Of a DNA stretch of 64,000 nucleotides, positions 1 to 64,000 are shown piece after piece. How positions within the stretch are numbered: position 1 is the first letter of the stretch; the number at the start of each line of letters is the position of its first letter. Where the stretch lies: assembly GCF_044324785.1 (NCBI RefSeq), contig NZ_CP172127.1. One strand, written 5' to 3'. The translations under genes were made by a program, and so were the position numbers. The notes under the pieces were generated by a model. That model worked only from the letters and a program-made list of their open reading frames with translations. It was not told the DNA's origin and ran no database searches. The stretch comes from Escherichia coli. Lineage in GTDB: Bacteria > Pseudomonadota > Gammaproteobacteria > Enterobacterales > Enterobacteriaceae.

Positions 1-906
1 CCCTTTTTGCGTGTTAAACGCATAATAATAGGTCCCGAGCTGCGGCGGCGTATAAACCTGCCCCGGAATATCCTTCAACAGCTTCTGATACATATTTTTC
101 GGGAAGGATTCGGTGATATCAATATCCCCCGCGAGGTAACGCTTAGTGGCTGCGGATTCCTGATTAATTGGCAAGAAGGTCACTTTTTGCAGTACCGTTT
201 TGGCGTTATCCCAATAATGGGTATTCGGTACCACGACCAGTTTTTCATTGACTACGCGCTCTTCAAGAACATAAGCGCCATTACCGATCAGTTTTCCGGG
301 TTTCGTCCACTCTTTAATGCTTTCTACGTTGGCTTTTTGCACCGGGAAGAAGGCAAAGTTAGCGGTTAAATTCACAAACCACGGCAACGGTTTATCAAGC
401 TGGATTTTCAAAGTATGGGCATCAACTGCGGTGACGCCAAGCTGGTCAGGCGTGGCTTTACCATCAATAATCGCCTGTGCGTTGTTGATTCCCGCCAGCG
501 CGGCAAACCATGCAAATGGCGACAATGTTTTTGGGTCCACCAGACGTTGCCAGCTGTAGACAAAATCTTGCGCCGTTACCGGTGTGCCATCCGCCCATTT
601 TGCGTTATCGCGCAAGGTAAATGTCCAGATACGGTTGTCATTACTTTTCCACTGAGTCGCAACGCCGGGGACAATCTCCCCTTTCTCGTTCTGATTCACC
701 AGTCCTTCAAACAGATCGCGAATGACCTGAATCTCTGGCAGGCCCACGGCTTTAGCGGGATCCAGCGACGCAGGTTCATCTTTAATGTGGCGCACCAACT
801 CCTGCTTCTCTGCCAGTACTGTGCCGCTCGGAACTTCTGCAGCATACGAAAGAGAAATGCTGCTGACCAACAGCGCACAACACGTGACTGAAACAGAGTG
901 CTTCAT
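1..906 (-). CDS. mppA: Periplasmic murein tripeptide-binding protein, N-terminal part; 3' end lies beyond the window start
   Basis: Minus-strand translation from the ATG at 904-906 gives a signal peptide followed by an OppA-family substrate-binding protein; absent from the ORF track because it runs off the window. Plus-strand ORFs 7-891 are antisense artefacts. Confidence 0.8.
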   Translation of the reverse strand, partial: MKHSVSVTCCALLVSSISLSYAAEVPSGTVLAEKQELVRHIKDEPASLDPAKAVGLPEIQVIRDLFEGLVNQNEKGEIVPGVATQWKSNDNRIWTFTLRDNAKWADGTPVTAQDFVYSWQRLVDPKTLSPFAWFAALAGINNAQAIIDGKATPDQLGVTAVDAHTLKIQLDKPLPWFVNLTANFAFFPVQKANVESIKEWTKPGKLIGNGAYVLEERVVNEKLVVVPNTHYWDNAKTVLQKVTFLPINQESAATKRYLAGDIDITESFPKNMYQKLLKDIPGQVYTPPQLGTYYYAFNTQKG

Positions 907-1242
907 AAGTTTCCCTCTAACCGACATTAAAATTGATGCGTAATTATTTGTTTCGCCTTAAAGAAATGCAAACAACTTCCATCAAAAAAGTGACAAAGGA
1001 AGCATCAAATGTTTTAAGTATCAATATATCAAATCAGATTTAGCGTAAATAATAGTCTCCAAAATGCGGTAAAGCACATAGAACTCCGAACACTACGTTC
1101 GGGCTTCGCACGTTCAAACCCGTTTTCGGTATCATAATCAGCATCTGTCGCCATTGTGCGAAGAATAAAAAATGACCAAAACGTTGAAAGGAACTGAGAA
1201 TACGTTAAGAGAAGAATTAAATTAATGTATCAGCAAGTAGTG

Positions 1243-2142
1243 CTAAACAGCACCTTTATACTTCAGCCTATCTATAAATAATGAGAATGCCGAGCCAGCA
1301 TGTCGACGGTGTGGATAGTACAGGTGATAACCGGGTAAATCTGGTGTGAATTTATCCAAAACACGTATCAGTTTTTTTTCTTTAATAGCCCGCTCAACCT
1401 GATCATAAGGTAGATACGCCAACCCATGCCCATCAATTGCAGCATCAATGATCAGGTCTATCGTATTCAGTAAAAGCTGACCTTCCATGCGAACACGAAC
1501 TTCACGTCCACCGCGTATTAATCTCCAGCGATTTGCTGTACCCGATGTGGGAAGATACAAATTAATTGCCTGATGATCTATTAATTGTGACACTGACGTT
1601 GGAGCACTTCGACGAGAAAAATAATCCGGTGAGCCAACAATAGCCATTGGTATATCTGGCCCGATTCGAATGGCGATCATATCTTTATCCATCTCCCCAC
1701 CCAGACGGACGCCTGCATCAAAACGTTCAGAAACGACATCGGTCAAACCATAATCAATGGTAAGCTGGATATCAATTTCAGGATGCGATTTCAGGAATGT
1801 GCGCATAGCTGGTAACAATATCGTTTTTGCTGCATGTTCTACAGTAGTAATACGTATTGTCCCGGATGGGCGGTTCTGCAGATCGCTCAGGGATGTCAGG
1901 GCAGAATCTATGTCATGCAACATAGGGCCAAGAACAGACAAAAGATGCTCGCCCGCTTCAGTGGGTACAACGCTGCGCGTGGTTCGCGTCAGAAGCCGCA
2001 ATCCTAATCGTTCTTCTATACGGCGCACTATCTGGCTTAAAGCTGACTGCGCCATGCTCAGGCGGGCTGCTGCGCGAGTGAAGCTACGCTCCTCTGCAAC
2101 GACGACAAACGCCATCAGATCAGCGATTTCTTCACGCTTCAT
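1243..2142 (-). CDS. pgrR: LysR-family transcriptional regulator (PgrR/YcjZ)
   Basis: 299 aa; N-terminal helix-turn-helix (SFTRAAARLSMAQSALSQIVRRIEERLG) typical of LysR regulators; divergent from the ycjY operon. Confidence 0.85.
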   Translation of the reverse strand: MKREEIADLMAFVVVAEERSFTRAAARLSMAQSALSQIVRRIEERLGLRLLTRTTRSVVPTEAGEHLLSVLGPMLHDIDSALTSLSDLQNRPSGTIRITTVEHAAKTILLPAMRTFLKSHPEIDIQLTIDYGLTDVVSERFDAGVRLGGEMDKDMIAIRIGPDIPMAIVGSPDYFSRRSAPTSVSQLIDHQAINLYLPTSGTANRWRLIRGGREVRVRMEGQLLLNTIDLIIDAAIDGHGLAYLPYDQVERAIKEKKLIRVLDKFTPDLPGYHLYYPHRRHAGSAFSLFIDRLKYKGAV

Positions 2143-2163
2143 TCAGTATCTCCATACAATCTA

Positions 2164-2210
2164 TTAATCATTTAAATGATAGGTCTAATCATGATTTTGG
2201 GTCTAATCAA
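2164..2210. promoter_or_regulatory. Cluster of palindromes and direct repeats in the pgrR/ycjY divergent intergenic region; candidate LysR-type operator
   Basis: Perfect palindrome ATCATTTAAATGAT (2167-2180), palindrome AATCATGATT (2187-2196), and direct repeat GGTCTAATCA at 2182-2191 and 2200-2209. Confidence 0.4.
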
Positions 2211-2267
2211 CTTAATGATCAATATCTATAGTGATATCACCAACCGTCAAAACGAACCGACAACTCC

Positions 2268-3200
2268 ATGAGGAACGGAATGATGAATAATAAAGTCAGC
2301 TTCACTAACAGCAATAATCCAACCATCTCTTTGTCTGCAGTGATCTATTTCCCTCCAAAATTTGATGAAACCCGTCAGTATCCGGCAATTGTGGTATCTC
2401 ACCCAGGTGGGGGCGTTAAAGAGCAAACGGCCGGAACCTATGCCGAAAAACTGGCGGAAAAGGGATTTGTCACTATTGCTTATGACGCATCTTATCAAGG
2501 TGAAAGCGGCGGCGAGCCGCGTCAGTTAGAAAACCCATACATTCGTACTGAAGACGTCAGTGCCGTGATTGATTACCTGACAACGCTTTCTTATGTCGAC
2601 AATACCCGAATTGGTGCGATGGGAATTTGTGCCGGTGCAGGATATACAGCCAATGCTGCAATTCAGGATCGCCGCATCAAGGCCATCGGTACTGTTAGTG
2701 CGGTCAATATTGGTTCGATGTTCCGTAATGGTTGGGAAAACAATGTGAAATCTATTGATGCCCTACCATACGTTGACGCGGGTTCAAACGCCCGAACCAG
2801 CGATATTAGCAGCGGAGAATACGCCACTATGCCACTGGCACCAATGAAGGAGTCCGATGCGCCGAACGAAGAACTGCGTCAGGCCTGGGAGTATTACCAC
2901 ACCCCTCGCGCGCAGTATCCAACAGCACCGGGTTACGCTACTTTGCGCAGCCTTAACCAGATTATTACCTATGATGCTTACCATATGGCGGAAGTGTACC
3001 TGACTCAGCCGATACAGATTGTGGCGGGCAGCCAGGCAGGGAGCAAATGGATGAGTGACGACCTGTACGATCGAGCATCAAGCCAGGATAAACGCTATCA
3101 CATTGTTGAAGGCGCAAACCATATGGATCTTTATGACGGCAAAGCCTATGTGGCTGAAGCAATTTCAGTATTAGCTCCGTTCTTTGAGGAAACTCTGTAA
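2268..3200 (+). CDS. ycjY: Alpha/beta-fold hydrolase with Cys in the nucleophile elbow (GICAGAG), YcjY-like
   Basis: 310 aa; G-x-C-x-G nucleophile elbow; first gene of the operon divergent from pgrR. Confidence 0.75.
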   Translation: MRNGMMNNKVSFTNSNNPTISLSAVIYFPPKFDETRQYPAIVVSHPGGGVKEQTAGTYAEKLAEKGFVTIAYDASYQGESGGEPRQLENPYIRTEDVSAVIDYLTTLSYVDNTRIGAMGICAGAGYTANAAIQDRRIKAIGTVSAVNIGSMFRNGWENNVKSIDALPYVDAGSNARTSDISSGEYATMPLAPMKESDAPNEELRQAWEYYHTPRAQYPTAPGYATLRSLNQIITYDAYHMAEVYLTQPIQIVAGSQAGSKWMSDDLYDRASSQDKRYHIVEGANHMDLYDGKAYVAEAISVLAPFFEETL

Positions 3201-4132
3201 TGAAACATATTCAAATCCGCAATAGTGATATGGCCTGGCATATTGCTGCCAATATTCAGTTTCCACCAAATTTTGATGAGTCAAAACAGTATCCGGCGAT
3301 TATCAGCGTCCATCCTTTTGGCAGTTGTAAGGAGCAGACGTCTGGCAATATCTATGGCAAGGCATTGGCTGAAAAAGGCTATGTCGTTCTCGCTTATGAC
3401 GCCAGTTTCCAGGGAGAATCTGGTGGGGAGCCTCGTTGGATAGAAGATCCGACACAGCGCGTTGAGGATATTAGCCGTGTTATCGATTATGCAGTAACTC
3501 TGCCATATGTTGATGCTGAACGCATTGGCGTGCTGGGTGTGTGTGGGGGGGGTGGCTATGCCATTAATGCCGCGCTGACAGAAAAACGAATTAAAGCTGT
3601 AGTGAGTATTACGGGTGTTAATATCGGGCGTCTTTTTCGAGAAGGTTTCAGCAATTACGATCCGATTGGCGCATTGAATGCAATGGCGTCGCAACGAACC
3701 AAAGAGGCTCGTGGTGGAGAATTACAGATCAACGAATTACTTCCCGCCAGCCTGGATGCAGCAAAAGCCCATGGACTGACCGAACGCGATGTTTATGAAG
3801 CAACTGACTACTATAAAACACCACGCGGGCAACAACCGGGAGGTGCGACAAAAATGTTGTTCTCACATGCACAGAAAACGCTGGCCTGGGATGCCTTCGC
3901 ATTTACTGAAGTGTTACTGACTCAGCCGGTGATGGTAGTAGTTGGTGAAAAAGTCGGTGCCTTCGGTGCTTATCGTGATGGACTGGAAGTCTATGGCCGG
4001 GCGATGGTTTCGCAGGATCGTCAGTTAGTTTCGTTACCCGATTTCTCACATTATGAACTGTATGACAAACCGGAAGCAGTTCAGGAGGCGCTGGAAAAAG
4101 TTATTCCTTTTTTCAACACCCATCTGGGATAA
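3200..4132 (+). CDS. Tandem paralog of ycjY: alpha/beta hydrolase with Cys nucleophile (GVCGGGG)
   Basis: 310 aa, roughly 45% identical to the upstream gene by eye; stop/start overlap TAATG at 3198-3202 suggests translational coupling. Likely the intact form of the locus I recall as a pseudogene (ymjD) in K-12. Confidence 0.7.
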   Translation: MKHIQIRNSDMAWHIAANIQFPPNFDESKQYPAIISVHPFGSCKEQTSGNIYGKALAEKGYVVLAYDASFQGESGGEPRWIEDPTQRVEDISRVIDYAVTLPYVDAERIGVLGVCGGGGYAINAALTEKRIKAVVSITGVNIGRLFREGFSNYDPIGALNAMASQRTKEARGGELQINELLPASLDAAKAHGLTERDVYEATDYYKTPRGQQPGGATKMLFSHAQKTLAWDAFAFTEVLLTQPVMVVVGEKVGAFGAYRDGLEVYGRAMVSQDRQLVSLPDFSHYELYDKPEAVQEALEKVIPFFNTHLG

Positions 4133-4137
4133 GTTTC

Positions 4138-4788
4138 ATGAGAAATATTATGAAAAAAGTACTCATTCTTGGTGCTGGCGGTCAGATAGCCCGCCATGTG
4201 ATTAATCAACTGGCAGATAAACAAACCATTAAACAAACTTTATTTGCTCGTCAGCCAGCAAAAATACACAAACCCTATCCAACTAATAGCCAGATTATTA
4301 TGGGGGATGTACTGAATCATGCAGCACTGAAGCAGGCCATGCAGGGACAGGATGTTGTGTATGCCAACCTTACGGGGGAAGATTTAGATATTCAGGCAAA
4401 TTCAGTGATCGCTGCGATGAAAGCCTGTGATGTTAAACGTCTGATCTTTGTTCTTTCCCTCGGTATTTATGATGAAGTTCCAGGAAAATTTGGCGAATGG
4501 AATAATGCAGTTATTGGTGAACCCCTAAAACCATTCCGCAGGGCTGCGGATGCAATTGAGGCTTCTGGACTGGAATATACAATTCTTCGCCCTGCCTGGC
4601 TGACTGATGAAGATATTATTGATTATGAGCTTACCTCACGCAATGAACCATTCAAAGGTACGATCGTATCACGTAAGAGTGTCGCCGCATTAATTACAGA
4701 TATCATCGATAAACCTGAGAAACACATTGGTGAGAATATAGGCATCAATCAACCCGGGACTGATGGCGATAAACCCTTCTTCATGTAA
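4138..4788 (+). CDS. NAD(P)-binding Rossmann protein (NmrA/atypical-SDR-like)
   Basis: 216 aa; N-terminal VLILGAGGQIARH dinucleotide-binding motif. Probably the intact counterpart of the K-12 pseudogene ymjC. Confidence 0.65.
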   Translation: MRNIMKKVLILGAGGQIARHVINQLADKQTIKQTLFARQPAKIHKPYPTNSQIIMGDVLNHAALKQAMQGQDVVYANLTGEDLDIQANSVIAAMKACDVKRLIFVLSLGIYDEVPGKFGEWNNAVIGEPLKPFRRAADAIEASGLEYTILRPAWLTDEDIIDYELTSRNEPFKGTIVSRKSVAALITDIIDKPEKHIGENIGINQPGTDGDKPFFM

Positions 4789-5078
4789 ATCAATTATATA
4801 GCTACCATCGTACTGTACTATGTGCAGTACGATTTATTAAACTTATTAAGGTGAACTGATCAATCAGATGCGATTAACATGTGTAGAACCAGTAAGAATA
4901 AAATACGCCATGTATATAACATTACGACAATTCTAATATCTGCACATCAATGAAAATGCAAACAACTTCTGGCAAAAAAGTGATACAAGATCGATGACAT
5001 AGCGTTGAAGAAAAGGATTTGATAATCCGCAAAATTTGCACAACACTGCCTGTAATACTTCCTGAACCAGAGACGATC

Positions 5079-5807
5079 ATGACCGTAACCCGCCCACGCG
5101 CCGAACGCGGCGCATTTCCGCCCGGAACAGAACATTACGGACGTTCATTATTGGGCGCGCCGTTAATCTGGTTTCCTGCCCCTGCAGCCAGCCGCGAAAG
5201 TGGTTTGATTCTGGCTGGCACTCACGGTGATGAAAACTCTTCGGTCGTCACGCTCTCCTGTGCTCTGCGGACGTTGACACCTTCTTTGCGCCGTCATCAT
5301 GTGGTGCTGTGTGTAAATCCTGACGGCTGCCAGTTGGGGTTACGGGCCAATGCTAATGGTGTGGATTTAAACAGAAACTTTCCGGCGGCGAACTGGAAGG
5401 AAGGTGAAACCGTTTATCGCTGGAACAGCGCCGCTGAAGAACGTGATGTCGTTTTACTGACAGGTGACAAACCTGGCTCCGAACCTGAAACCCAGGCGCT
5501 GTGCCAGCTTATACACCGCATTCAACCTGCCTGGGTGGTCTCATTCCACGATCCACTGGCCTGTATTGAAGATCCCAGACACAGCGAATTAGGCGAATGG
5601 CTAGCCCAGGCGTTTGAATTGCCTCTGGTAACCAGCGTCGGTTATGAAACACCTGGCTCTTTCGGTAGTTGGTGTGCGGATCTCAACCTGCATTGCATAA
5701 CCGCAGAGTTTCCGCCCATCTCCTCCGACGAAGCCAGCGAAAAATATCTCTTTGCGATGGCAAACTTGCTGCGCTGGCATCCTAAAGATGCAATTCGCCC
5801 GTTGTGA
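5079..5807 (+). CDS. mpaA: Murein peptide amidase A (gamma-D-Glu-Dap amidase)
   Basis: 242 aa from the internal ATG at 5079 (MTVTRPRAERG...); the ORF-track start at 5019 is an upstream in-frame extension. Confidence 0.85.
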   Translation: MTVTRPRAERGAFPPGTEHYGRSLLGAPLIWFPAPAASRESGLILAGTHGDENSSVVTLSCALRTLTPSLRRHHVVLCVNPDGCQLGLRANANGVDLNRNFPAANWKEGETVYRWNSAAEERDVVLLTGDKPGSEPETQALCQLIHRIQPAWVVSFHDPLACIEDPRHSELGEWLAQAFELPLVTSVGYETPGSFGSWCADLNLHCITAEFPPISSDEASEKYLFAMANLLRWHPKDAIRPL

Positions 5808-6747
5808 ACTGAAGCGCCGGTTCCACATCTACCGCCAGCCAGGTCGGTCCGTCAAGATCGGCGAAACTGACCTGCGGCACCAGCGGTAAAGCGGCGCTAA
5901 TGGCACGAGAGGTACACAACATGCAGCCCAGCATCAGACTAAAACCTTGTGCACGTGCTTCAGTCGCCAGCGCCAGCGCTTCCGTCAGGCCACCCGTTTT
6001 ATCGAGCTTAATGTTAACCATCTCATAGCGCCCTTTCAGCGCCTTCAGATTGCTACGAGTATGACAACTTTCATCTGCACAAATCGGTAACGGATGAATA
6101 AAATTCTCCAGTGCCGCATCGTCCTGCGCAGGGAGCGGTTGTTCAAGCATCGCAACGCCTAAATCCGCCAATAGCTGGCAACGCGCCGCCAACCCTTCTG
6201 CACGCCAGGATTCATTTGCGTCAACGATCAGCGTCGCATCGGGCACAGCTGTGCGAATTGCCACCATCCGCTCACTGATAAGATGGTTATCCAGCTTCAC
6301 TTTCAGTAATTTCGCGCCTGCCTGCCAGAATGTTGATGCACTATTGGCCATCTGATCAGGCGTACCGATGACTACCGTCTGTGCAGTGGTGACTATCTCG
6401 GGAAGCGTTACGCCGATCAAATCAGCCAGCGATTGCTGCTGTTTTCGCGCCGCCAGATCCCACAATGCACAATCCAGCGCATTACGTGCTGCGCCGGCAG
6501 GGAGAATTTTTTGCAACTCCTCCCGTGTCAGCCCTTTCTCTAATTGCGGCACGACGCTCATAATTTGCGCCATTACCGAGGCATCACTTTCTCCATAGCG
6601 CGGATAGGGCGTGCATTCACCGGTGCCTTTAATACCCTCTTCTTCCAGTTCAACCACCACCACGCGCGCTTCACTGCGACTTCCCCGAGCAATCACAAAC
6701 GGGGTATGTAAGGGCCAGGCTTCCTCAAATACCTTAACGGTTCTCAT
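5782..6747 (-). CDS. ycjG: L-Ala-D/L-Glu epimerase (enolase superfamily)
   Basis: 321 aa from MRTVKVFEEAWPL; 3' end overlaps the mpaA 3' end by 26 bp (convergent). Confidence 0.85.
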   Translation of the reverse strand: MRTVKVFEEAWPLHTPFVIARGSRSEARVVVVELEEEGIKGTGECTPYPRYGESDASVMAQIMSVVPQLEKGLTREELQKILPAGAARNALDCALWDLAARKQQQSLADLIGVTLPEIVTTAQTVVIGTPDQMANSASTFWQAGAKLLKVKLDNHLISERMVAIRTAVPDATLIVDANESWRAEGLAARCQLLADLGVAMLEQPLPAQDDAALENFIHPLPICADESCHTRSNLKALKGRYEMVNIKLDKTGGLTEALALATEARAQGFSLMLGCMLCTSRAISAALPLVPQVSFADLDGPTWLAVDVEPALQFTTGELHL

Positions 6748-6865
6748 CTTTACTCCTTGTTGTCGCAGTGGTCTGCGGATTAAGCGCAAATAGCGTTTGC
6801 TGTGTTATTGACAGTTAGCATAAACTAGGTGTGACGTTAACTATATGTAAACAGGAAAGATAATC

Positions 6866-7372
6866 ATGTCACAAACCGTTCATTTCCAGGGCAACCCGGT
6901 TACAGTCGCCAATTCCATCCCGCAGGCGGGTAGCAAAGCGCAGACTTTTACTCTCGTGGCAAAAGATCTGTCTGACGTCACCCTCGGTCAGTTTGCGGGT
7001 AAACGCAAAGTGCTGAACATTTTCCCGAGTATTGATACCGGTGTTTGCGCCGCATCAGTACGTAAGTTTAACCAACTGGCAACAGAGATCGACAACACCG
7101 TTGTGCTGTGTATCTCTGCCGATCTGCCGTTCGCCCAGTCTCGTTTCTGCGGCGCAGAAGGTCTGAACAACGTTATCACCCTCTCCACTTTCCGTAACGC
7201 TGAGTTCCTGCAAGCTTACGGTGTGGCAATTGCTGATGGCCCACTGAAAGGTCTGGCAGCGCGTGCCGTTGTGGTTATTGATGAAAATGACAATGTGATT
7301 TTCAGCCAGCTGGTGGATGAAATCACCACCGAGCCGGATTACGAAGCAGCTCTGGCTGTACTGAAAGCATAA
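6866..7372 (+). CDS. tpx: Thiol peroxidase
   Basis: 168 aa; matches remembered Tpx sequence. Confidence 0.9.
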
Positions 7373-7376
7373 GTTA

Positions 7377-7410
7377 ATATGCCTGATGGTGTTGCACCAT
7401 CAGGCATATT
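7377..7410. terminator. Bidirectional stem-loop between the convergent tpx and tyrR genes
   Basis: 15-bp inverted repeat ATATGCCTGATGGTG / CACCATCAGGCATAT. Confidence 0.7.
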
Positions 7411-7415
7411 CGCGC

Positions 7416-8957
7416 TTACTCTTCGTTCTTCTTCTGACTCAGACCGTATTCCCGCAACTTATTGGCAATCGCGGTATGCGAAACGCCCAGGCGTTTTGCC
7501 AGTTTGCGCGTGCTGGGATAATTGCGATAAAGCTGGGTTAATACCGAGCGTTCAAAACGGCTGGTGATTTCGTCCAGCGAACCTTCCATCGCATCTTCGC
7601 CCACGGCTACCGTTGCGGCGTCATAATCCGGTAACAAAATATCCTGTGGACGCAGCTCATAACCGTCCAGTTGTGTTAGTGCGCGATAAATAGCGTTCTT
7701 TAACTGCCGCACATTTCCCGGCCACGCATAACGCGTAAGTACAGTATTCAGGTCAGCGGCCAGTTTCGGACGCGGCACGCCCTGCTCGTCGGCAAAGCGG
7801 GCGACGAACAGCTCGGTTAACGGCATGATGTCCTGCGGACAGTCACGTAGCGGCGGCAGATTGAGCGTCAACACGTTCAGACGATAATAGAGATCTTCAC
7901 GGAACACGCCTTTTTGCACCAGTTCGACAAGATTCTTCTGCGTCGCGCAAATCACCCGCACATCGACATGCACCTCATGGTCTTCGCCAACCCGACGGAA
8001 AGTGCCATCATTAAGGAAACGCAGTAATTTCGCCTGCATCCGTGGTGACATCTCACCTATTTCATCCAGCAGTACCGAACCACCGTTCGCCTGCTCAAAG
8101 AACCCTTTCTTCCCTTCCGGAGCATGACCAAACAGTTCACTCTCGACCGCATCTTCCGGGATAGAAGCACAGTTCAGCGCCAGATAGGGTTTGCCCGCGC
8201 GTGGGCTTGCCTGATGACAGGCATACGCAAAGAGATCTTTTCCGGTGCCGGTATCACCCGTAATCAGCAGCGGCGCGCTTAGCATCGCCAGTTTTTGCGC
8301 CTGTTCGACAACATGCTTCATTTTCGGGCTGACAGCGACAATTTGACTAAAGGCGCTGACGTCCTGGGCGGCGACATTTTGCAACTGACGGCCCATACGA
8401 ATCGTTGATCGCAACATCACCACCGCACCGGTCAGGACGTGTTGATCATTTTCATCCTGAAGATAAACAGGCGTAATCTCCATCAGGAAATTCTGCCCAT
8501 TAATAACGACATGCTCGTTATGCGAATCTTGCGGTTCGCTTTCCAGCCAACGTAAAAAATTAAAGCCGTTAATCAATTGTGCGGCGGTATGGTTGCGCAG
8601 GCGATCCAATTTTTGCCCAAAAAGCTGACAGCTCGCCGGGTTCGCCATATCCACTTTGCTTTTCATATCGACAGAGAGCACAGGTTCAGGCAACGCCTCC
8701 AGTAACGCGCTCAACGCCAGATGCTCACGTTCGGAAGGCATCCACGGGACAGTACGGACATCGGTAACACCTGCAATACGGCGTATTTCGGCCATCAGAC
8801 TGCTGAAACTCTCAAACTCCAGTTCAGCAAAATTGAGGTAGATTCGCCCAATGGGGTCAATCTCAATACCGCGTAAATCAATGCCTCTTAGCACGAGTAG
8901 ATCGAGTAATTCGCGGGTCAGACCGAGTCGGTCTTCACAAAAGACTTCCAGACGCAT
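7416..8957 (-). CDS. tyrR: Transcriptional regulator TyrR (sigma-54-interaction-type AAA+ domain)
   Basis: 513 aa from MRLEVFCEDRLGL; GDTGTGKD Walker A and C-terminal helix-turn-helix. Confidence 0.9.
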   Translation of the reverse strand: MRLEVFCEDRLGLTRELLDLLVLRGIDLRGIEIDPIGRIYLNFAELEFESFSSLMAEIRRIAGVTDVRTVPWMPSEREHLALSALLEALPEPVLSVDMKSKVDMANPASCQLFGQKLDRLRNHTAAQLINGFNFLRWLESEPQDSHNEHVVINGQNFLMEITPVYLQDENDQHVLTGAVVMLRSTIRMGRQLQNVAAQDVSAFSQIVAVSPKMKHVVEQAQKLAMLSAPLLITGDTGTGKDLFAYACHQASPRAGKPYLALNCASIPEDAVESELFGHAPEGKKGFFEQANGGSVLLDEIGEMSPRMQAKLLRFLNDGTFRRVGEDHEVHVDVRVICATQKNLVELVQKGVFREDLYYRLNVLTLNLPPLRDCPQDIMPLTELFVARFADEQGVPRPKLAADLNTVLTRYAWPGNVRQLKNAIYRALTQLDGYELRPQDILLPDYDAATVAVGEDAMEGSLDEITSRFERSVLTQLYRNYPSTRKLAKRLGVSHTAIANKLREYGLSQKKNEE

Positions 8958-9027
8958 GGGAACCTTCACCTGAAAAAAGAACAATTAATATGATGATATG
9001 ACACTATTTGGATAGCAGGAAGGTTTC

Positions 9028-9045
9028 TGTCAACAATCATTGACA
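9028..9045. promoter_or_regulatory. TyrR-box-like palindrome TGTCAA-N6-TTGACA upstream of tyrR
   Basis: Near match to the TGTAAA-N6-TTTACA consensus in the tyrR upstream region; consistent with autoregulation. Confidence 0.5.
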
Positions 9046-9104
9046 CAAAGACGGAAAAACGGGCACTTCGGCGTAAAGATATCCGGTCAGCACCCGATAT
9101 TGCA

Positions 9105-10166
9105 TTATTTTTCGCTGGGCGTTTTGCCTTTTTGCAGCGTTTCTTTCACCTGACCGATAAGCTGACGACGGAAATCCCCAAGGCGAGGTTTGTCATCGTC
9201 AATCCACGGCAGAGGGCGGCAAAGCTCCATAGCTTTAATCCCCAGTCGTGCCGTCAGAAGTCCAGCACCAATCCCCTGAGCTGCCCGGGTAGACAAACGC
9301 GCAGCGAGATCTTGCGACATCCAGTCCATCCCCACTTCGCGCACCAGTTCGCTGGCCCCGGCGAAAGCGATATTCAGCAATACCAGCTTAAACAGGCGCA
9401 AACGGCTGTAATATCCCAGTTCAATGCCATACAGCGTGGCGATGCGATTGATCAAACGCAGATTGCGCCAGGCGATAAATGCCATATCCACCAGCGCCAG
9501 CGGGCTAACGGCGATCATCAACGTTGATTCCGCTGCCGAACGGCTGATTTCGCGCCGCGCCTGGGCATCTAAAACTGGCTGGACCAGATGAGCATACAGG
9601 CTGACCACTTCACGATCGTTCTGCGTTTCATGGATTGAGGCATACCAGCGTTGCAGTGCCGGATGCGACTGGTCGATGCCCGCCTGCTGCGCCAGTTTTT
9701 CGCAAAATGCGCGGCCTTTACCCGTGCCGTGACTGTGCAACAAATCGCGCGCTTCGTCGCGTTCATGGGCGCGCTGTCGCAAGCGCCATAAGCGCCGCCA
9801 CTCTGTTACCACAGAACCTACGCCAGCGCCGATAATCAATGCCCCAGCGGCACATCCACCCAGCGCTACCCAATCCTGAGTTTGCCAGGCGTTCATTGTC
9901 CACTGTACGCCCTGCCCGACAACGCTTGCGCCAAACAGAGCCAGCCCGCCCATCACCATTTTGCGCCACAGGCTGCGTTTCGGACGTAACGCTGCGTCCA
10001 TCACCGCTTCAACTTGCCCTTCTTCTTCCGGTGCTTCGTCGAGCGTGGCCGGAGCAAAATTTTGCGCCTGATTTTCGTCAAAGGTCTGCTGCGCCCTGAA
10101 TTTTGGATTCTGATCGACCTCCAGTGGACCGTCGAAATCAATACGTGGTTTTAACGGTTCGGTCAT
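9105..10166 (-). CDS. ycjF: Inner-membrane protein YcjF (DUF697)
   Basis: 353 aa; overlaps the ycjX stop by 4 bp. Confidence 0.85.
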
Positions 10167-11560
10167 CGCAATTTATCTCCTATTAAAAATTCCAGCGCAG
10201 CATCAAGACGAATATGCGGCAGCGGTTTGTCGACATCCATCACCTGCGGACGAAACGCCTCAAACTGGAAGCCTTGCTTATCCCAGAACGCCTGACCAGG
10301 TAAACGTGCGGGAACTTCGCCAGGATAAACAGTGAGCGGTGCGCCATCGCTGAGTCGATTACCGCGCAGCGCCGGGATTTTCTCACCGTTAACATCAATA
10401 ATGCCGCTGGTGGTCGCCTGAACTGACGCCAGCCCCAGGCAGTCCATGCTGATCCCTTCGAAAGCCGCATTTTGCCAGGCATCCTGAATTAGTTGTTGCA
10501 GTAATGAAACCATATTGGCGTGCTGATCGATGGTCACATGGTCTGCTTTAGTGGCAGCAAACAATAGCTTATCGATAACCGGCGAAAACAAACGCCGGAA
10601 CAGGGTTCGCTGCCCGTAGTGGAAACTTTGCATCAGCTGCGTCAGCGCCAGACGCATATCATTAAATGCCTGTGGCCCACTGTTGAGAGGCTGCAGGCAA
10701 TCCACCAGCACAATCTGGCGGTCAAAGCGCAGAAAATGATTCTTATAGAATCCCTTCACCACTTTCTCGCAGTAATAATTAAACCGCTCGCGCAGCATTC
10801 CGGCATTGGTATGCTTATCGGCCTGCGCCAGTTTGGACTCGCCCCAGGCATCGACATCCGGCCACGGGAAGAATTGCAGCGCGGGCGCACCTGCCATATC
10901 TCCCGGCAAGACAAAGCGCCCAGGCTGAATAAAGTGCAACCCCTGCTGTTTGCAGTGGTGGAGATACTCGGTCCAGGCGGCGGCAATGTCTGCCAGCCGG
11001 TTTTCGTCGGCAGGCGCTAGCGGATCCAGCCCTTCGCACATCATTCGCCATTTCGCCGACCATTCGCCGCGCTGACCATTAAGTAAGCCCGTCATCTGGC
11101 GCGACCAGCTTAAATAGTCCTGCGCCAACATCGGCAGATCGAGCAGCCATTCGCCGGGATAATCCACAATCTCCAGATACAGCGTGGAGGTGTCCTTGAA
11201 GTGGCGTAGCAGCGAATCGTTCGATTTAAAACGTAACGCCAGGCGAATTTCACTGACGCCGCGCGTAGGCGTCGGCCAGGCGGGAGGATCGCCATATAAC
11301 TGCGCCAACCCTTCATCATAGGTGAAGCGCGGAATGCCAAAGTCACGCTGGGGAATGCGTTTTACGCCCAGCAGGCGCTCTTCACGCACCGCACTTAAAA
11401 GCGGCAAACGTGCTCCGGCATGAATATTGAGCAACTGATTAACCATCGCGGTGATAAACGCTGTTTTGCCGCTGCGGCTAAGTCCGGTTACAGCGAGGCG
11501 CAGATGTCTGTCGACACCCCGATTCACCAGCGCATTAAGTTCATTTTTAAGTCGCTTCAT
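10163..11560 (-). CDS. ycjX: P-loop NTPase YcjX (DUF463)
   Basis: 465 aa; Walker A GLSRSGKT. Confidence 0.85.
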
Positions 11561-11678
11561 TGCTGTCCTGTGCCAGAAAGCTGTAGAAAGGATTAGATAC
11601 TGGAGATAATAATGTGGGTTAATTTTGATTTATCAAATGAATAAGCGGCGTTGTTTACACCGCTCAATAAGTAATTTG

Positions 11679-11993
11679 TTAACCTTTGACCTTCGGCATT
11701 GCGATGTCTTTCAGGCCACCGGCGTTCTCAACGTGGGTATATCCCATCTCGCTAAGGATCTCTTTTGCCTGCCCTGACTGGCGTCCGGCATTGCAATACA
11801 CTTTCACGGTGTCGTTTTTATCCGGAACGGCGGTGGCAATGCGCTCTTTTACTTCCTTCAGGGGAATATTGATGGCCCCCTGAACGTGCTCTTGCTGATA
11901 CTGCTCTGGAACACGAACATCGATCCAGTGTTCAGCGGCGAAAACGGGCAGTGAAAACACCAGTGTCAGAGCAAGTAAGCCTTTTTTAAACAT
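11679..11993 (-). CDS. pspE: Periplasmic rhodanese (thiosulfate sulfurtransferase) PspE
   Basis: 104 aa with signal peptide and active-site Cys (YCNAGRQS). Confidence 0.9.
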   Translation of the reverse strand: MFKKGLLALTLVFSLPVFAAEHWIDVRVPEQYQQEHVQGAINIPLKEVKERIATAVPDKNDTVKVYCNAGRQSGQAKEILSEMGYTHVENAGGLKDIAMPKVKG

Positions 11994-12067
11994 GTAAGCG
12001 TCCTTCTATGGATGAAAATTGCCATCCATAATATGCCTTAGCTTTAACAATTTTTGCGAAACTCCCC

Positions 12068-12289
12068 TCACCTTTTATAACGCTGCGCCAGTTTATTGGC
12101 AGCCCGACTTAACAGCGGTTCCAGCGCCACGGCCAGCAACATTTTCAGTGGTCGGCGAGCAACTGATTTTATCGCCCAGCCAGCTACACCCGCCGGGCCA
12201 TAGCGCAGTGCGGTAAGAAGTACCAGCTTGCCTGCTAATTTGAAACCAGGCTTCACCTTTTGCCCGGCCTGTTGCCAGCGAGTATTCAT
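12068..12289 (-). CDS. pspD: Phage shock protein D
   Basis: 73 aa from [10 protein letters not shown]. Confidence 0.85.
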
Positions 12290-12297
12290 AACTTTCC

Positions 12298-12657
12298 TCA
12301 CAGTTGACGGAAACGGCTACGTAACGTGAAAGTATCGGAAGTGACATAACGTTCCATCTCGCGTAAACGCGTTTCACTTGCCGCCAGTTCACGGTCGACT
12401 TCATCCAACAATTCGCTGCTGGAAGGTAGCTGCTCACCAAAGGCCATGTTGTCCGGCATTGGATCAAGCGCAAATGACAAAATGATGTAAGCAACCAGGG
12501 TAAACAGCGCCAGACCGAAGAAAATCGACAGCACCACCAGGATACGCACCAGTTTTACCGGTACATCAAAATAGTTGGCAATCCCGGCGCAAACGCCGCG
12601 TACCATGCCCTGCTGCGGAATACGCCATAATTTTTTATTGAGATTAATGCCCGCCAT
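12298..12657 (-). CDS. pspC: Phage shock protein C
   Basis: 119 aa; membrane segment. Confidence 0.9.
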
Positions 12658-12881
12658 TAGCGATCCCTCCAGTTCGGATGTTCTGCATCAAGAATAGATT
12701 CCAGCGCCTGAGTACGTTCGCGCATCCGTTTTGCTTCATCAGCCAGTTGCGCTAATCGCTGCTGCTCACTTTGCGACAATTCACTGCGACCAGAACGATT
12801 GCTGTAATGCAGCCATAACCAGATCGGTAAAACAAACAGCACAAAAATGGTTAACGGAATAGCCAGAAATAGCGCGCTCAT
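12657..12881 (-). CDS. pspB: Phage shock protein B
   Basis: 74 aa; single transmembrane helix. Confidence 0.9.
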   Translation of the reverse strand: MSALFLAIPLTIFVLFVLPIWLWLHYSNRSGRSELSQSEQQRLAQLADEAKRMRERTQALESILDAEHPNWRDR

Positions 12882-12934
12882 AAGGACTCCTTAGACGATG
12901 AGCGGCGGCGCGTTCGGACGCCGCCTGGATGTTA

Positions 12935-13675
<741 letters not shown>

Positions 13676-13769
13676 TTATCTTTTTGATTTATAAAGATCT
13701 GATTGAAGAATCAACAGCAGCATGCCAGGATAAGTTAGCGAATTACACTAACAAGTGGCGAATTTCATC

Positions 13770-14747
13770 ATGGCAGAATACAAAGATAATTTACTCGGCG
13801 AGGCGAACAGCTTTCTCGAAGTGCTGGAACAGGTTTCGCATCTCGCACCGCTGGACAAACCGGTGCTCATCATCGGCGAGCGCGGCACAGGTAAAGAGCT
13901 GATTGCCAGCCGTCTGCATTATCTCTCCTCCCGTTGGCAGGGGCCGTTTATTTCCCTTAACTGCGCGGCGTTAAATGAAAATCTGCTGGATTCCGAACTG
14001 TTTGGTCACGAAGCGGGCGCGTTTACCGGTGCGCAAAAACGTCATCCAGGGAGATTTGAACGTGCCGACGGCGGTACGCTATTTCTTGATGAACTCGCTA
14101 CGGCACCGATGATGGTACAGGAGAAATTATTGCGCGTGATTGAGTACGGTGAACTGGAGCGCGTTGGCGGCAGCCAGCCATTGCAGGTGAATGTGCGGTT
14201 GGTATGCGCGACGAATGCCGATCTCCCGGCGATGGTCAATGAAGGTACTTTTCGCGCTGACCTGCTCGACCGGCTGGCTTTCGATGTAGTGCAACTGCCG
14301 CCCCTGCGCGAGCGCGAAAGCGACATTATGCTGATGGCAGAACACTTTGCCATTCAGATGTGTCGGGAAATCAAGCTGCCTCTGTTCCCGGGGTTTACGG
14401 AGCGCGCCAGAGAAACATTGCTGAATTATCGCTGGCCGGGAAATATTCGTGAATTGAAAAACGTGGTGGAACGTTCAGTGTATCGCCACGGCACCAGCGA
14501 TTATCCGCTTGATGACATCATTATTGATCCCTTTAAACGGCGTCCGCCTGAAGACGCTATCGCCGTTTCAGAAACCATCTCGCTTCCAACACTGCCGCTG
14601 GATTTACGTGAGTTTCAGATGCAGCAGGAAAAAGAGTTGCTGCAACTCAGTTTGCAACAAGGGAAATATAACCAGAAGCGCGCGGCTGAATTACTGGGGT
14701 TAACCTATCATCAGTTCCGCGCGTTGTTGAAAAAGCACCAGATTTAG
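13770..14747 (+). CDS. pspF: Sigma-54 activator PspF
   Basis: 325 aa from MAEYKDNLLGEANSF; GAFTGA motif. Confidence 0.9.
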   Translation: MAEYKDNLLGEANSFLEVLEQVSHLAPLDKPVLIIGERGTGKELIASRLHYLSSRWQGPFISLNCAALNENLLDSELFGHEAGAFTGAQKRHPGRFERADGGTLFLDELATAPMMVQEKLLRVIEYGELERVGGSQPLQVNVRLVCATNADLPAMVNEGTFRADLLDRLAFDVVQLPPLRERESDIMLMAEHFAIQMCREIKLPLFPGFTERARETLLNYRWPGNIRELKNVVERSVYRHGTSDYPLDDIIIDPFKRRPPEDAIAVSETISLPTLPLDLREFQMQQEKELLQLSLQQGKYNQKRAAELLGLTYHQFRALLKKHQI

Positions 14748-14768
14748 CGAAGTTGGGCAATACAACTT

Positions 14769-14786
14769 GCCGGATGCGGCGTGAAT
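14769..14786. repeat. Left half of a REP (palindromic unit) split by the IS insertion
   Basis: GCCGGATGCGGCGTGAAT; joins with 16219-16236 to reconstitute a canonical REP. Confidence 0.7.
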
Positions 14787-14828
14787 TGAACTGCACCCCA
14801 AATGTTGGACATAATCTGACATCTGAAG

Positions 14829-15359
14829 GTGCAGTTTATGAAACATTCATTTGAAGTAAAACTTGCCGCTGTAAATCATTACCTGGCTGGTCATGCAGGC
14901 ATCATTTCTACGGCAAAACTCTTTCAACTTTCTCACACCAGCCTCTCACACTGGATTAATCTTTTTCTTCTTCACGGTCCTCGGGCACTGGATTGCAGAC
15001 ACAAGCGTAGCTATTCTCCTGAAGATAAACTTTGCGTGGTTCTTTATGCTCTCGGGCATTCTGAGTCTCTACCCCGGGTAGCTGCCCGGTTTAACATTCC
15101 CAGCCACAACACGGTTAAAAACTGGATAAAAGGCTACCGCAAATCTGGTAATGAGGCCTTTATCAGGCGCAGGAAGGAGAAAAGCATGACCCGTTCTGAT
15201 GATACCCATGAAAACGAGGCAAACATGACGCCGGAAGAGATGAAGAATGAGCTGCGTTATCTTCGCGCAGAAAATGCATATCTGAAAGCCATGCAGGAGC
15301 ATCTCCTGGAAAAAAAGCGCCAGGAGCTGGAGAAAAAACGAAAGTCATCCGGAGCCTGA
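14829..15359 (+). CDS. IS3-family transposase OrfA (helix-turn-helix, leucine zipper)
   Basis: 176-aa ORF; A-rich slippery stretch GAGAAAAAACGAAAG near 15335-15350. Confidence 0.8.
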   Translation: MQFMKHSFEVKLAAVNHYLAGHAGIISTAKLFQLSHTSLSHWINLFLLHGPRALDCRHKRSYSPEDKLCVVLYALGHSESLPRVAARFNIPSHNTVKNWIKGYRKSGNEAFIRRRKEKSMTRSDDTHENEANMTPEEMKNELRYLRAENAYLKAMQEHLLEKKRQELEKKRKSSGA

Positions 15360-15463
15360 GGTGCGGACACTGCCAGTCTGACCTGTTAAAGGCTGCAGGG
15401 CTGGCCAGAAGCACGCTGTACTACCAGCTGTCACTGCAGAAGGCTAAGGACAAGTATGCTGAT

Positions 15464-16218
<755 letters not shown>

Positions 16219-16287
16219 GAATGCTTTATCCGGCATACATAATCAATACGTCGTTTGCAGGCCTGATAAGCGCAGCGCATCAGACAT
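16219..16287. repeat. Right half of the interrupted REP plus a second inverted REP (BIME remnant)
   Basis: GAATGCTTTATCCGGCATAC, then GCAGGCCTGATAAGCGCAGCGCATCAGAC. Confidence 0.65.
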
Positions 16288-16313
16288 TATTGCGTTGACC
16301 CTGCTTCTGCGTA

Positions 16314-17579
16314 TTAATCTTTCAGCGCATCCTGCAAAATTTTCATTGCCGCATCGAATTGCGCATCCGGGATGGTCAGCGGATACAGGAAACGAATCAC
16401 GTTGCCGTATGCGCCACAGGTCAGCAGAAGCAGCCCCTGCGCCAGCGCGCGTTGCTGGATTTTCTGTGCAATCGCCGCTGACGGCTCGCCCGTTTGCGGA
16501 TCGTTAAACTCTGCCGCAATCATAGACCCCAGACCGCGTACCGCCGCGATGGCCGGAACGCTTTCTTTGGCATCAATCAACGTGTTTGTCAGGCGCTGGC
16601 CCAGTTGATTCGCGCGTTCACAGAGTGATTCTTTGTCGATAATGTTGAGCACAGCGTGCGCGGCAGCCACCGCCAGCGGGTTCCCGGCGTAAGTACCACC
16701 CAACCCGCCCGGCGCGGGCGCGTCCATAATATTCGCGTTACCGACCACGCCCGAAAGCGGCATGCCGCCTGCGAGGCTTTTCGCCATCGTCATTAAGTCC
16801 GGCTTATCGGCGTAGTGATCCATGGCAAACAGTTTACCGGTACGCGCAAAGCCGCTTTGCACTTCATCGGCAATCATCACAATGCCGTGCTCGTCGCACA
16901 GGCGGCGAATGGCGGCAACCAGCTCTTTGGGTGCAACGTTGAAACCGCCCTCGCCCTGCACCGGTTCGAAAATAATCGCCGCCACCTGCTTCGCTTCAAT
17001 GTCCGATTTAAACAAGCGTTCGATGGCGTCGAGGGAGTCCTGCGTTGAAACGCCATGTAAATCTGACGGATAAGGTACGTGATATACCGAACCGGGGAAC
17101 GGGCCGAAGCCGATTTTGTACGGCGCGACCTTTCCGGTCAGCGCCATGGTCATATATGTACGACCGTGGAAGCCGCCGCTAAACGCAATCACGCCAGGGC
17201 GTCCGGTATGGGCGCGGGCGATTTTCACCGCGTTCTCCACCGCTTCCGCACCGGTAGTGAAGAACGCAGTTTTAGCCTGCCCGCTCACCGGGGCAAGGGC
17301 GTTGATTTTCTCCGCCAGGGTGACGTAGCTTTCGTACGGCACAATCTGATACGCCGTGTGGGTAAACTGTTGCAATTGCTGCTCCACCGCCGCGACCAGA
17401 TCAGGGTGGCGATGCCCGGTATTCAGCACCGCAATGCCTGCGGCGAAATCGATATATTCGTTGCCCTCTACATCCTTCAGCGTGGCGTTTTCTGCCGACT
17501 GGGCGAAGAAGTTACACATCACGCCAACCCCGCGTGGGGTAGCAGAAAGACGACGCTGATGGAATTCATTGTTGCTCAT
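16314..17579 (-). CDS. puuE: 4-aminobutyrate aminotransferase
   Basis: 421 aa; PLP aminotransferase class III. Confidence 0.9.
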   Translation of the reverse strand: MSNNEFHQRRLSATPRGVGVMCNFFAQSAENATLKDVEGNEYIDFAAGIAVLNTGHRHPDLVAAVEQQLQQFTHTAYQIVPYESYVTLAEKINALAPVSGQAKTAFFTTGAEAVENAVKIARAHTGRPGVIAFSGGFHGRTYMTMALTGKVAPYKIGFGPFPGSVYHVPYPSDLHGVSTQDSLDAIERLFKSDIEAKQVAAIIFEPVQGEGGFNVAPKELVAAIRRLCDEHGIVMIADEVQSGFARTGKLFAMDHYADKPDLMTMAKSLAGGMPLSGVVGNANIMDAPAPGGLGGTYAGNPLAVAAAHAVLNIIDKESLCERANQLGQRLTNTLIDAKESVPAIAAVRGLGSMIAAEFNDPQTGEPSAAIAQKIQQRALAQGLLLLTCGAYGNVIRFLYPLTIPDAQFDAAMKILQDALKD

Positions 17580-17616
17580 GTTTCACACCTTTTGACTCTT
17601 CACTGTTAATCGGAAA

Positions 17617-18897
17617 TTAAACGCCCAGACGATCGCGCAGGCTGTAATAAGCCGCGCCCATCGCGGTAAATGGCACGCGCAGCGTGCGCCCGCCGGGGAA
17701 CGGGTAATGCGGCAGATTGGCGAAGGCGTCGAAGCGTTCGGCGTCACCGCGCAGCAGTTCAGCAATCAAACGCCCGGCAAGATGGGTACAGGTGACGCCG
17801 TGGCCGCTGTAACCCTGCATGTAATAGATGTTGGTATCAAGGCGACCGAACTGCGGCATGCGCGACAAGGTCAGCAGGAAGTTGCCCGTCCAGCGGTAAT
17901 CAATTTTCACGCCCTTCAGCTGCGGGAAGGTTTTCAGCAGTTTCGGCACAACAAGACGCTCAACGTCATCTGGGTCGCGCGCGCCGTAGACCACGCCGCC
18001 GCCGTACAGCAGGCGGTTATCGGCAGTCAGGCGGTAGTAATCAAGCAGATAGTTACAGTCTTCCACGCAGTAGTTTTTCGGGATCAGCGAACGGGCTAAA
18101 TCATCGGAAAGCCGCTCGGTGGTGATCACCTGCGTACCGCACGGCATGCTGCGTTTCGCTAGTTCCGGCTCTACTTTATCGCCCAGATACGCATTCCCGG
18201 CGACAACCACATACTTCGCCGTCACCTGACCATTGGCAGTCCGCACCACGGCTGGCGTGGTGTGCTGGATCTGCGTCACGGCGGAAAGCTCATACACGCG
18301 CCCGCCGTTCAGGCGGATGGCATCGGCTTCACCAATGGCGAGGTTTAGCGGGTGAATATGCCCACCGCTGTGATCCAGCAGCGCACCAGTGTAGCGATCG
18401 CTGGCGACCTCGCGGCGAATAGCGTTGGCGTCCAGCAGCTCCAGCTGTTTATTGCCGTAGCGTTCCCAGTTCTCTTTCTGCTCTTCGAGTGTGGCGAGTT
18501 GTTTATCATTCATCGCCACAAACAGACCGCCGGGGCGATAGTCGCAGTCAATCTGATAACGTTTGATACGTTCGCGGATGATCTCGCCACCCTCGAACAT
18601 CATGCTGCCGAGCATACGGGCGGTGTCCATGCCGTAGCTTTTTTCGATCACGTCGATGTCGCGGCTGTAGGAGTTCACAAGCTGCCCGCCGTTGCGTCCG
18701 CTTGCGCCGAAGCCGATGCGTGAGGCTTCAAGAACCACCACGTCAAAGCCCGCTTCTGCCAGATGCAGCGCGGAGGAAAGCCCGGTATAGCCGCCGCCGA
18801 CCACGCAAACATCGCAGGAAATCGACTCATTCAGTGTGTCGAATGGCGCGTATTTATTCGCACTGGCGGCGTAATAACTGCTGGTATGTTCGGTCAT
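17617..18897 (-). CDS. puuB: Gamma-glutamylputrescine oxidase (FAD)
   Basis: 426 aa; N-terminal GGGYTG FAD-binding motif. Confidence 0.9.
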   Translation of the reverse strand: MTEHTSSYYAASANKYAPFDTLNESISCDVCVVGGGYTGLSSALHLAEAGFDVVVLEASRIGFGASGRNGGQLVNSYSRDIDVIEKSYGMDTARMLGSMMFEGGEIIRERIKRYQIDCDYRPGGLFVAMNDKQLATLEEQKENWERYGNKQLELLDANAIRREVASDRYTGALLDHSGGHIHPLNLAIGEADAIRLNGGRVYELSAVTQIQHTTPAVVRTANGQVTAKYVVVAGNAYLGDKVEPELAKRSMPCGTQVITTERLSDDLARSLIPKNYCVEDCNYLLDYYRLTADNRLLYGGGVVYGARDPDDVERLVVPKLLKTFPQLKGVKIDYRWTGNFLLTLSRMPQFGRLDTNIYYMQGYSGHGVTCTHLAGRLIAELLRGDAERFDAFANLPHYPFPGGRTLRVPFTAMGAAYYSLRDRLGV

Positions 18898-18898
18898 T

Positions 18899-20386
18899 TC
18901 AGGCCTCCAGGCTTATCCAGATGGTTTTCAGTTCGGTGAATTTTTCAAGGGCATGCAGGGATTTGTCGCGACCGTTGCCGCTCTGCTTATAGCCGCCAAA
19001 CGGCACTGTCATATCGCCATCGTTGTAGTTATTGACGAAGACGGAACCGGCTTTCAGGCGGCGACTCATGCGGTGCGCGCGGGAGAGGTCGCGCGTCCAT
19101 ACTGCCGCGCCGAGGCCGTACTGGCTGTCGTTAGCAAGCTGAAGCGCCTGATCTTCTGATGTGAAACGCGTGACCACCAACACCGGGCCGAAAATCTCTT
19201 CGCGGCTTAAGGACGCATTCGGGTCTACATCCACAAAGATGGTCGGGCCGATGGCGGCAGCCAGCTCGGCGTTACGGCCATCCAGCAGCAGTTGCCCTTT
19301 GCCTTCGCCTTCACGAATAAAGCTATGCACCGAGTCGGCGTGGGCGCAGTCGATTAAGGTGCCCATGGTGGTTGCGGGATCAAGTGGATGGCCCGGCTGC
19401 CAGTTTTGCGCCTGCTGTTTTAACAGGGCTAAGAATTCATCGGCGATGCTCTCTTCCAGCAACAAACGCGTTCCGGCGATGCACACCTGGCCCTGGTTGT
19501 AGAAAATGCCTGCGGCGGTGGCGCTTGCCGCCTGTTGCAAATTCGGGCAGTCGGCGAAAACGATGTTGGCGCTTTTGCCGCCCGCCTCCAGCCAGACGCG
19601 TTTCATGTTGCTGTCGCCCGCGTCCTTCAGCAGCTGTTTCCCGGTGCGGGTTGAGCCAGTAAAGGCAATGGCATCGATATCGTTATGGCGCGAAAGCGCC
19701 TGCCCGGCTTCATGACCAAAACCCGTCACCACGTTCAACACACCATCCGGCAGCCCCGCGTCTTTCGCCAGCCCCGCGAGACGAATCGCACTGAGCGGTG
19801 ATTTTTCAGACGGTTTTAGAATCACGCTGTTTCCCGCCGCCAGCGCCGGGCCGAGTTTCCAGCAAGTCAGCAGCAGCGGGAAGTTCCACGGCACGATGGC
19901 GGCAATCACGCCGACCGGTTCACGCACGATCATCGCCAGCTCATGGCTACTGGTGGTCGCCACTTCGCCATACACTTTGTCGATCGCTTCGGCGTACCAG
20001 CGAATGGCGCGCGCCGCGCCGGGAATATCATCACGCAGGCTGTGACGAATCGGTTTACCGGTGTCGAGCGTTTCCAGCAGTGCCAGCTCTTCGGCGTTGG
20101 CTTCCATTAAATCGGCGAGTTTATTCAGTACCGCTTTACGTTTAGCCGGAGAAGAGAGTGACCAGTCGCCGCGTTCAAATACGCCGCGTGCTGCGCTCAC
20201 CGCACGGTCGATATCGACGCTCTTGCCGCGGGCAATTTTCGCCAGCGGTGCCTGGGTGACCGGATCAACGGTTTCAAAAGTTTCATTTTCCGCCGCAGCA
20301 GTATATTCACCGTTAATAAATAAGCGGGTTTCAATGGCGAGACTTAACGCTTTATCCTGCCAGTAAGCCAGATGATGAAAATTCAT
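18899..20386 (-). CDS. puuC: Gamma-glutamyl-gamma-aminobutyraldehyde dehydrogenase
   Basis: 495 aa from MNFHHLAYWQ (ATG at 20384-20386, AGGAG upstream). Confidence 0.9.
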   Translation of the reverse strand: MNFHHLAYWQDKALSLAIETRLFINGEYTAAAENETFETVDPVTQAPLAKIARGKSVDIDRAVSAARGVFERGDWSLSSPAKRKAVLNKLADLMEANAEELALLETLDTGKPIRHSLRDDIPGAARAIRWYAEAIDKVYGEVATTSSHELAMIVREPVGVIAAIVPWNFPLLLTCWKLGPALAAGNSVILKPSEKSPLSAIRLAGLAKDAGLPDGVLNVVTGFGHEAGQALSRHNDIDAIAFTGSTRTGKQLLKDAGDSNMKRVWLEAGGKSANIVFADCPNLQQAASATAAGIFYNQGQVCIAGTRLLLEESIADEFLALLKQQAQNWQPGHPLDPATTMGTLIDCAHADSVHSFIREGEGKGQLLLDGRNAELAAAIGPTIFVDVDPNASLSREEIFGPVLVVTRFTSEDQALQLANDSQYGLGAAVWTRDLSRAHRMSRRLKAGSVFVNNYNDGDMTVPFGGYKQSGNGRDKSLHALEKFTELKTIWISLEA

Positions 20387-20535
20387 TATGACTCCTGTTT
20401 CACGTCTATCAGATATATGCAGTTTGTGAACGTCAGGGCGCAGAGATCCCCGGGCCGTATGCCCGTTTATTTCTGGCGACATTCTTTATAGATTGCCGGG
20501 CGCATTGCGCTTACCCGGCTTACAGAACAAAAAGA

Positions 20536-21093
20536 TTAAAACGTGGTGGGCGTATGGGCGCTGATAATTCGGCAAATACCTGCCGACGTATTACTGAAAC
20601 TGTGCGGGATGCCGGTATTAATGGCATAACTTTGCCCCGCGACGAGGTGGTAATCCTGACCATTAATCGTCAGAACAATTTCACCTTCCAGTACAGTGCC
20701 TATTTCCTCACCCTGATGCTTAATTCTTTCCCCAGTGGTTGTGCCCGGCTGGTAAGTTTCAAAGATCATCGCCAGCGTGCGATTCGGGTTACCGTTATGA
20801 ACCAGCTTCATTGACACACCCTGACTGCCCATCTCAATTAAGTCGTCCTGATTAATGACGACCTGCGGCTCATCAGGTTTTTCCGGCTCGGAAAAGAATT
20901 CCGAGAGTGACAGACCATACACCTTCAGCAGCTTTTGCAGCGTACTTATGGCAGGGCTGACTTTATCTTGTTCTATCGTACTGATAGCACTGTGAGTCAG
21001 CCCGGAGAGTTCGGCGGCACGACGTTGTGAAAGCCCCTGCTGCTGGCGGATTTCCGACAAGCGTTTTCCTGGCGCCAGTCCCTCATCACTCAT
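20536..21093 (-). CDS. puuR: HTH/cupin repressor PuuR
   Basis: 185 aa. Confidence 0.9.
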   Translation of the reverse strand: MSDEGLAPGKRLSEIRQQQGLSQRRAAELSGLTHSAISTIEQDKVSPAISTLQKLLKVYGLSLSEFFSEPEKPDEPQVVINQDDLIEMGSQGVSMKLVHNGNPNRTLAMIFETYQPGTTTGERIKHQGEEIGTVLEGEIVLTINGQDYHLVAGQSYAINTGIPHSFSNTSAGICRIISAHTPTTF

Positions 21094-21119
21094 ATTTGCA
21101 TTTCCTTAAACTGTAGTGG

Positions 21120-21884
21120 TCAGAGTCGCTGTTTTTCAGCGATATGGTGCTGACAAGCGGTGATAAAGCCCTCGAACAATATACGCGAAAGCGCGTACTC
21201 GCTACTGTTCCATTCCGGGTGCCACTGTACGCCCAGCGCAAAAGGATGATTGATGACGCTAACCGCCTCAACTAAGCCATCCGGCGAGCGAGCTTCAACA
21301 CGCAACCGTGGGCTAACGACCTTCGCCCCTTGTCCATGCAGAGAGTTTACCCAAAAGTTGCTACATTCAGGTAACAACGCAGACAGTAATCCCCCCTCTT
21401 CAACCAGAACTTCATGCGACGGCGCATATTGCTGCTCCACCGGCAGTTCGGGATCTTCCCGATGTTCCAGCAATTCAGGCTGTTCGCACAGCTTGCGATG
21501 CAACGAACCACCGGTTGCCACCACCAGTTCCTGTAAACCCCGGCAGATGGCGAAAATGGGGATGCGCCTTTCGAGTGCGGCATTAATTAACGCCATGCTC
21601 AGAAGATCACGCCCAGGATCGGCGTCAGGCTCATCGCCGTTTTCACCATATAGGTGCGGCTGCACATTGCTGGGACTACCAGGAAGATAAATACCATCGA
21701 GTTTCGGCAAAAGTTGTTCAAGTAATGACGGTTCCGCCAGCGCATGTGGCAGCGCAATTGGCAAGCCGCCTGCGTGGATGATGGCATTCAGGTACTTTTC
21801 TTGCAGAGTCTGGGTCGCATGACCCTTAAGCCTGTTCCTGCACATTACGACACCGATAACCGGATTGTTCATTATATTTTCCAT
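21120..21884 (-). CDS. puuD: Gamma-glutamyl-GABA hydrolase
   Basis: 254 aa from MENIMNNPVIGVV. Confidence 0.9.
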   Translation of the reverse strand: MENIMNNPVIGVVMCRNRLKGHATQTLQEKYLNAIIHAGGLPIALPHALAEPSLLEQLLPKLDGIYLPGSPSNVQPHLYGENGDEPDADPGRDLLSMALINAALERRIPIFAICRGLQELVVATGGSLHRKLCEQPELLEHREDPELPVEQQYAPSHEVLVEEGGLLSALLPECSNFWVNSLHGQGAKVVSPRLRVEARSPDGLVEAVSVINHPFALGVQWHPEWNSSEYALSRILFEGFITACQHHIAEKQRL

Positions 21885-22095
21885 GCTCAATCTCACAAAG
21901 TGGACTAAATTATCGCCATTACTGCGCTTTAAATGACCTTTATGTTCAATATTTTTTCAATCTAGCAGTGGGTTTTCATTTTTGCAAACTCAATTTAACA
22001 TTTGACAAACATTTAGTTTGCATACAGATTCGAATGGTGGTCATTATATTTTACGCTTTGATAACGAGCGGAAAACAAACCAAAGGCGAAGAATC

Positions 22096-23514
22096 ATGGA
22101 AACCAATATCGTTGAAGTAGAGAACTTTGTTCAGCAGTCAGAAGAGAGGCGGGGTAGCGCCTTTACGCAGGAAGTGAAACGCTACCTGGAGCGCTACCCG
22201 AATACGCAATATGTTGATGTTTTACTTACCGATTTAAATGGTTGCTTCCGTGGAAAACGTATTCCTGTTTCAAGCCTGAAGAAGCTCGAGAAAGGGTGTT
22301 ATTTCCCGGCCTCGGTATTTGCAATGGATATTCTGGGCAACGTAGTAGAAGAAGCGGGTCTGGGTCAGGAAATGGGCGAACCGGATCGTACCTGTGTTCC
22401 TGTTCTCGGTTCCTTAACCCCTTCTGCCGCCGATCCAGAGTTTATCGGTCAGATGCTCCTGACCATGGTCGATGAAGATGGCGCTCCCTTTGACGTTGAG
22501 CCGCGGAACGTTCTTAACCGCCTGTGGCAGCAGCTGCGCCAGCGCGGATTGTTCCCGGTCGTAGCGGTAGAGCTGGAGTTCTATTTACTGGATCGCCAGC
22601 GCGACGCTGAAGGGTATCTGCAACCGCCCTGCGCGCCTGGCACCGATGACCGCAATACACAAAGCCAGGTTTACTCCGTTGATAACCTCAACCACTTCGC
22701 CGACGTGCTCAATGATATTGATGAGCTGGCGCAGTTACAGCTGATTCCGGCAGATGGCGCGGTCGCCGAGGCCTCGCCAGGTCAGTTTGAAATCAATCTT
22801 TACCATACCGATAACGTGCTGGAAGCTTGCGATGATGCGCTGGCACTAAAACGCCTGGTGCGTCTGATGGCAGAAAAGCATAAGATGCACGCCACTTTTA
22901 TGGCGAAGCCGTATGAAGAGCACGCGGGCAGCGGGATGCATATCCATATCAGTATGCAAAATAATCGTGGCGAGAACGTGCTTTCTGACGCGGAAGGCGA
23001 AGATTCGCCGCTGCTGAAAAAGATGCTCGCCGGGATGATTGACCTGATGCCGTCATCAATGGCGTTGCTGGCACCAAACGTGAACTCGTATCGCCGCTTC
23101 CAGCCGGGAATGTATGTGCCGACGCAGGCGTCGTGGGGCCATAACAACCGCACCGTTGCCCTGCGTATTCCGTGCGGCGATCGTCATAATCACCGCGTGG
23201 AATATCGCGTGGCGGGTGCCGATGCCAACCCATATCTGGTGATGGCAGCGATTTTTGCCGGTATTTTGCATGGCCTTGATAACGAGCTGCCGTTGCAGGA
23301 AGAAGTCGAAGGCAACGGGCTGGAACAGGAAGGCTTACCCTTCCCGATTCGCCAGAGCGATGCCCTGGGTGAGTTTATCGAGAATGATCACCTGCGCCGC
23401 TATTTAGGCGAACGCTTCTGCCATGTCTATCACGCCTGTAAAAATGATGAGCTGTTGCAGTTTGAGCGCCTCATCACAGAAACAGAAATTGAGTGGATGT
23501 TGAAAAACGCGTAA
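22096..23514 (+). CDS. puuA: Glutamate-putrescine ligase
   Basis: 472 aa from METNIVEVENF; glutamine-synthetase fold. Confidence 0.9.
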   Translation: METNIVEVENFVQQSEERRGSAFTQEVKRYLERYPNTQYVDVLLTDLNGCFRGKRIPVSSLKKLEKGCYFPASVFAMDILGNVVEEAGLGQEMGEPDRTCVPVLGSLTPSAADPEFIGQMLLTMVDEDGAPFDVEPRNVLNRLWQQLRQRGLFPVVAVELEFYLLDRQRDAEGYLQPPCAPGTDDRNTQSQVYSVDNLNHFADVLNDIDELAQLQLIPADGAVAEASPGQFEINLYHTDNVLEACDDALALKRLVRLMAEKHKMHATFMAKPYEEHAGSGMHIHISMQNNRGENVLSDAEGEDSPLLKKMLAGMIDLMPSSMALLAPNVNSYRRFQPGMYVPTQASWGHNNRTVALRIPCGDRHNHRVEYRVAGADANPYLVMAAIFAGILHGLDNELPLQEEVEGNGLEQEGLPFPIRQSDALGEFIENDHLRRYLGERFCHVYHACKNDELLQFERLITETEIEWMLKNA

Positions 23515-23816
23515 TACCCCTTGCGGGGTTGTTTCATCGGCCTGAGCGGAGCCAGGCCTGACATTTGCTGGTAATCCAGACATTTTCCGGATGTCGCGTT
23601 ATGGAGCGCAGGCGGCAACGGGCTTCCGTTAACGATTAAGACTGTGACGAGGAAATGAGATGATGCCGATGATTAAATCCCCGCATGGCGAGGGAGGCTG
23701 CGTATGCGCCCCTCCTGCGACTGACTGGACTCCGCCCCCTTTGCTTCCCTTGCTAAACAGGTTTGATTTCAGGTCGACACGACCGCAAACCTTATTACGC
23801 AGGGGAGGCAGCAATT

Positions 23817-25202
23817 ATGGCTATTAATTCACCACTGAATATTGCTGCGCAACCCGGCAAAACCCGTCTGCGAAAATCACTGAAATTGTGGCAGGTGGTG
23901 ATGATGGGTCTGGCCTATCTCACGCCGATGACTGTGTTCGATACCTTTGGTATTGTCTCCGGCATTAGCGACGGTCACGTTCCGGCGTCCTATTTGCTGG
24001 CGCTGGCGGGCGTGCTGTTTACCGCTATCAGCTACGGCAAACTGGTTCGCCAGTTTCCGGAAGCCGGTTCGGCCTATACCTACGCGCAAAAGTCGATTAA
24101 CCCGCACGTCGGATTTATGGTCGGCTGGTCATCGCTGCTGGATTATCTCTTTTTGCCGATGATCAACGTCTTGTTGGCGAAAATCTATCTCTCCGCCCTC
24201 TTCCCGGAAGTGCCGCCGTGGGTGTGGGTGGTAACCTTCGTCGCCATTTTAACCGCCGCGAATCTGAAGAGCGTCAACCTGGTCGCAAACTTCAATACCC
24301 TGTTTGTACTGGTGCAAATCTCCATCATGGTGGTGTTTATCTTCCTGGTGGTTCAGGGACTGCATAAAGGAGAAGGCGTTGGCACCGTCTGGTCACTTCA
24401 GCCGTTTATCAGCGAGAACGCGCACCTGATCCCGATTATTACCGGGGCGACGATTGTCTGTTTCTCCTTCCTCGGTTTCGATGCGGTGACCACGCTTTCG
24501 GAAGAGACGCCGGACGCCGCACGCGTGATCCCTAAAGCCATCTTCCTGACGGCGGTATACGGCGGCGTTATCTTTATCGCTGCGTCGTTCTTTATGCAGC
24601 TGTTCTTTCCCGATATCAGCCGCTTTAAAGACCCGGACGCCGCACTGCCTGAAATTGCGCTGTACGTCGGCGGCAAGCTCTTCCAGTCGATTTTCCTCTG
24701 CACCACGTTTGTGAACACGTTAGCGTCTGGCCTGGCTTCACATGCCAGCGTGTCGCGTCTGCTGTATGTGATGGGGCGTGACAATGTGTTTCCGGAGCGC
24801 GTGTTTGGCTATGTGCACCCGAAATGGCGCACGCCAGCGCTGAACGTCATTATGGTCGGGATTGTTGCGCTGTCGGCGCTGTTCTTTGATTTAGTCACCG
24901 CGACAGCATTGATTAACTTCGGTGCTCTGGTGGCATTTACCTTCGTAAATCTGTCGGTGTTTAATCATTTCTGGCGGCGTAAAGGAATGAATAAAAGCTG
25001 GAAGGATCACTTCCACTATTTGCTGATGCCGCTGGTTGGCGCGCTGACGGTGGGTGTGCTGTGGGTTAACCTCGAGTCAACGTCACTGACACTCGGTTTG
25101 GTATGGGCTTCATTAGGCGGCGCATATTTGTGGTATCTGATCCGCCGCTATCGCAAAGTGCCGTTGTATGATGGTGACAGAACGCCGGTGAGCGAAACGT
25201 AA
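23817..25202 (+). CDS. puuP: Putrescine importer
   Basis: 461 aa from [12 protein letters not shown]; APC-family permease. Confidence 0.9.
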
Positions 25203-25335
25203 TAGTCGGATGCGCGGCGCATTATCCTGCCTGAGGGTAATGCACCGCGCCATTAACTATAAAAAGATGTATGACCCGGATCACGAGTGCTATCATCCGC
25301 CCTTATGCTTAGCGCATTAACCCCAGGGGCAAACA

Positions 25336-25581
25336 ATGAACCACGATATCCCGCTAAAATATTTTGATATTGCCGATGAGTACGCGACCGAATGCGCAGA
25401 GCCTGTCGCAGACGCTGAACGCACACCGCTGGCCCACTACTTCCAGTTACTGCTCACCCGTTTGATGAACAATGAAGAAATCAGCGAAGAAGCCCAACAT
25501 GAAATGGCTGCTGAAGCGGGGATTAATCCCGTACGCATTGATGAGATCGCAGAGTTTTTGAATCAATGGGGTAATGAGTAA
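25336..25581 (+). CDS. ymjA: Small protein YmjA
   Basis: 81-aa ORF at the conserved position between puuP and sapA. Confidence 0.7.
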
Positions 25582-25612
25582 TTATTTCATTGCAGACGCT
25601 CGGTCAGTATCG

Positions 25613-25654
25613 TTGCCCGGATAAAGCGTTCACGCCGCATCCGGCTAAAAATGA
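25613..25654 (-). repeat. REP element
   Basis: Reverse complement reads GCCGGATGCGGCGTGAACGCTTTATCCGGGCAA. Confidence 0.75.
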
Positions 25655-25893
25655 CACGCACTGCAGCGTGCCTTAATGGGTTTCTCACGATCGTACCGCT
25701 CTGCTCCTCGCTAAGTTGTTCTGTGAGTTATAGTTATAGAGAAATCACGGGTACGAATGTTGAACAGATGGCGACGTCACCTGTTCAACGACCAACCACA
25801 CGGCCCTCATTAAGACCCCTGAACACAAACGGTAATGGCAAATGTCATTAAATATTAGTAAGATAGCCTCTTTACATAAAATCCCTTAATATT

Positions 25894-27537
25894 ATGCGCC
25901 AGGTATTATCGTCTCTTTTGGTGATTGCTGGACTTGTGAGTGGTCAGGCAATCGCCGCGCCTGAATCCCCCCCGCATGCTGATATCCGCGACAGCGGTTT
26001 TGTCTATTGCGTTAGCGGGCAAGTCAACACCTTTAACCCATCCAAAGCGAGCAGTGGGTTAATTGTCGATACCCTTGCCGCCCAGTTTTATGATCGACTG
26101 CTGGATGTCGATCCCTATACCTATCGCCTGATGCCGGAACTTGCCGAAAGCTGGGAAGTTCTCGACAACGGCGCGACCTATCGCTTCCACCTGCGTCGCG
26201 ATGTTCCGTTTCAAAAAACCGACTGGTTTACTCCCACTCGTAAAATGAATGCCGACGATGTGGTGTTTACCTTCCAGCGAATTTTTGACCGCAACAACCC
26301 GTGGCATAACGTCAACGGCAGCAACTTCCCCTACTTCGACAGCCTGCAATTTGCCGATAACGTGAAAAGCGTCCGCAAACTGGATAATCATACGGTTGAG
26401 TTCCGACTCGCCCAGCCGGATGCTTCTTTTTTGTGGCACCTGGCGACCCATTATGCATCGGTCATGTCGGCAGAATATGCCGGGAAGTTAGAGAAAGAAG
26501 ATCGCCAGGAACAACTCGACCGTCAACCGGTTGGCACCGGTCCGTATCAGTTGTCGGAATACCGCGCCGGGCAATTTATTCGCTTACAACGTCATGATGA
26601 TTTCTGGCGTGGTAAGCCGTTGATGCCACAAGTGGTGGTGGATTTAGGCTCTGGCGGTACAGGACGATTGTCGAAACTCCTGACCGGGGAGTGCGACGTT
26701 CTGGCCTGGCCTGCTGCCAGTCAGCTATCCATTTTGCGTGACGACCCACGCTTGCGTTTAACGCTGCGTCCTGGGATGAACGTCGCCTATCTGGCATTTA
26801 ACACCGCCAAGCCGCCGCTAAATAATCCCGCTGTCCGCCATGCGCTGGCACTGGCGATCAATAACCAGCGTCTGATGCAATCCATCTATTATGGTACGGC
26901 TGAAACGGCAGCCTCTATTTTACCGCGCGCCTCGTGGGCCTATGACAACGAGGCTAAAATTACTGAATACAATCCGGCGAAATCGCGCGAACAGTTGAAG
27001 GCGTTGGGGCTGGAAAACTTAACGCTGAAACTGTGGGTGCCAACACGTTCGCAGGCGTGGAACCCCAGTCCACTGAAAACCGCCGAACTGATTCAGGCGG
27101 ATATGGCACAGGTTGGCGTAAAAGTGGTGATTGTGCCGGTAGAAGGTCGCTTTCAGGAGGCGCGGTTGATGGATATGAGCCATGATCTGACGTTATCCGG
27201 TTGGGCGACTGACAGTAACGACCCGGACAGTTTCTTCCGTCCGTTACTGAGCTGCGCAGCAATTCATTCGCAGACCAACCTCGCCCACTGGTGCGATCCG
27301 AAATTCGACAGCGTGTTGCGTAAGGCGCTCTCCTCGCAGCAGCTGGCGGCGCGTATTGAAGCCTATGACGAAGCGCAAAGTATTCTGGCGCAGGAATTAC
27401 CTATTCTGCCGCTGGCGTCGTCATTGCGTTTGCAGGCCTATCGGTACGATATCAAAGGTCTGGTACTTAGTCCGTTTGGTAACGCCTCCTTTGCTGGGGT
27501 GTATCGCGAGAAACAGGATGAGGTGAAAAAACCATGA
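25894..27537 (+). CDS. sapA: ABC transporter periplasmic binding protein SapA
   Basis: 547 aa with signal peptide. Confidence 0.9.
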
Positions 27538-28499
27538 TTATCTTCACCTTACGCCGCATTTTGTTATTGATTGTCACCTTGTTCCTGCTGACCTTCGTTG
27601 GCTTCAGTTTGAGCTATTTCACTCCACACGCGCCGTTACAAGGCGCGTCACTGTGGAATGCCTGGGTGTTCTGGTTTAATGGCCTGATCCACTGGGATTT
27701 TGGTGTTTCCAGCATTAACGGTCAACCAATTGCCGAACAGTTAAAAGAGGTCTTCCCGGCGACGATGGAACTGTGCATCCTCGCCTTCGGTTTTGCGCTG
27801 ATTGTTGGCATCCCCGTGGGGATGATTGCCGGGATTACGCGCCATAAGTGGCAGGATAACTTGATCAACGCCATCGCCTTACTGGGCTTTTCAATCCCGG
27901 TGTTCTGGCTGGCGCTTCTGTTGACGCTGTTTTGTTCACTCACGCTAGGTTGGTTGCCCGTTTCAGGGCGTTTCGATCTGCTCTACGAAGTGAAACCGAT
28001 TACCGGTTTTGCGTTGATTGATGCCTGGCTTTCGGACTCACCATGGCGGGATGAAATGGTCATGAGCGCAATCCGCCATATGATATTGCCCGTGATCACC
28101 CTGTCGGTTGCGCCAACAACTGAAGTGATCCGACTGATGCGTATCAGCACTATCGAAGTGTATGACCAGAACTATGTTAAAGCAGCGGCGACCCGCGGTT
28201 TGTCGCGCTTTACTATTTTGCGTCGCCACGTTCTGCATAACGCGTTACCTCCGGTTATTCCTCGCCTGGGCTTACAGTTTTCTACCATGCTGACGCTGGC
28301 GATGATCACCGAAATGGTTTTTAGCTGGCCGGGTTTAGGCCGCTGGTTAATTAACGCTATCCGCCAGCAGGATTACGCAGCCATTTCCGCCGGAGTGATG
28401 GTGTGTGGCTCACTGGTCATTATTGTTAACGTGATTTCTGATATTTTGGGTGCCATGGCTAACCCTCTGAAACATAAGGAATGGTATGCCTTACGATAG
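27534..28499 (+). CDS. sapB: ABC transporter permease SapB
   Basis: 321 aa. Confidence 0.9.
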
Positions 28500-29376
28500 C
28501 GTATACAGCGAAAAGCGCCCGCCGGGCACGCTGCGTACCGCCTGGCGCAAATTTTATAGTGATGCCTCTGCGATGGTCGGCCTGTACGGCTGCGCGGGGC
28601 TGGCTGTACTGTGTATTTTTGGCGGCTGGTTTGCGCCTTACGGCATCGATCAGCAATTTCTCGGTTATCAATTATTGCCGCCGTCATGGTCGCGCTATGG
28701 CGAAGTTTCTTTCTTCCTGGGGACTGACGACCTCGGACGCGATGTTTTAAGCCGTTTACTGAGCGGAGCTGCGCCAACCGTAGGCGGCGCATTTGTGGTG
28801 ACGCTTGCCGCTACGATCTGTGGCCTGGTACTGGGCACCTTCGCCGGGGCGACGCACGGCCTACGCTCAGCGGTGCTTAACCATATTCTGGATACCTTAC
28901 TGGCGATCCCTTCCCTGCTGCTGGCAATTATCGTTGTAGCGTTTGCCGGACCGAGTTTGTCTCACGCCATGTTTGCCGTCTGGCTGGCGCTACTGCCGCG
29001 TATGGTACGTTCGATTTACAGCATGGTGCATGACGAACTGGAAAAAGAGTACGTCATCGCCGCCCGTCTGGATGGCGCATCAACGCTGAATATTCTCTGG
29101 TTTGCTGTGATGCCAAACATCACCGCCGGGCTGGTCACCGAGATCACCCGCGCACTGTCGATGGCAATTCTCGATATCGCCGCGCTGGGCTTTCTCGATC
29201 TCGGCGCGCAACTCCCCTCGCCTGAATGGGGAGCGATGCTCGGTGATGCGCTGGAACTGATTTATGTCGCCCCGTGGACTGTCATGCTGCCAGGTGCGGC
29301 AATTATGATTAGCGTGCTGTTGGTTAACCTCCTTGGCGACGGTGTCCGTCGTGCAATTATTGCGGGGGTGGAATAA
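28486..29376 (+). CDS. sapC: ABC transporter permease SapC
   Basis: 296 aa. Confidence 0.9.
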
Positions 29377-30368
29377 TGCCATTACTCGATATTCGTAACC
29401 TGACCATTGAATTTAAAACCGGTGATGAGTGGGTTAAAGCCGTCGACCGCGTAAGTATGACCTTAACCGAAGGTGAAATCCGCGGTCTTGTTGGTGAATC
29501 CGGTTCCGGCAAGAGTTTGATTGCGAAAGCAATTTGTGGGGTGAATAAAGATAACTGGCGTGTTACAGCTGATCGTATGCGTTTTGATGATATCGATTTG
29601 CTGCGTCTCTCCGCACGCGAACGGCGCAAGCTGGTTGGTCACAACGTGTCGATGATTTTCCAGGAACCGCAGTCGTGTCTTGACCCTTCAGAACGTGTGG
29701 GTCGCCAGTTGATGCAAAACATCCCAGCCTGGACCTATAAAGGCCGTTGGTGGCAGCGTTTTGGCTGGCGCAAACGCCGTGCCATTGAACTGCTGCACCG
29801 CGTGGGGATTAAAGATCACAAAGATGCGATGCGCAGTTTTCCCTATGAGTTGACCGAAGGTGAATGTCAGAAAGTGATGATAGCCATTGCACTGGCGAAT
29901 CAACCGCGTCTGCTGATTGCTGACGAACCGACAAACTCAATGGAGCCAACAACCCAGGCGCAAATCTTTCGCCTGCTGACGCGTCTCAACCAAAACAGCA
30001 ATACCACTATTTTGCTTATCAGCCATGACTTACAAATGCTTAGCCAATGGGCGGATAAAATTAACGTGCTTTACTGCGGTCAAACGGTGGAAACCGCGCC
30101 AAGTAAGGAGTTGGTGACAATGCCACATCATCCTTATACCCAGGCGCTGATCCGCGCGATACCAGACTTCGGCAGCGCGATGCCGCATAAAAGTCGCCTC
30201 AATACGCTGCCCGGCGCTATCCCACTGCTGGAACAGTTACCGATTGGGTGTCGTCTGGGGCCGCGTTGCCCGTATGCACAACGAGAATGCATTGTGACGC
30301 CACGTTTGACGGGGGCGAAAAATCATCTCTATGCCTGTCATTTCCCGCTGAACATGGAGAAAGAGTGA
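29376..30368 (+). CDS. sapD: ABC transporter ATPase SapD
   Basis: 330 aa; Walker A GESGSGKS. Confidence 0.9.
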
Positions 30369-30369
30369 G

Positions 30370-31176
30370 ATGATCGAAACGTTGCTTGAAGTGCGTAATT
30401 TAAGTAAAACGTTCCGCTACCGGACCGGCTGGTTTCGTCGTCAGACCGTAGAAGCGGTAAAACCCTTGAGCTTTACGCTACGTGAAGGCCAGACACTGGC
30501 GATCATTGGCGAGAATGGTTCTGGTAAATCCACGCTGGCAAAAATGCTGGCGGGAATGATAGAACCTACCAGCGGCGAGTTATTGATTGACGATCATCCG
30601 CTGCATTTTGGCGATTATTCCTTCCGCAGTCAGCGTATCCGCATGATTTTTCAGGATCCTTCGACCTCGTTGAATCCCCGTCAACGTATCTCGCAAATTC
30701 TGGATTTTCCACTGCGTCTGAACACCGATCTGGAACCTGAACAGCGTCGCAAACAGATTATTGAAACGATGCGTATGGTTGGGCTGCTACCGGATCACGT
30801 CAGTTACTATCCGCATATGTTGGCACCCGGGCAAAAACAGCGTCTGGGGCTGGCGCGCGCGCTGATATTGCGCCCAAAAGTCATTATTGCCGATGAAGCC
30901 CTCGCCTCACTGGATATGTCGATGCGTTCGCAGTTGATTAATCTGATGCTGGAGTTACAGGAAAAACAGGGCATTTCGTATATTTATGTTACCCAGCATA
31001 TCGGAATGATGAAGCACATTAGCGACCAGGTGCTGGTGATGCATCAGGGCGAGGTTGTCGAGCGAGGCAGCACCGCGGATGTGCTGGCATCGCCGCTGCA
31101 TGAACTCACCAAACGGCTTATTGCCGGTCATTTTGGCGAGGCATTGACGGCGGATGCGTGGCGTAAGGACCGTTAA
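30370..31176 (+). CDS. sapF: ABC transporter ATPase SapF
   Basis: 268 aa; Walker A GENGSGKS. Confidence 0.9.
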   Translation: MIETLLEVRNLSKTFRYRTGWFRRQTVEAVKPLSFTLREGQTLAIIGENGSGKSTLAKMLAGMIEPTSGELLIDDHPLHFGDYSFRSQRIRMIFQDPSTSLNPRQRISQILDFPLRLNTDLEPEQRRKQIIETMRMVGLLPDHVSYYPHMLAPGQKQRLGLARALILRPKVIIADEALASLDMSMRSQLINLMLELQEKQGISYIYVTQHIGMMKHISDQVLVMHQGEVVERGSTADVLASPLHELTKRLIAGHFGEALTADAWRKDR

Positions 31177-31805
31177 CAGGTTTCCTGGCTAGTACAATAT
31201 TCTTCACCGATAGCATCAGGGTCGATAAAGGGATACTCATTTTGCATAATATCCTGTAAATATTGTGCAAAATTAACAGCAATGACCTGATAGCTATCGG
31301 GATCATGTAAATAACGAACAATTTGTCCAGATTTTCCTTTTGGAGATGGAGAAAAGTCGATATATAAACGTGAAGTGCCGCCATTATTAATGCAATGAGC
31401 AAAACAGAGCCAGCGATGAAACGGTACAGTTGGATCTATACGTTCATCAACATCGACTTCGTCCATTTGCCCATCGTAGATTTTCATGATGGATTCCTGA
31501 CCAAACCATGACTTTCTTTCCTCCAAAATCTGCTGGGCAGACTGGAGATAATAGGGATATTCTCCGCCTTCAACATCCGCCCCTAAAACGGGTAAAAATA
31601 CCTTTTTATCCTGATGTTGTTGAAAATAAGTTCCCTTGATCTGGCGAAGCAAACCGAGTAAATCCTCCGAAGAATCAGGATATTCATGGAGAAGTTCTGT
31701 TATATCGCTTTCTTGCGCTCCAGACAGTGTTGCAAATAATGCCCTGACATCCGTTGGCAAATGTGCGGCAAGCCCGGCCAAATATTCCTGATACATTGTC
31801 ATCAT
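31173..31805 (-). CDS. Hypothetical 210-aa protein, low-GC; possibly SUKH/SMI1-KNR4-like
   Basis: Convergent with sapF, stop codons overlapping; visibly AT-rich against the surrounding DNA. Family assignment is a guess from the C-terminal NNGGTSRLYIDFSP...GQIV pattern. Confidence 0.5.
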   Translation of the reverse strand: MMTMYQEYLAGLAAHLPTDVRALFATLSGAQESDITELLHEYPDSSEDLLGLLRQIKGTYFQQHQDKKVFLPVLGADVEGGEYPYYLQSAQQILEERKSWFGQESIMKIYDGQMDEVDVDERIDPTVPFHRWLCFAHCINNGGTSRLYIDFSPSPKGKSGQIVRYLHDPDSYQVIAVNFAQYLQDIMQNEYPFIDPDAIGEEYCTSQETC

Positions 31806-31999
31806 AACGTCCTTTTTTAATCCATAATGAACAGCGTGTTTTGACTGTTTTTCTTAACAAAAGTTCCTGCTGTGCAACGCTCTGGCTCTTTAGTCCTTTC
31901 GTCGCTTATAATAGCTTTTTTCGGTCTTCCTCTTTCTCAAGAGAAAAGCTGCCTGATGTACAGGCACTGAAACGAGTATCAACAATAAGGATTAAAGCT

Positions 32000-32788
32000 A
32001 TGGGTTTTCTTTCCGGTAAGCGCATTCTGGTAACCGGTGTTGCCAGCAAACTGTCCATCGCCTACGGTATCGCTCAGGCGATGCACCGCGAAGGAGCTGA
32101 ACTGGCATTCACCTACCAGAACGACAAACTGAAAGGCCGCGTAGAAGAATTTGCCGCTCAATTGGGTTCTGACATCGTTCTGCAGTGCGATGTTGCAGAA
32201 GATGCCAGCATCGACACCATGTTCGCTGAACTGGGGAAAGTTTGGCCGAAATTTGACGGTTTCGTACACTCTATTGGTTTTGCACCTGGCGATCAGCTGG
32301 ATGGTGACTATGTTAACGCCGTTACCCGTGAAGGCTTCAAAATTGCCCACGACATCAGCTCCTACAGCTTCGTTGCAATGGCAAAAGCTTGCCGCTCCAT
32401 GCTGAATCCGGGTTCTGCCCTGCTGACCCTTTCCTACCTTGGCGCTGAGCGCGCTATCCCGAACTACAACGTTATGGGTCTGGCAAAAGCGTCTCTGGAA
32501 GCAAACGTGCGCTATATGGCGAACGCGATGGGTCCGGAAGGTGTGCGTGTTAACGCCATCTCTGCTGGTCCGATCCGTACTCTGGCGGCTTCCGGTATCA
32601 AAGACTTCCGCAAAATGCTGGCTCATTGCGAAGCCGTTACCCCGATTCGCCGTACCGTTACCATTGAAGATGTGGGTAACTCTGCGGCATTCCTGTGCTC
32701 CGATCTCTCTGCCGGTATCTCCGGTGAAGTGGTCCACGTTGACGGCGGTTTCAGCATCGCTGCAATGAACGAACTCGAACTGAAATAA
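32000..32788 (+). CDS. fabI: Enoyl-ACP reductase (NADH)
   Basis: 262 aa from [16 protein letters not shown]; the ORF-track start at 31841 is an upstream extension. Confidence 0.95.
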
Positions 32789-32805
32789 TCGTTCTGTTGG
32801 TCAAG

Positions 32806-32835
32806 ACGGGCGGCGTTCTGCCGCCCGTTATCTCT
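32806..32835 (+). terminator. Rho-independent terminator after fabI
   Basis: ACGGGCGGC-gttct-GCCGCCCGT followed by a T-rich tract. Confidence 0.7.
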
Positions 32836-32931
32836 GTTATACCTTTCTGATATTTGTTATCGCCGATCCGTCTTTCTCCCCTTCCCGCCTTGCGTCAGGA
32901 TAACGATTTCCTTTACGACCAAGGAGCGCCC

Positions 32932-34059
32932 ATGGAACAACGCCACATCACCGGCAAAAGCCACTGGTATCATGAAACGCAATCCAGTACTGCGGAATAT
33001 GACGTTCTGCCTCTGGTCCCGGAAGCCGCAAAGGTTAGCGATCCCTTTCTGCTCGACGCGATCCTTGATGAAAAAACGCTGGCCCCCTTCCTTTCATGGC
33101 TGGTCCCGGCGCGCGTTCTTGCAGCGGAGTTATTCCCTGACCAGCTTACCGTGACCCGTTCACAGACCTTCAACGCTTATGAACGCTTGTCGACGGCCCT
33201 GACGGTTGCTCAGGTTTGCGGCGTCCAGCGGTTATGTAACTACTATTCGGCGCGACTTACGCCGCTCCCCGGGCCTGATTCCTCCAGGGAAAGTAATCAT
33301 CGGTTGGCACAAATCACGCAATATGCCCGCCAACTGGCCAGCTCGCCTTCTATTATCGACAACCGATCGCGCCAACATCTGAATGACGTCGGTCTTACTG
33401 CCTGGGACTGTGTAATCATTAACAAAATCATTGGTTTTATTGGCTTTCAGGCGCGGACAATTGCGACATTTCAGGCTTATCTCGGGCATCCGGTACGCTG
33501 GTTACCAGGTCTGGAGATACAAAACTACGCCGACGCGTCACTGTTTGCTGATGAATCATTACGCTGGCGAAGCAGCTATGAGGTGGAAAAACTACCTGAA
33601 GAGCACACAAAAAGTTCAACTGCAGAACTTTGCCAACTGGCCGAAATACTCTCTCTCCACCCTATTTCACTTTCCCTTCTCGAAAAGTTGTTAAACAGCA
33701 CACGGGTCAATACACAGCCGGATAATCAGCTTGCGGCGTTGTTATGCGCGCGTATAAATGGCAGTCCTGCTTGTTTTGCCACCTGTATGGATTCATCAAA
33801 TGAATATAAAAAAATCAGCACCCTTATGCGCAAGGGCGAAAATGAAATTAACCAATGGGCTGACCGTCATTCTGTTGAGCGCGCTACCGTTCAGGCGATA
33901 CAATGGCTGACCCGAGCACCCGATCGCTTTAGCGCCGCCCAGTTCAGCCCTTTACTCGAACACGAAAAATCATCAACGCAGATTATTAATCTGCTGGTAT
34001 GGAGCGGGCTGTGTGGCTGGATAAATCGCTTAAAAATCGCGTTGGGTGAGACATATTAA
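32932..34059 (+). CDS. yciW: YciW (AhpD-like/CMD-domain protein)
   Basis: 375 aa from [15 protein letters not shown]; AAGGAG ribosome-binding site upstream. Confidence 0.8.
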
Positions 34060-34126
34060 CCTTGCCGCGTCAGACAGATTCGCGTAAAACTGTCAGCCGC
34101 TCTAATGGCCACCAAAATAGACAATT

Positions 34127-36061
34127 ATGTTTCAGGACAACCCGCTGCTAGCGCAGCTTAAACAGCAACTGCATTCCCAGACGCCACGCGCTGAAGGGGT
34201 GGTAAAAGCCACAGAAAAAGGCTTTGGCTTCCTGGAAGTCGACGCGCAAAAAAGTTATTTCATTCCGCCGCCGCAGATGAAAAAAGTCATGCATGGCGAC
34301 CGAATTATCGCGGTGATCCACAGTGAAAAAGAACGTGAATCCGCAGAGCCAGAAGAACTGGTTGAACCGTTCCTGACTCGTTTCGTGGGTAAAGTTCAGG
34401 GCAAAAATGACCGTCTGGCCATCGTTCCTGATCATCCACTCTTAAAAGACGCCATTCCTTGCCGCGCAGCCCGTGGCCTGAACCACGAGTTTAAAGAAGG
34501 CGACTGGGCGGTTGCCGAAATGCGCCGTCATCCGCTGAAAGGCGATCGTTCTTTCTATGCTGAACTGACACAATACATCACTTTTGGTGACGACCACTTT
34601 GTACCGTGGTGGGTTACCCTTGCGCGCCATAATCTGGAAAAAGAAGCACCAGACGGCGTCGCTACCGAAATGCTCGATGAAGGTCTGGTTCGTGAAGATC
34701 TGACCGCGCTGGATTTTGTCACCATCGACAGTGCCAGCACTGAAGATATGGATGACGCCCTTTTCGCTAAGGCGTTGCCTGATGACAAACTTCAGCTGAT
34801 TGTGGCGATTGCCGATCCAACCGCGTGGATTGCTGAAGGTAGCAAACTGGACAAAGCCGCGAAAATTCGCGCATTCACCAACTATCTGCCTGGCTTCAAC
34901 ATCCCTATGCTGCCTCGCGAGCTTTCTGACGATCTCTGCTCACTGCGCGCCAATGAAGTCCGCCCGGTACTGGCATGCCGCATGACGCTCTCCGCTGATG
35001 GCACCATTGAAGATAATATCGAATTCTTTGCCGCCACCATCGAATCCAAAGCGAAGCTGGTGTATGACCTGGTTTCTGACTGGCTGGAAAATACCGGTGA
35101 CTGGAAGCCTGAAAGTGAAGCAATTGCCGAACAAGTCCGTTTGTTAGCGCAAATTTGCCAACGCCGCGGCGAGTGGCGTCATAACCACGCACTGGTGTTT
35201 AAAGATCGCCCGGATTACCGCTTTATTCTCGGTGAAAAAGGTGAAGTGCTGGATATCGTCGCCGAGCCTCGTCGCATTGCCAACCGTATCGTCGAAGAAG
35301 CGATGATTGCCGCTAACATTTGTGCGGCCCGCGTACTGCGCGATAAGCTCGGTTTTGGCATCTATAACGTGCATATGGGCTTTGATCCGGCGAATGCCGA
35401 CGCGCTGGCAGCGTTGCTGAAAACCCACGGTCTGCATGTCGATGCCGAAGAAGTGCTCACGCTGGACGGTTTCTGCAAACTGCGTCGTGAACTGGATGCG
35501 CAACCAACTGGTTTCCTCGACAGCCGCATTCGTCGCTTCCAGTCATTTGCTGAAATTAGCACTGAACCCGGTCCTCACTTTGGCCTCGGTCTGGAAGCAT
35601 ACGCCACCTGGACTTCGCCGATCCGTAAATATGGCGACATGATCAACCACCGTCTGCTGAAAGCGGTTATCAAAGGCGAAACTGCGACGCGTCCACAGGA
35701 TGAAATCACTGTCCAAATGGCCGAGCGTCGCCGTCTCAACCGAATGGCAGAACGTGATGTTGGCGACTGGTTATACGCACGCTTCCTGAAAGACAAAGCC
35801 GGGACCGACACCCGTTTCGCGGCGGAAATTGTCGATATCAGCCGTGGCGGCATGCGTGTGCGTTTGGTTGATAACGGCGCTATTGCCTTTATTCCGGCAC
35901 CTTTCTTACACGCTGTGCGCGATGAACTGGTTTGCAGCCAGGAAAACGGCACTGTACAAATTAAAGGTGAAACGGCTTACAAAGTGACTGACGTTATTGA
36001 CGTCACCATTGCCGAAGTCCGCATGGAAACCCGCAGCATTATTGCGCGCCCGGTCGCGTAA
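34127..36061 (+). CDS. rnb: Exoribonuclease II
   Basis: 644 aa. Confidence 0.95.
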
Positions 36062-36072
36062 TCTCCTTTCAC

Positions 36073-36103
36073 GGCCCATTCCTCATGAATGGGCCGTTTA
36101 TTT
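36073..36103 (+). terminator. Rho-independent terminator after rnb
   Basis: CGGCCCATTC-ctcatg-AATGGGCCG followed by TTTATTT. Confidence 0.75.
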
Positions 36104-36295
36104 CCCCGCTCCACCTTCGTCATATCCCGGCAGATTTTTAACTGACTTTCGTTTGAAAACTGGCGTTTTTCCAAAACTGGATTACAAATAAATATATAAA
36201 AAAAACAATGCGTTTAGCCGCCGTTAATTTCATGTAAGTCATGTTGTTCCTTTTATTTAACCGCGGACTCCGCTGTTAACCGGAGGATATGCATC

Positions 36296-38281
36296 ATGAA
36301 AACCGTTAGGGAGTCCACAACGTTGTACAACTTTCTCGGATCGCACAATCCATACTGGCGGTTAACGGAAAGCAGCGATGTTTTGCGCTTTTCTACCACC
36401 GAAACCACAGAACCTGAACGTACGTTGCAGTTATCTGCCGAACAGGCTGCTCGCATCAGGGAAATGACGGTCATCACCTCCAGCCTGATGATGAGTCTGA
36501 CCGTCGATGAGAGCGATCTTTCTGTGCATCTGGTAGGACGAAAAATCAATAAACGGGAATGGGCTGGCAACGCGTCGGCATGGCATGACACACCGGCGGT
36601 TGCTCGTGATTTATCACACGGGCTTTCCTTTGCTGAGCAGGTAGTTTCTGAAGCACATTCCGCAATAGTGATTCTCGACAGTCGGGGGAATATCCAGCGC
36701 TTCAATCGGTTATGTGAAGATTACACAGGGTTGAAAGAACACGACGTCATTGGGCAAAGCGTGTTTAAACTGTTTATGAGCCGTCGTGAAGCTGCGGCAT
36801 CCAGGCGCAATAACCGTGTATTTTTTCGAAGCGGCAATGCATATGAAGTCGAACTGTGGATACCAACACGTAAAGGCCAGCGGCTGTTTCTGTTTCGCAA
36901 TAAATTTGTCCACAGCGGCAGTGGCAAAAACGAGATTTTTTTAATCTGTTCCGGCACCGACATTACCGAAGAGCGCCGCGCTCAGGAGCGACTGCGCATT
37001 CTGGCAAATACCGACAGTATCACCGGACTGCCGAATCGTAACGCAATGCAGGAGTTAATCGATCACGCTATTAATCAGGCAGATAACAATAAAGTTGGGG
37101 TTGTGTATCTTGATTTGGATAATTTTAAAAAGGTCAACGACGCCTATGGGCATTTGTTTGGTGACCAGCTATTACGCGACGTGTCATTGGCCATTTTAAG
37201 CTGTCTGGAGCATGACCAGGTTTTGGCGCGTCCAGGTGGCGATGAGTTTCTGGTACTGGCATCCAATACCTCACAAAGCGCGCTGGAAGCAATGGCATCA
37301 CGTATTTTGACCCGCTTACGGCTCCCCTTCCGCATTGGTTTAATTGAAGTTTATACCAGCTGTTCAGTGGGTATTTCACTCTCTCCCGAACATGGTTCGG
37401 ACAGCGCGGCTATTATTCGTCACGCCGACACAGCAATGTACACAGCGAAGGAAGGCGGACGAGGACAATTTTGCGTTTTTACTCCAGAAATGAATCAGCG
37501 GGTATTTGAATATCTCTGGCTGGATACCAACTTGCGTAAAGCACTGGAAAACGATCAGTTGGTTATTCACTATCAACCGAAAATCACCTGGCGTGGCGAG
37601 GTGCGCAGTCTGGAAGCACTAGTACGTTGGCAGTCACCTGAACGTGGGTTGATTCCACCGTTGGACTTCATTTCCTACGCCGAAGAGTCAGGGCTAATTG
37701 TGCCTTTAGGCCGTTGGGTGATTCTCGATGTCGTACGCCAGGTGGCAAAGTGGCGGGATAAAGGTATTAACCTGCGAGTGGCGGTAAACATTTCTGCACG
37801 TCAGCTCGCCGATCAAACCATTTTCACCGCCCTGAAACAGGTTCTCCAGGAACTCAATTTTGAATACTGCCCTATTGATGTTGAACTGACGGAGAGCTGC
37901 CTGATTGAGAATGATGAACTGGCACTTTCTGTTATTCAACAATTTAGCCAACTAGGTGCGCAAGTGCATCTGGACGATTTTGGTACCGGCTACTCTTCAC
38001 TTTCGCAACTGGCGCGCTTTCCGATCGATGCCATCAAACTTGACCAGGTTTTTGTTCGAGATATTCACAAACAACCTGTCTCGCAGTCACTGGTCCGGGC
38101 GATCGTCGCTGTGGCCCAGGCATTGAATCTTCAGGTGATCGCCGAAGGTGTAGAGAGTGCAAAGGAAGATGCTTTTTTAACCAAGAACGGGATCAATGAG
38201 CGGCAAGGATTTTTGTTTGCCAAACCGATGCCCGCCGTCGCCTTCGAACGCTGGTATAAACGCTATCTGAAGCGCGCATAA
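36296..38281 (+). CDS. pdeR: c-di-GMP phosphodiesterase PdeR (PAS-GGDEF-EAL)
   Basis: 661 aa; GGDEF-like and EAL domains. Confidence 0.9.
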   Translation: MKTVRESTTLYNFLGSHNPYWRLTESSDVLRFSTTETTEPERTLQLSAEQAARIREMTVITSSLMMSLTVDESDLSVHLVGRKINKREWAGNASAWHDTPAVARDLSHGLSFAEQVVSEAHSAIVILDSRGNIQRFNRLCEDYTGLKEHDVIGQSVFKLFMSRREAAASRRNNRVFFRSGNAYEVELWIPTRKGQRLFLFRNKFVHSGSGKNEIFLICSGTDITEERRAQERLRILANTDSITGLPNRNAMQELIDHAINQADNNKVGVVYLDLDNFKKVNDAYGHLFGDQLLRDVSLAILSCLEHDQVLARPGGDEFLVLASNTSQSALEAMASRILTRLRLPFRIGLIEVYTSCSVGISLSPEHGSDSAAIIRHADTAMYTAKEGGRGQFCVFTPEMNQRVFEYLWLDTNLRKALENDQLVIHYQPKITWRGEVRSLEALVRWQSPERGLIPPLDFISYAEESGLIVPLGRWVILDVVRQVAKWRDKGINLRVAVNISARQLADQTIFTALKQVLQELNFEYCPIDVELTESCLIENDELALSVIQQFSQLGAQVHLDDFGTGYSSLSQLARFPIDAIKLDQVFVRDIHKQPVSQSLVRAIVAVAQALNLQVIAEGVESAKEDAFLTKNGINERQGFLFAKPMPAVAFERWYKRYLKRA

Positions 38282-38428
38282 GTAGATGAATATATATACT
38301 TAGCGATATATTCCGTCATTATATATCGTATTACTGGATGATAATTAGCCGTTGCTGTTAAACACTTCTCTTTTAGCGGCAATTTTTGCATTATTCATTT
38401 TCCCACTTTTGCTATAAGGATGTCCTTG

Positions 38429-38602
38429 ATGTCTGAATTTGATGCCCAGCGCGTTGCCGAACGTATTGATATTGTGTTAGATATCCTTGTGGCAGGCGAT
38501 TACCACTCTGCGATCCATAATCTCGAGATACTTAAAGCAGAACTCTTGCGCCAGGTTGCTGAATCTACGCCAGACATCCCGAAGGCACCGTGGGAGATTT
38601 AA
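38429..38602 (+). CDS. yciZ: Small protein YciZ
   Basis: 57 aa from [16 protein letters not shown]. Confidence 0.75.
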
Positions 38603-38691
38603 CAATCGTGCCTTCAGGTTTTCCTATTTGAGGATGCCCGGCGCGTCAGTATTTTTTTATTTAGTATTATAACGTTATAAGAATTACAGCG

Positions 38692-39441
38692 ATGAATTCC
38701 CGACAACAAACTATTCTACAGATGGTCATTGACCAGGGTCAGGTTAGCGTAACCGATCTGGCAAAAGCCACTGGAGTTTCTGAAGTTACCATTCGCCAGG
38801 ATCTCAACACCCTCGAAAAACTGAGTTACCTCCGCCGTGCACATGGTTTTGCAGTTTCGCTTGATAGTGATGACGTCGAAACCCGTATGATGAACAACTA
38901 TACGCTGAAGCGTGAACTCGCCGAGTTTGCCGCGTCACTGGTTCAACCGGGCGAAACCATCTTTATCGAAAATGGCAGCAGCAATGCCCTGCTCGCCCGG
39001 ACTCTGGGCGAGCAGAAGAAAAATGTCACGATCATCACGGTCAGCAGCTACATCGCGCATTTGCTGAAAGACGCGCCTTGTGAAGTCATTTTGCTCGGTG
39101 GCGTGTACCAGAAAAAAAGCGAAAGTATGGTTGGTCCTTTGACACGCCAGTGCATCCAACAGGTGCATTTCAGCAAAGCATTTATTGGTATTGATGGCTG
39201 GCAACCTGAAACTGGGTTTACCGGTCGCGATATGATGCGTACCGATGTGGTCAATGCCGTGCTGGAAAAAGAGTGCGAAGCGATAGTCCTGACTGACAGC
39301 TCGAAATTTGGTGCTGTACATTCATACTCCATCGGCCCCGTTGAGCGATTCAATCGCGTGATTACCGATTCGAAAATACGCGCCAGCGATCTGATGCATC
39401 TTGAGCACAGTAAACTCACCGTTCACGTCGTTGACATTTAA
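38692..39441 (+). CDS. deoT: DeoR-family regulator DeoT (YciT)
   Basis: 249 aa; DeoR helix-turn-helix plus sugar-binding domain. Confidence 0.85.
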
Positions 39442-39709
39442 CCATTTCCCTTCTCTACGGATGATTTGCTGTTTTGCAAATCATCCGCTCTAAGATGATT
39501 CCTGGTTGATAATTAAGACTATTTACCTGTTATTAACACTCTCAAGATATAAAATTATTATCAGCGATATAACAGGAAGTCATTATCACCTGCGTGATAT
39601 AACCCTGCGCGCGAGCGGATTTCACGGAATAATTTCACCAGGCTTATTCTTAGCTATTATAGTTATAGAGAGCTTACTTCCGTGAATCATAAATTCAGGA
39701 GAGAGTATT

Positions 39710-39928
39710 ATGTTTGTAACGAGCAAAAAAATGACCGCGGCTGTTCTGGCAATTACCCTGGCAATGTCTCTGAGTGCCTGTTCTAACTGGTCTAAACGAG
39801 ACCGTAACACCGCAATTGGCGCGGGTGCAGGGGCATTAGGCGGTGCAGTACTGACCGATGGCAGTACGCTGGGTACATTAGGTGGTGCAGCCGTCGGTGG
39901 TGTTATTGGTCACCAGGTCGGTAAATAA
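39710..39928 (+). CDS. osmB: Osmotically inducible lipoprotein B
   Basis: 72 aa; lipobox LSAC; Gly-rich. Confidence 0.9.
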   Translation: MFVTSKKMTAAVLAITLAMSLSACSNWSKRDRNTAIGAGAGALGGAVLTDGSTLGTLGGAAVGGVIGHQVGK

Positions 39929-40024
39929 TCGTAAATAAATGTCGATTATCGACTCGCAATTATAATACGCTTGATTCTGTTCAGTACGAAATAACTGAAT
40001 AATACACACAGTAAAATATTCGAA

Positions 40025-40050
40025 AGCCACGGATATATCCGTGGCTTTTT
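40025..40050. terminator. Bidirectional terminator between the convergent osmB and yciH genes
   Basis: AGCCACGGATATATCCGTGGCT followed by TTTTT. Confidence 0.75.
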
Positions 40051-40053
40051 ATG

Positions 40054-40380
40054 TTAACCGCCTGCGAGTTTTACCTTCATCCCTTTCGCTTCAAGTAGTG
40101 ATTTTAATAAATCACGCTTATCGCCTTGGATTTCAATAACTCCATCTTTAACTGCTCCGCCGCAGCCGCATTTTTTCTTCAGTTCCGCTGCCAGTTTTGT
40201 CAGTTCGGCATCATCGAGATCGATACCGGTAATCAGGCAAACGCCCTTACCTTTACGTCCACTGGTCTGACGCTGAATACGCACCACACCGTCGCCTTTA
40301 GGGCGTACAGGGGCCGCTTTTGGCTCATCAATACGTCCGGTTTCCGTTGAGTAGACCAGACGGCTGTTGGAATCACTCAT
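40054..40380 (-). CDS. yciH: SUI1/eIF1-family translation factor YciH
   Basis: 108 aa from [10 protein letters not shown]; start overlaps the pyrF stop. Confidence 0.85.
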   Translation of the reverse strand: MSDSNSRLVYSTETGRIDEPKAAPVRPKGDGVVRIQRQTSGRKGKGVCLITGIDLDDAELTKLAAELKKKCGCGGAVKDGVIEIQGDKRDLLKSLLEAKGMKVKLAGG

Positions 40381-41117
40381 CATACACTCCGCTGTAAAGA
40401 GGCGTTGATCGCTTTCAGCGTCTGCGCTGGATCTACCGATTGCGTTACCGGGCGACCAATCACCATATAATCAACACCAGCCGCCAACGCCTGTTCTGGC
40501 GTCATAATGCGGCGCTGGTCACCTGCTTCACTCCCCTGCGGACGAATGCCCGGTGTAACCAGTTTGAACTCCTGACCGAATACCTGTTTAAAGCGCACAG
40601 CTTCCTGAGCAGAACACACCACACCATCAAGGCCACATTTTTGCGTCAGTGCCGCCAGACGTTCTGCATAATCTGCAGGTGACAGTGTCACGCCAAGATC
40701 GGCCAGGTCGCTGGCTTCCATGCTGGTCAATACTGTCACAGCAATCAAAAGCGGTGCATCTTTGCCAAACGGAACCAGTGCCTCACGCGCTGCGGTCATC
40801 ATACGCGCCCCACCGGAGGCGTGAACATTCACCATCCACACGCCTAAGTCAGCTGCAGCAGCGACAGCGTGCGCTGCAGTGTTGGGAATATCGTGAAATT
40901 TCAGGTCGAGGAAGATATCAAAACCACGCTGTTGAAGTTCGCGTACAAATTGAGGTCCAAACAGCGTAAACATCTCTTTGCCGACTTTCAGACGACAATC
41001 GCGTGGGTCGATCTTGTCGACAAAGGCCAGCGCGGCATCACGATTATGATAATCAAGGGCAACAACCACAGGAGAATTCGTAACAGCGCGGGAAGAAGAT
41101 GAAGCAGTTAACGTCAT
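40380..41117 (-). CDS. pyrF: Orotidine-5'-phosphate decarboxylase
   Basis: 245 aa from [12 protein letters not shown]. Confidence 0.9.
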
Positions 41118-41308
41118 GACCAGACCTTCTTGATGATGGGCACCGGAAGTGGCGCGAAACAGGTAAACGGCGAGCATTCTACCCGTGGAAATAAAAAATT
41201 AACAGTTGCGATTTCTCCCCTGGCAGGCTTTTCTGCGTCGTCGTTGCCGGAGCACAATGGGACATCAATAACTAGTATGTTGTAACTAAAGTCGGATTTT
41301 TTTAAAAA

Positions 41309-42478
41309 TTACAGGCCATCAAGACCGCGAATCGGTTTAATAGTTGACCAGGCACGACAAGACGGACAATGCCAGTAGAGGGTGTATGCGGTAAAACCAC
41401 ATTTCTGGCAGCGATAACGAGGCTTACTACGTACCTTTTCGCCAACCATGTCACGCAGCACCATCAGGCTCTCTTTGGCACGCCCTTCTTCCGCTTCATT
41501 TAAGTGGTAATCCATTAGCTTATGGAACACACGCATGGTCGGATGACGCTGAAGCTGACGCGTAATATAGACCTGTGCGGCCTCACTACCGTCGCGCGCT
41601 TCGATAATATCCGCAAGCATCAGTTCAGCATCGGCACCGGTGTTCTCTTCCACCGCGCGCTGCAGGAACTCTGCCCATTCGGCAGTTTTACCCAACTGCT
41701 GATAGCAGGTTTGCAACATTTCCAGCGTTTCGCTGACCAGTTCTCTGTCCTGGGATATCACGCGTTGCAGACTTTCGACGGCTTTGGCGTATTCTCCTTT
41801 CGCCATAAACACGCGTCCCATCATGATGGATACGCGGGCGCTGTTTTTATCTGCCGCCGCACCTTTTTTTAACAAGGCCATGGCACGATCGAGATCGTCG
41901 CTGGCCATATGCTGTAGGGCTAACTCGCAGTAGAAATGAGCAATTTCGACGCGCTGCTTATCTTTACCCAGCTTCACCAGGCGTTCGGCAACATCAATTG
42001 CTTTCTGCCACTCGCTGGTAGCCTGGTAGATTTGTAGCAACTGTTGCAGCGCGCCAATGCGGAAGTCAGTTTCATCGGTCAGTTGATTGAACATGTCTTC
42101 CGCGCGGTCGTATAACCCGGCGGCCATGTAATCACGCCCCAGTTGTTGAATCGCCAACAGACGCTGTTCATAGGTCAGCGAGGCGCTTTCCATTAGGGTC
42201 TGATGGATGCGAATAGCGCGATCAACTTCGCCACGCGAACGGAACAGGTTTCCGAGCGTAAGGTGGGCTTCAACGGTACCCGTATCCTCTTTAAGCATAT
42301 CGAGAAACAGGTCTACCGCTTTATCCTGTTGATTACTAAGCAGAAAGTTAACCCCCGCTACGTAATCACGCGACAGGCGGTTGGCTTCATCTTGCTTGTT
42401 TTGTTGCGCACTTCTGCGGCCCATATACCAGCCATAGGCAGCGGCTACAGGCAAAAGCAGAAACAACAACTCCAGCAT
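41309..42478 (-). CDS. lapB: LPS assembly protein LapB (YciM), TPR plus rubredoxin-like C-terminus
   Basis: 389 aa; C-terminal CQKCG...CPSC motifs. Confidence 0.9.
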   Translation of the reverse strand: MLELLFLLLPVAAAYGWYMGRRSAQQNKQDEANRLSRDYVAGVNFLLSNQQDKAVDLFLDMLKEDTGTVEAHLTLGNLFRSRGEVDRAIRIHQTLMESASLTYEQRLLAIQQLGRDYMAAGLYDRAEDMFNQLTDETDFRIGALQQLLQIYQATSEWQKAIDVAERLVKLGKDKQRVEIAHFYCELALQHMASDDLDRAMALLKKGAAADKNSARVSIMMGRVFMAKGEYAKAVESLQRVISQDRELVSETLEMLQTCYQQLGKTAEWAEFLQRAVEENTGADAELMLADIIEARDGSEAAQVYITRQLQRHPTMRVFHKLMDYHLNEAEEGRAKESLMVLRDMVGEKVRSKPRYRCQKCGFTAYTLYWHCPSCRAWSTIKPIRGLDGL

Positions 42479-42484
42479 AGAAAG

Positions 42485-42793
42485 TTATTCCTTCGCCGCT
42501 GACGAATGCGGCGCTACAGCCACGTCAGTCGCGGGTGAAAGCTGGTTTTCCAGTCGCTTTATTTTACGTTCAGCGCGCGCCAGGGAAACACGAACTCGCA
42601 GCCAGAACAGGCCGCAAATCAGCCAACCGATAGCAAATCCCGCAGCAAACAATACCGCCAGCAATGTGGAAATACGGTACTCCCCTTGCGCTAACAGATA
42701 ATTAAACGTCACCTGTTGATCGTTCTGCGCACCTAACGTGACCGAAATCACGAAGATCGCTAACACCAGTAAGAAAATGAGTAAATATTTCAC
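42485..42793 (-). CDS. lapA: LPS assembly protein LapA (YciS)
   Basis: 102 aa membrane protein. Confidence 0.85.
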   Translation of the reverse strand: MKYLLIFLLVLAIFVISVTLGAQNDQQVTFNYLLAQGEYRISTLLAVLFAAGFAIGWLICGLFWLRVRVSLARAERKIKRLENQLSPATDVAVAPHSSAAKE

Positions 42794-42941
42794 ATTACTT
42801 CCCGTTATGTGGTTAGAGCGAATAAATTATGGTCAACTTACCGCAATAGCCCTTTAAAGTACCATTTTCGCGCCGTCTGCGAAATGGCATCCACGCGCAT
42901 TGTTGATGATTTAAGGGCTAAATTCGGAAAATCAACCAGCG

Positions 42942-43706
42942 TTAACTTTCTTGTTCTCGTTGTGCAATTTCGCGATTTTCTTCCGCAGGTGGTGTTAATG
43001 GCCCACAAATTCGTTGCGCAAGCCACGTTGCCACCGCCACCAGCGCCCACGAAATCAACGTAGCTACCACCAGATCGCGTGGCCAATGCATCCCGAGCAG
43101 CAGTCGGCTTCCCATGACTCCCGTTGCCCAGACCAACAAGATAGCAATGGTTAACGTTCGCCGACGCGGCCACAGCAAACCAACGGCCAGCAGCGCCCAA
43201 CTGGCAGCAAACATCGTGTGACCGGAAGGAAAGGCAAACCCCGTCTCTTTCTGCCAGTGTGAACGCAAATATTGTGGGATATTTTTCTCTTCAGCCAACT
43301 GTTCTTTCACTAGATTTCCGCGTTCTGCTCGCTTTAAAGTGTAGAACTCATCAACCGGAATATGATGTGTTTTTTCCAGCCAGATAACAAAAGGTCGTGG
43401 TTCCTGGACTTTGTCTTTGATCCAGGATTTAACGCCTTGTCCCACAAGAATTGCCGCCGCCAGAATGGCAAATAACATAATGGCAGCCTTAATGCGAAAA
43501 CGCAGACACCAGAGAAACCAACCGAATAAAATCAAATGTGTAATAACGCCCCAGGGCTGGGTGACAGTTTCAGTAACCCAAAAAGCCGCTTTTAGTAGCC
43601 AACTTTGTTCTCCAGGTTGCCAACGCCAGCCAGAAATCCATACGGCTACTGGCATAACAAGCAATAGTGCAGCTCCCACTGCGGTACGTCTGGCAATCGA
43701 ACGCAT
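42942..43706 (-). CDS. pgpB: Phosphatidylglycerophosphatase B
   Basis: 254 aa; PAP2 family. Confidence 0.9.
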   Translation of the reverse strand: MRSIARRTAVGAALLLVMPVAVWISGWRWQPGEQSWLLKAAFWVTETVTQPWGVITHLILFGWFLWCLRFRIKAAIMLFAILAAAILVGQGVKSWIKDKVQEPRPFVIWLEKTHHIPVDEFYTLKRAERGNLVKEQLAEEKNIPQYLRSHWQKETGFAFPSGHTMFAASWALLAVGLLWPRRRTLTIAILLVWATGVMGSRLLLGMHWPRDLVVATLISWALVAVATWLAQRICGPLTPPAEENREIAQREQES

Positions 43707-43875
43707 GGCCTCTCCTTTTTGATAAGTCCCACAATCATAACTGAAAATGCCAGTTCCAGGAAAAATTGACAGATTTGTGCCATTCCGTGAACGATCGACG
43801 CGTCGTGATTAGGTGAACCCCTTCTCGTTATGGCAAAATAAGCCAATACAGAACCAGCATTATCTGGAGAATTTC

Positions 43876-44466
43876 ATGCAGCTTAAACGTGTGGCAGAAG
43901 CCAAACTGCCAACCCCATGGGGCGATTTCCTGATGGTGGGATTTGAAGAACTGGCAACCGGACACGATCATGTCGCGCTAGTCTATGGCGATATTTCCGG
44001 GCATACCCCGGTACTTGCGCGCGTCCATTCCGAATGTCTGACCGGTGACGCCCTGTTCAGCTTGCGCTGCGATTGTGGCTTCCAGCTCGAAGCGGCATTG
44101 ACGCAAATTGCCGAGGAAGGCCGTGGTATTTTGCTGTATCACCGTCAGGAAGGTCGTAACATTGGTCTGCTGAATAAAATCCGCGCTTACGCACTGCAGG
44201 ATCAAGGTTACGATACTGTAGAGGCTAACCACCAGTTAGGCTTCGCCGCTGATGAGCGCGACTTCACTCTTTGCGCTGATATGTTCAAACTACTTGGCGT
44301 CAATGAAGTCCGCTTGTTAACCAACAACCCGAAAAAAGTCGAAATTCTGACCGAAGCAGGGATTAATATTGTTGAACGCGTACCGTTGATTGTAGGTCGT
44401 AACCCCAATAACGAACATTATCTCGATACCAAAGCCGAGAAAATGGGTCATTTGCTGAACAAATAA
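43876..44466 (+). CDS. ribA: GTP cyclohydrolase II
   Basis: 196 aa from [16 protein letters not shown]. Confidence 0.95.
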
Positions 44467-44489
44467 CCCTCTTGCATTGTGTAATTCAT

Positions 44490-44522
44490 TTGCTTGCCGG
44501 AAGCAAAATAACCGGCAAGCAA
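44490..44522. terminator. Bidirectional terminator between the convergent ribA and acnA genes
   Basis: Inverted repeat TTGCTTGCCGG ... CCGGCAAGCAA. Confidence 0.7.
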
Positions 44523-44529
44523 ATACTCG

Positions 44530-47205
44530 TTACTTCAACATATTACGAATGACATAATGCAAAATGCCGTCGTTCTGGTAGTAGGTCAACTCCGTCGCGG
44601 TGTCGATACGACAACGGCAGGGTACGACTTCCTGGCTACCATCCGCGCGCGTAAGCGTCACCGGAACCGTCGCGCCGGGTTGTAGATTTTGCAGATCGCC
44701 AATATCAATCTTCTCTTCCCCGGTTAGCTCTAACGTTTTACGCGTCACGCCTTGCGGAAATTCCAGCGGCAGGATGCCCATGCCAATTAAATTCGAGCGG
44801 TGAATTCGTTCAAACGATTCGGCAATCACAACACGAATACCAAGCAGACGCGGACCTTTTGCCGCCCAGTCACGGCTGGAGCCTGATCCATACTCTTTAC
44901 CGGCAATCACCGCCAGCGGCGTTTGCTCCTGCTTATAGCGCATCGCGGCATCATAAATAGAGATGACCTCGCTGTCAGGTAAATGCCGCGTCATCCCCCC
45001 TTCAACGCCAGGCACCATTTCATTACGGATGCGAATATTGGCGAAGGTGCCGCGCATCATCACTTCATGGTTACCACGCCGCGAACCGTAGGAGTTAAAG
45101 TCTTTGCGCTCAACACCCCGACCTTGTAGATATCGCCCCGCCGGGCTATCGGGCTTAATGCTGCCCGCCGGAGAGATATGGTCAGTGGTGACCGAATCCC
45201 CCAGCATTGCGAGGATCCGCGCACCGTGAATATCTTCCACAGGTGCTGGTGTTGCCTGCATTTCATCAAAGAAAGGCGATAAGCGAATATAGGTTGAATC
45301 TTCCTGCCAACCGTAGGTATCGGATCGTGTGACGTTAATTTCCTTCCACTCTGCTGTGCCTTCAAAAACTTCTGCGTACTCTTTGCGGAACATTTCTGTG
45401 GAGACTTGTTCTACCGCACGGGCAATTTCTTGTGCCGAGGGCCAGATATCTTTCAGATATACCGGGTCGCCTTTACGATCGTGACCAATAGGCTCAGAAG
45501 CGAGGTTAATATTCATATTTCCCGCCAGCGCATAGGCAACCACCAGCGGCGGCGAGGCCAGCCAGTTAGTTTTAACCAGCGGATGGATACGGCCTTCAAA
45601 GTTACGGTTGCCGGACAGCACCGCACCGACGGTTAAATCACCTTTTTTGATTGCCGTTTCGATAGGATCGGGCAATGGACCAGAGTTACCAATACAGGTG
45701 GTACAACCGTATCCCACAAGGTTAAATCCCAGTTCATCGAGATACGGTGTCAGTTTCGCTTTTGCCAGATAATCAGAAACGACTTTCGAGCCTGGTGCCA
45801 GCGACGCTTTGACCCACGGTTGCCGCTTGAGGCCCAGAGTTACAGCTTTTTTCGCCAGCAAACCTGCGGCCATCAGCACACTTGGGTTAGAGGTGTTGGT
45901 GCACGACGTTATCGCAGCAATGACCACCGCGCCATCAGGTAACTGATACTGATGTCCATTCATAACATAATCGACCGGCTGGCGATCTTTATGCGTGGCA
46001 TTCACTTCCAGTTCGTTACTGGCGGCAAATGCTTTTGGTACATCGGGCAGTGCAACGCGATCCTGTGGGCGTTTTGGCCCTGCCAGGCTCGCTTCAACGT
46101 CATTCATATCCAGTTCTAACGTACTGGTAAAAATCGGTTCATCGCCCGGGTTACGCCACATGCCCTGCGCTTTGGCATATTTTTCGACCAACTCGACCTG
46201 ATCTTCGCTGCGCCCGCTTAAACGCATGTAATCGAGGGTTACAGCATCGATTGGGAAGAAGCCACAGGTGGCACCATATTCTGGCGACATATTGGCAATG
46301 GTGGCGCGATCCGCCAACGGTAGTGAATCCAGACCATCACCATAAAATTCGACGAATTTCCCCACCACGCCATGTTTGCGCAGCATTTGGGTAACAGTGA
46401 GAACCAGGTCTGTGGCGGTAATACCTTCACGTAATTTTCCGGTAAGTTTAAAGCCCACTACGTCCGGGATAAGCATGGAAACCGGCTGGCCTAACATTGC
46501 GGCTTCGGCTTCGATGCCACCCACGCCCCACCCCAGCACGCCAAGGCCGTTGATCATGGTGGTGTGCGAGTCAGTACCAACGAGTGTATCCGGATAAGCA
46601 ATCCATTCACCGTCCTGCAATTCGCTCCACACTGCTTTGCCGAGATATTCGAGGTTAACCTGATGGCAAATGCCTGTGCCTGGCGGCACGACGCTAAAAC
46701 GACTGAACGCCTGCTTTCCCCATTTCAGGAACACATAACGTTCGTGGTTGCGCTCCATTTCCAGGCGCACGTTTTCTTCAAATGCCTCATCATCACCAAA
46801 ACGATCGACGGTCACCGAGTGGTCAATGACCAGGTCGACCGGTGAGAGCGGGTTAACCTTTGCAGTATCGCCGCCGAGGCGTTTAACCGCTTCGCGCATT
46901 GCCGCCAGATCAACAACGGCAGGTACGCCGGTAAAGTCCTGCATCAGCACCCTTGCCGGGCGGTAGGCAATTTCACGGTCAGCATGGGCATTTTTCAGCC
47001 ATCCCGCCAGCGCGTAGATATCCTCTTCGGTAACCGAGTTACCATCCTGCCAGCGCAGCAGGTTTTCGAGCAAAACTTTGAGTGACTTAGGCAGACGGGT
47101 GATATCGCCCAGTGATTTGGCAGCAAGCGGCAGGCTGTAGTAGTGGTAAGTTTTATCTTTGGCCTGCAACGTGTCCTTACTGGCTTCTCGTAGGGTTGAC
47201 GACAT
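44530..47205 (-). CDS. acnA: Aconitate hydratase A
   Basis: 891 aa. Confidence 0.95.
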
Positions 47206-47577
47206 AGCTCCTCCTTAATGACAGGGTTGCGAAGCCCTGATTCTCTTCAGGGTGAATATTAAAGATAACACAAACACCGCGTAACGATTTGATAACAACC
47301 CAAATTGATAAAAGAGGAGAATCCTTGTGGCAAAGCAAATGAAAACCCCGCCGCAGCGGGGTCAGGGATCAGTGAGTAATGATCCAGAGGAGTTCGGCCC
47401 AGAAGAGCATCGACAGAGAAAATGCGCCCATCCAGGACCAATATTTCATATTTGTGTTGATCATAGGCTACACCCTTAACGGTTATTACTTTGTGTTGAG
47501 ATAACTCAACCTGTTATTGCTGCGGTGTATTAAAAGCCCTTTAATTCATTAAAAATGGGTAATAAGAATGATGATAA

Positions 47578-47745
47578 TTATTGTTTCGGCTGATCATCTT
47601 CAGCAAACAGTTCTATAAAGGCTTGCTGCTGCGTTGTTAGTTGCCAGTCGTCTGGAATAACGACGGAACATTCCCGTTTCGTTTCTGGTTCATTGTCACT
47701 ATGCTGACATAATGGTGACGACTCCAGTTGCTCCTGACCGACCAT
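47578..47745 (-). CDS. yciX: Small protein YciX
   Basis: 55 aa from MVGQEQLESSPL; start 2 bp downstream of the ymiA stop. Confidence 0.7.
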   Translation of the reverse strand: MVGQEQLESSPLCQHSDNEPETKRECSVVIPDDWQLTTQQQAFIELFAEDDQPKQ

Positions 47746-47747
47746 AG

Positions 47748-47876
47748 TTATCCCCACACTTTCCAAATCAGCAGTGCGACAACCACCCAGAAAAGAGCAG
47801 AACCAAGAAATACCGCCAGCCAGGCTTTGCGTTTTAATTCAGGGTCCCGGCGGGGTTCCTGATTTCCAGAAGGCAT
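47748..47876 (-). CDS. ymiA: Small membrane protein YmiA
   Basis: 42-aa ORF MPSGNQEPRRDPELKRKAWLAVFLGSALFWVVVALLIWKVWG found by manual translation; below the ORF-track size cut-off. Confidence 0.65.
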   Translation of the reverse strand: MPSGNQEPRRDPELKRKAWLAVFLGSALFWVVVALLIWKVWG

Positions 47877-48206
47877 TGCTAACCTCATATAATCGCCATC
47901 ACTTATCAGCAAGACGTTGAACGATTGGTGTAATTAATCATACGATGAGACAAATCCTAAAGAAACTTTAGTCAAAAATCCAGCGAATTTACGAATCGTC
48001 TCCAGTGAATAATTCAATCTTTTGACCTGAAATAGATATTTGAAAACTGGAGTTTGCGAGGCGGGTAATTAGACACTACTTTACAGGTAATTTACCCTAT
48101 AAATATGAGGGATAAAAATATTGTGCACGGTATACAAATAAGCAACAAAAGAGAATATATTCCGGCACCTTCGCTACATAAAAGGTGCCGAAAATAACGC
48201 AAGAAA

Positions 48207-49205
<999 letters not shown>

Positions 49206-49332
49206 TCAGAACATCGTTTTTTCGTCACACCTGGCGGGTGACTAATACGATTTAATAATAAAAAAGGTGCTAACTATAACCACTATATCATTTATAGCCT
49301 TAGTGTATAGGTGTGAAGAAAAAATAATATGC

Positions 49333-49364
49333 AATAAAAAAGGGCCGCTTTCGCGACCCTTTGT
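49333..49364 (-). terminator. Rho-independent terminator after topA
   Basis: AAAGGGCCGC-tttc-GCGACCCTTTG with a T-run on the minus strand. Confidence 0.6.
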
Positions 49365-49390
49365 TTATAAAAACCTGACAGAATTAAAGG

Positions 49391-51988
49391 TTATTTTTTC
49401 CCTTCAACCCATTTGCCATCAACATAAAATGCTGACCAGCCAGTCGCCTTTCCGTCTTTTTCCGAAGAGACATATTGCTGTTTGGTTTTACGGCTAAAGC
49501 GAACCATGGTCTTATTACCTTCCGGATCCTGCTGTGGCGCATCGGCCAGATAACGCAGTTTTTCCGGCAGACGGTCGCGGAAGCGATAAAGCTCTTCCAC
49601 CAATGGCGCACGTGTTTCACGCGATTTCGGGAAGGTATTGGCCGCCAGGAACACACCGGCAGCACCGTCACGCAGCACGAAATAAGCATCTGATTTTTCG
49701 CACGGCAGCTCCGGTAATGGCACCGGATCTTCCTTCGGTGGTGCCACTTCGCCGTTACGTAAAATCTTACGTGTGTTTTTACACTCTTCGTTAGTGCAGG
49801 CCATGTATTTACCGAAACGCCCCATTTTCAGGTGCATTTCAGAGCCACATTTTTCACACTCAACGATCGGGCCGTCATAACCTTTAATGCGGAATTCGCC
49901 CTCTTCGATCTCGTAACCGTCGCAGGTTGGGTTATTACCACAGACATGCAACTTACGTTTCGGATCGATGAGATAGCTGTCCATCGCCGTGCCGCATTTC
50001 GGGCAACGACGTTTTGCGCGCAGCGCGTTGGTTTCAGCGTCTTCACCTTCCAGCACGTTCAGCACTTCGTTTTCCGGCACCAGGTTGATGGTGGTTTTGC
50101 AACGCTCTTTCGGTGGCAGAGCGTAGCCGGAACAGCCAAGGAATACCCCGGTGCTCGCTGTGCGAATCCCCATTTTGCGACCACAAGTCGGGCAGTCAAT
50201 GCTGGTCAGAACCATCTGGTTCGGACGCATCCCCCCCTCTTCCGGATCTTTTTCCGCTTTATCTAACTGCAGGGTGAAATCCGAGAAGAAGTGATCCAGT
50301 ACAGCTTTCCACTCTGCTTCGTGATTTGCCACCTGGTCGAGGCTGTTTTCCATCTGCGCGGTAAAGTCGTAGTTCATTAACTCACGGAAATTTTCTTCCA
50401 AGCGATCGGTGACAATTTCACCCATTTTTTCCGCGTAGAAACGACGATTTTCTACTCGCACATAGCCACGATCCTGAATGGTCGAAATGATCGACGCATA
50501 GGTAGACGGACGACCGATGCCGCGTTTTTCCAGCTCTTTAACCAACGATGCTTCACTGAAACGCGCTGGCGGCTTGGTAAAGTGCTGGGCTGGTGTCAGT
50601 TCAACGAGTGTCAAAGCATCGCCTTTATCGACTGCCGGTAAGATACGATCTTCATCGCCTTTACGCAGTGCAGGCATCACTTTCGTCCAGCCATCAAAGC
50701 GCAAAATACGACCGCGTGCTTTCAGGCGGAAATCGCCCGCACCAACGGTCAGCGTCGTGGAGTCATATTTCGCTGGGGTCATCTGGCAGGCAACGAACTG
50801 ACGCCAGATTAACTGGTACAGTTTCTGCGCATCTGCTTCCATATCCTTCAGCGATTCCGCCATCACATTGACGTCAGAAGGACGAATCGCTTCGTGCGCT
50901 TCCTGTGAGTTTTCTTTGCTGGCGTACTGATTCGGACTTTCCGGCAGATATTTCTTACCAAAATTATCGCTGATATAACCGCGAACCATATTTACCGCGT
51001 CCTGACTCAGGTTAGTGGAGTCGGTACGCATGTAAGTGATATAGCCTGCTTCATACAAACGCTGCGCCATCATCATGGTTTTTTTCACGCCAAATCCAAG
51101 ACGGGTGCTGGCAGCTTGTTGCAGCGTAGAGGTAATAAAAGGAGCGCCAGGTTTACTGGTTGTCGGTTTGTCTTCACGTTCCAGCACGCTGTAGCGCGCT
51201 TTTTCCAGCAGACTTACCGCAGCCTGAGTTTGTTCTTTGTTGACCGGACGGAACGGTTTGTCGTTCTGATGAGTCACCTGCAACGCCAACGCTTCACCAG
51301 ATGGCGTGGTCGTGCTGGCATCGACTTCCCAGAACTCTTCCGGCACGAACGCTTTAATTTCACGCTCACGCTCGACCACCAGGCGAACCGCCACCGACTG
51401 CACACGACCTGCAGACAGACCACGAGCGATCTTTTTCCACAGCAGCGGCGAAACCATATATCCCACCACGCGGTCCATAAAGCGACGCGCCTGCTGGGCA
51501 TTAACACGATCAATATTCAGCTCACCTGGTTTGTTAAATGCCTGGCGGATCGCGTTTTTAGTAATTTCGTTAAACACCACTCGGCTATAGCGCGCATCAT
51601 CACCACCAATCACTTCCCGCAGGTGCCATGCAATGGCTTCCCCTTCGCGGTCAAGGTCGGTTGCGAGATAGATGTGGTCTGCTTTTTCAGCCAGTTGTTT
51701 CAGTTCAGAGACGACCTTCTCTTTACCAGGCAACACTTCATAGTGCGCCTCCCAATTGTGCCACGGGTCAACCCCCATACGGTTGACGAGAGCGCCACGT
51801 TCATCCTTTTTAGGCTTTTTAGCCGTCTTGGTGGAGGTAGAGTCGGCACTCTTTTTGGCAGCTGAGCCACTGGTCGGCAAATCACGGATGTGACCGACGC
51901 TGGATTTCACCACGTAGTCACTACCCAGATACTTGTTGATCGTTTTGGCTTTTGCCGGGGACTCAACGATGACAAGAGCTTTACCCAT
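49391..51988 (-). CDS. topA: DNA topoisomerase I
   Basis: 865 aa from [16 protein letters not shown]; C-terminal zinc-ribbon repeats. Confidence 0.95.
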
Positions 51989-52367
51989 ATTCACCTTACC
52001 TAATTTGATTCTTCCAGGAATGCGTCGCACGTTGATAAACCTTCCACTGGCAACGAGTTACCGATATGGACTCGTTCTCTGTGGTTATCAACCCCTTGTC
52101 GTGACTCTGTTCACGAAAATTCAGGTGACTGAGTTAACAGGTCTTGGCCTACAGGCGCTATAGCACGACGGAATTTTGGTCGAATGTCAAGCAAATCTAT
52201 TGCCAGATTGACGAAAGCGTCACACTGTACCTGATAAAATCCGATACGCAACTTTATTAGCATGCAAAATCCAAAGTTGCCAGTAAGGCGCTCTTGCCAC
52301 CAGCGTGGTATATTTGTCTGCAAGCCATGCCTGGCGTAGACTAATGTCCTTGTTTAAGGAGTAAATA

Positions 52368-52619
52368 ATGAACAAAGAGACACAACCCATCGACCGCGAG
52401 ACGCTGTTGAAAGAGGCCAACAAAATCATTCGTGAGCATGAGGATACGCTCGCAGGGATTGAAGCCACCGGCGTCACGCAGCGTAATGGCGTGCTAGTAT
52501 TTACCGGCGACTACTTTTTAGATGAACAAGGATTGCCAACAGCCAAAAGCACCGCGGTGTTTAATATGTTCAAACACCTGGCCCATGTGCTTTCAGAAAA
52601 ATATCATCTGGTTGATTAA
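52368..52619 (+). CDS. yciN: Small protein YciN
   Basis: 83 aa. Confidence 0.85.
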
Positions 52620-52623
52620 AACA

Positions 52624-52648
52624 AAACGCGAGGTCTTAGCCTCGCGTT
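52624..52648. terminator. Bidirectional terminator between the convergent yciN and sohB genes
   Basis: AACGCGAGG-tctta-GCCTCGCGTT (9-bp perfect stem). Confidence 0.75.
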
Positions 52649-52654
52649 TGTCTT

Positions 52655-53704
52655 TTACATCAATGGCTTTTGACCCCGCTGCCACCAGCGTAGCAACAAT
52701 CGATCGGCGCTCTCTGCCGCGCTGCCGGTGAATCGGTCAATGAGTCGTTTACGCTGCATATAGCGTACATTGACCACTTCACGGCCTTCCATCAGGCTAA
52801 GAATAACTTCATCACTGGTGTTGATTTCATCAACCAGGCCTTTCTCTACCGCCTGTTGTCCGTACCAGTGTTCACCCGTTGCCACCTGTTCAATATCCAG
52901 AGACGGACGCATACGCTTCACAAAATCTTTAAATAACTGATGCGTTTCGTTCAGCTCTTCGCGGAATTTCTCCCGCCCTTCTTCGGTGTTTTCACCCAGC
53001 AAGGTCAGCGTGCGCTTATACTGCCCGGCGGTGTGCAGTTCGATATCAATATCTTTGCTTTTCAGGAAGCGGTTAAAGTTGGGCATTTGTGCCACCACGC
53101 CAATGGAACCCACAATAGCAAACGGTGCGGAAACAATTTTGTCCGCCACACAGGCCATCATGTAACCGCCGCTGGCAGCGACTTTGTCTACCGTAACAGT
53201 TAAAGGAATGTTTTTATCACGCAGACGCTGCAGCTGCGAAGCCGCCAACCCGTAACCATGCACCATGCCACCAGGGCTTTCCAGACGGAGCACAACCTGA
53301 TCCTGCGGTTTGAATGCTGCGAGTACCGCCGTTATCTCTTCACGTAGCGAGTTCACTTCATGGGCGTCCATGCTGCCTTTAAAATCCAGCACCCAGACGC
53401 GAGGTTTACTGTCAGTTGCCACCTCGCCCAGTTTGGCTTTCGCTTTTGCTGCTTTCGCTTCTTGCTTGTGCTTTTTCTTCTGCGCTTTGTGCCACTGTTT
53501 TTGCTGATGTGAGTCCATCAGCGCCGCGGCCAGTTCTTCTTTCATCTCCTTATACTGTTCGCTGAGATTGTTGACCCGTAACTCGCCACGCTGGCGTTTA
53601 TTACGTTGAGCAACATTGACAATAATGGCGGCAATCGCCGCAATCGCTAGCACAACGGTAACGATTTTCGCCAAAAACAAACCATATTCAGACAACAATT
53701 CCAC
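52655..53704 (-). CDS. sohB: Inner-membrane S49 peptidase SohB
   Basis: 349 aa. Confidence 0.9.
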   Translation of the reverse strand: MELLSEYGLFLAKIVTVVLAIAAIAAIIVNVAQRNKRQRGELRVNNLSEQYKEMKEELAAALMDSHQQKQWHKAQKKKHKQEAKAAKAKAKLGEVATDSKPRVWVLDFKGSMDAHEVNSLREEITAVLAAFKPQDQVVLRLESPGGMVHGYGLAASQLQRLRDKNIPLTVTVDKVAASGGYMMACVADKIVSAPFAIVGSIGVVAQMPNFNRFLKSKDIDIELHTAGQYKRTLTLLGENTEEGREKFREELNETHQLFKDFVKRMRPSLDIEQVATGEHWYGQQAVEKGLVDEINTSDEVILSLMEGREVVNVRYMQRKRLIDRFTGSAAESADRLLLRWWQRGQKPLM

Positions 53705-53923
53705 GAGTCCCCACCTTGGTTAAACAACGCTTTGGCTCACAGTTTACAACAGGCATGTTAAGCCGTCTCGCAGAGATGTTATTGCAGCGAAAGTATGACA
53801 AAGTATCCATTTTGCGGTGTTATCGCCCCAGGCTGATTGAAATGCCCTTCTGTTTCAGGCATAAAGCCCCAAAGTCATAAAGTACACTGGCAGCGCGACA
53901 GACAACGTCGTTGAGGAGTAGCC

Positions 53924-54682
53924 ATGCATTACCAGCCAAAACAAGATTTACTCAATGATCGCATTATCCTGGTGACGGGAGCCAGTGATGGTATTGGTCG
54001 TGAAGCCGCGATGACGTATGCACGCTATGGTGCGACAGTGATTCTGTTGGGCCGTAATGAAGAAAAATTACGTCAGGTAGCCAGCCACATAAACGAAGAA
54101 ACTGGGCGTCAGCCACAGTGGTTTATTCTCGATTTGCTGACCTGCACGTCCGAAGATTGCCAACAACTGGCACAGCGCATTGCCGTTAATTATCCACGCC
54201 TGGATGGTGTTTTGCATAATGCCGGATTGCTCGGCGATGTTTGCCCAATGAGCGAACAAAATCCGCAGGTCTGGCAGGACGTCATGCAGGTCAACGTTAA
54301 TGCCACCTTTATGCTCACCCAGGCACTGCTTCCTTTATTACTCAAATCGGACGCCGGTTCACTGGTCTTTACTTCATCAAGCGTTGGACGTCAGGGACGA
54401 GCCAACTGGGGCGCATATGCAGCGTCGAAATTTGCCACCGAAGGGATGATGCAGGTACTGGCCGATGAATATCAGCAGCGCCTGCGCGTCAACTGCATTA
54501 ACCCAGGCGGTACGCGCACCGCAATGCGTGCCAGCGCCTTTCCGACCGAAGATCCACAGAAACTTAAAACCCCCGCTGATATCATGCCGCTCTACCTCTG
54601 GCTGATGGGCGATGACAGCCGCCGTAAGACCGGCATGACCTTTGACGCCCAACCGGGCCGTAAACCAGGAATTTCCCAATGA
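53924..54682 (+). CDS. yciK: Short-chain dehydrogenase/reductase YciK
   Basis: 252 aa; TGASDGIG NAD(P)-binding motif. Confidence 0.9.
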   Translation: MHYQPKQDLLNDRIILVTGASDGIGREAAMTYARYGATVILLGRNEEKLRQVASHINEETGRQPQWFILDLLTCTSEDCQQLAQRIAVNYPRLDGVLHNAGLLGDVCPMSEQNPQVWQDVMQVNVNATFMLTQALLPLLLKSDAGSLVFTSSSVGRQGRANWGAYAASKFATEGMMQVLADEYQQRLRVNCINPGGTRTAMRASAFPTEDPQKLKTPADIMPLYLWLMGDDSRRKTGMTFDAQPGRKPGISQ

Positions 54683-55269
54683 GTGATGAACGCTACCAAC
54701 AGCGTCAGCAGCGAGTGAAAGAAAAAGTAGATGCTCGTGTGGCCCAGGCCCAGGATGAACGCGGTATTATCATCGTCTTTACCGGCAATGGAAAAGGCAA
54801 AACCACCGCGGCATTTGGTACGGCAACACGCGCAGTTGGTCACGGAAAAAAAGTGGGCGTCGTGCAGTTTATTAAAGGCACCTGGCCTAACGGCGAACGA
54901 AAACTGCTGGAACCACACGGCGTTGAATTTCAGGTGATGGCAACGGGCTTTACCTGGGATACACAAAATCGCGAATCTGATACCGCCGCCTGTCGCGAAG
55001 TCTGGCAACATGCAAAGCGGATGCTTGCCAATCCTTCACTGGATATGGTTTTGCTCGATGAGCTGACGTATATGGTGGCGTATGACTATTTGCCACTGAA
55101 AGAAGTGGTGCAGGCGTTAAATGAACGTCCAAATCAGCAAACTGTCATTATTACAGGTCGGGGCTGTCATCGGGATATTCTTGAACTGGCGGATACGGTG
55201 AGTGAATTGCGCCCCATCAAACATGCGTTTGATGCCGGTGTAAAAGCGCAGATAGGGATTGACTACTAA
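54679..55269 (+). CDS. btuR: Cob(I)alamin adenosyltransferase
   Basis: 196 aa; P-loop GNGKGKTTAA. Confidence 0.9.
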   Translation: MSDERYQQRQQRVKEKVDARVAQAQDERGIIIVFTGNGKGKTTAAFGTATRAVGHGKKVGVVQFIKGTWPNGERKLLEPHGVEFQVMATGFTWDTQNRESDTAACREVWQHAKRMLANPSLDMVLLDELTYMVAYDYLPLKEVVQALNERPNQQTVIITGRGCHRDILELADTVSELRPIKHAFDAGVKAQIGIDY

Positions 55270-55272
55270 GTG

Positions 55273-55306
55273 AAAGCACCTCAAAAGAAGCCTCTTGAGG
55301 TGCTTT
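55273..55306. terminator. Bidirectional stem-loop after btuR and after the convergent 102-aa ORF
   Basis: AAAGCACCTCAA ... TTGAGGTGCTTT. Confidence 0.7.
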
Positions 55307-55320
55307 AATCATGATTATAT

Positions 55321-55629
55321 TCAAGCGGCAATAGCGAAATTCAGAATACGTGTAATCTCATTCAAATGTCCCTGATATGCTTCATGATTCTCAGCGTCAA
55401 CATCTTCAATAAATAATATCAGTTCAGTAATTAACGCATTAGCATCGTCATAATTTATCCCGGCTAACTCTGGCGAAGTTTCAGTACCGTAGTTAATCGT
55501 CAGGTTGTTCATAACTGTGAGGATATGGATAAAATATTTATGACAAACATTACATGTGGTTTTATTACCCAAAGTATTATACAGCATATCAAGTAATGCC
55601 AGTATTCTACGGTTTTGCACATCGTTCAT
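55321..55629 (-). CDS. Hypothetical 102-aa cytoplasmic protein, no recognisable domain
   Basis: AGGAGG ribosome-binding site about 8 bp upstream; 10 bp downstream of the lipoprotein gene (operon); AT-rich. Confidence 0.6.
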   Translation of the reverse strand: MNDVQNRRILALLDMLYNTLGNKTTCNVCHKYFIHILTVMNNLTINYGTETSPELAGINYDDANALITELILFIEDVDAENHEAYQGHLNEITRILNFAIAA

Positions 55630-55639
55630 AAAAAGCCTC

Positions 55640-56641
55640 CTATAACATTATTCCGCTGGCAATAAGTAATTTTGCCAGCCCCTCAGACGCCTTTAACCCA
55701 CTAATGACCTGTGCGCGTAATATTTCATTTAATCTTTTTTGTTCAGCTGCCGTGCGTGTTTTATTAACGTATAAGCTTTTCAGATAATCACCCTTATCTA
55801 TAAAGGCATTTAAAGCCTCAATCGCAGGCATGGCAGGTGCCGATGCCTGTAGTCTGGTTTCATTCACATTGATTACTGAACTTAGAAACTCCTTCCTGTT
55901 TTTCAGAGTGTTAAACTCTGTATTCTTAGAGTTTTTAGATGCCGTATTATAATAAAACATATTATCATGCACATTCGCAAAGGTATAATTTTCAATCTTA
56001 TTGCTTTTTGTATAAATATCATTGCGCAAAACTGCCATGTTCTTTATAAGTCTTACCCAGTTTTCATCTACCGTTTTGCCTATTTTTCCAGAATTGACTT
56101 TAATTATATATAACTCATTGAAATAATTTACCAAATCTTTAACCGCTGCTGCAGATTGAGCTAAATCTTTGCTATGTGAAACACCAAGTAGTGTTTGTGC
56201 GTTGTTTGCGTGATCCAGAGCCTGTTTAAGTAATGCCACTTGCTGACTTTCCGTAGTTGCCATATCCTTTGTCAGAAGTTCCACATAAGCGCTCATGCTA
56301 TTAATGACTTCCATTGAAGCCAGTAATTTTTCTTTCTCGAAAGGGACTAATTGTACTTGTTTTGTATTTGGCCCTGAACGCTGGCATAATTTTCCGCCAT
56401 TCCCATCACCGCCTATATCAATGGTATAATCAGGTCGCAGGGCACAATCCGGATTAGTCGCGTAGAAATTAACAAGGAAGTTTTCACGAGAAGCATAGTA
56501 TTGTTTAAAGAAACTTGCATTCGCCGCTACTGCTTTGTTACCCGCAGTAATAACAGTTTCAGCTTGTTCGTTTTTCAATGCTTCAGTTGCACAACCTGAA
56601 AGCATTAACAGCGATAGAAATATTCCACTATATCTAATCAT
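55640..56641 (-). CDS. Hypothetical 333-aa lipoprotein, no recognisable domain
   Basis: Signal peptide with lipobox LSGC; GAGGTGG ribosome-binding site; AT-rich coding sequence unlike the flanking genes. Confidence 0.65.
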   Translation of the reverse strand: MIRYSGIFLSLLMLSGCATEALKNEQAETVITAGNKAVAANASFFKQYYASRENFLVNFYATNPDCALRPDYTIDIGGDGNGGKLCQRSGPNTKQVQLVPFEKEKLLASMEVINSMSAYVELLTKDMATTESQQVALLKQALDHANNAQTLLGVSHSKDLAQSAAAVKDLVNYFNELYIIKVNSGKIGKTVDENWVRLIKNMAVLRNDIYTKSNKIENYTFANVHDNMFYYNTASKNSKNTEFNTLKNRKEFLSSVINVNETRLQASAPAMPAIEALNAFIDKGDYLKSLYVNKTRTAAEQKRLNEILRAQVISGLKASEGLAKLLIASGIML

Positions 56642-56770
56642 AACCCACCTCTTGACGTTGAGTTTATCTCAGATAATTAAATAGTAATGTGGCTATTTCC
56701 GGGTATTATTCATAAGCAAGTATGAAATTAAATTAAAATACTGCGACTATTTATCATGCTTCAAATGAAG

Positions 56771-56795
56771 AAAAGGCCCCGCAGGGCCTTTATTT
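56771..56795 (-). terminator. Rho-independent terminator after rluB
   Basis: AAAGGCCC-cgca-GGGCCTTT with T-rich flanks on both strands. Confidence 0.75.
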
Positions 56796-56810
56796 TATAC
56801 TTATCTTAAA

Positions 56811-57686
56811 TTAACCGTTATTATTACGTCCACCAGAACGGCGACCACCGCTCACCTGGCTATGACGTTTCACCGCACGACGAATCTGATTTGCTTTCAT
56901 GCGACGACGATCTTTTTCTACAGCAACTTTAGAGCTGGTTTCTGGTGGCAGTTCCACCAGTTCACGCAGATAGTTAGTCTGGGCGAGGTCCAGCTCCGTC
57001 CAGCCGCCGCGTGGCAGACCTTTCGGCAGTGGGATATCACCGTAACGAACACGAATCAGGCGGCTTACCTGCACACCAACCGCTTCCCACAGACGACGAA
57101 CTTCACGGTTACGGCCTTCGGTCAGAGTCACGTTGTACCACTGGTTGATCCCTTCGCCGCCGCTGAACTTAATGGTTTTAAAGGCTGCCGGACCATCTTC
57201 AAGCTGCACGCCACTACTCAAATCACGCAGTTTCGCGTCGTCAACCTGACCAAATACACGCACGGCATATTCACGTTCAACTTCACGGCTTGGATGCATT
57301 AAACGGTTTGCCAGTTCACCGTCGGTGGTGAAGAGCAACAGACCACAGGTGTTAACGTCCAGACGACCTACGGCAATCCAGCGTGCGCCACGCAGCTTTG
57401 GCAGACGGTCAAACACCGTTGGACGCCCTTCCGGATCGTTACGGGTACACAACTCACCTTCCGGTTTGTAATAGGCCAGAACGCGACAAATTTGTTCAGC
57501 GGACTCACGTACCGAAATCAGGTGACCATCGATACGGATTTTCAATCCAGGGGTAATTTCAACACGATCGCCGAGTTTAGCAATTTTGCCATCAACACTC
57601 ACACGACCGGCTTCAATAATAGATTCGATTTCACGGCGAGAACCGTGGCCGGCACGCGCCAGCACTTTCTGTAGCTTTTCGCTCAT
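56811..57686 (-). CDS. rluB: 23S rRNA pseudouridine synthase B
   Basis: 291 aa; S4 domain plus synthase core; Arg/Gly-rich C-terminus. Confidence 0.9.
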
Positions 57687-57896
57687 AGAGCTTCCTTTTG
57701 GTGTCGCCTTCCCAGGCGTCTGATATGCTTTTGTGCAACAGTGAGTCAGAACTTACATCTGACTCACTGATAGTAAAGTCTGTTTGAACTCTTCAGGCCT
57801 TAAGTAAACGACTCGACGTTTATCGGCCTGGCTTTGAGGCGCAACATACTACACTATCTTTATGGTTAAAGCTTGTTTCGATTAACGTCGATTTGG

Positions 57897-59792
57897 TTAC
57901 CAACCACCACCGCCTCCGCCACCCGCACCGCCGCCAGCACCACCACCGGAATAGCTTCGCCCCAACAAACTGGTATAGGCCCCGCAACTCAGGTGCGTCT
58001 GCAATGAGAATAAAACGCCACTACGGGCAATTTCCGGGGCGCTAACAGCCGCTGTGAGTGATGGGGTGATACGTTCTGCCCATTCTCTGCCAAGGTTTGC
58101 CGAGACCGCCCAACCTAACAATGCGTAATCCAGTTTCCGTGTTTCCCCTTTCCGCCGCCGCCCACTGTGTGTTGCCGCCTCTTTACGCGCAAGATAGTTA
58201 ACGATAGCTTCGCCGTGGGCATAACGTTGCTGCCCAGTTTGGGTAAACTTTGGCAGAAAAATATACCCAATGCCAGTGAGATAACCGGTCAGGAAAACAG
58301 AGCTAAAATAACCCGCTGGCATATACCAGTAAAAGAATACATCTCCGACATTGATATAGAGAGAATAGAAGGCCACGCCTGAACAAATCAGTGGTAAAAA
58401 CAAAGTGATGATTACACGATTAACGCAAGGCTTGTCATCATCGCGGGCAAACAAAAGCTCAAGGGAACAAAATAAGAAAGGAAGAAGCCAGCAGATCATA
58501 ATAAACATATCGCCTACCAGACTCATTCCTGCCCAGCCTACGGGACTCAGGTTACCGTAGAGAATGACCGCCAATATTGCCATTCCGCCCCATTGCAAAA
58601 ACGCATCAGGTCGGTAAAACGAAGACTTTTTACGCGGCAGATAAAATTTCTGCATCCGTAAAAATGCACTGCGTAAGACTCTGTTGCGTCTCCCCGTAAG
58701 AACGACCTTATCGCCTTTACGAAATAACGCTTCCAGTAATAACTGCTCTGCGGGCAGTAATACCGCATTATTTCTGGTCGCGCCTTCATTAACACGAATC
58801 AGGATTTGCTGGTTCTTGTCATACTGATCTTTCAGATGAATTTTGCCTTTCACAATCAGATTTACGATATCGGCACAAAAACCTTTATCGTCGTAAACCA
58901 GTTTCGCATCGAGACGTAACATGCCGGGCGTGTAATCTGGCGGAATGACATCGGTTTCAATCACATCTACCGGCGTAAATTGTGGCCTGCGCTTCCAGAG
59001 ATATAACCATCCACACGCCAGGAACAGACACGGAAACCAAATTAACAACGATGACGTAGAGGGTAAAAGAAGATGGCTGAAAATATTCGTCGTTTGTGGT
59101 GCCGAGGCATTACCAAGTAAAGCGTGAGGCCAGCGGTAGAGGACCGTGAAGTCTTCACGATAAAACGGATCGCGGGATTCAATTCTTCCGTCCTCAAGGA
59201 TGCGGCCATTTCGATATGTGTCGCCCTCTTCTCCAGTAAAGAGATCAATTTCGCTAAATGGATTACCCGCAATATCAGGCAACTGGAGAGAAAATCGGGT
59301 CTTATAGATTTCAAACGGCCACTTGTTACCGGTCACGTTCCAGATTAACAGATCTGAATCTCCCTCACGCAGGAAAGCATTTTTAACCTGATAATGAATT
59401 TGATAATGATAGTCGCCTTGAGGCAAGAAACGTTGTTTATCGCCCACGACAATACTCATTAACCCGATATGCCAGTCAAGATGCCAGGGTTCAGGAATAC
59501 CATCACGGGTGACGCCAACAATATGATAGTTCAGCAGTGCAGCGTCCCCATTAGGCTGCATCCATAGTCGTGGTAAATCACGATAAAATCCGTGCTTAAT
59601 CTGCTGATTTCGCGCCTGAAAATGAATGTTCTCTTTGATGTCGAGCACCCCATCCAGTTGCAGGGTGGCTTCAACATCAAAGAGCGAGATCCCTTCTTCA
59701 TAAAAAGGGATCTCCGTGTTTTTCGGATAACTCAACGAAGAGAAAAAAAGCCCAACTATCAACAGCAAAATGCAGCGATATATCCCTGCCAT
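57897..59792 (-). CDS. yciQ: DUF2207-family membrane protein YciQ
   Basis: 631 aa; several transmembrane segments; C-terminal poly-Gly/Ala tail. Confidence 0.8.
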   Translation of the reverse strand: MAGIYRCILLLIVGLFFSSLSYPKNTEIPFYEEGISLFDVEATLQLDGVLDIKENIHFQARNQQIKHGFYRDLPRLWMQPNGDAALLNYHIVGVTRDGIPEPWHLDWHIGLMSIVVGDKQRFLPQGDYHYQIHYQVKNAFLREGDSDLLIWNVTGNKWPFEIYKTRFSLQLPDIAGNPFSEIDLFTGEEGDTYRNGRILEDGRIESRDPFYREDFTVLYRWPHALLGNASAPQTTNIFSHLLLPSTSSLLIWFPCLFLACGWLYLWKRRPQFTPVDVIETDVIPPDYTPGMLRLDAKLVYDDKGFCADIVNLIVKGKIHLKDQYDKNQQILIRVNEGATRNNAVLLPAEQLLLEALFRKGDKVVLTGRRNRVLRSAFLRMQKFYLPRKKSSFYRPDAFLQWGGMAILAVILYGNLSPVGWAGMSLVGDMFIMICWLLPFLFCSLELLFARDDDKPCVNRVIITLFLPLICSGVAFYSLYINVGDVFFYWYMPAGYFSSVFLTGYLTGIGYIFLPKFTQTGQQRYAHGEAIVNYLARKEAATHSGRRRKGETRKLDYALLGWAVSANLGREWAERITPSLTAAVSAPEIARSGVLFSLQTHLSCGAYTSLLGRSYSGGGAGGGAGGGGGGGW

Positions 59793-59819
59793 AGTCTTCC
59801 ATCCGTGGAACGCAATTTG

Positions 59820-60440
59820 TTATAAGAAAGGCTTCACATCACCTACGCCTTCACGCACCACGACCGGCGTATCATCGGTAAGATCAATAACCGTTGTTGG
59901 TTTCTGTCCGAGATAGCCGCCGTGGATAATCAAATCCACCTGTTTTTCCAGACGGTCTTTAATTTCTTCGGGATCGGATTCGGTAAATTCGCTGCCTGGC
60001 AGCATTAGCGAAGTGGAAAGCATCGGTTCGCCCAATGCTTCAAGCAACGCCTGCGCAATCGGGTTAGAAGGCACGCGCATACCGATGGTTTTGCGTTTTT
60101 CCTGCAACAGACGGCGTGGCACCTCCTTCGTCCCTTTCAGGATGAAGGTGTAGTTGCCCGGCGTGTTGTTTTTCATCAAACGAAACGCAACGTTATCCAC
60201 GAATGAATAGGTCGAGAGCTCAGAAAGATCGCGACACATCAGGGTAAAGTTGTGACCGTCCGGCAGCTGGCGAATTCGACAAATACGCTCCATGGCGTTT
60301 TTATCTTCAATTTTACAGCCGAGCGCATAGCCGGAATCGGTTGGATAAACAATCACCCCGCCTTTACGCACGATCTCCACCGCCTGGTTGATCAGTCGTT
60401 GCTGCGGGTTATCAGGATGAATATAAAAAAACTGGCTCAT
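59820..60440 (-). CDS. yciO: YrdC/Sua5-family RNA-binding protein YciO
   Basis: 206 aa from MSQFFYIHPDNPQQ. Confidence 0.9.
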   Translation of the reverse strand: MSQFFYIHPDNPQQRLINQAVEIVRKGGVIVYPTDSGYALGCKIEDKNAMERICRIRQLPDGHNFTLMCRDLSELSTYSFVDNVAFRLMKNNTPGNYTFILKGTKEVPRRLLQEKRKTIGMRVPSNPIAQALLEALGEPMLSTSLMLPGSEFTESDPEEIKDRLEKQVDLIIHGGYLGQKPTTVIDLTDDTPVVVREGVGDVKPFL

Positions 60441-61318
60441 AATTCCCTCTCTGTGGTGTTCTGCGGCTGTTCCCATAGCTGCCAGACGCCTTCAACGCCT
60501 GCAGGCAGCCAGAGTTTACGACCCAGTTCAATCCACGGGCACGGCTGATGAAAATCAGATCCTTGTGATGCCCATAAATGATGCTGACGCGCAAGTGTCG
60601 CCAGCTGGGTGCGTTCATTGGGCGATTGCTGGCACTGCGCGACTTCCATCGCGTCGCCGTGGTGTTCAGCAAAATGCGCAACCAATCTTTTCAGCCATTT
60701 AGCACTAAGATTGTACCGCCCAGGATGAGCTAGCACCGCCTTACCGCCAGAATGATGAATGACATCAATAGCTTGTTCTATTGTACACCACTGTGGCGGA
60801 ACGTATCCGGTTTTCCCGCGCGCCAGATATTTTTTAAAGACATCCGCCATTGAACTGGCTTTGCCGCACTCCACAAGGAAACGAGCAAAATGACCGCGCG
60901 TCACCGCACCGCCCTGCGCCAGTCGTTGCGCGCCTTCCAGCGCACCTGGTATCTGCGCTTTTTCAAGTCTTTCGGCAATCAGCTGCGCCCGCTGATTGCG
61001 CCGTTCTGTCTGCTGCGCGAGGAACTCACACATTAGCGGATGAGTAATATCAATATTCAGCCCGACAATATGAATTTCATGATTTTCCCAGACCGTGGAG
61101 ATTTCCACGCCGGGAATAAGATTCAGCGCCAGTCCCGAACGTGAAATTTCCTCTCTTGCTGGTGAGATTGCAGCTGTGGTGTCATGGTCGGTGATCGCCA
61201 GGGTGCCGACGCGCATCTCGACTGCACGGTGCACCAATGCTTCTGGCGTCAGGCAGCCATCGGAAGCTGTGGTATGGCTGTGCAGGTCGTAAATCACTGC
61301 GTAATTCGTGTCGCTCAA
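60437..61318 (-). CDS. yciV: PHP-domain phosphoesterase YciV (TrpH)
   Basis: 293 aa; N-terminal HSHTTASDG PHP motif. Confidence 0.85.
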   Translation of the reverse strand: MSDTNYAVIYDLHSHTTASDGCLTPEALVHRAVEMRVGTLAITDHDTTAAISPAREEISRSGLALNLIPGVEISTVWENHEIHIVGLNIDITHPLMCEFLAQQTERRNQRAQLIAERLEKAQIPGALEGAQRLAQGGAVTRGHFARFLVECGKASSMADVFKKYLARGKTGYVPPQWCTIEQAIDVIHHSGGKAVLAHPGRYNLSAKWLKRLVAHFAEHHGDAMEVAQCQQSPNERTQLATLARQHHLWASQGSDFHQPCPWIELGRKLWLPAGVEGVWQLWEQPQNTTEREL

Positions 61319-61393
61319 GGCGCACTCCCGTTCTGGATAATGTTTTTTGCGCCGACATCATAACGGTTCTGGCAAATATTCTGAAATGAGCTG

Positions 61394-61428
61394 TTGACAA
61401 TTAATCATCGAACTAGTTAACTAGTACG
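61394..61428 (+). promoter_or_regulatory. trp promoter with TrpR operator
   Basis: -35 TTGACA (61394-61399), -10 TTAACT (61416-61421), operator palindrome ACTAGTTAACTAGT overlapping the -10. Confidence 0.9.
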
Positions 61429-61455
61429 CAAGTTCACGTAAAAAGGGTATCGACA

Positions 61456-61500
61456 ATGAAAGCAATTTTCGTACTGAAAGGTTGGTGGCGCACTTCCTGA
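61456..61500 (+). CDS. trpL: trp leader peptide
   Basis: [14 protein letters not shown] with tandem Trp codons at 61483-61488. Confidence 0.9.
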
Positions 61501-61541
61501 AACGGGCAGTGTATTCACCATGCGTAAAGCAATCAGATACC

Positions 61542-61571
61542 CAGCCCGCCTAATGAGCGGGCTTTTTTTTG
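61542..61571 (+). terminator. trp attenuator (3:4 terminator hairpin)
   Basis: CAGCCCGCC-taatga-GCGGGCT followed by TTTTTTTT. Confidence 0.9.
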
Positions 61572-61591
61572 AACAAAATTAGAGAATAACA

Positions 61592-63154
61592 ATGCAAACA
61601 CAAAAACCGACTCTTGAACTGCTAACCTGCGAAGGCGCTTATCGCGACAACCCGACTGCGCTTTTTCACCAGTTGTGTGGGAATCGTCCAGCAACGCTGC
61701 TGCTGGAATCCGCAGATATCGACAGCAAAGATGATTTAAAAAGCCTGCTGCTGGTAGACAGTGCGCTGCGCATTACAGCATTAGGTGACACTGTCACAAT
61801 TCAGGCACTTTCCGGCAATGGCGAAGCCCTGCTGGCACTACTGGATAACGCCCTGCCTGCGGGTGTGGAAAATGAACAATCACCAAACTGCCGTGTGCTG
61901 CGCTTCCCCCCTGTCAGTCCACTGCTGGATGAAGACGCCCGCTTATGCTCCCTTTCGGTTTTTGACGCTTTCCGCTTATTGCAGAATCTGTTGAATGTAC
62001 CGAAGGAAGAACGAGAAGCAATGTTCTTCGGCGGCCTGTTCTCTTATGACCTTGTGGCGGGATTTGAAGATTTACCACAACTGGCAGCGGAAAATAACTG
62101 TCCTGATTTCTGTTTTTATCTCGCTGAAACGCTGATGGTGATTGACCATCAGAAAAAAAGCACCCGCATTCAGGCCAGTCTTTTTGCTCCGAATGAAGAA
62201 GAAAAACAACGTCTCACTGCTCGCCTGAACGATCTTCGCCAGCAGCTGACCGAAACCGCGCCACCGCTGCCGGTGGTTTCCGTGCCGCATATGCATTGTG
62301 AATGTAACCAGAGCGATGAAGAGTTCGGTGGCGTAGTGCGTTTGTTGCAAAAAGCGATTCGCGCCGGAGAGATTTTCCAGGTGGTGCCATCTCGCCGTTT
62401 CTCACTACCCTGCCCGTCACCGCTGGCGGCCTATTACGTGCTGAAAAAGAGTAATCCCAGCCCGTACATGTTTTTTATGCAGGATGATGATTTCACCCTG
62501 TTTGGCGCGTCGCCGGAAAGTTCGCTCAAGTATGACGCCACCAGCCGCCAGATTGAGATCTACCCCATTGCCGGAACACGTCCACGCGGTCGTCGTGCCG
62601 ATGGTTCACTGGACAGAGACCTCGACAGCCGCATCGAACTGGAAATGCGTACCGATCATAAAGAGCTTTCTGAACATCTGATGCTGGTGGATCTCGCCCG
62701 TAATGACCTGGCGCGTATTTGCACCCCCGGCAGTCGTTATGTCGCCGATCTCACCAAAGTTGACCGTTATTCTTATGTGATGCACCTCGTCTCCCGCGTG
62801 GTCGGTGAGCTGCGCCACGATCTCGACGCCCTGCACGCTTACCGCGCCTGTATGAATATGGGCACGTTAAGCGGCGCGCCGAAAGTGCGCGCCATGCAGT
62901 TAATTGCCGGGGCGGAAGGTCGTCGCCGCGGCAGCTACGGCGGCGCGGTAGGTTATTTCACCGCGCATGGCGATCTCGACACCTGCATTGTGATCCGCTC
63001 GGCGCTGGTGGAAAACGGTATCGCCACCGTGCAAGCCGGTGCTGGCGTGGTACTTGATTCTGTTCCGCAGTCGGAAGCCGACGAAACCCGTAACAAAGCC
63101 CGCGCTGTACTGCGCGCTATTGCCACCGCGCATCATGCACAGGAGACGTTCTGA
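61592..63154 (+). CDS. trpE: Anthranilate synthase component I
   Basis: 520 aa. Confidence 0.95.
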
Positions 63155-64000
63155 TGGCTGACATTCTGCTGCTCGATAATATCGACTCTTTTACTTACAA
63201 CCTGGCAGATCAGTTGCGCAGCAATGGTCATAACGTGGTGATTTACCGCAACCATATTCCGGCGCAGACCTTAATTGAACGCCTGGCGACAATGAGCAAT
63301 CCGGTGCTGATGCTTTCTCCTGGCCCCGGTGTGCCAAGCGAAGCCGGTTGTATGCCAGAACTCCTCACCCGCCTGCGCGGCAAGCTGCCCATTATTGGCA
63401 TTTGCCTCGGTCATCAGGCGATTGTCGAAGCTTATGGGGGGTATGTCGGTCAGGCGGGCGAAATTCTTCACGGTAAAGCCTCCAGCATTGAACATGACGG
63501 TCAGGCGATGTTTGCCGGATTAACAAACCCGCTGCCGGTGGCGCGTTATCACTCGCTGGTTGGCAGTAATATCCCGGCCGGTTTAACCATCAACGCCCAT
63601 TTTAATGGCATGGTGATGGCGGTGCGTCACGATGCAGATCGCGTTTGCGGTTTCCAGTTCCATCCGGAATCCATTCTTACTACCCAGGGCGCTCGCCTGC
63701 TGGAACAAACGCTGGCCTGGGCGCAGCAGAAACTTGAGCCAACCAACACGCTGCAACCGATTCTGGAAAAACTGTATCAGGCGCAGACCCTTAGCCAGCA
63801 GGAAAGTCATCAGCTGTTTTCAGCGGTGGTGCGTGGCGAGCTGAAGCCAGAACAGCTCGCGGCGGCTCTGGTAAGCATGAAAATTCGTGGCGAGCACCCG
63901 AACGAAATCGCCGGGGCAGCAACTGCCCTTCTGGAAAATGCTGCGCCATTCCCGCGCCCGGATTATCTGTTTGCCGATATCGTCGGTACCGGTGGTGACG
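63154..64000 (+). CDS. trpD: Anthranilate synthase component II / anthranilate phosphoribosyltransferase; 3' end lies beyond the window
   Basis: ATG overlaps the trpE stop (TGATGG); glutamine-amidotransferase N-terminus ([17 protein letters not shown]). Confidence 0.9.

Follow-up and report, generated by a model that had tools for sequence, protein, structure and literature searches.

The near-repeat found upstream of mppA and mpaA in Escherichia coli is, in all likelihood, an insertion scar: a piece of the ancestral spacer between these two divergent genes was doubled when a cassette carrying the LysR-type regulator gene pgrR inserted into it. The segment bracketed by the two copies is missing in relatives, these relatives present a collinear empty site with a single copy, and the inserted DNA is foreign, the three features together identifying an insertion-generated flanking repeat. 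The analysis was based on a 64-kb stretch of E. coli DNA (hereafter the window, Table 1) and on the corresponding loci of other genomes.

The two copies start 3990 bp apart, both on the + strand, and are identical at 31 of their 37 positions; two stretches, 16 nt (AAATGCAAACAACTTC) and 11 nt (CAAAAAAGTGA) long, match exactly and in register. A sequence-only reading of the window had already picked up this near-repeat and was accurate about the 16-bp block, about the distances to the genes (copy 1 is located 58-94 nt upstream of the mppA ATG at 906 on the - strand, copy 2 89-125 nt upstream of the mpaA ATG at 5079) and about the orientation of the copies, which is the same in absolute terms and opposite relative to the two genes. 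The positions it gave (957-991 and 4949-4985) were 6 and 2 nt too low, and its second block of 10 bp is corrected to 11 nt. It had also judged the likeness to be beyond chance in 64 kb, and this judgement holds: with up to three mismatches allowed, the two-block pattern matches copy 1 and copy 2 only, no third copy of the motif is present within the window, and 100 dinucleotide-preserving shuffles gave 0 matches. Beyond the copies, the 60 flanking nt on each side aligned locally no better than shuffled sequence (p 0.67-0.99), and since the similarity stops at the 37-nt edges on both sides, a longer original duplication was rejected.

The motif resembles the REP/BIME, ERIC/IRU, box C and RSA elements in being a short conserved intergenic sequence present more than once, but it differs from them by its restriction to one locus, the absence of any palindromic structure and its copy number, with a median of two and a maximum of four places per genome across 5,418 E. 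coli genomes. On these counts, and with two sites in the window, a dispersed repeat family was rejected; the widespread family that the sequence-only reading had envisaged as a threat to its interpretation was not encountered in these genomes. A structured RNA was rejected as well, since no Rfam family matched the motif in a covariance-model search, the single sub-threshold hit falling inside pgrR.

Table 1. Features of the mppA-mpaA locus in the window, followed by the conserved blocks of the uninterrupted spacer (numbered along the spacer)
Feature	Coordinates	Strand	Remarks
mppA, 5' part	1..906	-	gene runs off the window; ATG at 906
mppA-proximal unique part of the ancestral spacer	907..963	-	5' UTR, ribosome-binding site, -10 region; collinear with spacer 1-57
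predicted mppA sigma-70 promoter	943..972	-	-35 TTTGCA 972-967, 18-nt spacer, -10 AATAAT 948-943
copy 1, left insert junction	964..1000	+	AAATGCAAACAACTTCCATCAAAAAAGTGACAAAGGA; first 30 nt a clean duplicate, last 7 partly decayed
inserted DNA, 3.95 kb (3,953 bp)	1001..4953		missing from the mppA-mpaA spacer of 76 other species and of 173 E. coli genomes
pgrR (ycjZ), LysR-type regulator, part of the insert	1243..2142	-	gene calls, NCBIfam/RefSeq annotation
operator-like region, pgrR/hydrolase operon	2163..2223		dyad ATCATTTAAATGAT 2167-2180; repeated TCTAATCA / TTAATGATCAAT units
cargo operon of the module	2268..4788	+	two alpha/beta hydrolases and an NmrA-like SDR
alpha/beta hydrolase ycjY	2268-3200	+	gene calls, annotation
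second alpha/beta hydrolase	3200-4132	+	gene calls, annotation
NmrA-like SDR	4138-4788	+	gene calls, annotation
copy 2, right insert junction	4954..4990	+	AAATGCAAACAACTTCTGGCAAAAAAGTGATACAAGA; 1 change from the ancestral sequence in the window, 0 in K-12
mpaA-proximal unique part of the ancestral spacer	4991..5078	+	collinear with spacer 95-182
conserved blocks of the mpaA-proximal part	ATTTGAT 5017-5023; TTTGCACAACACTGC 5035-5049	+	76-species alignment
mpaA, murein tripeptide amidase	5079..5807	+	NF007897, 479 bits
conserved block AATTATTTGT	spacer 37-47		invariant or nearly so
conserved block AAATGCAAA	spacer 58-66		invariant or nearly so
conserved block CTT	spacer 70-72		63-75 of 76 species
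conserved block AAA then TGA (whole: AAAnKTGAT)	spacer 80-82 and 85-87		63-75 of 76 species
conserved block ATTTGAT	spacer 121-127		invariant or nearly so
conserved block TTTGCACAACACTGC	spacer 139-153		76-spacer alignment

The neighbourhood of mpaA was compared among 80 species, each represented by one genome, and both genes were retrieved at 79 loci. At 76 of these, mppA and mpaA are adjacent and divergent, separated by an uninterrupted spacer of 138-316 nt, the commonest length being 184 nt, with about 182 nt in Escherichia. This arrangement is shared by E. albertii, E. whittamii, cryptic Escherichia lineages, Citrobacter and Enterobacter, and further by Leclercia, Kluyvera, Klebsiella, Raoultella and Salmonella, among others. 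Alignment of the upstream regions across Enterobacteriaceae, a check suggested along with the initial observation, revealed a motif that is conserved and single-copy in the uninterrupted spacers; where the 37-mer is recognisable, there is one copy per species locus, the exception being the cassette-bearing locus of Escherichia sp. E1V33. In the closest relative, Escherichia sp. MOD1-EC7003, whose mppA-mpaA flanks are about 95% identical to those of the window, the spacer corresponds base for base to window 907-1000 followed by 4991-5078 and has a single motif at its centre; the window is thus this very spacer split by 3,953 bp. The same holds for the uninterrupted spacers of the closest relatives, whose left flank, single copy and right flank are collinear with window 907-1000 and 4954-5078, and whose positions 58-94 are found at both insert junctions of the window.

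The empty site also occurs within E. coli, where an uninterrupted spacer is present in 173 of 5,426 complete genomes (e.g. IAI39, CE10 and ST648) and the left insert end in 5,244 of them. The extent of the duplication is best seen in O145 RM9873 and VCSW7, in which the first 30 nt of the two copies are identical (30/30), the overall identity reaching 35/37 in O145 RM9873; the original duplication therefore measured at least 30 and probably 37 bp. Both copies are present in K-12, where copy 2 has kept the ancestral sequence and is located within the annotated ymjC ORF remnant. The K-12 locus (L081) is devoid of the DNA corresponding to window 3255-4143 and 4289-4948, which leaves ymjD and ymjC as remnants of the second hydrolase and of the SDR. 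Like K-12, about 46% of E. coli genomes lack both segments; on its right, the second K-12 deletion stops within about 5 nt of where copy 2 begins, and the annotated YmjC ORF ends inside this copy.

The four-gene module that makes up most of the insert is mobile and not bound to this locus. Homologues of PgrR with 87-89% amino-acid identity are scattered among Klebsiella, Raoultella, Kluyvera, Enterobacter, Citrobacter and Salmonella, and the same gene order (pgrR, two hydrolases, SDR) is observed at loci L082-L087. In K. variicola, pgrR is associated with both hydrolases and the SDR on contigs bearing plasmid-type genes (ParB, SSB, TacAT), and in Raoultella the module occupies an unrelated chromosomal site; the nucleotide identity of the Klebsiella plasmid and Raoultella chromosomal copies with the window is 79%, over 1243-4859 only. 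More distant versions, at about 68% nucleotide identity, are carried by plasmids of Agrobacterium, Rhizobium and Kozakia. None of the copies on the Klebsiella and Rhizobiales plasmids or on the Raoultella chromosome adjoins mppA or mpaA. The G+C content of the insert is also lower (36-51%) than that of the right flank formed by mpaA-ycjG-tyrR (50-56%), so that both its composition and the presence of its module on plasmids and elsewhere mark the inserted DNA as foreign. Among the species loci examined, the cassette is distributed in E. coli and in one other Escherichia lineage, E1V33 (L003, 5374-8000), in which it is 97% identical to that of the window, the flanking mppA and mpaA-tpx being just 88-91% identical; this difference indicates an acquisition by homologous recombination between Escherichia lineages, the left crossover being apparently inside copy 1.

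Within the module, the two alpha/beta hydrolase genes (2268-4132) are tandem paralogues, with in-register nucleotide repeats spaced by 911-917 nt and 70-76% identical. On the K. variicola plasmid-like contigs (L082 and L084, 9154-13606), a second and more distant module, composed of a LysR regulator, a hydrolase, an NmrA-like SDR and an OYE flavin oxidoreductase, is located beside the pgrR-like one. On the other side of the E. coli insert, the genes following mpaA are ycjG, tpx and tyrR, and a perfect 16-bp inverted repeat with a 3-nt loop (AATATGCCTGATGGTG / CACCATCAGGCATATT) at 7376-7410, between the convergent tpx and tyrR, presumably acts as a bidirectional terminator.

The ends of the insert give little sign of a discrete mobile element. 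Neither a transposase nor an integrase was found among the insert ORFs, and no recombinase among the four genes; searches for terminal inverted repeats and for additional copies of the insert ends were equally negative, and 1001-1242 and 4789-4953, at the two ends, each occur as a single copy in E. coli. No donor was found for the ends 1001-1242 and 4860-4953, the Klebsiella and other plasmids sharing just 1243-4859 with the window. In some RefSeq genomes, PGAP calls a 75-nt pseudogene fragment of QueH (epoxyqueuosine reductase) at about 1071-1145 on the - strand, in the left non-coding end, for which an HMM search provided no confirmation; a hairpin at 1086-1102 (CCGAACGTAGTGTTCGG), downstream of pgrR, overlaps this fragment. 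As the ends look like ordinary non-coding DNA and as queH was called there, the insert would represent the capture of a random foreign fragment, as these features suggest, and not the displacement of a discrete element.

The repeats mediate precise loss of the cassette, CP131_Sichuan being K-12 minus the cassette. On both sides of the motif these two genomes are identical, for 1,100 nt leftwards and 1,400 nt rightwards, where 8-39 differences are counted between other pairs of E. coli; the cassette is missing from CP131_Sichuan. The single copy of the latter is chimeric: it follows K-12 copy 1 up to CAT, then K-12 copy 2 from GTGATACAAGA...tcgatG, including the neighbouring G variant of K-12 copy 2, which locates the crossover inside the 11-nt block. 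This allele is present in four genomes. CAT by itself is not diagnostic of excision since O145 RM9873 and VCSW7 carry it in both copies, and the excision is accordingly deduced from the CP131_Sichuan/K-12 comparison and no other. The single-copy alleles of GF4-3, 2014C-3075 and IAI39 (phylogroup F) could be ancestral or secondary.

The position of the motif within the spacer was considered in an alignment of the 76 uninterrupted mppA-mpaA spacers, which displays sharply bounded conserved blocks on a variable background (Table 1). A consensus scan called an mppA-facing sigma-70-like promoter in the window as well as in the uninterrupted spacer of locus L001; its predicted hexamers match the consensus at 9 of 12 positions and end 37 nt upstream of the ATG. 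The -10 hexamer (spacer 37-42) is invariant in 76/76 species, the -35 hexamer (spacer 61-66) has four invariant positions and two others kept in 70/76 and 64/76, and positions 49-56 between them are variable. We infer that the conserved blocks at spacer 37-47 and 58-66 are likely to be the -10 and -35 of the mppA promoter. The predicted -35 falls inside copy 1, which would extend from about -28 to -64 relative to a predicted start near 936 and is probably the working upstream half of the predicted mppA promoter. Within the motif, the conserved centre formed by CTTC and AAAAAGTGA would be located at about -40 to -58 (the CTT(C)/AAAnKTGAT block), a position suited to an UP element or an activator site. 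The absence of mppA from the list of RpoD constitutive promoters (PMC3946193) is compatible with the need for an activator.

On the mpaA side, the only conserved candidate promoter, read from the sequence (TTGATA 5019-5024, 17 nt, AACACT 5042-5047), was not called by the consensus scan; relative to its predicted start near 5054, copy 2 would occupy about -64 to -100. Copy 2 is most likely a passive relic, presumably neutral, a distal regulatory role being less probable. It is almost unchanged from the ancestral sequence, as selection would also have left it, but this preservation is uninformative, given that the event is recent and that decay would hardly show within 37 nt. The initial interpretation of the motif as a shared cis-element or common promoter module was right insofar as the motif is a piece of the ancestral control region, containing the predicted mppA -35 and a block conserved in 76 species; it does not stand for the pair, as the copies are alike by duplication at insertion and are not operators independently kept or acquired. 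In its uninterrupted form, the 182-bp spacer resembles other shared control regions of divergent gene pairs, in that each gene has its own conserved -10/-35 blocks and the centre is conserved too; unlike these, it is split in E. coli, with a doubled central element and 4 kb between the promoters.

Three other explanations of the pair were weighed against an insertion scar. It is hardly conceivable that the cassette and its two repeats are ancestral and that the one-copy spacers derive from repeated precise deletions. Such deletions do occur, as CP131_Sichuan illustrates against K-12, but independent identical losses would be needed in Citrobacter, Enterobacter, Klebsiella, Kluyvera, Leclercia, Salmonella, E. 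albertii, E. whittamii and others, for a cassette that is confined to E. coli and to E1V33 (by recombination in the latter, with 97% against 88-91% identity) and whose module is plasmid-borne elsewhere. The possibility raised in the sequence-only reading, that the motif is an operator of PgrR, here taken as direct control of both flanking genes by this LysR regulator, is very improbable. The two copies do bracket pgrR, but this position is expected of a duplication at insertion. Conservation of the motif extends over 76 species without pgrR in the spacer, and the motif predates pgrR at the locus; the module resides on plasmids of Klebsiella, in the chromosome of Raoultella and at other unrelated loci without any link to mppA or mpaA. 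The hallmark of LysR-type operators is a dyad of the T-N11-A type, and the conserved dyads of the module occur at 2163-2223 only, nothing similar being found within the motif. This region is nearly invariant among the E. coli, Klebsiella and Raoultella modules, otherwise 79% identical, and it combines with its dyad three TCTAATCA-like units, an organisation typical of a LysR-type site, which makes it the probable PgrR operator. The genomic SELEX results given in PMC5934670 agree with this location: they place the target of PgrR here in the ycjY/ycjZ spacer, at a distance of more than 1.1 kb (copy 1) and 2.7 kb (copy 2) from the motif, and list none in mppA-proximal or mpaA-proximal DNA. According to the same account, PgrR represses the ycjY-ymjD-ymjC-mpaA operon and ycjG, which would speak for direct control by PgrR; the control of mpaA is reported to pass through the ycjY-ymjDC-mpaA transcript, most simply by read-through from the module operon into mpaA. 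The PgrR (YcjZ) regulon and its ycjY/pgrR operator are attributed to Shimada et al. 2013 as cited in PMC5934670 and PMC5493296. Distribution, sequence and the SELEX data as presented in PMC5934670 led us to reject the motif as a PgrR operator.

The third explanation deserves more credit, although we hold it to be unlikely: both copies would be working sites of one regulator, not necessarily PgrR, co-ordinating the uptake of murein peptide through mppA and its breakdown through mpaA, and the duplication would have been retained, or the insertion tolerated, as each gene kept its operator. The pattern of conservation favours it, CTT (70-72), AAA (80-82) and TGA (85-87) being kept in 63-75 of 76 species when neighbouring columns vary freely, as do the location of this conserved centre between two predicted divergent promoters, the absence of mppA from the RpoD constitutive promoters (PMC3946193), which fits a need for an activator, and the unchanged ancestral sequence of K-12 copy 2. 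Against it, the recent duplication fully accounts for the near-identity of the copies, and the block fits mppA much better, being at about -40 to -58 of this gene but, on the mpaA side, at about -69 to -87 of the start predicted there; moreover, K-12 copy 2 lies within the remnant of an ORF, downstream of an operon with read-through. The consensus of a known regulator was not recognised in the motif: by eye, those of sigma-54, PhoP, PurR, NagC, CpxR and the mar-box did not fit, and the GTGA of the motif has no matching TCACA half-site for CRP. For ycjZ/mppA, ChIP-seq in ETEC H10407 is reported to give a CRP peak, with CGTGAACCGGGTCACA as its predicted site (PMC4287617), but this site was not found in the pgrR/mppA spacer (907-1242) with up to three mismatches. 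In a more developed form of this explanation, which we view with comparable scepticism, CTTC-N7-AAAnKTGAT would be a putative operator coupling murein-tripeptide uptake and breakdown across Enterobacteriaceae, the cassette could have become fixed in E. coli only because a long staggered duplication left each gene with an intact copy, and the spacer would be a recurrent landing site.

The mppA-mpaA spacer has been hit independently by foreign DNA in Salmonella enterica subsp. arizonae (L022, 4848-8000) and diarizonae (L023, 4562-8000), in which another insert of 3.2-3.4 kb, related between the two, separates mppA from mpaA. The insert of subsp. arizonae encodes a protein of the cytolethal distending toxin B family (379 bits), with an ORF on each side of it; the promoter blocks on the mppA side have disappeared, and the break in subsp. 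diarizonae is inside the motif region. In E. coli MFDS1019527 (L091, 1-9069), an integrated prophage encoding a tyrosine integrase, NinB, a replicative helicase and a LexA-like repressor leaves about 66 nt of the mppA 5' end beside the spacer and mpaA.

Under the insertion scar, mppA and mpaA would ancestrally have been divergent genes served by one control region of about 182 bp with a single motif. In the E. coli lineage, 3.95 kb of foreign DNA would have entered this spacer, duplicating 30-37 bp of it (58-94) and leaving one copy at each junction. The inserted module is self-contained: it comprises the LysR regulator pgrR and, in a divergent operon, two alpha/beta hydrolases and an SDR. The duplicated stretch would carry the predicted mppA -35 together with the upstream element conserved in the family, CTT(C) then AAAnKTGAT, so that copy 1 may keep the predicted mppA promoter complete to about -64. 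The direct repeats also act as substrates for a homologous recombination that removes the cassette precisely. The comparisons demonstrate the duplication, the empty sites, the mobility and foreign origin of the module and one precise deletion; the assignment of the promoters, the neutrality of copy 2 and the route by which the duplication arose are inferred.

In several respects the locus behaves like transposon target-site duplications or attL-attR pairs and the repeats of islands: two direct copies of host sequence bracket DNA that is missing in relatives, the empty site has exactly one copy, and recombination between the copies restores this empty site. It differs from transposons by the lack of a transposase and of terminal inverted repeats and by a duplication of 30-37 bp instead of a short fixed length, and from integrase-mediated genomic islands by the lack of a tyrosine or serine recombinase and by its target, a promoter spacer and not a tRNA. 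Transposases typically duplicate 2-14 bp of their target; the size observed here is far above this range, which, like the lack of a transposase, an integrase and terminal inverted repeats, tells against the insertion scar. A staggered or two-ended illegitimate join is favoured over transposition, and the duplication may have been generated at a staggered break, by a two-ended illegitimate join between sister chromosomes or, as a further possibility, by the Campbell-type entry of a circle already carrying the motif sequence. The duplication of flanks is in itself a well-known phenomenon, and a literature search found no paper describing the one at mppA/mpaA.

The feature is, in all likelihood, an ordinary though instructive insertion scar, and it invites caution, since a striking motif shared upstream of functionally linked genes can be the scar of a duplication. 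It leads to another reading of the K-12 locus, in which pgrR and ycjY-ymjD-ymjC form a horizontally acquired, self-regulated hydrolase/reductase module placed inside the mppA-mpaA control region. K-12 and the CP131-type strains, as well as the empty-site strains of phylogroup F, offer natural isogenic material for testing the rewiring of mppA and mpaA. The reported control of mpaA by PgrR would most simply be a by-product of this insertion, and not an ancient peptidoglycan-recycling circuit.

Follow-up and report, generated by a model that had tools for sequence, protein, structure and literature searches.

The organization of LysR-type operators was reviewed in 2024: a highly symmetric regulatory site is located close to -65, activation site 1, which is weaker and extends over the -35/-10 region, is occupied without inducer, and activation site 2, which lies between the regulatory site and activation site 1, is occupied with inducer; this layout is accompanied by negative autoregulation (PMC11495319). 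Classic operators of this type, such as those of the BenM, DntR and OccR promoters, are found in a divergent spacer beside the negatively autoregulated regulator gene, and the same holds true for the repeat array described here, which is located between the E. coli genes pgrR and ycjY. With ycjY transcription starting at the predicted position, a symmetric anchor would, as in the classic operators, lie approximately 65 bp upstream of the start, a weaker site would cover the predicted -35 region and a third position would be found between the two. The centres of sites 1 and 2 of the PgrR array are 39 bp apart and the distance from site 1 to the middle position is 18 bp; the corresponding spacings of BenM are about 42 and 21 bp. 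Unlike the classic operators, which contain a 15-bp ATAC-N7-GTAT dyad (T-N11-A), the PgrR array has an even 14-bp ATCA-N6-TGAT dyad (T-N10-A); furthermore, PgrR has so far been described only as a repressor, and the sites reported here are predicted. The symmetric frame gives T2168-N10-A2179 instead of the canonical T-N11-A core, and T-N11-A pairs are present at 2162/2174 and 2164/2176, off-centre to the dyad. Judged from its location, its symmetry and the autoregulation reported for pgrR, the array has the layout and, most probably, the function of a LysR-type operator; the T-N10-A spacing departs from the strict T-N11-A motif and lowers membership in that motif class, not the functional analogy. 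A similar layout is known from the AmpR/ampC system, in which a LysR regulator and its target are likewise divergent and share an operator within a short spacer, and which is linked to peptidoglycan turnover. However, apart from their common family the two systems are unrelated in sequence, and AmpR senses peptidoglycan fragments, whereas the peptidoglycan link of PgrR appears to reflect an E. coli-specific genomic neighbourhood.

The primary study on PgrR (YcjZ) is reportedly that of Shimada, Yamazaki and Ishihama (2013, Genes Cells). In tabulated genomic SELEX data, ycjY/ycjZ appears as a target of PgrR, with ycjY-ymjDC-mpaA, ycjG and ycjXF-tyrR given as the regulon (PMC5934670). In the DAP-seq data recorded by the PPTP-seq study, the PgrR peak at the pgrR promoter reached 5632-fold, with LacI at lacZYA reaching 4413-fold (PMC10505187, Suppl. 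Data 6). CRISPRi knock-down of pgrR increased the activity of the pgrR promoter by log2 0.97 in PPTP-seq reporters, and negative autoregulation was confirmed by titration in a tunable-PgrR strain; the ycjY promoter responded only weakly to the knock-down, with log2 values of 0.60, 0.28 and 0.34, which were not called significant (PMC10505187) and which count against a shared operator. RegulonDB lists repression of ycjY-ymjDC-mpaA by PgrR, and the listed PgrR interactions are all negative (via the data of PMC10505187). Thus, binding of PgrR to the spacer in vitro and negative autoregulation of pgrR in vivo are already known, with SELEX and DAP-seq placing the protein on the spacer at spacer resolution only. 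The array studied here shares with the published target at ycjY/ycjZ the locus, the regulator, the K-12 sequence, the self-repression and the listing of the ycjY operon as repressed. The accessible sources resolve no more than the spacer; the definition of half-sites, the base-level anatomy, the geometry of two sites, the overlap with promoters and the conservation across phyla may be new. The acronym 'PGRR' in PMC12710356 belongs to an unrelated database.

Inputs besides PgrR may act on the spacer as well. Knock-down of ulaR raised the activity of the ycjY promoter by log2 2.19 in LB, UlaR gave a 57.5-fold DAP-seq peak, and knock-down of hns raised the ycjY promoter by log2 0.88 (PMC10505187). 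Holoenzymes containing RpoD, RpoE or RpoH produced SELEX peaks on the spacer (PMC3946193, PMC5493296), and the hexamers assigned in silico are TAGACC-18-TATCAT for pgrR, listed under the RpoD peak, and ATGATA-19-TCTAAT for ycjY (Shimada 2014, PMC3946193).

Genes and repeats of the pgrR/ycjY spacer

All coordinates refer to the window, the whole 64-kb stretch of DNA that was analysed. In line with the earlier note, which had placed a LysR regulator divergent from ycjY, annotation gives the following genes:

1243-2142, minus strand: pgrR (ycjZ), LysR-family regulator of 299 aa (open reading frame and RefSeq annotation of a 99.8%-identical genome)
2280-3200, plus strand: ycjY, alpha/beta hydrolase, first gene of the target operon (RefSeq, Pfam alpha/beta-hydrolase families, NCBIfam)
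3200-4132: second alpha/beta hydrolase, downstream of ycjY (RefSeq)
4150-4788: SDR oxidoreductase gene (RefSeq)
5079-5807: mpaA, last listed gene of the target operon (RefSeq)

In the 99.8%-identical genome, RefSeq names the product of 1243-2142 'DNA-binding transcriptional regulator PgrR', and its NCBIfam matches are to LysR families only. According to RefSeq, ycjG follows mpaA, and mppA is located on the far side of pgrR. The two back-to-back genes are separated by a spacer of 137 bp (2143-2279) with a GC content of 34%. The region 1200-3300 was matched in 5242 of 5426 complete E. coli genomes at 95-100% identity, and K-12 MG1655 agrees with the window without a mismatch over 2157-2247, so that the experiments performed in K-12 apply directly to the array.

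Some further observations concern the operon itself. The second hydrolase gene and the SDR gene are intact in the window (3200-4788), and K-12 MG1655 (locus L015, 6681-6934) carries short remnants, ymjD and ymjC, between ycjY and mpaA. A further in-frame ATG is found at 2268, ahead of the annotated start of ycjY, where it overlaps the ribosome-binding region with the conserved sequence ATGAGGAAC; RefSeq takes 2280 as the start, where ATGATGAA is kept in relatives. In an overexpression screen, ycjY clones led to filamentation (PMC3614548), which would make tight repression of the ycjY promoter useful.

The spacer contains the following repeats, to which no strand is assigned:

2167-2180: ATCATTTAAATGAT, perfect 14-bp palindrome, present once in the window (direct reading, repeat and pattern search)
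2187-2196: AATCATGATT, perfect 10-bp palindrome (direct reading, repeat and pattern search)
2182-2191 and 2200-2209: GGTCTAATCA, 10-bp direct repeat, 18 bp apart, the sole two copies in the window
2204-2219: TAATCAACTTAATGAT, imperfect second dyad, 81% identical to 2165-2180 and 39 bp away from it
2231-2240: GTGATATCAC, perfect 10-bp palindrome over the predicted ycjY start, with TGAT/ATCA halves in the opposite arrangement

The perfect 14-bp palindrome of the earlier note is therefore ATCATTTAAATGAT. Its second palindrome, AATCATGATT, exists as well, but is not conserved, even within E. coli, and the duplicated sequence corresponds to GGTCTAATCA, which is indeed found twice, although the first copy is only moderately conserved. 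The half-sites, which had been given as TAATCA/TGATTA, have to be restated: TAATCA is present in three copies, all in the same orientation (2165, 2186 and 2204), whereas TGATTA does not occur in the array, and the inverted halves are ATCA/TGAT only. The range of 2164-2210 contains the elements named in the earlier note to within a few bases; however, the array extends further to the right with TAATCAACTTAATGAT and GTGATATCAC.

The repeats exceed what the composition of the spacer would produce. In 20,000 dinucleotide-preserving shuffles of the spacer, the probability of a palindrome of at least 14 bp was 0.013 and that of at least nine ATCA/TGAT tetramers 0.004; in 4,000 shuffles, a direct repeat of at least 10 bp had a probability of 0.012. 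Together with the conservation described below, the shuffles rule out pure chance as the origin of the repeats. ATCA-N6-TGAT is found six times in the window compared with an expectation of 1.3, and two of the six copies lie within the array. The site-1 dyad is unique within the window and single-copy in E. coli genomes. A terminal repeat of a mobile element was rejected on the grounds that the sequence is single-copy and fixed in position.

Conservation of the array in related loci

A scan of one genome per species identified the divergent pgrR-ycjY pair in nine enterobacterial lineages (Citrobacter, Kluyvera, Pseudocitrobacter, Shimwellia, three Serratia and two metagenome bins), with PgrR identities of 85-88%. 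The protein homologues, all at least 87% identical among the 120 matches listed, were complemented by a plasmid collection, which supplied intermediate orthologues, and the same arrangement of regulator and target was found at at least 13 other loci. At third codon positions, the pgrR and ycjY genes of the relatives share only 42-58% identity with the window; silent sites are thus close to saturated. Identity of the spacer to the window across the nine lineages, which are, like the plasmid relatives, partly non-independent since the cassette moves horizontally, is distributed as follows:

2143-2162, pgrR leader side: 23%
2163-2181, site 1: 99.4%
2182-2199, middle segment: 82%
2200-2222, site 2: 90%
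2233-2265, ycjY leader: 59%

The enterobacterial alignment contains no indels anywhere in 2163-2232, and the heptamer CTATAGT (2226-2232) is invariant in all ten sequences, with variable flanks. Constraint within the array is lowest in the middle segment, where only ATT (2194-2196) is kept in all lineages. At the position of AATCATGATT, most relatives read AATCATTATT and have lost the TGAT half; judging from this comparison, AATCATGATT is probably dispensable, which may be new. Within E. coli, single-nucleotide polymorphisms were seen at 2193 (the G2193A allele) and 2198, and the sampled polymorphisms avoid sites 1 and 2. A 30-mer covering site 1 (2160-2189) occurs unchanged in 5192 of 5222 E. 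coli genomes (99.4%), and one covering site 2 (2199-2228) in 5147 of 5220 (98.6%); a 30-mer of the ycjY leader (5'-UTR) is identical in 163 of 5215 (3%). The GTGATATCAC palindrome is kept in E. coli and Serratia PL17 and partly in two other lineages, and is not conserved in the enteric-plasmid type of spacer; its relevance is uncertain. The earlier note had named loss of the repeats in relatives as evidence against an operator. The footprinting it had asked for instead reveals the array as a sharp footprint whose repeats are not lost, and this objection falls away. The operator overlaps putative promoter hexamers, however, and conservation alone cannot separate the two functions.

The comparison can be extended to the alpha-proteobacteria, whose spacers, when anchored on the dyad, align with that of E. 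coli without gaps:

E. coli: ATCATTTAAATGATAGGTCTAATCATGATTTTGGGTCTAATCAACTTAATGATCAATATCTATAGT
R. tropici: ATCATCTCAATGATAGGCCTAATAAGAATTACCCGTCTAATCCACTCAATCTTTTTGGCCTAGATT
A. fabrum: ATCACCTCAGTGATAAGGCCAAGCGTAATTATCCCTCTAATCGAGGCAATTGTTTTGTCCTAGATT

Among ten lineages, ATCA is kept in all and TGAT in nine, and the central six nucleotides occur in six forms; the centres include TTTAAA, TCTCAA, CCTCAG and CTCCAG, and the ATCA and TGATA halves are retained around them. The heptamer TCTAATC is found exactly 35 nt past the site-1 ATCA in E. coli, Serratia, Rhizobium, Agrobacterium fabrum and Kozakia. Exactly 25 nt past TCTAATC follows a -10-like hexamer, which reads TATAGT in E. coli and TAGATT in Rhizobium tropici and Agrobacterium fabrum; Kozakia has CTACCA at this position. 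The spacer of Agrobacterium pusense, whose regulator is 61% identical, is rearranged; here too, two ATCA...TGATAG dyads are present. The compared regulators are nearly identical in their winged-helix region. As a negative control, the upstream regions of three ycjY orthologues from Burkholderia and Pseudoalteromonas (70-74% identical) that have no adjacent LysR gene were inspected, and they contain neither ATCA-N5-7-TGAT nor TCTAATC. Symmetric halves that are kept around a free centre and that travel together with the regulator are, at the level of these alignments, the signature expected of a site for a dimeric protein.

Proposed operator, promoters and competing explanations

Taken together, the array is most probably a PgrR operator common to the back-to-back promoters of pgrR and ycjY. 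The proposal of the earlier note that the repeats form an autoregulatory and target operator is supported by the published binding and autoregulation, the phylogenetic footprint and the LysR geometry. From the sequence, we infer the bases that PgrR would contact, the positions of the promoters and a shift of PgrR driven by an inducer. The proposed parts are as follows:

2165-2183, no strand: site 1, proposed regulatory (anchor) site, TAATCATTTAAATGATAGG; core dyad ATCA-N6-TGAT at 2167-2180, centre 2173/2174
2182-2199, no strand: middle segment with the first GGTCTAATCA copy, AATCATGATT and a T-tract; candidate second activation site or bending spacer
2200-2222, no strand: site 2, proposed activation site 1, GGTCTAATCAACTTAATGATCAA; dyad ATCA-N6-TGAT at 2206-2219, centre 2212.5, overlapping both -35 regions
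2204-2232, plus strand: predicted ycjY promoter with a weak -35 region, TAATCA (2204-2209), a 17-nt spacer and the -10 region TATAGT (2227-2232)
2176-2205, minus strand: candidate pgrR promoter A with the -35 region TAGACC (2205 to 2200), an 18-nt spacer and the -10 region TATCAT (2181 to 2176)
2194-2222, minus strand: candidate pgrR promoter B with the -35 region TTGATC (2222 to 2217), a 17-nt spacer and the -10 region CAAAAT (2199 to 2194)

The invariant TATAGT predicts a ycjY start near 2239. Relative to this position, the centre of site 1 would fall at -65.5, that of the middle palindrome at -47.5 and that of site 2 at -26.5. The predicted -35 hexamer of ycjY, TAATCA, is a poor one (3/6), and alpha- and gamma-proteobacteria alike have kept it so. 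Of the two candidates for pgrR, promoter A scores 9/12 in a consensus scan and has its -10 region inside site 1; it is implausible in the alpha-proteobacterial orthologues, where the start codon of the regulator abuts site 1. Promoter B would place site 1 in the transcribed leader, and in the columns of its -10 region the alpha-proteobacterial orthologues have GATAAT or GGTAAT. A search for transcription start sites in Cappable-seq and SMRT-Cappable-seq supplements gave no entry here, either by coordinate or by gene. A Dam methylation site, GATC, is located at 2217-2220 inside site 2 (TGATCA); it is probably not essential, as the G is replaced by A in several relatives, and the polymorphic G was also the reason to reject Dam-dependent control via this site.

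In the proposed mechanism, a PgrR dimer would anchor on the symmetric site 1 (ATCA-N6-TGATA, 2167-2181), and a second dimer of the same tetramer would bind the less symmetric site 2 (TCTAATCA-N4-AATGAT, 2202-2219), which covers the weak -35 region of ycjY and the -35 region of pgrR. With both sites filled (approximately 55 bp, 2165-2219), RNA polymerase would be blocked in both directions, resulting in negative autoregulation and in repression of the ycjY-hydrolase-SDR-mpaA operon. A tetramer on sites 1 and 2 would cover both -35 regions and either the -10 region or the leader of pgrR, which would account for autorepression and repression of ycjY alike. By analogy with classic LysR regulators, an inducer might cause the second dimer to leave site 2 for the middle segment (2182-2199), and this shift would free the -35 region and possibly activate ycjY. 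Full expression of ycjY may need inducer-bound, repositioned PgrR, given that its conserved -35 region is poor and that derepression upon knock-down is weak. This sliding and activating component, which is drawn from the analogy, is less certain than the identity of the operator.

It is quite conceivable, though we would not call it probable, that PgrR acts as a simple repressor, with two dimers or one tetramer sitting statically on sites 1 and 2, the middle segment serving as a mere spacer and ycjY never being activated. K-12 annotation labels PgrR a repressor, its RegulonDB interactions are all negative, it has no known inducer, and conservation of the array is weakest in the middle segment, which is polymorphic within E. 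coli. However, the preservation of a poor ycjY -35 region across alpha- and gamma-proteobacteria is typical of activator-dependent promoters, the marginal derepression of ycjY upon pgrR knock-down is expected if full expression needs activated PgrR, and the classic LysR model predicts dual behaviour (PMC11495319). Much less likely is the explanation that the conserved blocks consist for the most part of overlapping elements of two divergent promoters recognized by sigma-70 and perhaps sigma-E, the repeats resulting from the use of the same hexamers in both directions. The holoenzyme SELEX peaks, the coincidence of TAGACC-18-TATCAT and TCTAAT with the repeats, and CTATAGT as an invariant -10-like island fit such elements, but about six conserved bases would suffice for a promoter, which does not explain an invariant block of 19 bp with perfect two-fold symmetry. 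Halves that are kept while the centre varies point to a dimeric protein rather than a -10 box, the alpha-proteobacterial site 1 abuts the start codon of the regulator and cannot be a -10 region, and the very strong DAP-seq peak of PgrR needs a specific site. Reading of the sequence also yields no convincing sigma-E motif (GGAACTT-16-TCTRA), and a sigma-E promoter was rejected, the nearest AACTT not being conserved.

It is very improbable that the dyads belong to another protein, such as Fur, UlaR or H-NS, and that PgrR binds elsewhere in the spacer. The Fur 7-1-7 consensus is TGATAATNATTATCA, and TGATAGGTCTAATCA (2177-2191) fits it at 10-11 of 14 positions; the effects of the ulaR and hns knock-downs, the UlaR peak and the AT-richness of the spacer could likewise be taken in favour of other proteins. 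However, the motif travels with the PgrR-type regulator to alpha-proteobacterial plasmids and is missing where the regulator is missing, and the spacer offers PgrR no other conserved dyad. The Fur-like match degrades in relatives and was judged to be a by-product of half-site similarity, and neither the IHF consensus (WATCAANNNNTTR) nor the ArcA box fits the sequence.

The PgrR operator proposed here is an ordinary, textbook-type LysR operator at a published binding locus, and it provides a definition that can be tested at the level of single bases, with half-sites to mutate and repeats to ignore, as well as predicted promoter positions for this regulator. The motif was also sought at other reported PgrR targets in the window, namely ycjG, ycjXF-tyrR and mppA, and the lack of a comparable one there does not fit the proposed operator. 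A position-weight scan of the upstream regions of mppA (907-1242) and mpaA (4789-5078), of ycjG/tpx (6748-6865) and further on gave no match above 12.8 bits, compared with 25.6 and 21.7 bits for the two sites of the array.

The four-gene cassette

The genes pgrR, ycjY, the second hydrolase and SDR (1243-4788 in the window; loci L016-L020) look like a mobile four-gene cassette. The unit of LysR regulator, two hydrolases and SDR is present on conjugative Klebsiella plasmids with 79% nucleotide identity and, at approximately 69% nucleotide identity, on plasmids of Agrobacterium, Rhizobium and Kozakia, where it is found beside IS21, ISNCY and integrase genes. Among the loci compared, only Escherichia has mppA and mpaA/ycjG flanking the cassette.

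It is tempting to speculate, although we consider this rather doubtful, that PgrR is the cognate, inducer-dependent regulator of this cassette and not primarily a repressor of peptidoglycan recycling, and that the cassette has spread among plasmids and chromosomes of alpha- and gamma-proteobacteria and landed between mppA and mpaA in Escherichia. ATCA-N6-TGATA, followed by TCTAATC 35 nt downstream and then by a -10 region, may in that case be the cassette's own operator. If this holds true, the weak -35 region predicts that PgrR activates ycjY in response to a small molecule, conceivably an ester or lactone on which the hydrolases act, and the 'peptidoglycan' regulon would be a by-product of read-through into mpaA. 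Conservation at the level of the cassette suggests that the term 'peptidoglycan recycling regulator' may name an E. coli-specific neighbourhood and not the ancestral function.

In the alpha-proteobacterial loci, the start codon of the regulator lies 2 nt from the dyad (L016, 2346-2465; L017, 2345-2480; L018, 2234-2326), and the variable dyad centre (CCTCAG, or CTGAGG in the direction of the regulator gene) also serves as the Shine-Dalgarno sequence of that gene.

Follow-up and report, generated by a model that had tools for sequence, protein, structure and literature searches.

Between the divergently oriented genes mppA and mpaA of this Escherichia coli strain lie pgrR, which encodes a LysR-type regulator, and three intact genes for two paralogous alpha/beta hydrolases and an NAD(P)-binding protein. 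Do these genes extend murein-peptide catabolism as one operon with mpaA, as the original prediction proposed, or are they a unit of their own that happens to lie beside it? In one respect the locus is ordinary: thousands of genomes carry annotations of all three genes, crystal structures are available for two of the products, and the pseudogene status in K-12 is on record. Taken as a whole, biochemical inferences included, the region is probably best explained as a self-contained, mobile cassette composed of PgrR, an operator and the genes hyd1-hyd2-SDR, with its own terminator.

Organization of the region

The features identified are listed below; coordinates are those of the window, that is, the whole stretch of 64,000 nucleotides that was analyzed.

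1-906, minus strand: mppA, 5' part (the gene runs off the window start), placed from the RefSeq annotation of the 99.7%-identical strain N3; the ORF begins MKHSVSV
964-993: 30-bp direct repeat (AAATGCAAACAACTTCCATCAAAAAAGTGA) bordering the inserted cassette, left copy; identical to 4954-4983 at 27 of 30 positions
1243-2142, minus strand: pgrR (ycjZ), LysR-type regulator, cassette member, divergent from hydrolase 1
2163-2208: conserved operator region, with the palindrome ATCATTTAAATGAT at 2167-2180 (LysR T-N11-A type) and GTCTAATC at 2201-2208
2280-3200, plus strand: hydrolase 1 (Hyd1, YcjY), 306 aa; elbow Cys117 codon 2628-2630, His281 codon 3120-3122
3200-4132, plus strand: hydrolase 2 (Hyd2), 310 aa, YcjY paralogue; Cys115 codon 3542-3544, His284 codon 4049-4051
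4150-4788, plus strand: NAD(P)-binding atypical SDR (NAD_binding_10), the reductase, 212 aa by RefSeq; intact form of K-12 ymjC
4807-4839, plus strand: terminator-like hairpin closing the cassette operon, with a stem of 12 bp (-16.8 kcal/mol, z -3.8) and UUUAUU directly after it
4954-4983: right copy of the 30-bp direct repeat
4954-5078, plus strand: native mpaA upstream region, kept after the insertion, with the conserved block TTTGCACAACACTGC
5079-5807, plus strand: mpaA, murein tripeptide amidase, a neighbour of the cassette and not a member (NCBIfam NF007897, 479 bits against a cut-off of 157)
5782-6747, minus strand: ycjG

The longest plus-strand ORFs are 2268-3200 (310 aa), 3200-4132 (310 aa) and 4138-4788 (216 aa). 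For hydrolase 1 the start is the ATG at 2280, in agreement with RefSeq and PDB 5XB6, and not 2268; the four extra codons of the long ORF contain the Shine-Dalgarno sequence GAGGA and the start aligns across genera. The reductase starts at 4150 according to RefSeq, which shortens the intact 216-aa Rossmann protein seen originally to 212 aa. Most of what had been read from the letters was borne out. The two hydrolase genes are coupled through TAATG (ctgTAATGaaa, a one-base overlap), their products, judged by eye to be about 45% identical, share 42% identity over 299 aa in BLASTP (E = 4e-72), and the Cys elbows GICAGAG and GVCGGGG are present as AMGICAGAGY and VLGVCGGGGY. The divergent pgrR, the downstream mpaA and the nearby mppA and ycjG were all placed in the window.

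Insertion between mppA and mpaA

In Citrobacter, Enterobacter, Klebsiella and Pantoea (four loci) mppA and mpaA are direct divergent neighbours, about 185 nt apart, with no cassette between them. In E. coli the cassette is an insertion of about 4 kb (approximately 994-4953) between the 30-bp direct repeats, and the repeat sequence is single-copy in the mppA-mpaA intergenic region of Citrobacter (locus L044, 5875-5904). The native mpaA upstream region is 76% identical to its Citrobacter counterpart, and its conserved block is also present in Enterobacter and Klebsiella. The G+C content of the cassette is 42-49%, versus 54% for mpaA and ycjG. It was in Escherichia that the cassette entered the short stretch between mppA and mpaA, and 30 bp of target sequence were duplicated in the process. 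The 30-bp repeat was also sought as an att site beside cassette copies of other genera, where it was not found.

The cassette outside Escherichia

Neighbouring genes were identified by tblastn with defined queries, which replaced a longest-ORF clustering that produced antisense artefacts in GC-rich loci. A LysR (PgrR) gene divergent from hyd1-hyd2, with or without the SDR gene and with the conserved operator, was found in Serratia, in Citrobacter, on Klebsiella IncF plasmids and in many Alphaproteobacteria, at 60-93% protein identity. The PgrR orthologue faces Hyd1-Hyd2 in Serratia, Citrobacter sp., Pseudocitrobacter, Shimwellia and about 15 Alphaproteobacteria, and a divergent PgrR orthologue was counted beside hyd1-hyd2 in 18 other genomes. 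Identities in other genera are 57-88% for PgrR, 74-93% for Hyd1 and 61-89% for Hyd2. The operator is conserved in all copies aligned (the pgrR-hyd1 intergenic regions of 19 cassette copies from Gamma- and Alphaproteobacteria). None of the 35 cassette-type loci outside Escherichia has mpaA, ycjG or tpx nearby.

One copy lies on a conjugative Klebsiella IncF plasmid, adjoining IS110; others lie on further plasmids, and an IS1 neighbour was seen. The unrelated contexts, the plasmids, the insertion scar and the empty site in Citrobacter identify the cassette as mobile or horizontally acquired. Between Gamma- and Alphaproteobacteria, Hyd1 and Hyd2 are each conserved at about 80% protein identity, which, together with the invariance of the catalytic candidates, points to strong purifying selection on the cassette in general.

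Alleles in E. coli

RefSeq annotates hydrolase 2 in 1282 of 5426 complete E. coli genomes, and the intact allele with full-length ORFs is carried by 1271, about a quarter; in about 76% of the species' genomes hydrolase 2 is gone while mpaA remains. The statement that the two middle genes are decayed in K-12 was right in substance, as comparison with K-12 BW25113 showed both reduced to remnants. There ycjY is intact, hydrolase 2 is a 21-codon in-frame remnant (MKHIQIRNSDMDWHIAANNLG*) and the reductase is a 138-nt (46-codon) N-terminal piece flagged as a pseudogene. Two deletions are involved: deletion 1, in frame, takes out 867 bp (3255-4121) and with them hydrolase 2 in about 70% of genomes, and deletion 2, of about 664 bp (4289-4952), which leaves little of the reductase gene and no terminator, is found in about 42%, K-12 included. 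The intact form is ancestral, with deletion 1 arising first and deletion 2 later. We hold this evolutionary and structural part (a mobile cassette, its insertion and the deletions) to be highly likely.

Terminator and transcription into mpaA

The reductase gene and mpaA are separated by an AT-rich spacer of 290 nt, in which folding revealed the hairpin (4807-4833). A consensus scan for promoters and terminators over 2100-5200 overlooked the hairpin and turned up sites no more often than in shuffled sequence, and an Rfam scan of 800-5200 at E <= 0.1 gave no match. The Serratia operon is closed by a homologous hairpin followed by UUUUU (-21.2 kcal/mol). Because both the terminator-like hairpin and the native mpaA upstream region lie between the reductase gene and mpaA, the proposed four-gene operon was not upheld for this strain. 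However, the hairpin has no more than UUUAUU for a tail, which may allow considerable read-through into mpaA.

For K-12, a ycjY-ymjD-ymjC-mpaA transcription unit of the PgrR regulon goes back to Shimada et al. 2013, as cited in PMC5934670 and PMC6448482. The former includes ycjY-ymjDC-mpaA and ycjG in the regulon and gives the ycjY/ycjZ spacer as a PgrR SELEX target. Deletion 2 removed the cassette terminator in K-12, which may explain the "ycjY-ymjDC-mpaA operon" of that strain; PgrR control of mpaA would there be read-through created by the second deletion.

The hydrolase pair

Hydrolase 1 matches PDB 5XB6 (YcjY) with E = 1.5e-201 as well as Pfam alpha/beta-hydrolase families, and full-length similarity of sequence and fold to 5XB6 and 2HDW places the pair in the YcjY / PA2218 family. 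Hyd1 and Hyd2 fall into two separate orthologue clades. The fold is that of alpha/beta hydrolases: it has a central beta-sheet, and the nucleophile occupies the sharp G-x-Nu-x-G turn that links strand beta-5 to the helix after it. The pLDDT-96 model puts Cys115 precisely at the elbow formed by strand 104-114 and helix 116-127, and His284 in the loop after strand 274-283, the last one. Of 65 diverse family representatives, 58 have the elbow Cys and 59 the C-terminal His; both are present in 68 of 68 cassette copies.

Of a catalytic triad, two candidate members can be recognized, and the canonical acid is absent. The two paralogues have Gly at position 253, after beta-7, as do 68 of 68 cassette hydrolases, and the position varies across the family (D or E in only 24 of 65 representatives). 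A conserved acid sought between residues 249 and 284 in the family and cassette alignments was not found. As for replacement acids, the topology of the model places none of D67, D105 and E/D128 near the His loop.

The assignment as dienelactone-hydrolase-like thiol hydrolases held for the conserved Cys and not for membership of the dienelactone hydrolase family. The dienelactone hydrolase profile (Pfam PF01738 / EC 3.1.1.45) is matched only at model positions ~10-129 of 217 (E = 8e-9 and 6e-8), less strongly than Peptidase_S15, and the Cys-His-Asp triad of that enzyme, with Asp after beta-7, does not occur in the hydrolases. Peptidase families S15 and S9 are among the best Pfam matches, which extend over no more than the generic N-terminal half of the fold. 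Among solved folds, YcjY, PA2218 and the fungal DcsB and GrgF come closest, and not classical dienelactone hydrolase; the nearest functionally characterized ones are the thioesterase DcsB and GrgF, a Cys hydrolase (bioRxiv 10.1101/2020.12.16.421545). A literature search for a paper on structure 5XB6 found none, and the papers found that mention ycjY or ymjC report no biochemical function.

The reductase

The third protein matches PF13460 (NAD_binding_10) over the whole model (positions 1-184 of 184, E = 3.4e-54) and PDB 3QVO with E = 2e-138; its N-terminal glycine-rich dinucleotide-binding motif is ILGAGGQIA. Outside Escherichia the SDR is intact in seven loci and reduced to remnants, visible only at a relaxed tblastn threshold, in four; decay was independent in Serratia sp., Citrobacter sp., Agrobacterium and Camelimonas. 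Genes for SDR or OYE reductases repeatedly accompany cassette-type hydrolases. Many copies of the cassette lack the SDR or have it in decayed form, so coupling of hydrolase and reductase is not obligatory, and NmrA-like proteins such as this one can have a regulatory rather than a catalytic role.

Function of the cassette

What can be said of biochemistry and regulation is tentative, and we give it somewhat worse than even chances. The paralogues would be cytoplasmic alpha/beta hydrolases that use the elbow Cys and the C-terminal His without a canonical acid; their substrate would be a small ester, lactone or thioester, from which a thioester acyl-enzyme would form. The reductase, taken to be NAD(P)H-dependent, may act on a carbonyl, enone or quinone, whether in the substrate or in the product, and PgrR may sense a compound handled by the reductase or the hydrolases. 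The pathway would serve accessory catabolism or detoxification and have nothing to do with murein peptides.

The murein-peptide interpretation of the cassette is not supported. It holds that the four genes are one operon extending murein-peptide catabolism, in which the hydrolases and the reductase process murein tripeptide derivatives before or after MpaA and YcjG. In its favour, the genes have mppA on one side and mpaA/ycjG on the other, the name PgrR refers to peptidoglycan recycling, PMC5934670 lists ycjY-ymjDC-mpaA and ycjG in the K-12 regulon, and peptidase families are among the best Pfam matches, though these span only the generic half of the fold. Over-expression of ycjY leads to filamentation (PMC3614548), which, like the regulon listing, is compatible with a link to the cell wall. 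Yet the fuller pathway was predicted from the neighbourhood only, and hydrolase and reductase genes do not co-occur across genomes with mpaA, ycjG and mppA (35 cassette-type and four mpaA loci): cassette, regulator and operator are conserved without any of these genes in more than 20 other genomes and on plasmids, four other genera have mppA next to mpaA, the locus shows an insertion scar, a terminator-like hairpin and the native upstream region of mpaA, and most E. coli genomes dispense with hydrolase 2 while keeping mpaA. A self-contained cassette that was transferred and landed beside mpaA gives little reason to think that murein-peptide breakdown was extended, and we regard this alternative as improbable.

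We would give equally poor chances to the hydrolases being quorum-quenching N-acyl-homoserine lactonases of the UilS/AidA type. The best NCBIfam match of both paralogues is indeed the UilS family (NF047920; E = 1.4e-24 and 1.3e-21), and UilS is an alpha/beta hydrolase annotated as dienelactone hydrolase for which AHL-degrading activity was demonstrated (PMC11633161). However, the scores of 87.3 and 77.6 bits fall far under the curated cut-off of 400, Serratia marcescens has the cassette as separate genes, and two conserved paralogues, a reductase and a LysR sensor would be left unexplained. E. coli is not known to make AHL, which also counts against a lactonase. It could further be argued that in E. 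coli the cassette is irrelevant cargo heading for loss, the intact allele being a not-yet-decayed state without selective value. The high frequency of the two nested deletions and the independent decay of the SDR in four other lineages speak for this, but the intact allele is kept in over a thousand genomes, ycjY is still intact in K-12, and the hydrolases retain their identity across classes with every catalytic candidate invariant; we consider cargo unlikely, if less so than the two preceding alternatives.

Under the cassette explanation, PgrR may by origin be no regulator of peptidoglycan recycling, but the cassette's dedicated sensor of a small molecule; control of mpaA in K-12 would then be an accident of the 664-bp deletion, and strains with the intact allele, such as O157:H7, would have a PgrR-independent mpaA. 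We find this quite possible, without giving it even odds. Strains would thus differ in the wiring of mpaA. The annotation of ycjY as "putative peptidoglycan degradation" and the name of PgrR rest on K-12, where the deletion joined the cassette to mpaA, so annotations based on adjacency need caution. If this view of PgrR is right, the cassette would define a new catabolic or detoxifying activity conserved from Escherichia to Rhizobiales. The cassette pairs well conserved Cys-His hydrolases with a dedicated LysR sensor, and the intact, single-deletion and double-deletion alleles of E. coli are ready genetic material for studying its function.

Comparison with known systems

The K-12 unit of the PgrR regulon has the same locus, regulator and promoter region as the one described here. 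The difference is that ymjD and ymjC survive in K-12 only as deletion remnants, with the native upstream region of mpaA immediately next to the 664-bp deletion, whereas here the genes are intact and the hairpin is present. YcjY (PDB 5XB6) and PA2218 of Pseudomonas aeruginosa (PDB 2HDW), alpha/beta hydrolases of the COG1073 / YcjY family, are kin of both paralogues; hydrolase 2 differs in being absent from K-12 and in forming its own orthologue clade. The reductase, akin to the BLVRB, ChuY and NmrA-like atypical SDRs, weakly matches ChuY/ShuY and biliverdin-IX-beta/flavin reductases (E ~1e-6), and the label of its own structure, 3QVO, says no more than "NmrA family protein". DcsB (7D78, thioesterase) and GrgF (6LZH, Cys hydrolase) share only 19-20% sequence identity with the cassette hydrolases, and in the alignment the elbow residue of DcsB is Ser whereas theirs is Cys. 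Both are fungal trans-acting polyketide hydrolases whose substrates are carrier-protein thioesters, while no PKS lies near the cassette. The chlorocatechol pathway with ClcD (PDB 1DIN) resembles the cassette in the Cys nucleophile within an alpha/beta fold, in the divergent LysR regulator and in the succession of a hydrolase and an NAD(P)H-dependent reductase.

Gene content of the locus

Tandem Cys-nucleophile hydrolases and an NAD(P)-binding protein ahead of mpaA, as the original prediction had it, were confirmed by the ORF listing. The elements of the region are:

964-993, left copy of a 30-bp direct repeat, 27/30 identical to the right copy
1243-2142, divergent to the hydrolase genes, pgrR (LysR-type regulator)
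2268-3200, + strand, ORF 1, hydrolase 1 (Hyd1)
3200-4132, + strand, ORF 2, hydrolase 2 (Hyd2)
4138-4788, + strand, ORF 3, NAD_binding_10 reductase (SDR)
4807-4839, hairpin with a 12-bp stem followed by UUUAUU, 19 nt past the SDR stop codon
4954-4983, right copy of the direct repeat, 27/30 identical to the left copy
5079-5807, mpaA (NCBIfam equivalog, 479 bits)

ORFs 1 and 2 overlap by one base (ctgTAATGaaa), their products share 42% identity across 299 residues (E 4e-72) and both show a G-x-C-x-G nucleophile elbow (GICAGAG and GVCGGGG). Their Pfam alpha/beta-hydrolase matches (Peptidase_S15, DLH, Hydrolase_4 and Abhydrolase_1; E 1e-7 to 1e-11) lie mostly in the N-terminal half, and the third ORF matched NAD_binding_10 over its full length (E 3.4e-54). 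Hydrolase 1 is YcjY (PDB 5XB6, E 1.5e-201) and the reductase matched PDB 3QVO (E 2e-138). A 290-nt spacer of 34.5% G+C separates the reductase gene from mpaA, beyond which ycjG lies on the opposite strand. The true start of hydrolase 1 is ATG 2280 (306 aa), in agreement with RefSeq and 5XB6: the four additional codons of the longer reading frame contain a ribosome-binding site, and other genera align at this ATG. RefSeq starts the reductase at 4150; its gene shows a 12-nt indel between alleles at the 5' end (window 4138-4161 versus 3272-3286 of the compared locus L001), the intact allele reading MRNIMKKVLILG / MKKVLILG and the deletion-bearing alleles MKNVLILG. One assembly encodes a 489-aa hydrolase 2-reductase fusion (P0002), probably produced by stop-codon loss or by a frameshift or sequencing error.

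Catalytic residues and fold

The idea of a Cys nucleophile was supported at the levels of sequence and fold. At the elbow, 58 of 65 diverse full-length representatives of the family have Cys, and Ser, Ala and Gly occur in 2 each; a C-terminal His was found in 59. Cys115, His284, E45, D67, R130 and Y204-Y205 (hydrolase 2 numbering) were invariant in 68/68 cassette-encoded hydrolases. Modelled with AF2 (pLDDT 96.4), hydrolase 2 has Cys115 between a strand (104-114) and a helix (116-127), and His284 directly after the last strand. At the canonical acid position past strand beta-7, both paralogues and every cassette copy have Gly, only 24/65 representatives have D or E, and neither the family nor the cassette alignment showed a conserved acid between residues 249 and 284. 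The invariant Cys and His together with this Gly thus support a predicted Cys-His pair, but not a canonical triad. The proposed dienelactone-hydrolase-like label is loose: the Cys elbow stands, a canonical triad is not supported, and the classical enzyme 1din has the lowest of the fold scores listed below.

Fold comparison scores
YcjY (5XB6), 43.7
PA2218 (2HDW), 38.6
Thioesterase DcsB (7D78), 34.1
Chloroflexus hydrolase (7QJM), 34.1
GrgF (6LZH), described as a cysteine hydrolase (bioRxiv 10.1101/2020.12.16.421545), 32.5
Classical dienelactone hydrolase (1din), 21.8

Insertion of the cassette next to mpaA

Only about 185 nt separate the divergent mppA and mpaA genes in Citrobacter, Enterobacter mori, Klebsiella oxytoca and Pantoea, where the two adjoin directly and ycjG, tpx and tyrR come next, the same order as in E. 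coli; the Citrobacter MpaA is 93% identical to that of the window. The intergenic DNA of Citrobacter matches two stretches, window 701-993 to the left of the cassette and 4954-5300 to its right, and these two alignments share 30 bp. This 30-mer flanks the cassette on both sides in every Escherichia allele and is single in Citrobacter. Nucleotide homology with the enterobacterial copies of the cassette starts at the pgrR stop codon (1242/1243) and runs to the hairpin or to a point just past the stop codon of the SDR, and G+C is 42-49% in the cassette against 54% in mpaA and ycjG. These alignments show that the cassette was inserted into the mppA-mpaA interval of Escherichia. At 30 bp the repeat is longer than transposase target duplications usually are, and the cassette contains no integrase.

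Alleles and operon boundary

Three structural classes of the 5-kb region were distinguished among 5426 complete E. coli genomes. K-12 BW25113 carries an intact ycjY, a 138-nt pseudogene ('NAD-dependent dehydratase') and mpaA; ST131 EC958 has ycjY and an intact SDR; strain N3, which shares 99.7% identity with the window, and O157, O145 and O111 strains retain both hydrolases and the SDR.

Occurrence among 5426 complete E. coli genomes
Hydrolase 2 present, 1282 (24%)
SDR 3' part present, 2926 (54%)
Deletion-1 junction, 3821 (70%)
Deletion-2 junction, 2293 (42%)

In the alignment, deletion 1 is an in-frame loss of 867 bp (window 3255-4121) that leaves ymjD as a 21-codon remnant (MKHIQIRNSDMDWHIAANNLG*), and deletion 2 removes 4289-4952, leaving 46 reductase codons as ymjC. 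The survey and alignment thus bear out the original contrast, with the middle genes decayed in K-12 and intact here. The intact allele, which is common in E. coli and routinely annotated, must be the ancestral state, and deletion 2 arose on the deletion-1 background. The right end of the K-12 deletion 2 lies no more than 3 nt from the start of the right repeat, the edge of the inserted DNA, which may be coincidence or a mechanistic link. Escherichia sp. E1V33, not a coli strain, carries the K-12-type double-deletion allele (7937-10944 of its locus L041; PgrR 99% and YcjY 98% identical), so the decayed allele is either old or was moved by recombination.

A four-gene operon including mpaA found no support, since a hairpin follows the SDR and mpaA retains its native upstream region, 125 bp that include the conserved TTTGCACAACACTGC block. 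The hairpin folds at -16.8 kcal/mol (z = -3.8; 0/200 shuffles as good) and is homologous to that of the Serratia operon (81%, 53 nt; -21.2 kcal/mol, UUUUU next). The operon of the intact allele is probably hyd1-hyd2-sdr only. Deletion 2 eliminated the hairpin in K-12, and we infer that the 'ycjY-ymjDC-mpaA operon' of that strain, and perhaps also PgrR control of mpaA, reflect this deletion.

The cassette in other genomes

Relatives of hydrolase 2 occur in Serratia and Klebsiella (85-87% identity) and in Afipia, Mesorhizobium, Agrobacterium, Paracoccus and Sphingobium (79-83%). In Serratia marcescens and Afipia carboxidovorans a LysR gene diverges from two hydrolase genes and an NAD_binding_10 gene, with no mpaA in the neighbourhood; S. 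marcescens (L004 7624-11105) has one extra adh_short gene ahead of the conserved terminator. Past that terminator, on the same strand, lie a second adh_short, a Flavodoxin_4 protein and an OYE-type oxidoreductase. A scan of one genome per species gave 36 loci, which were compared with the window's proteins by tblastn. Hyd1 adjoins Hyd2 in 22 genomes, and in 18 a PgrR orthologue (57-88% identity) is divergent next to Hyd1 (74-93%) and Hyd2 (61-89%). The Hyd1 and Hyd2 sequences sort into one orthologue clade each, which makes their duplication older than the spread of the cassette. Paralogue order is reversed (LysR, Hyd2, Hyd1) in a Hyphomicrobiaceae MAG (L021 8008-10899). Every copy of the pgrR-hyd1 intergenic region, in both proteobacterial classes, contains a LysR-type palindrome (ATTNATCA-N6-TGATA) and a conserved GTCTAATC block; in K-12 this spacer is a PgrR SELEX target (PMC5934670).

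The cassette also resides on a conjugative IncF plasmid of K. pneumoniae adjoining IS110, on an IncF plasmid of K. variicola (NZ_CP103422.1, L049 952-7933; LysR, hyd1, hyd2, then IS1) and on an Agrobacterium plasmid; hyd1-hyd2-sdr with its own regulator is a mobile cassette. Alongside it, the K. variicola plasmid has a second related module (LysR, alpha/beta hydrolase, SDR and OYE-type NADH-dependent flavin oxidoreductase). Some E. coli plasmids of 30-134 kb have YcjY-family genes of more remote kinship (52-63% identity to hydrolase 2; hits H85, H88-H91), distinct from the chromosomal locus.

Possible function

Recurring partners of the cassette are NAD(P)H-dependent reductases (NAD_binding_10 and classical SDRs, an OYE flavin oxidoreductase and a flavodoxin-like protein), and a LysR sensor always accompanies them. 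Given these partners and the sensor, an accessory catabolic or detoxifying route is favoured. The two thiol hydrolases would open an ester, lactone or thioester via a thioester acyl-enzyme, and the reductase would handle a carbonyl, enone or quinone. The murein-peptide pathway suggested originally is not supported: MpaA, YcjG and Tpx were never adjacent to the cassette outside Escherichia in the 36 loci, and the tie to murein peptides consists only of the Escherichia position, K-12 regulatory data linking PgrR to murein-peptide genes (PMC5934670) and the filamentation caused by ycjY over-expression (PMC3614548).

Two rivals to the accessory route concern the enzymes and the fate of the cassette. 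The hydrolases could be AHL lactonases, as UilS (PMC11633161) was their best NCBIfam match, yet their scores of 87 and 78 bits fall well short of the 400-bit cut-off. Alternatively, the cassette could be decaying cargo: the SDR, intact in seven loci of the scan, has broken down to fragments or carries internal deletions in Serratia sp. PL17 (L008 9989-10132), Citrobacter sp. Awk4 (L009 9940-10182), Agrobacterium leguminum (L013 9945-10046) and Camelimonas lactis (L014 9983-10216), four genera in which it decayed repeatedly and independently, paralleling the K-12 ymjC.

The locus has been annotated before and structures exist for part of it, so its novelty is low; useful by-products are its history of insertion and deletion and the suggestion that PgrR is coupled to mpaA only in the K-12-type allele.

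Follow-up and report, generated by a model that had tools for sequence, protein, structure and literature searches.

The 37-nt motif shared by the upstream regions of mppA and mpaA in this Escherichia coli sequence (the window, a stretch of 64 kb) is best explained as a direct duplication that flanks an inserted gene cassette, its second copy being an orphaned half-promoter of mppA that is at most accessory for mpaA. We assign this explanation as a whole a probability of about 0.65. As a feature the repeat is of an ordinary kind, and its evolutionary explanation is tidy.

A direct repeat upstream of mppA and mpaA

Both copies lie on the plus strand, copy 1 at 964-1000 and copy 2 at 4954-4990. 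A repeat search of the window aligned them over 37 nt with 31 identical positions (84%), including a core with 27 matches in 30 positions. This core, AAATGCAAACAACTTC-N3-CAAAAAAGTGA, occurred at exactly two places in the window, 964-993 and 4954-4983, and never in 100 dinucleotide-preserving shuffles with three mismatches tolerated. The second copy of a conserved motif, originally predicted in the mpaA upstream region, is thus real, with zero occurrences expected by chance. Its location had been given correctly, but both left ends had been drawn about 9-15 bp too long, as positions 949-963 and 4945-4953 do not match each other and the similarity begins at 964 and 4954. Weak similarity runs past copy 1 for about ten further bases, to about 1010, suggesting that the duplication was once slightly longer, possibly about 47 bp.

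Copy 1 stands 59-95 bp 5' of the mppA start codon. Copy 2 lies in the gap between the SDR gene (described at first as an NAD-binding gene), which ends at 4788, and mpaA, which starts at 5079; the 290 bp stated for this gap were correct. Since mppA is on the minus strand and mpaA on the plus strand, the copies are opposite in orientation relative to their own genes, which argues against a common promoter or mRNA element. A structured RNA was rejected on the same grounds and because no Rfam covariance model matched at either copy, the sole weak match being RAGATH-10 (E = 0.23) inside pgrR.

The first 8 kb of the window correspond to the mppA-pgrR-ycjY-mpaA-ycjG-tpx-tyrR region of E. coli, where identity is 99.7% with strain N3 and 95-99% with almost every other complete E. 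coli genome. Between the convergent genes tpx and tyrR, a perfect 16-bp inverted repeat with a 3-nt loop (7376-7410) is probably a bidirectional terminator. By BLAST, a search that degenerate sites would escape, the 37-mer had 10654 hits across 5418 E. coli genomes (median two per genome), all of them at the mppA-mpaA locus as far as visible and with no third locus. Genomes that bear the cassette have exactly two copies, and cassette-less genomes have one.

A probable cassette insertion in the ancestral mppA-mpaA spacer

The comparison set comprised 80 Enterobacteriaceae loci, one genome per species, collected with MpaA as query and with neighbour genes placed by tblastn. In about 75 of the 80 species genomes mppA (minus strand) and mpaA (plus strand) were adjacent and divergent, separated by a spacer of 139-320 bp (mode 183-186) that contained a single motif copy. 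This arrangement was displayed by E. albertii, E. whittamii, three other Escherichia lineages, Citrobacter, Enterobacter, Klebsiella, Kluyvera, Leclercia and others. Among the 80, pgrR-ycjY stood between the two genes only in E. coli and Escherichia sp. E1V33.

Both flanks of the cassette are colinear with the empty, single-copy site of these relatives. Window positions 906-1000 correspond to positions 1-95 of the single-copy Escherichia spacer, and 4954-5078 to positions 59-183. With the 37-bp overlap counted once, the flanks add up to 95 + 88 = 183 bp, which is how long the spacer is in species such as E. albertii and E. whittamii. The window therefore contains an ancestral spacer split by an insertion of about 3.95 kb, with spacer positions 59-95 now present on both sides. 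Copy 1 is still joined to the mppA -10 hexamer and start codon. Meanwhile copy 2, which consists of the conserved blocks B2 (AAATGCAAAC) and B3 (AAAAGTGATA), runs colinearly into the mpaA promoter region. The two copies are not sites maintained independently of each other. They are paralogous, derived from one duplication flanking the insertion of the pgrR-ycjY cassette, so that their similarity by itself is no sign of co-regulation.

The inserted cassette spans 1001-4953 and is missing from the spacer in about 75 of the 80 species genomes. It contains only pgrR (1243-2142, minus strand), the alpha/beta hydrolase gene ycjY (2280-3200, plus), a second hydrolase gene (3200-4132, plus), the SDR oxidoreductase gene (4150-4788, plus) and a queH fragment. 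Its GC content is below that of the flanks. No transposase, integrase, other mobility gene or terminal inverted repeats were found within 1001-4953. We infer that this cassette entered a divergent mppA/mpaA control region of about 183 bp, and that its insertion yielded the direct duplication of about 37 bp (possibly about 47 bp at first), of which copy 2 would be the right-hand member.

Several further features of the cassette and its surroundings were recorded. The queH fragment, annotated by PGAP as a partial epoxyqueuosine reductase pseudogene, occupies part of the noncoding left end of the cassette (1071-1145; 1090-1164 in locus L086) and hints that the cassette was derived from a locus with pgrR beside queH. 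The tandem hydrolase genes (2280-4132) are paralogues with about 42% protein identity, and the DNA repeat families D1, D2 and D4 recur within them about 911-917 bp apart. A different insert of 3.1-3.4 kb occupies the mppA-mpaA spacer of Salmonella enterica subsp. arizonae (L023, 3847-7000) and diarizonae (L024, 3561-7000). Between two lipoprotein-like ORFs, this insert has a gene for a cytolethal distending toxin B subunit (NCBIfam NF011787, E = 1e-113), and no motif duplication accompanies it. The mppA-mpaA spacer thus seems to be a recurrent insertion site.

The mppA side of the locus is itself variable. The N-terminal 300 residues of MppA (window 3-905) are 69-89% identical among Escherichia lineages (L002-L010), compared with 96-99% for the neighbouring MpaA, and in E1V33 the cassette is found beside a whittamii-like mppA flank. 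Together these observations suggest allelic exchange or rapid evolution at mppA. Import of copy 1 with a foreign mppA allele was considered and is not established, given this pairing of cassette and flank in E1V33.

Exchange between the copies

As a substrate for homologous recombination, such a direct repeat would be expected to permit either precise loss of the cassette or conversion of one copy by the other. Both outcomes are represented among E. coli genomes: the copies recombine, and this is visible in the precise loss or absence of the cassette and in homogenisation of the repeats. A single-copy spacer, with the cassette missing, was found in 173 of 5426 complete E. coli genomes. One of these, GF4-3, has an mppA flank of the E. 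coli type and CAT, the triplet of copy 1, joined to the right side of copy 2. Strain 2014C-3075 has the same mppA flank as GF4-3 but CGG as its triplet, and EC42405 has a different mppA flank that resembles the outgroup locus L002. In O145 strain RM9872 the cassette is present and both copies carry CAT, which indicates gene conversion; the second hydrolase gene is frameshifted in this strain. Variant-specific searches detected CAT with the copy-2 right side in 99 genomes and the B1 side with CGG in 147. As these counts together exceed 173, some of the genomes carry the cassette. The triplet TGG of copy 2 in the window (4970-4972) was absent from all 5426 complete E. coli genomes, which have CGG or CAT at this place; it is either private to this strain or an error in the sequence.

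Two rigid promoter modules

An alignment of 76 single-copy spacers defined five conserved blocks. From mppA to mpaA these are B1 (GTAATTATTTGTTTC), which contains the mppA -10; B2 (GAAATGCAAA and a conserved CTT a few bases further), with the mppA -35; B3 (AAArTTGAyA, its consensus also given as AAArTTGAyAT), the upstream part of the mppA promoter; B4 (GAAACTATTTGATTA), with the mpaA -35; and B5 (TTTTGCACAACACTGCC, window 5035-5051), with the mpaA -10. Spacing was 24 bp between B1 and B2 in 75 of 75 species, 20-21 bp between B2 and B3 in 61 species, and 23 bp between B4 and B5 in 68 of 68, while the distance from B3 to B4 varied from 32 to 234 bp. The fixed spacing within B1-B3 and within B4-B5 and the variable distance between B3 and B4 identify two rigid, independent modules, M1 for mppA and M2 for mpaA, joined by a flexible linker. 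The repeated motif is B2 plus B3 and is structurally a member of the mppA module M1. Several species retain B2 and B3 without B4 and B5; the reverse is seen in Salmonella arizonae (L023), which has lost B2-B3 5' of mpaA and retained B4-B5.

On the minus strand, the mppA promoter comprises the -10 hexamer AATAAT (943-948, inside B1) and the -35 hexamer TTGCAT (966-971, inside copy 1 and B2), with a 17-bp spacer, within the 16-18 bp expected between sigma-70 hexamers. A promoter scan scored TTTGCA/18/AATAAT, with 9 of 12 consensus matches. One dataset, obtained by SMRT-Cappable-seq, places a transcription start of mppA at K-12 position 1393195, that is, window position 938 on the minus strand, 5 nt 3' of AATAAT (PMC6131387). 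Copy 1 covers -26 to -62 relative to this start. The duplicated piece accordingly comprises the -35 hexamer (TTGCAT, minus strand) and the upstream element from -45 to -60 of the sigma-70 promoter of mppA. Still linked to its -10, copy 1 continues to serve as the working mppA promoter.

The same technique detected a second mppA start at K-12 position 1393117 (window 1016, minus strand), in cassette-derived DNA. Its transcript reads through copy 1, which thus becomes part of a longer leader, and mppA would have gained an extra upstream promoter with the insertion. By eye, a candidate promoter for this start is TTTACG (1050-1045), a 16-bp spacer and TATATT (1028-1023).

On the mpaA side, module M2 (5019-5047, plus strand) comprises the -35 hexamer TTGATA (5019-5024, in B4), a 17-bp spacer and the -10 hexamer AACACT (5042-5047, in B5). 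The original prediction of a promoter belonging to mpaA itself, with a start between 4990 and 5078, is borne out by two published K-12 starts. By SMRT-Cappable-seq, the only mpaA start reported is at K-12 position 1390623, window position 5054 on the plus strand, the seventh nucleotide after AACACT and 25 nt 5' of the ATG (PMC6131387). The other, at 4996 on the plus strand (NC_000913.2 position 1388705), is listed in Table S1 of Kim 2012 with a third-column value of 20, apparently a read count, and its listed -50 to +1 sequence contains the whole motif (PMC3415461). The start at 5054 falls inside an older, TTG-initiated ORF of 262 codons and so supports the current ATG at 5079, the first codon of the murein tripeptide amidase CDS (5079-5807, plus strand) downstream of copy 2.

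The main mpaA start is thus driven by a separate conserved module, TTGATA-17-AACACT, and copy 2, at -64 to -100 relative to 5054, is not the source of the mpaA promoter. M2 is weak by consensus (8 of 12 matches) and was not flagged in the promoter scan, leaving room for an upstream activator or helper. Block B5 is nearly invariant across Enterobacteriaceae, far beyond the requirements of a -10 element, and could include an operator overlapping the mpaA -10. It also contains CACAACAC, which resembles the CA-rich GcvB target motif. B5 is present in mRNA only if the transcript starts upstream, for example at 4996 or by read-through.

Possible read-through into mpaA

Between the cassette operon and copy 2, just 3' of the SDR stop codon, lies a terminator-like hairpin (4807-4833, plus strand) with a 12-bp stem, a 3-nt loop and a U-rich tail. 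Its predicted folding energy is -17.2 kcal/mol (z = -2.9), and a simple terminator scan did not flag it. The 160-nt spacer with this hairpin was found in 2940 of 5426 E. coli genomes, about half. Relative to the window, K-12 (L082) has two deletions, 3255-4143 and 4289-4948, which remove the second hydrolase gene, most of the SDR gene and the hairpin; the second stops 5 bp before copy 2. As it removes the hairpin, the ycjY-ymjD-ymjC-mpaA unit of K-12 may depend on that deletion. The K-12 "genes" ymjD and ymjC are remnants, the ymjC ORF crossing copy 2 to a stop at about window position 4995, and E1V33 (L004) has the same right-hand deletion junction as K-12.

What copy 2 may do for mpaA

On our preferred explanation, copy 2 would be a half-promoter without its -10, stranded 64-100 bp 5' of the main mpaA start. 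At most it would assist, for example through weak initiation at 4996 or by offering an upstream contact, and its role for mpaA is probably accessory only; we infer that this role is weak or absent. Conservation of the copy itself can be read in two ways. K-12 and E1V33 are the most divergent pair of lineages with the cassette, and all 37 positions of copy 2 agree between them, while the adjacent linker and the 5' leader differ by about 10-20%. The unchanged copy hints at constraint, though conversion of copy 2 by copy 1 could have had the same effect.

As a counterpoint to the relic view, copy 2 may be an active second promoter. Under this alternative, which we regard as possible but tentative, copy 2 is a working second sigma-70 promoter (P2) for mpaA, with an extended -10-like element, TGaTACAAG (4981-4989, plus strand), the start at 4996 and an 83-nt leader that includes B4 and B5. 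In the ancestral spacer, P2 and the mppA promoter would have stood back to back and overlapped; with such an overlap, both genes would stay expressed only if an insertion duplicated B2-B3. The start reported by Kim 2012, whose -50 to +1 region is the motif (PMC3415461), favours P2 and would make copy 2 a core promoter at -42 to -6; the TGAyAT of B3 is conserved in the form TG-n-TAT. However, SMRT-Cappable-seq gives 5054 alone for mpaA (PMC6131387), so that the 4996 start appears in one of two datasets, and processing of ycjY read-through RNA in K-12 could have generated its 5' end. The element itself shows the TG extension and, at position 2, the A, but is missing the T at position 6, a conserved final T that is absent in E. 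coli, Citrobacter and Enterobacter. It has no -35 match, the consensus scan did not report it, and S. arizonae lives without the B2-B3 region.

A less probable alternative, which we consider unlikely, is that B2 plus B3 form the operator of a transcription factor that co-regulates mppA and mpaA, ancestrally through one common site and later through one site per gene, both under selection. The two blocks are among the most conserved spacer columns across Enterobacteriaceae, B3 (AAArTTGAyAT) has a more specific sequence than generic UP elements do, and every difference between copy 1 and copy 2 falls in a poorly conserved column. The stability of copy 2 between K-12 and E1V33 amid diverging noncoding DNA, the weak consensus of both promoters and the common substrate of MppA and MpaA, the murein tripeptide, would also fit shared control. 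On the other hand, B2 conservation is already accounted for by its role as the mppA -35, and substitutions after the duplication lie nearly all in copy 1, which leaves little information on copy 2. An operator for both genes would also be expected at a fixed position relative to each; the motif is fixed to the mppA promoter but lies 32-234 bp from the mpaA module, and S. arizonae keeps B4-B5 without B2-B3. Nor does a third motif copy exist in E. coli genomes as searched by BLAST.

The known regulators gave no better fit. We scanned the B2-B3 window of 75 orthologous spacers and shuffled versions of them with consensus sequences from the literature, not curated matrices. Mismatch distributions for CRP, FNR, TyrR, PurR, Fis and sigma-54 were near those of the shuffled controls, none rising above them. 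By eye, sigma-54 and sigma-E were rejected, on the spacing of the sigma-54 GG-GC elements or an unfit -10. A CRP ChIP site reported in ETEC for ycjZ/mppA, CGTGAACCGGGTCACA (PMC4287617), was not found near the motif region with up to three mismatches.

The LysR-type palindrome ATCATTTAAATGAT, of the T-N11-A form, occurred in the region, at up to three mismatches, only at 2167-2180 and 2206-2219, and at neither motif copy. The divergent pgrR/ycjY spacer (2142-2280) holds a perfect ATCATTTAAATGAT at 2167-2180 and two direct GGTCTAATCA repeats at about 2182-2210, both of which are candidate sequences for the PgrR operator seen by SELEX. The reported PgrR SELEX target is the ycjY/pgrR spacer, and the mppA and mpaA upstream regions are not among the targets (PMC5934670). 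A shared regulator site in the repeat is hypothetical, and no tested factor consensus fits it.

More doubtful still is the extended form of this idea, that B2 plus B3 would be an Enterobacteriaceae-wide operator of a new regulator of murein-peptide uptake and breakdown, with dual control of mppA and mpaA kept in E. coli only through duplication of the operator. If true, an old mppA/mpaA control circuit would be layered beneath the newer PgrR circuit. A dispersed repetitive or mobile element (REP, ERIC or MITE-like) or chance similarity, as a short, noncoding, AT-rich direct repeat might suggest, is hardly credible, given the empty shuffles, the copy number that follows the cassette, and the finding of no Rfam family and no terminal inverted repeats at copies that are each colinear with the ancestral spacer.

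Implications for the locus

These findings revise the reading of a locus concerned with peptidoglycan peptides, in which the PgrR cassette is a lineage-specific addition to an older control region shared by the divergent genes mppA and mpaA. Most enteric bacteria, and about 3% of E. coli genomes, retain that older region unbroken, and the promoters of mppA and mpaA can now be assigned to conserved sequence blocks. The presence or absence of the cassette among E. coli strains is a natural polymorphism for probing cassette function. More generally, similarity between upstream regions can stem from common descent and not from shared regulation.

Comparison with known systems

Two known binding sites bear some likeness to the motif. 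The IHF consensus is WATCAANNNNTTR, and the minus strand of copy 2 reads TATCACTTTTTTG, one mismatch away; the enrichment is modest, however, with at most one mismatch in 30 of 75 species against 9 of 75 shuffled sequences. The CytR octamer is GTTGCATT, from which TTTGCATT in B2 differs by one mismatch, but this likeness is a consequence of the anchor used, is nowhere perfect, and concerns a lone octamer without flanking CRP sites.

The PgrR (YcjZ) regulon of peptidoglycan-peptide catabolism involves the same locus and the same genes (Shimada et al. 2013, cited in PMC5493296 and PMC5934670). The gene mpaA is listed in a PgrR-repressed unit of K-12, ycjY-ymjD-ymjC-mpaA (PMC5934670). The regulon differs from the motif in its site of action, which by SELEX is the ycjY/pgrR spacer and not the motif sites (PMC5934670).

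The motif also resembles a sigma-70 -35 hexamer with a UP-like element. On the mppA-sense strand, copy 1 presents TTGCAT 17 bp 5' of AATAAT with a published start where expected, and the T-tract CACTTTTTTG falls at about -47 to -53 of mppA, the position of a UP element. Unlike a generic A/T-rich UP element, B3 is kept as TATCAAyTTT in other genera and is thus more specific; and unlike a sigma-70 promoter, copy 2 has no matching -10 and faces away from mpaA.

The arrangement as a whole is reminiscent of the direct repeats that flank inserted islets. Transposase-made target duplications measure 2-14 bp, whereas the duplication here is at least 37 bp; neither an integrase or transposase gene nor a tRNA site or terminal inverted repeat is present. 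In both cases, same-orientation copies of host sequence surround foreign genes that are missing in relatives, and recombination between the copies restores the empty site.

Follow-up and report, generated by a model that had tools for sequence, protein, structure and literature searches.

Two neighbouring genes of Escherichia coli, mpaA and ycjG, converge with no DNA between them, and each ends inside the coding sequence of the other. Does this junction couple the expression of the two genes, or is it simply the place where two stop codons have come to rest? The reading that we prefer, and hold with considerable confidence, is that it is an ordinary, spacer-less, tail-to-tail coding overlap, a product of stop-codon drift that serves no function of its own, with read-through limited by Rho and the resulting antisense RNA tolerated.

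Geometry of the junction and identity of the proteins

In the window (the whole 64,000-nucleotide stretch of E. coli chromosomal DNA analysed here), mpaA occupies 5079–5807 on the plus strand and encodes murein tripeptide amidase A (242 aa from the RefSeq start ATG at 5079; ORF list, RefSeq N3, PDB 5hxd). On the minus strand, ycjG occupies 5782–6747 and encodes the 321-aa L-Ala-D/L-Glu epimerase (ORF list, RefSeq, full-length PDB 1jpd match). The preliminary description had placed a 26-bp convergent overlap at 5782–5807, and the sequence and ORF list match it exactly. The mpaA frame ends ...CGC CCG TTG TGA, with its TGA stop at 5805–5807 on the plus strand, where most relatives have TAA; the ycjG frame ends ...CAT CTT TAG on the minus strand, with its TAG stop read from 5784 to 5782. 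Over the shared stretch, the last MpaA residues KDAIRPL and the stop lie opposite YcjG residues FTTGELHL and their stop.

The same 26-bp overlap appears in the RefSeq annotation of N3 (mpaA 5079–5807 and ycjG 5782–6747 in window coordinates), which is 99.9% identical to the window over 1.9 kb, and in that of K-12 MG1655 (ycjG 1388930–1389895, plus strand; mpaA 1389870–1390598, minus strand). The overlap is thus already known, being present in the reference annotation, and the locus was found in 5413 of 5426 complete E. coli genomes.

Both proteins have been crystallised. MpaA matches PDB 5hxd, which is E. coli MpaA, with E = 1.4e-166, and YcjG matches PDB 1jpd, the E. coli L-Ala-D/L-Glu epimerase, over its full length including the C-terminal GELHL (E = 8e-209). 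Solved structures for both rule out a spurious ORF. The 5hxd chain runs to residue 237, leaving the last MpaA residues outside the crystallised construct; MpaA from Vibrio (4axv) aligns to residue 235 only, and MpaA orthologues are mostly 235–239 aa long versus 242 aa here.

That the overlap is an annotation artefact, with one stop or frame misassigned, has virtually no chance of being right. The sole point in its favour is an older, longer mpaA annotation that starts at TTG 5019 instead of the present ATG 5079. The preliminary description had named a misassigned mpaA start or stop as grounds for giving up the overlap. The choice of start is uncertain, but this doubt touches the 5′ end and leaves the 3′ end unaffected, and the stop holds. 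Stops are fixed by the frames, and the frames in turn by the crystal structures and by high-identity orthologues up to the C-terminus. The agreement between the N3 and K-12 MG1655 annotations and the near-universal presence of the locus in complete genomes likewise argue against an artefact.

The two genes are therefore genuine ORFs on opposite strands with each stop inside the partner coding sequence, and mpaA/ycjG is a full member of the class of convergent overlapping coding-sequence pairs. It shares with pairs formed by 3′-end extension (PMC4161906, PMC2716372) the opposite strands, the stops inside the partner, the short overlap and an origin by stop displacement, which in this case is visible in relatives. 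There are no essential differences, although the mpaA/ycjG overlap is somewhat longer than the commonest, 4-bp TTAA type, and the pair is unusually well documented in having crystal structures for both proteins.

Such overlaps are common. In E. coli, Huvet and Stumpf found 663 adjacent gene pairs that overlap, 75 of them convergent (PMC4161906). By the N3 annotation, three of the eight convergent pairs in the first 50 kb of the window overlap: mpaA/ycjG by 26 bp, sapF/SMI1-KNR4 by 4 bp (29725–29728), and pdeR/ymiD by 19 bp (36815–36833). Plus-strand frames that enter ycjG in antisense meet their first stops after 4, 26 and 108 nt, so that an intrusion of 8 codons is unremarkable. The overlap is no more than chance would lead one to expect, and is an ordinary feature.

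Distribution, drift and origin of the overlap

A scan for MpaA with one genome per species gave 80 loci, from Escherichia to Klebsiella and Raoultella. Junctions were compared in a set of 83 sequences (82 loci plus the window), and look-ups of genomic context extended the total to 86 enterobacterial loci. In all loci with a scored orientation (85 of 86) the genes converge; locus L015 gave a poor ycjG alignment, yet its 3′ junction is of the normal 26-bp type. No spacer separates the genes in 81 of the 86 loci. This prevalence of the spacer-less state across two families could mean that the overlap is selected, which would speak against our preferred view.

Overlaps of 4, 10, 19, 21, 26, 33 or 47 bp were seen. 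The 10-bp overlap occurs in 45 loci, including those of Enterobacter, Klebsiella, Kluyvera, Leclercia, Lelliottia and Kosakonia, and the 26-bp overlap in 27 loci, from Escherichia, Citrobacter, and Salmonella arizonae and diarizonae; three loci have 4 bp, and 33 bp and 47 bp each occur once. The mppA/mpaA/ycjG/tpx/tyrR synteny is kept in Pantoea (26-bp overlap), Cronobacter (19 bp) and one Erwinia (21 bp). Which gene carries the extended tail also varies. In the Citrobacter youngae group the roles are reversed, with the mpaA stop 21 nt earlier and ycjG 7 codons longer, and in Cronobacter, Erwinia and Pantoea the extended tail likewise belongs to ycjG.

In five species the genes are separated by a spacer of 88–331 bp. 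The spacers of loci L057 and L059 hold a canonical bidirectional terminator (A-tract, GC stem, T-tract) and a small ORF of 39 aa, and those of L054 and L062 hold REP-like sequences. The presence of a terminator or REP-like sequence in spacer-bearing species indicates that loss of the overlap is tolerated.

As judged from these junctions, the spacer-less convergent arrangement is ancestral to Enterobacteriaceae and Erwiniaceae, and the absence of a spacer is old and stable whereas overlap length is not. Persistence of the spacer-less state would need no selection, because point mutations merely shift the stops and regaining a spacer needs an insertion.

The two C-terminal tails are under unequal constraint. 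FTTGxLHL at the YcjG C-terminus is conserved almost everywhere, whereas MpaA is conserved as far as ...LLRW(H/Q)P and hypervariable beyond it, with tails such as KDAIRPL, KDAIRPS (in K-12), KDAIRRS, KDGVARS and KDEVVRS. We counted 17 distinct MpaA tails versus 7 YcjG tails, the YcjG variation lying mostly at one codon. Across 23 distinct junctions, substitution types in the 20 sense nucleotides of the overlap were mostly nonsynonymous for mpaA (15, with 2 synonymous), whereas ycjG had 7 nonsynonymous and 10 synonymous. Codon positions 1, 2 and 3 of mpaA face positions 1, 3 and 2 of ycjG, respectively; with mpaA position 2 opposite ycjG position 3, a wobble change that is silent in ycjG alters MpaA. 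The window and K-12 differ in this way at 5803, where MpaA goes from Leu to Ser and YcjG keeps its Thr. The pair thus illustrates overlap drift in which the less constrained MpaA tail takes up the substitutions, and the conserved Phe-Thr codons of the partner (TRA on the opposite strand) limit the length of the overlap.

The 26-bp state can be traced to a small change. In the alignment, the interval from CTGGCAnCC to the ycjG stop is 1 nt shorter in Escherichia, Citrobacter and Salmonella than in Enterobacter, Klebsiella and Lelliottia, and this 1-nt indel sets the 26-bp class apart from those with 4 bp and 10 bp. Lelliottia-type junctions read CCTTAAAG, with a 4-bp TTAA overlap. From the alignment we infer that one nucleotide immediately upstream of the ycjG stop was lost in the lineage of Escherichia, Citrobacter and Salmonella, turning, for instance, CCTTAAAG into CCTAAAG. 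Loss of one T would abolish the mpaA TAA and turn the ycjG TAA into TAG, and the mpaA frame would then extend by 7 codons to an in-frame T(G/A)A at 5805–5807. A stop there is forced, because the reverse complement of the ycjG Phe-Thr codons TTY-ACN is NGT-RAA, and the equivalent stop triplet is present in nearly all relatives. Orthologue overlap lengths, the indel and the MpaA lengths all point to stop displacement by 3′ extension.

Transcription across the junction

The preliminary description held that there is no room for a terminator between the genes, and our searches bear this out, in that no intrinsic terminator-like site lies at the junction. A consensus scan of 4700–7500 for intrinsic terminators returned 4 sites against 3.1 expected, with none within several hundred bases of the junction; the terminator-like sites at 6781–6799 (plus strand) and 4765–4743 (minus strand) are at chance level. 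A promoter-like site that straddles the overlap (5808–5779, minus strand, 9 of 12 matches) was also put down to chance, with 3 such sites found and 2.8 expected. An Rfam scan of 4500–7600 at E ≤ 1 gave zero matches.

RNA folding of 5770–5900 gave z = −2.78 for the plus strand and z = −0.43 for the minus strand. Folding and alignment pick out a 5-bp palindromic hairpin, GCATC-CTAAA-GATGC, at 5777–5791, centred on the ycjG stop. This hairpin is the only structural feature at the junction. It was rejected as a terminator on account of having no U-tract and being unconserved, since the alignment shows that species with 10-bp overlaps do not conserve it, and its presence is probably a coincidence of the coding sequence. 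Bidirectional intrinsic terminators between convergent genes occupy the same genomic position, and the relatives with loci L057 and L059 carry such an element; the E. coli junction differs in having no spacer, GC-rich stem or U-tract, and is not a bidirectional intrinsic terminator.

Because each full-length mRNA includes its own stop codon, the two share at least 26 nt of complementarity. The further proposal that the transcripts overlap in antisense at their 3′ ends is supported by a Rho termination region, by antisense reads and by a listing in ExcludonFinder; such overlap of mpaA and ycjG transcripts is already published.

The Rho termination region was mapped by Adams et al. 2021 (PMC7815308) at K-12 position 1390286 (plus strand) and classed as antisense to mpaA. 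Coverage upstream/downstream was 47/14 without BCM and 58/68 with BCM, giving a Rho score of 3.94 (p = 7.2e-5). This position falls within mpaA, some 390 nt downstream of the ycjG stop and near window position 5391, and is coarse, the score being computed from 800-nt windows (PMC7815308). By composition, the read-through ycjG RNA has a sole C-rich, G-poor stretch (5261–5481, minus strand; C/G 1.2–1.9; +300 to +520 past the ycjG stop), and this stretch contains position ~5391. On the plus strand, the RNA beyond the mpaA stop, antisense to ycjG (5808–6767), has 301 C versus 219 G over 960 nt, and may be a Rho substrate or a read-through path towards tpx. The locus therefore resembles known Rho-dependent termination of antisense read-through (PMC7815308) in its BCM-sensitive drop and its C-rich untranslated downstream RNA, but differs in that the drop is documented for the ycjG strand and not for the mpaA strand. 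The data of Adams et al. show no Term-seq 3′ end at the junction in three growth conditions, none of their entries naming ycjG, and no Rho region for the mpaA strand (PMC7815308); we found no published 3′ end for the mpaA strand.

Antisense and double-stranded RNA are both detectable over the two genes. In the wild-type total RNA of Huang et al. 2020 (PMC7373196), sense/antisense RPM were 51.2/10.0 for ycjG and 73.9/17.6 for mpaA, so that antisense amounts to about 20–24% of sense. RNA captured by p19 as dsRNA came to 29–54 RPM for ycjG and 55–112 RPM for mpaA (PMC7373196), and its capture over mpaA shows that duplex RNA does form. The mpaA signal of about 107 RPM is near the top 13% of genes, an observation that goes against the preferred view. 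Two 21–22-nt duplexes of RNase III type captured by p19 map inside mpaA at about 5207–5283 (U00096.2 1388418-39 and 1388472-94; Table S3 of Huang et al. 2020, PMC7373196), some 500–575 nt past the ycjG stop, at a low abundance of 1–4 RPM; at least 1 RPM of dsRNA was obtained from 87% of genes (PMC7373196). In the rnc-14 and rnc-38 mutants the sense RPM of both ycjG and mpaA falls and does not rise, a comparison that is weak in being of RPM only (PMC7373196).

ExcludonFinder (NAR 2025, PMC12288877) lists ycjG-mpaA among 165 convergent excludons detected in at least 50% of 58 RNA-seq samples, gives tpx-ycjG as a divergent excludon, and names mpaA-ycjG-tpx as one of only three E. coli 'noncontiguous operons', a call based on coverage. 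With transcripts about 9-fold above those of mpaA, tpx must be served by a promoter of its own. The pair belongs to the core excludome, and excludon pairs have higher synteny than other neighbours (PMC12288877), which is a further observation against the preferred view.

Coupled expression or tolerated overlap

MpaA, YcjG and PepD carry out sequential steps on the murein tripeptide (PMC2954226), and the PgrR regulon lists both ycjG and ycjY-ymjDC-mpaA, PgrR being a repressor (PMC5934670). The pair thus acts in one pathway under a common repressor, which makes the coupling of expression through the overlap suggested in the preliminary description unlikely biologically. Under the drift reading that we prefer, RNA polymerase that meets no intrinsic terminator would run beyond each stop codon, the untranslated C-rich RNA would become a Rho substrate, and transcription would stop a few hundred nucleotides into the partner. 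For the ycjG strand, Rho termination inside the partner is borne out by the published BCM data; for the mpaA strand it is presumed to take the same course. Two weakly expressed mRNAs would in this way share complementary 3′ regions, and their interaction in antisense is probably a by-product that is tolerated, and not a means of regulation. The shared pathway and regulator, the lack of a rise in rnc mutants, the drifting length and the five species with spacers all argue that the overlap is incidental.

A different mechanism has been described for hundreds of E. coli convergent genes, in which converging polymerases collide and end each other's transcription in a Rho-independent manner, a stem-loop in the nascent RNA positioning the collision. 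The 5-bp palindrome at mpaA/ycjG sits exactly on the ycjG stop, where such a stem-loop might act. However, a hairpin of only 5 bp that is unconserved in species with 10-bp overlaps is a poor candidate, and the paired Rho-independent 3′ ends that go with a stem-loop in this class are not seen, none of three conditions having yielded a Term-seq 3′ end at the junction. Transcripts of the ycjG strand end some 390 nt further on and do so in a BCM-sensitive way, and at expression levels of 51 and 74 RPM the simultaneous presence of convergent polymerases would be rare. We regard collision-driven bidirectional termination here as very improbable.

More has to be weighed in the case of a functional convergent excludon. 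This explanation holds that the overlap is selected and that transcription of one gene lowers the other, through polymerase interference or RNase III cleavage, or else that an mpaA-tpx 'noncontiguous operon' silences ycjG. A 26-nt duplex is long enough to be a substrate for RNase III. The pair shows the antisense transcript overlap of neighbours that is typical of convergent excludons (PMC12288877), and the listing of the pair and of the mpaA-ycjG-tpx operon, the retention of a spacer-less junction in most loci, the antisense reads and p19 dsRNA over both genes, and the RNase III-type duplexes in mpaA are all consistent with it. On the other hand, the listing comes from coverage only, and its authors were unable to validate convergent excludons by p19 data (PMC12288877). 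The mpaA duplexes stand at 1–4 RPM, next to the 1 RPM or more of dsRNA that 87% of genes yield, and the fall of both sense signals in two rnc mutants, an RPM-only measure, speaks weakly against this explanation. Classic excludons involve overlapping UTRs of genes with opposing functions and opposite expression, whereas mpaA/ycjG is a coding overlap within one pathway and one regulon, and mutual exclusion of consecutive enzymes under one regulator would be physiologically counter-productive. How long the overlap is, and which gene is extended, vary freely, and five species have a spacer with a canonical terminator or REP-like sequence instead. A functional excludon is accordingly unlikely.

A related and decidedly doubtful possibility is that selection keeps the junction spacer-less across Enterobacteriaceae and Erwiniaceae so that reciprocal antisense read-through, Rho-limited on one strand and reaching tpx on the other, balances the output of the two consecutive murein-tripeptide-degrading enzymes. 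If so, mpaA-ycjG-tpx would be a true noncontiguous operon, with overlap of coding sequences, and not of UTRs, as the coupling element.

With the overlap annotated and the transcript overlap catalogued, the discovery value of the locus is small, and its interest is as a clean example of how overlaps arise. There is also a practical side. A 3′ deletion or tag in either gene would be expected to alter the C-terminus or stop codon of the other; since the 3′ ends are shared, designs for ycjG or mpaA mutants must respect 5782–5807.

Antisense RNA and transcript ends around mpaA and ycjG

The duplex at U00096.2 1386794-1386815 (88,301 reads) was the second most abundant in E. coli among RNase III/p19-captured duplexes (Huang et al. 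2020, PMC7373196). It maps to window ~6886-6907, at the 5' end of tpx, the gene beyond ycjG, and dsRNA from tpx amounted to 2238-5161 RPM in the same study. It is therefore the divergent 5' overlap of tpx and ycjG, rather than the convergent 3' overlap of mpaA and ycjG, that forms the strong antisense interaction here. At the mpaA/ycjG junction, a minus-strand promoter-like site (TTCACA-18-TAGGAT, 9/12 matches; window 5808..5779) straddles the overlap, is directed into mpaA antisense, and could contribute to mpaA antisense reads; the region held three such sites, compared with 2.8 expected by chance.

Near the mpaA start, Adams et al. 2021 (PMC7815308; supplementary files 1 and 3) list a Term-seq 3' end at K-12 1390559 (-), with the class 'internal, 39 nt' relative to mpaA. 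The plus-strand hairpin GCGCCGAACGCGGCGC, followed by UUU (window 5098-5118; 20-39 nt inside the ORF), lies at the same place. This 3' end could reflect premature termination or a processed end.

The junction in relatives

In four relatives' loci, mpaA and ycjG are separated by ~300-bp spacers (L057, 3729-4014; L059, 3726-4039; L060, 3726-4030; L062, 3726-4058) that carry a conserved, membrane-like small ORF of ~39 aa on the ycjG strand (MVDWEEEGVSTQEVLTKRMIDTVGLV...). The L057 and L059 spacers also have a canonical bidirectional terminator directly past the mpaA stop, and REP-like sequences occur inside the spacers of L062 and of a further locus, L054. In Citrobacter koseri NCTC10786 (L015), the 26-bp junction is intact despite poor alignment of ycjG (1981-2946), whose identity over the full length is only 52.6%, with many gaps; this suggests frameshifts, either because the gene is a pseudogene or because the assembly contains errors.

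Neighboring genes and other convergent overlaps

Upstream of mpaA, the window has an intact second alpha/beta hydrolase gene (3200-4132) and an intact SDR oxidoreductase gene (4150-4788). By blastn of region 3200-4952, K-12 is without ~3258-4149 and ~4289-4952, so that the K-12 'genes' ymjD and ymjC are what these deletions left of the two genes.

The window holds two more convergent coding overlaps, sapF/SMI1-KNR4 (29725-29728, 4 bp) and pdeR/ymiD (36815-36833, 19 bp); pdeR-ymiD-yciZ is likewise among the three E. coli 'noncontiguous operons' of ExcludonFinder (PMC12288877). Separately, in strain N3, which is nearly identical, RefSeq annotates the counterpart of sapA (window 24447-26089) as a frameshifted pseudogene.

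Follow-up and report, generated by a model that had tools for sequence, protein, structure and literature searches.

Does the close apposition of pspE and ycjX in some Escherichia coli chromosomes reflect loss of the ycjM-ycjW/ompG cluster that separates the two genes in K-12, or a state that preceded the arrival of that cluster? The question is raised by a 64,000-nucleotide stretch of contig NZ_CP172127.1 (hereafter the window), which comes from E. coli and whose shared genes are 96-99% identical to those of K-12. An earlier note on the window, made from the sequence alone, reported that only 118 bp separate pspE from ycjX, gave about 14 kb between them in K-12, and left two options standing: the cluster was either never acquired in this lineage or removed cleanly. 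The evidence assembled here favours the first. With a probability of roughly 0.85, the window carries an ancestral empty-site psp/ycjXF allele that never received the 14.1-kb segment, and whose spacer combines a terminator with a ycjX promoter.

The features concerned, with their positions in the window, are the following.

13770-14747, plus strand: pspF, the divergent sigma-54 activator of the psp operon (NCBIfam NF008622, 679 bits; coordinates as annotated in strain N3)
12935-13603, minus strand: pspA, first gene of the psp operon (NCBIfam equivalog NF007974, 444 bits; pspA in the N3 annotation)
12657-12881, minus strand: pspB (NCBIfam NF006993)
12298-12657, minus strand: pspC (NCBIfam NF007973)
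12068-12289, minus strand: pspD (NCBIfam NF007795; coordinates as annotated in N3)
11679-11993, minus strand: pspE, a thiosulfate sulfurtransferase (rhodanese) gene and the last psp gene (NCBIfam NF007627, 213 bits)
11561-11678, minus strand: the 118-bp pspE-ycjX spacer, short (putative empty-site) allele (from the ORF coordinates; 100% identical in N3 and 042)
11574-11659, minus strand: the allele-specific 86-bp core of the spacer (14.1 kb lie at the same position in K-12)
11642-11666, minus strand: predicted hairpin 3' of pspE (structure prediction and terminator scan)
11609-11636, minus strand: promoter-like box for ycjX (promoter scan and cross-genus conservation)
10163-11560, minus strand: ycjX, encoding a YcjX-family GTP-binding protein (99-100% identity to annotated YcjX)
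9105-10166, minus strand: ycjF (TIGR01620, 433 bits; 4-nt overlap with the ycjX stop)
7416-8957, minus strand: tyrR (NF008085 match)

PspA to PspE, PspF, YcjF and TyrR all score above the curated NCBIfam cut-offs. With pspABCDE ordered on one strand and pspF divergent upstream, the locus has the models, gene order and strands of a pspF/pspABCDE-type Psp (phage shock protein) operon, and the stretch from pspF to pspA is 96-99% identical to K-12. Downstream lies a ycjXF(-tyrR) unit, in which a P-loop protein of the YcjX type (for which no NCBIfam model matched) is followed by an overlapping YcjF membrane protein (TIGR01620) and then by tyrR. With ycjX on the same strand and 118 bp 3' of the last psp gene, the whole has the extended psp-ycjXF layout known from Yersinia.

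The 118-bp distance given by the earlier note was exact (11561-11678, minus strand), and ycjXF do lie directly downstream of the psp operon across that gap, as it had said. Its account of K-12 also proved accurate: in MG1655, 14,113 bp separate the pspE stop from the ycjX start, and they hold ycjM, N, O, P, Q, R, S and T, pgmB (ycjU), a frameshifted ycjV, ompG and the divergent ycjW. A tblastn search of the whole 64-kb window found none of YcjM, YcjN, YcjT, OmpG and YcjW encoded there. The reported lack of a scar, remnant or repeat at the junction was likewise borne out, as the repeat search returned only repeats of chance length (all inside coding regions) and no IS remnant, and an Rfam scan of 11300-12100 returned no family.

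The frequency of this arrangement was assessed in complete E. coli genomes. A 96-bp core of the spacer, representing the short allele, was found in 372 of 5,426 genomes, with one copy in each and always on the chromosome; even sensitive blastn (word 11) gave no match in any other of the 5,426. A 1.5-kb query across the junction was contiguous in 378 of the 5,423 genomes that it matched and split in the remainder. The long allele was recognised by the K-12 ycjX/ycjW junction in 5,043 of the 5,426 genomes and by the K-12 pspE/ycjM junction in 5,022, which disposes of the possibility, allowed for in the earlier note, that the gene order of K-12 differs and the two genes are adjacent in all strains. 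The locus is essentially biallelic (~93% long, 6.9% short). Within the long-allele cluster, ycjT was found in 4,985 of the 5,426 genomes and is missing from 441; these figures include ~70 further genomes with secondary damage inside the ycj cluster, in which ycjT is missing without a short junction. The possibility that the junction is an assembly artefact, that is, a collapsed or mis-joined contig, is practically nil, since one copy of the same sequence is present in each of 372 complete RefSeq assemblies, the finished 042 reference among them.

Strain 042, the enteroaggregative (EAEC) prototype, has an identical 118-bp spacer and the same gene order as the window from puuE to mpaA, features that it shares with ~370 other complete genomes. 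Other carriers of the short allele include PCN033 and O166:H15 strains, and the hosts of isolates with this allele include humans, cattle, dogs and chickens. Representatives of the long allele are K-12 (phylogroup A), ABU 83972 (B2) and SMS-3-5, the last of which belongs to phylogroup F in the current scheme. In published strain comparisons, 042 is assigned to phylogroup D and SMS-3-5 is placed under the older D grouping (PMC8347550). The presence/absence polymorphism is in itself ordinary and essentially already documented, being visible in annotated reference genomes; an explicit statement that the cluster is absent from phylogroup D was not found in the literature.

Several other spots in and around the window also vary between strains. 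The 1,432 bp at 14787-16218, between pspF and puuE, are absent from K-12, ABU 83972, SMS-3-5, 042, N3 and E. albertii. Two ORFs within them (14829-15359 and 15464-16186) match the N- and C-terminal parts of an IS3-family transposase model, and the segment looks like a strain-specific IS3-family insertion; the repeat tool found no terminal inverted repeat. ABU 83972 (L003, 21068-21500) has no puu (putrescine utilisation) genes between pspF and ymjA, only a small pseudogene fragment. These genes are present in the window, K-12, 042 and SMS-3-5, and the puuE-puuC stretch is the part of the window most diverged from K-12 (~95.5%). At 2268-3200 and 3200-4132, tandem alpha/beta-hydrolase genes encode proteins of 310 aa each with a mutual identity of only 42%, where 042 and SMS-3-5 have a single hydrolase gene (ycjY) and ~890 bp less; the tandem appears to represent an extra ycjY-like paralogue in the ycjY-mpaA region. 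Between sapF and fabI, the segment 31176-31950 is unmatched in K-12, where ycjD occupies the spot, and in ABU 83972 and SMS-3-5, which have a TetR/RND/MFS efflux cluster instead. This segment holds a 210-aa ORF (31173-31805, minus strand) without an NCBIfam match and would count as a third variant of a variable spot. SMS-3-5 also carries a terminus inversion. The ycj cluster is itself unusually diverse within E. coli: ycjT identity falls to 90-95% in 555 genomes, and the ycjW-ycjX spacer of SMS-3-5 (L088, 9805-9947) is 143 bp long, 12 bp shorter than that of K-12 and ABU 83972 and only 80-82% identical to it.

The evidence that bears most directly on the origin of the short allele lies in the spacer. 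Alignment to K-12 and other Escherichia, as the earlier note had proposed, defined the bounds of the indel. Homology between the window and K-12 stops at 11573, 13 nt upstream of the ycjX ATG, and resumes at 11679, the pspE stop codon (blastn), or at 11660, 19 nt beyond it (megablast). The intervening 86-105 bp find only weak similarity, and no counterpart, in the 14.1 kb of K-12; a search there for remnants of the window spacer gave nothing but the 13 nt before ycjX that both alleles share. The window and the K-12 pspE terminator have the same 5' hairpin arm (TGAGCGGyG). From TTGATAA to the ycjX ATG, identity to the K-12 ycjW-ycjX spacer is 63% (56/89 columns); it is 63-64% to Citrobacter and 58-63% to Enterobacter. 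Against E. albertii it rises to 90%, and against L006, a second non-coli Escherichia genome, to 89%; the pspE-ycjX spacers of both are colinear with that of the window over its whole length.

These comparisons can be set against a clean deletion, in which a K-12-like ancestor lost ycjM-ycjW by precise, scarless excision. A junction without IS, repeat or gene remnant fits such an event, and secondary loss of the cluster does occur, with ycjT missing from 441 genomes against 372 short junctions. However, all of the junction of a deletion derivative should also be found beside the cluster in long-allele genomes, and this is not so here. Its 86-bp core is unmatched in ~5,050 long-allele genomes and in the 14.1-kb insert of K-12, and since a deletion cannot create sequence missing from its parent, the core was not left by excision. 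The promoter-proximal part is 63% identical to K-12, as opposed to 96-99% in the flanks, and it is in other Escherichia species that the spacer has its orthologue. For comparison, isolate F637 (L004, 4817-5857) bears a documented secondary deletion, an independent IS1-mediated loss of nearly the whole ycj cluster, which retained a 288-bp ycjW stub and IS1B beside pspE. With its core lacking a homologue in long-allele genomes and its promoter side at 63% identity beside flanks at 96-99%, the spacer leads us to reject clean removal as very improbable. Of the two options in the earlier note, the orthology of the spacer thus upholds the first, a cluster never acquired, and the unmatched core speaks against the second.

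An orthologous spacer could also have been regained. Under reversion by allelic replacement, a cluster-bearing ancestor would have re-imported the short allele by recombination in pspE/ycjX, from another Escherichia lineage or from a rare one within E. coli that had kept it. E. coli commonly recombines across such flanks, and the long allele is found in A, B2 and F, groups that bracket D in many published trees. The divergence of ycjX/ycjF from K-12 (95.7-96.6% identity, with ycjX at 96.6%), which exceeds that of the psp genes (98-99%), points the same way. Nevertheless, the flanks resemble E. coli all the way to the breakpoints. The flanking genes are 96-99% identical to K-12, ABU 83972 and SMS-3-5, while E. 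albertii and L006 reach 89-90% over the whole aligned stretch; for pspE, the figures are 99% to K-12 versus about 90-93% to E. albertii and L006. No recombinant tract of foreign-level divergence was seen, and reversion is accordingly considered improbable. A recent import of the short allele from the E. albertii or L006 lineage was considered separately and rejected: flanks and spacer are ~10% diverged from both, and with a spacer that differs by ~10% from each, neither is the donor.

The preferred reading, an allele that never received the segment, draws on the orthology between the spacer of the window and the pspE-ycjX spacer of other Escherichia species. On this sequence comparison, the window most probably has the ancestral empty site, with flanks that are normal E. 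coli alleles.

Gene order in other bacteria points in the same direction. A one-genome-per-species scan for YcjX covered 80 of the at least 600 species loci that matched; E. fergusonii, Salmonella and Escherichia clade I are not among the 80. In 64 of these loci, which extend beyond Escherichia as far as Photobacterium and Aeromonas, ycjX is preceded on its own strand by a psp gene (pspC, pspD or pspE) that ends no more than 400 nt away. That psp gene is a pspD that abuts ycjX or overlaps with it in Yersinia, Serratia, Rahnella, Tatumella, Proteus and others. In Salmonella LT2, STM1685 is ycjX and STM1684 is ycjF; STM1686, which we take to be pspE, is hence next to ycjX. A previous comparative study had found that ycjX often lies within psp operon structures (Huvet et al. 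2011). The position of psp genes upstream of ycjX in 64 of 80 loci indicates that the ancestral arrangement is kept in the window and that the K-12 layout is derived. The earlier note had framed the window as the unusual state, and this has to be reversed: adjacency of psp and ycjXF is the rule across Enterobacterales, and K-12 is the one that departs from it.

The ycj cluster adjoins ycjX in 6 of the 80 loci. Four of these are from Enterobacter cloacae, an Enterobacter MAG, Superficieibacter and Siccibacter. In the other two, Citrobacter sp. FP75 and C. werkmanii (L032 and L060, positions 1-6000), ycjT...ompG-ycjW lie upstream of pspE, giving the order ycjW-pspE-ycjX. In Enterobacter, the cluster sits between pspD and ycjX, and pspE is absent. 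Across genera, the cluster thus takes three different positions relative to pspE. Its presence beside ycjX in Enterobacter, Superficieibacter, Siccibacter and some Citrobacter is consistent with an older presence followed by repeated loss at deeper nodes, which is possible.

Under the preferred reading, the common Escherichia ancestor, like most Enterobacterales, would have carried ycjXF directly after the psp operon on the same strand. Most E. coli lineages would later have gained 14.1 kb comprising ycjM-V, ompG, ycjW and a foreign-looking ycjX promoter region, and this segment would have taken the place of all sequence from the loop of the pspE terminator to position -13 of ycjX. The lineage of the window (phylogroup-D-type, ~7% of complete genomes) would have remained without it. 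The position of D in the E. coli tree is debated, and in many published trees D is not the deepest branch. With long alleles found in A, B2 and F, a single gain after the D split is therefore not guaranteed; the polymorphism may instead have been retained, the long allele may have spread by recombination, or the short allele may have been re-imported.

The ycjX promoter region of the long allele is as diverged from that of the window as the region in another genus, which suggests that the cluster may have arrived as a block, one end of which falls at about -13 of ycjX. A fuller version of this proposal, which we regard as doubtful, is that the long allele did not arise by insertion into an E. 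coli spacer but as a block from a distant enterobacterium in which ycjW already lay beside ycjX, with crossovers at about -13 of ycjX and at the pspE terminator, so that D would be the only major group in the pre-import state. If this were true, the indel would serve as a rare-genomic-change marker for early branching of D, and D strains, unlike K-12, would couple ycjXF to the Psp response and have pspE free of YcjW control.

What the retained spacer might do can be considered in two parts, the first of which is the modest stem-loop that the earlier note had described at the junction. Folding confirmed it as a hairpin that starts 12 nt past the pspE stop, with a 10-bp stem, a 5-nt loop, a predicted energy of -14.7 kcal/mol and a z of -3.7 against shuffles. 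Its tail is UUCAUUUGAU, an interrupted U-tract with at least 5 U in 8 (the rule of the scan). Stable, GC-rich and directly 3' of the stop codon, it has the character of an intrinsic (Rho-independent) terminator hairpin, and the terminator scan agrees. At the equivalent site, K-12 has a 9-bp hairpin followed by nine consecutive U. The hairpin is kept in E. albertii and L006 with wobble-compatible changes, and Citrobacter and Phytobacter have a different GC-rich hairpin in the same place. It is the probable terminator of pspE and the psp operon and is possibly leaky; with its broken U-tract, compared with the U9 of K-12, it looks the weaker of the two. This part of the spacer would end pspE transcripts, probably incompletely.

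The second part is a promoter-like box that begins 5 nt after the stem, with TTGATA(A) at 11636-11630, CCCACATT at 11618-11611 and CATTAT at 11614-11609. Read as a sigma-70-type promoter (TTGATA-16-CATTAT), it scores 9/12 in the scan. Both alleles, as well as Citrobacter and Enterobacter, have kept the pair TTGATAA...CCC(C)ACAT. It resembles the sigma-32 consensus, CTTGAAA - spacer - CCCCATNT; measured against this, the box has an imperfect -10 element and unusual spacing, with a spacer 1-3 nt shorter than in K-12. A sigma-32 promoter of ycjX has been reported in K-12 (Nonaka 2006 and RegulonDB, as quoted in later literature). We infer that the box corresponds to this reported promoter region, and the sigma-70-type reading is equally possible. 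In both alleles, then, ycjX is predicted to have its own promoter, which in the window would be TTGATAA...CCCACAT.

Partial read-through from the PspF/sigma-54 promoter into ycjXF is a tentative proposal, to which we give slightly less than even odds; it is plausible for other species with the short allele as well. It gains plausibility from Yersinia enterocolitica, in which pspABCD-ycjXF are described as an operon (Darwin and Miller 2001; reviewed in PMC3467454). The conserved hairpin at the end of pspE and the separate conserved promoter box argue that ycjXF would not depend on such read-through. Expression of ycjXF would come from its own promoter, with perhaps some PspF/sigma-54 read-through added during the Psp response.

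The practical consequences are modest. Strains with the short allele are without the kojibiose/glucosylglycerate pathway, OmpG and YcjW. According to the literature, loss of YcjW in K-12 de-represses ycjM-V/ompG and raises pspE mRNA. With ycjW absent, and no YcjW site downstream of pspE, pspE in the window cannot be under YcjW control of the K-12 type, and in strains of this kind the control that YcjW exerts in K-12 on PspE-mediated H2S production would likewise be missing. The statement that ycjXF are unlinked from psp in E. coli holds for ~93% of strains and not for all, and short-allele strains offer a natural background in which membership of ycjXF in the Psp response could be tested.

A further consequence concerns strain typing. 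Deng et al. (2014, as cited in PMC13118800) proposed ycjM for PCR identification of enteric E. coli, and its absence from environmental and cryptic-clade Escherichia has already been reported. Whereas that work dealt with absence in environmental and cryptic clades, the absence described here is in host-associated E. coli proper. Given that ~7% of complete genomes are without ycjM, a ycjM test would miss the short-allele strains as false negatives. The ycjM-negative strains include phylogroup-D-type human pathogens such as EAEC 042.

Among genomes with the short allele, the flanks of the window are only ~98.5-98.8% identical to those of 042 and of the ~370 others; the nearest genome is N3, at 99.3-99.6%. 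The window also differs from 042 and the other short-allele genomes compared in having an IS3-family element beside pspF. K-12 resembles the window in its flanking genes (96-99% DNA identity), in the presence of a hairpin after pspE and in a TTGATAA...CCCCACAT box ~80 nt upstream of ycjX. It differs in the 14,113 bp between pspE and ycjX, in a stronger U9 terminator, in a ycjX upstream region of 63% identity and in the presence of YcjW. In Yersinia, as in the window, ycjXF come directly after the psp genes on the same strand, with pspF divergent upstream. However, Yersinia has no pspE, and its pspD abuts or overlaps ycjX, whereas in the window pspD is separated from ycjX by pspE, a hairpin and a promoter box. 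With these elements intervening, coupling of ycjXF to psp looks looser in the window than in Yersinia.
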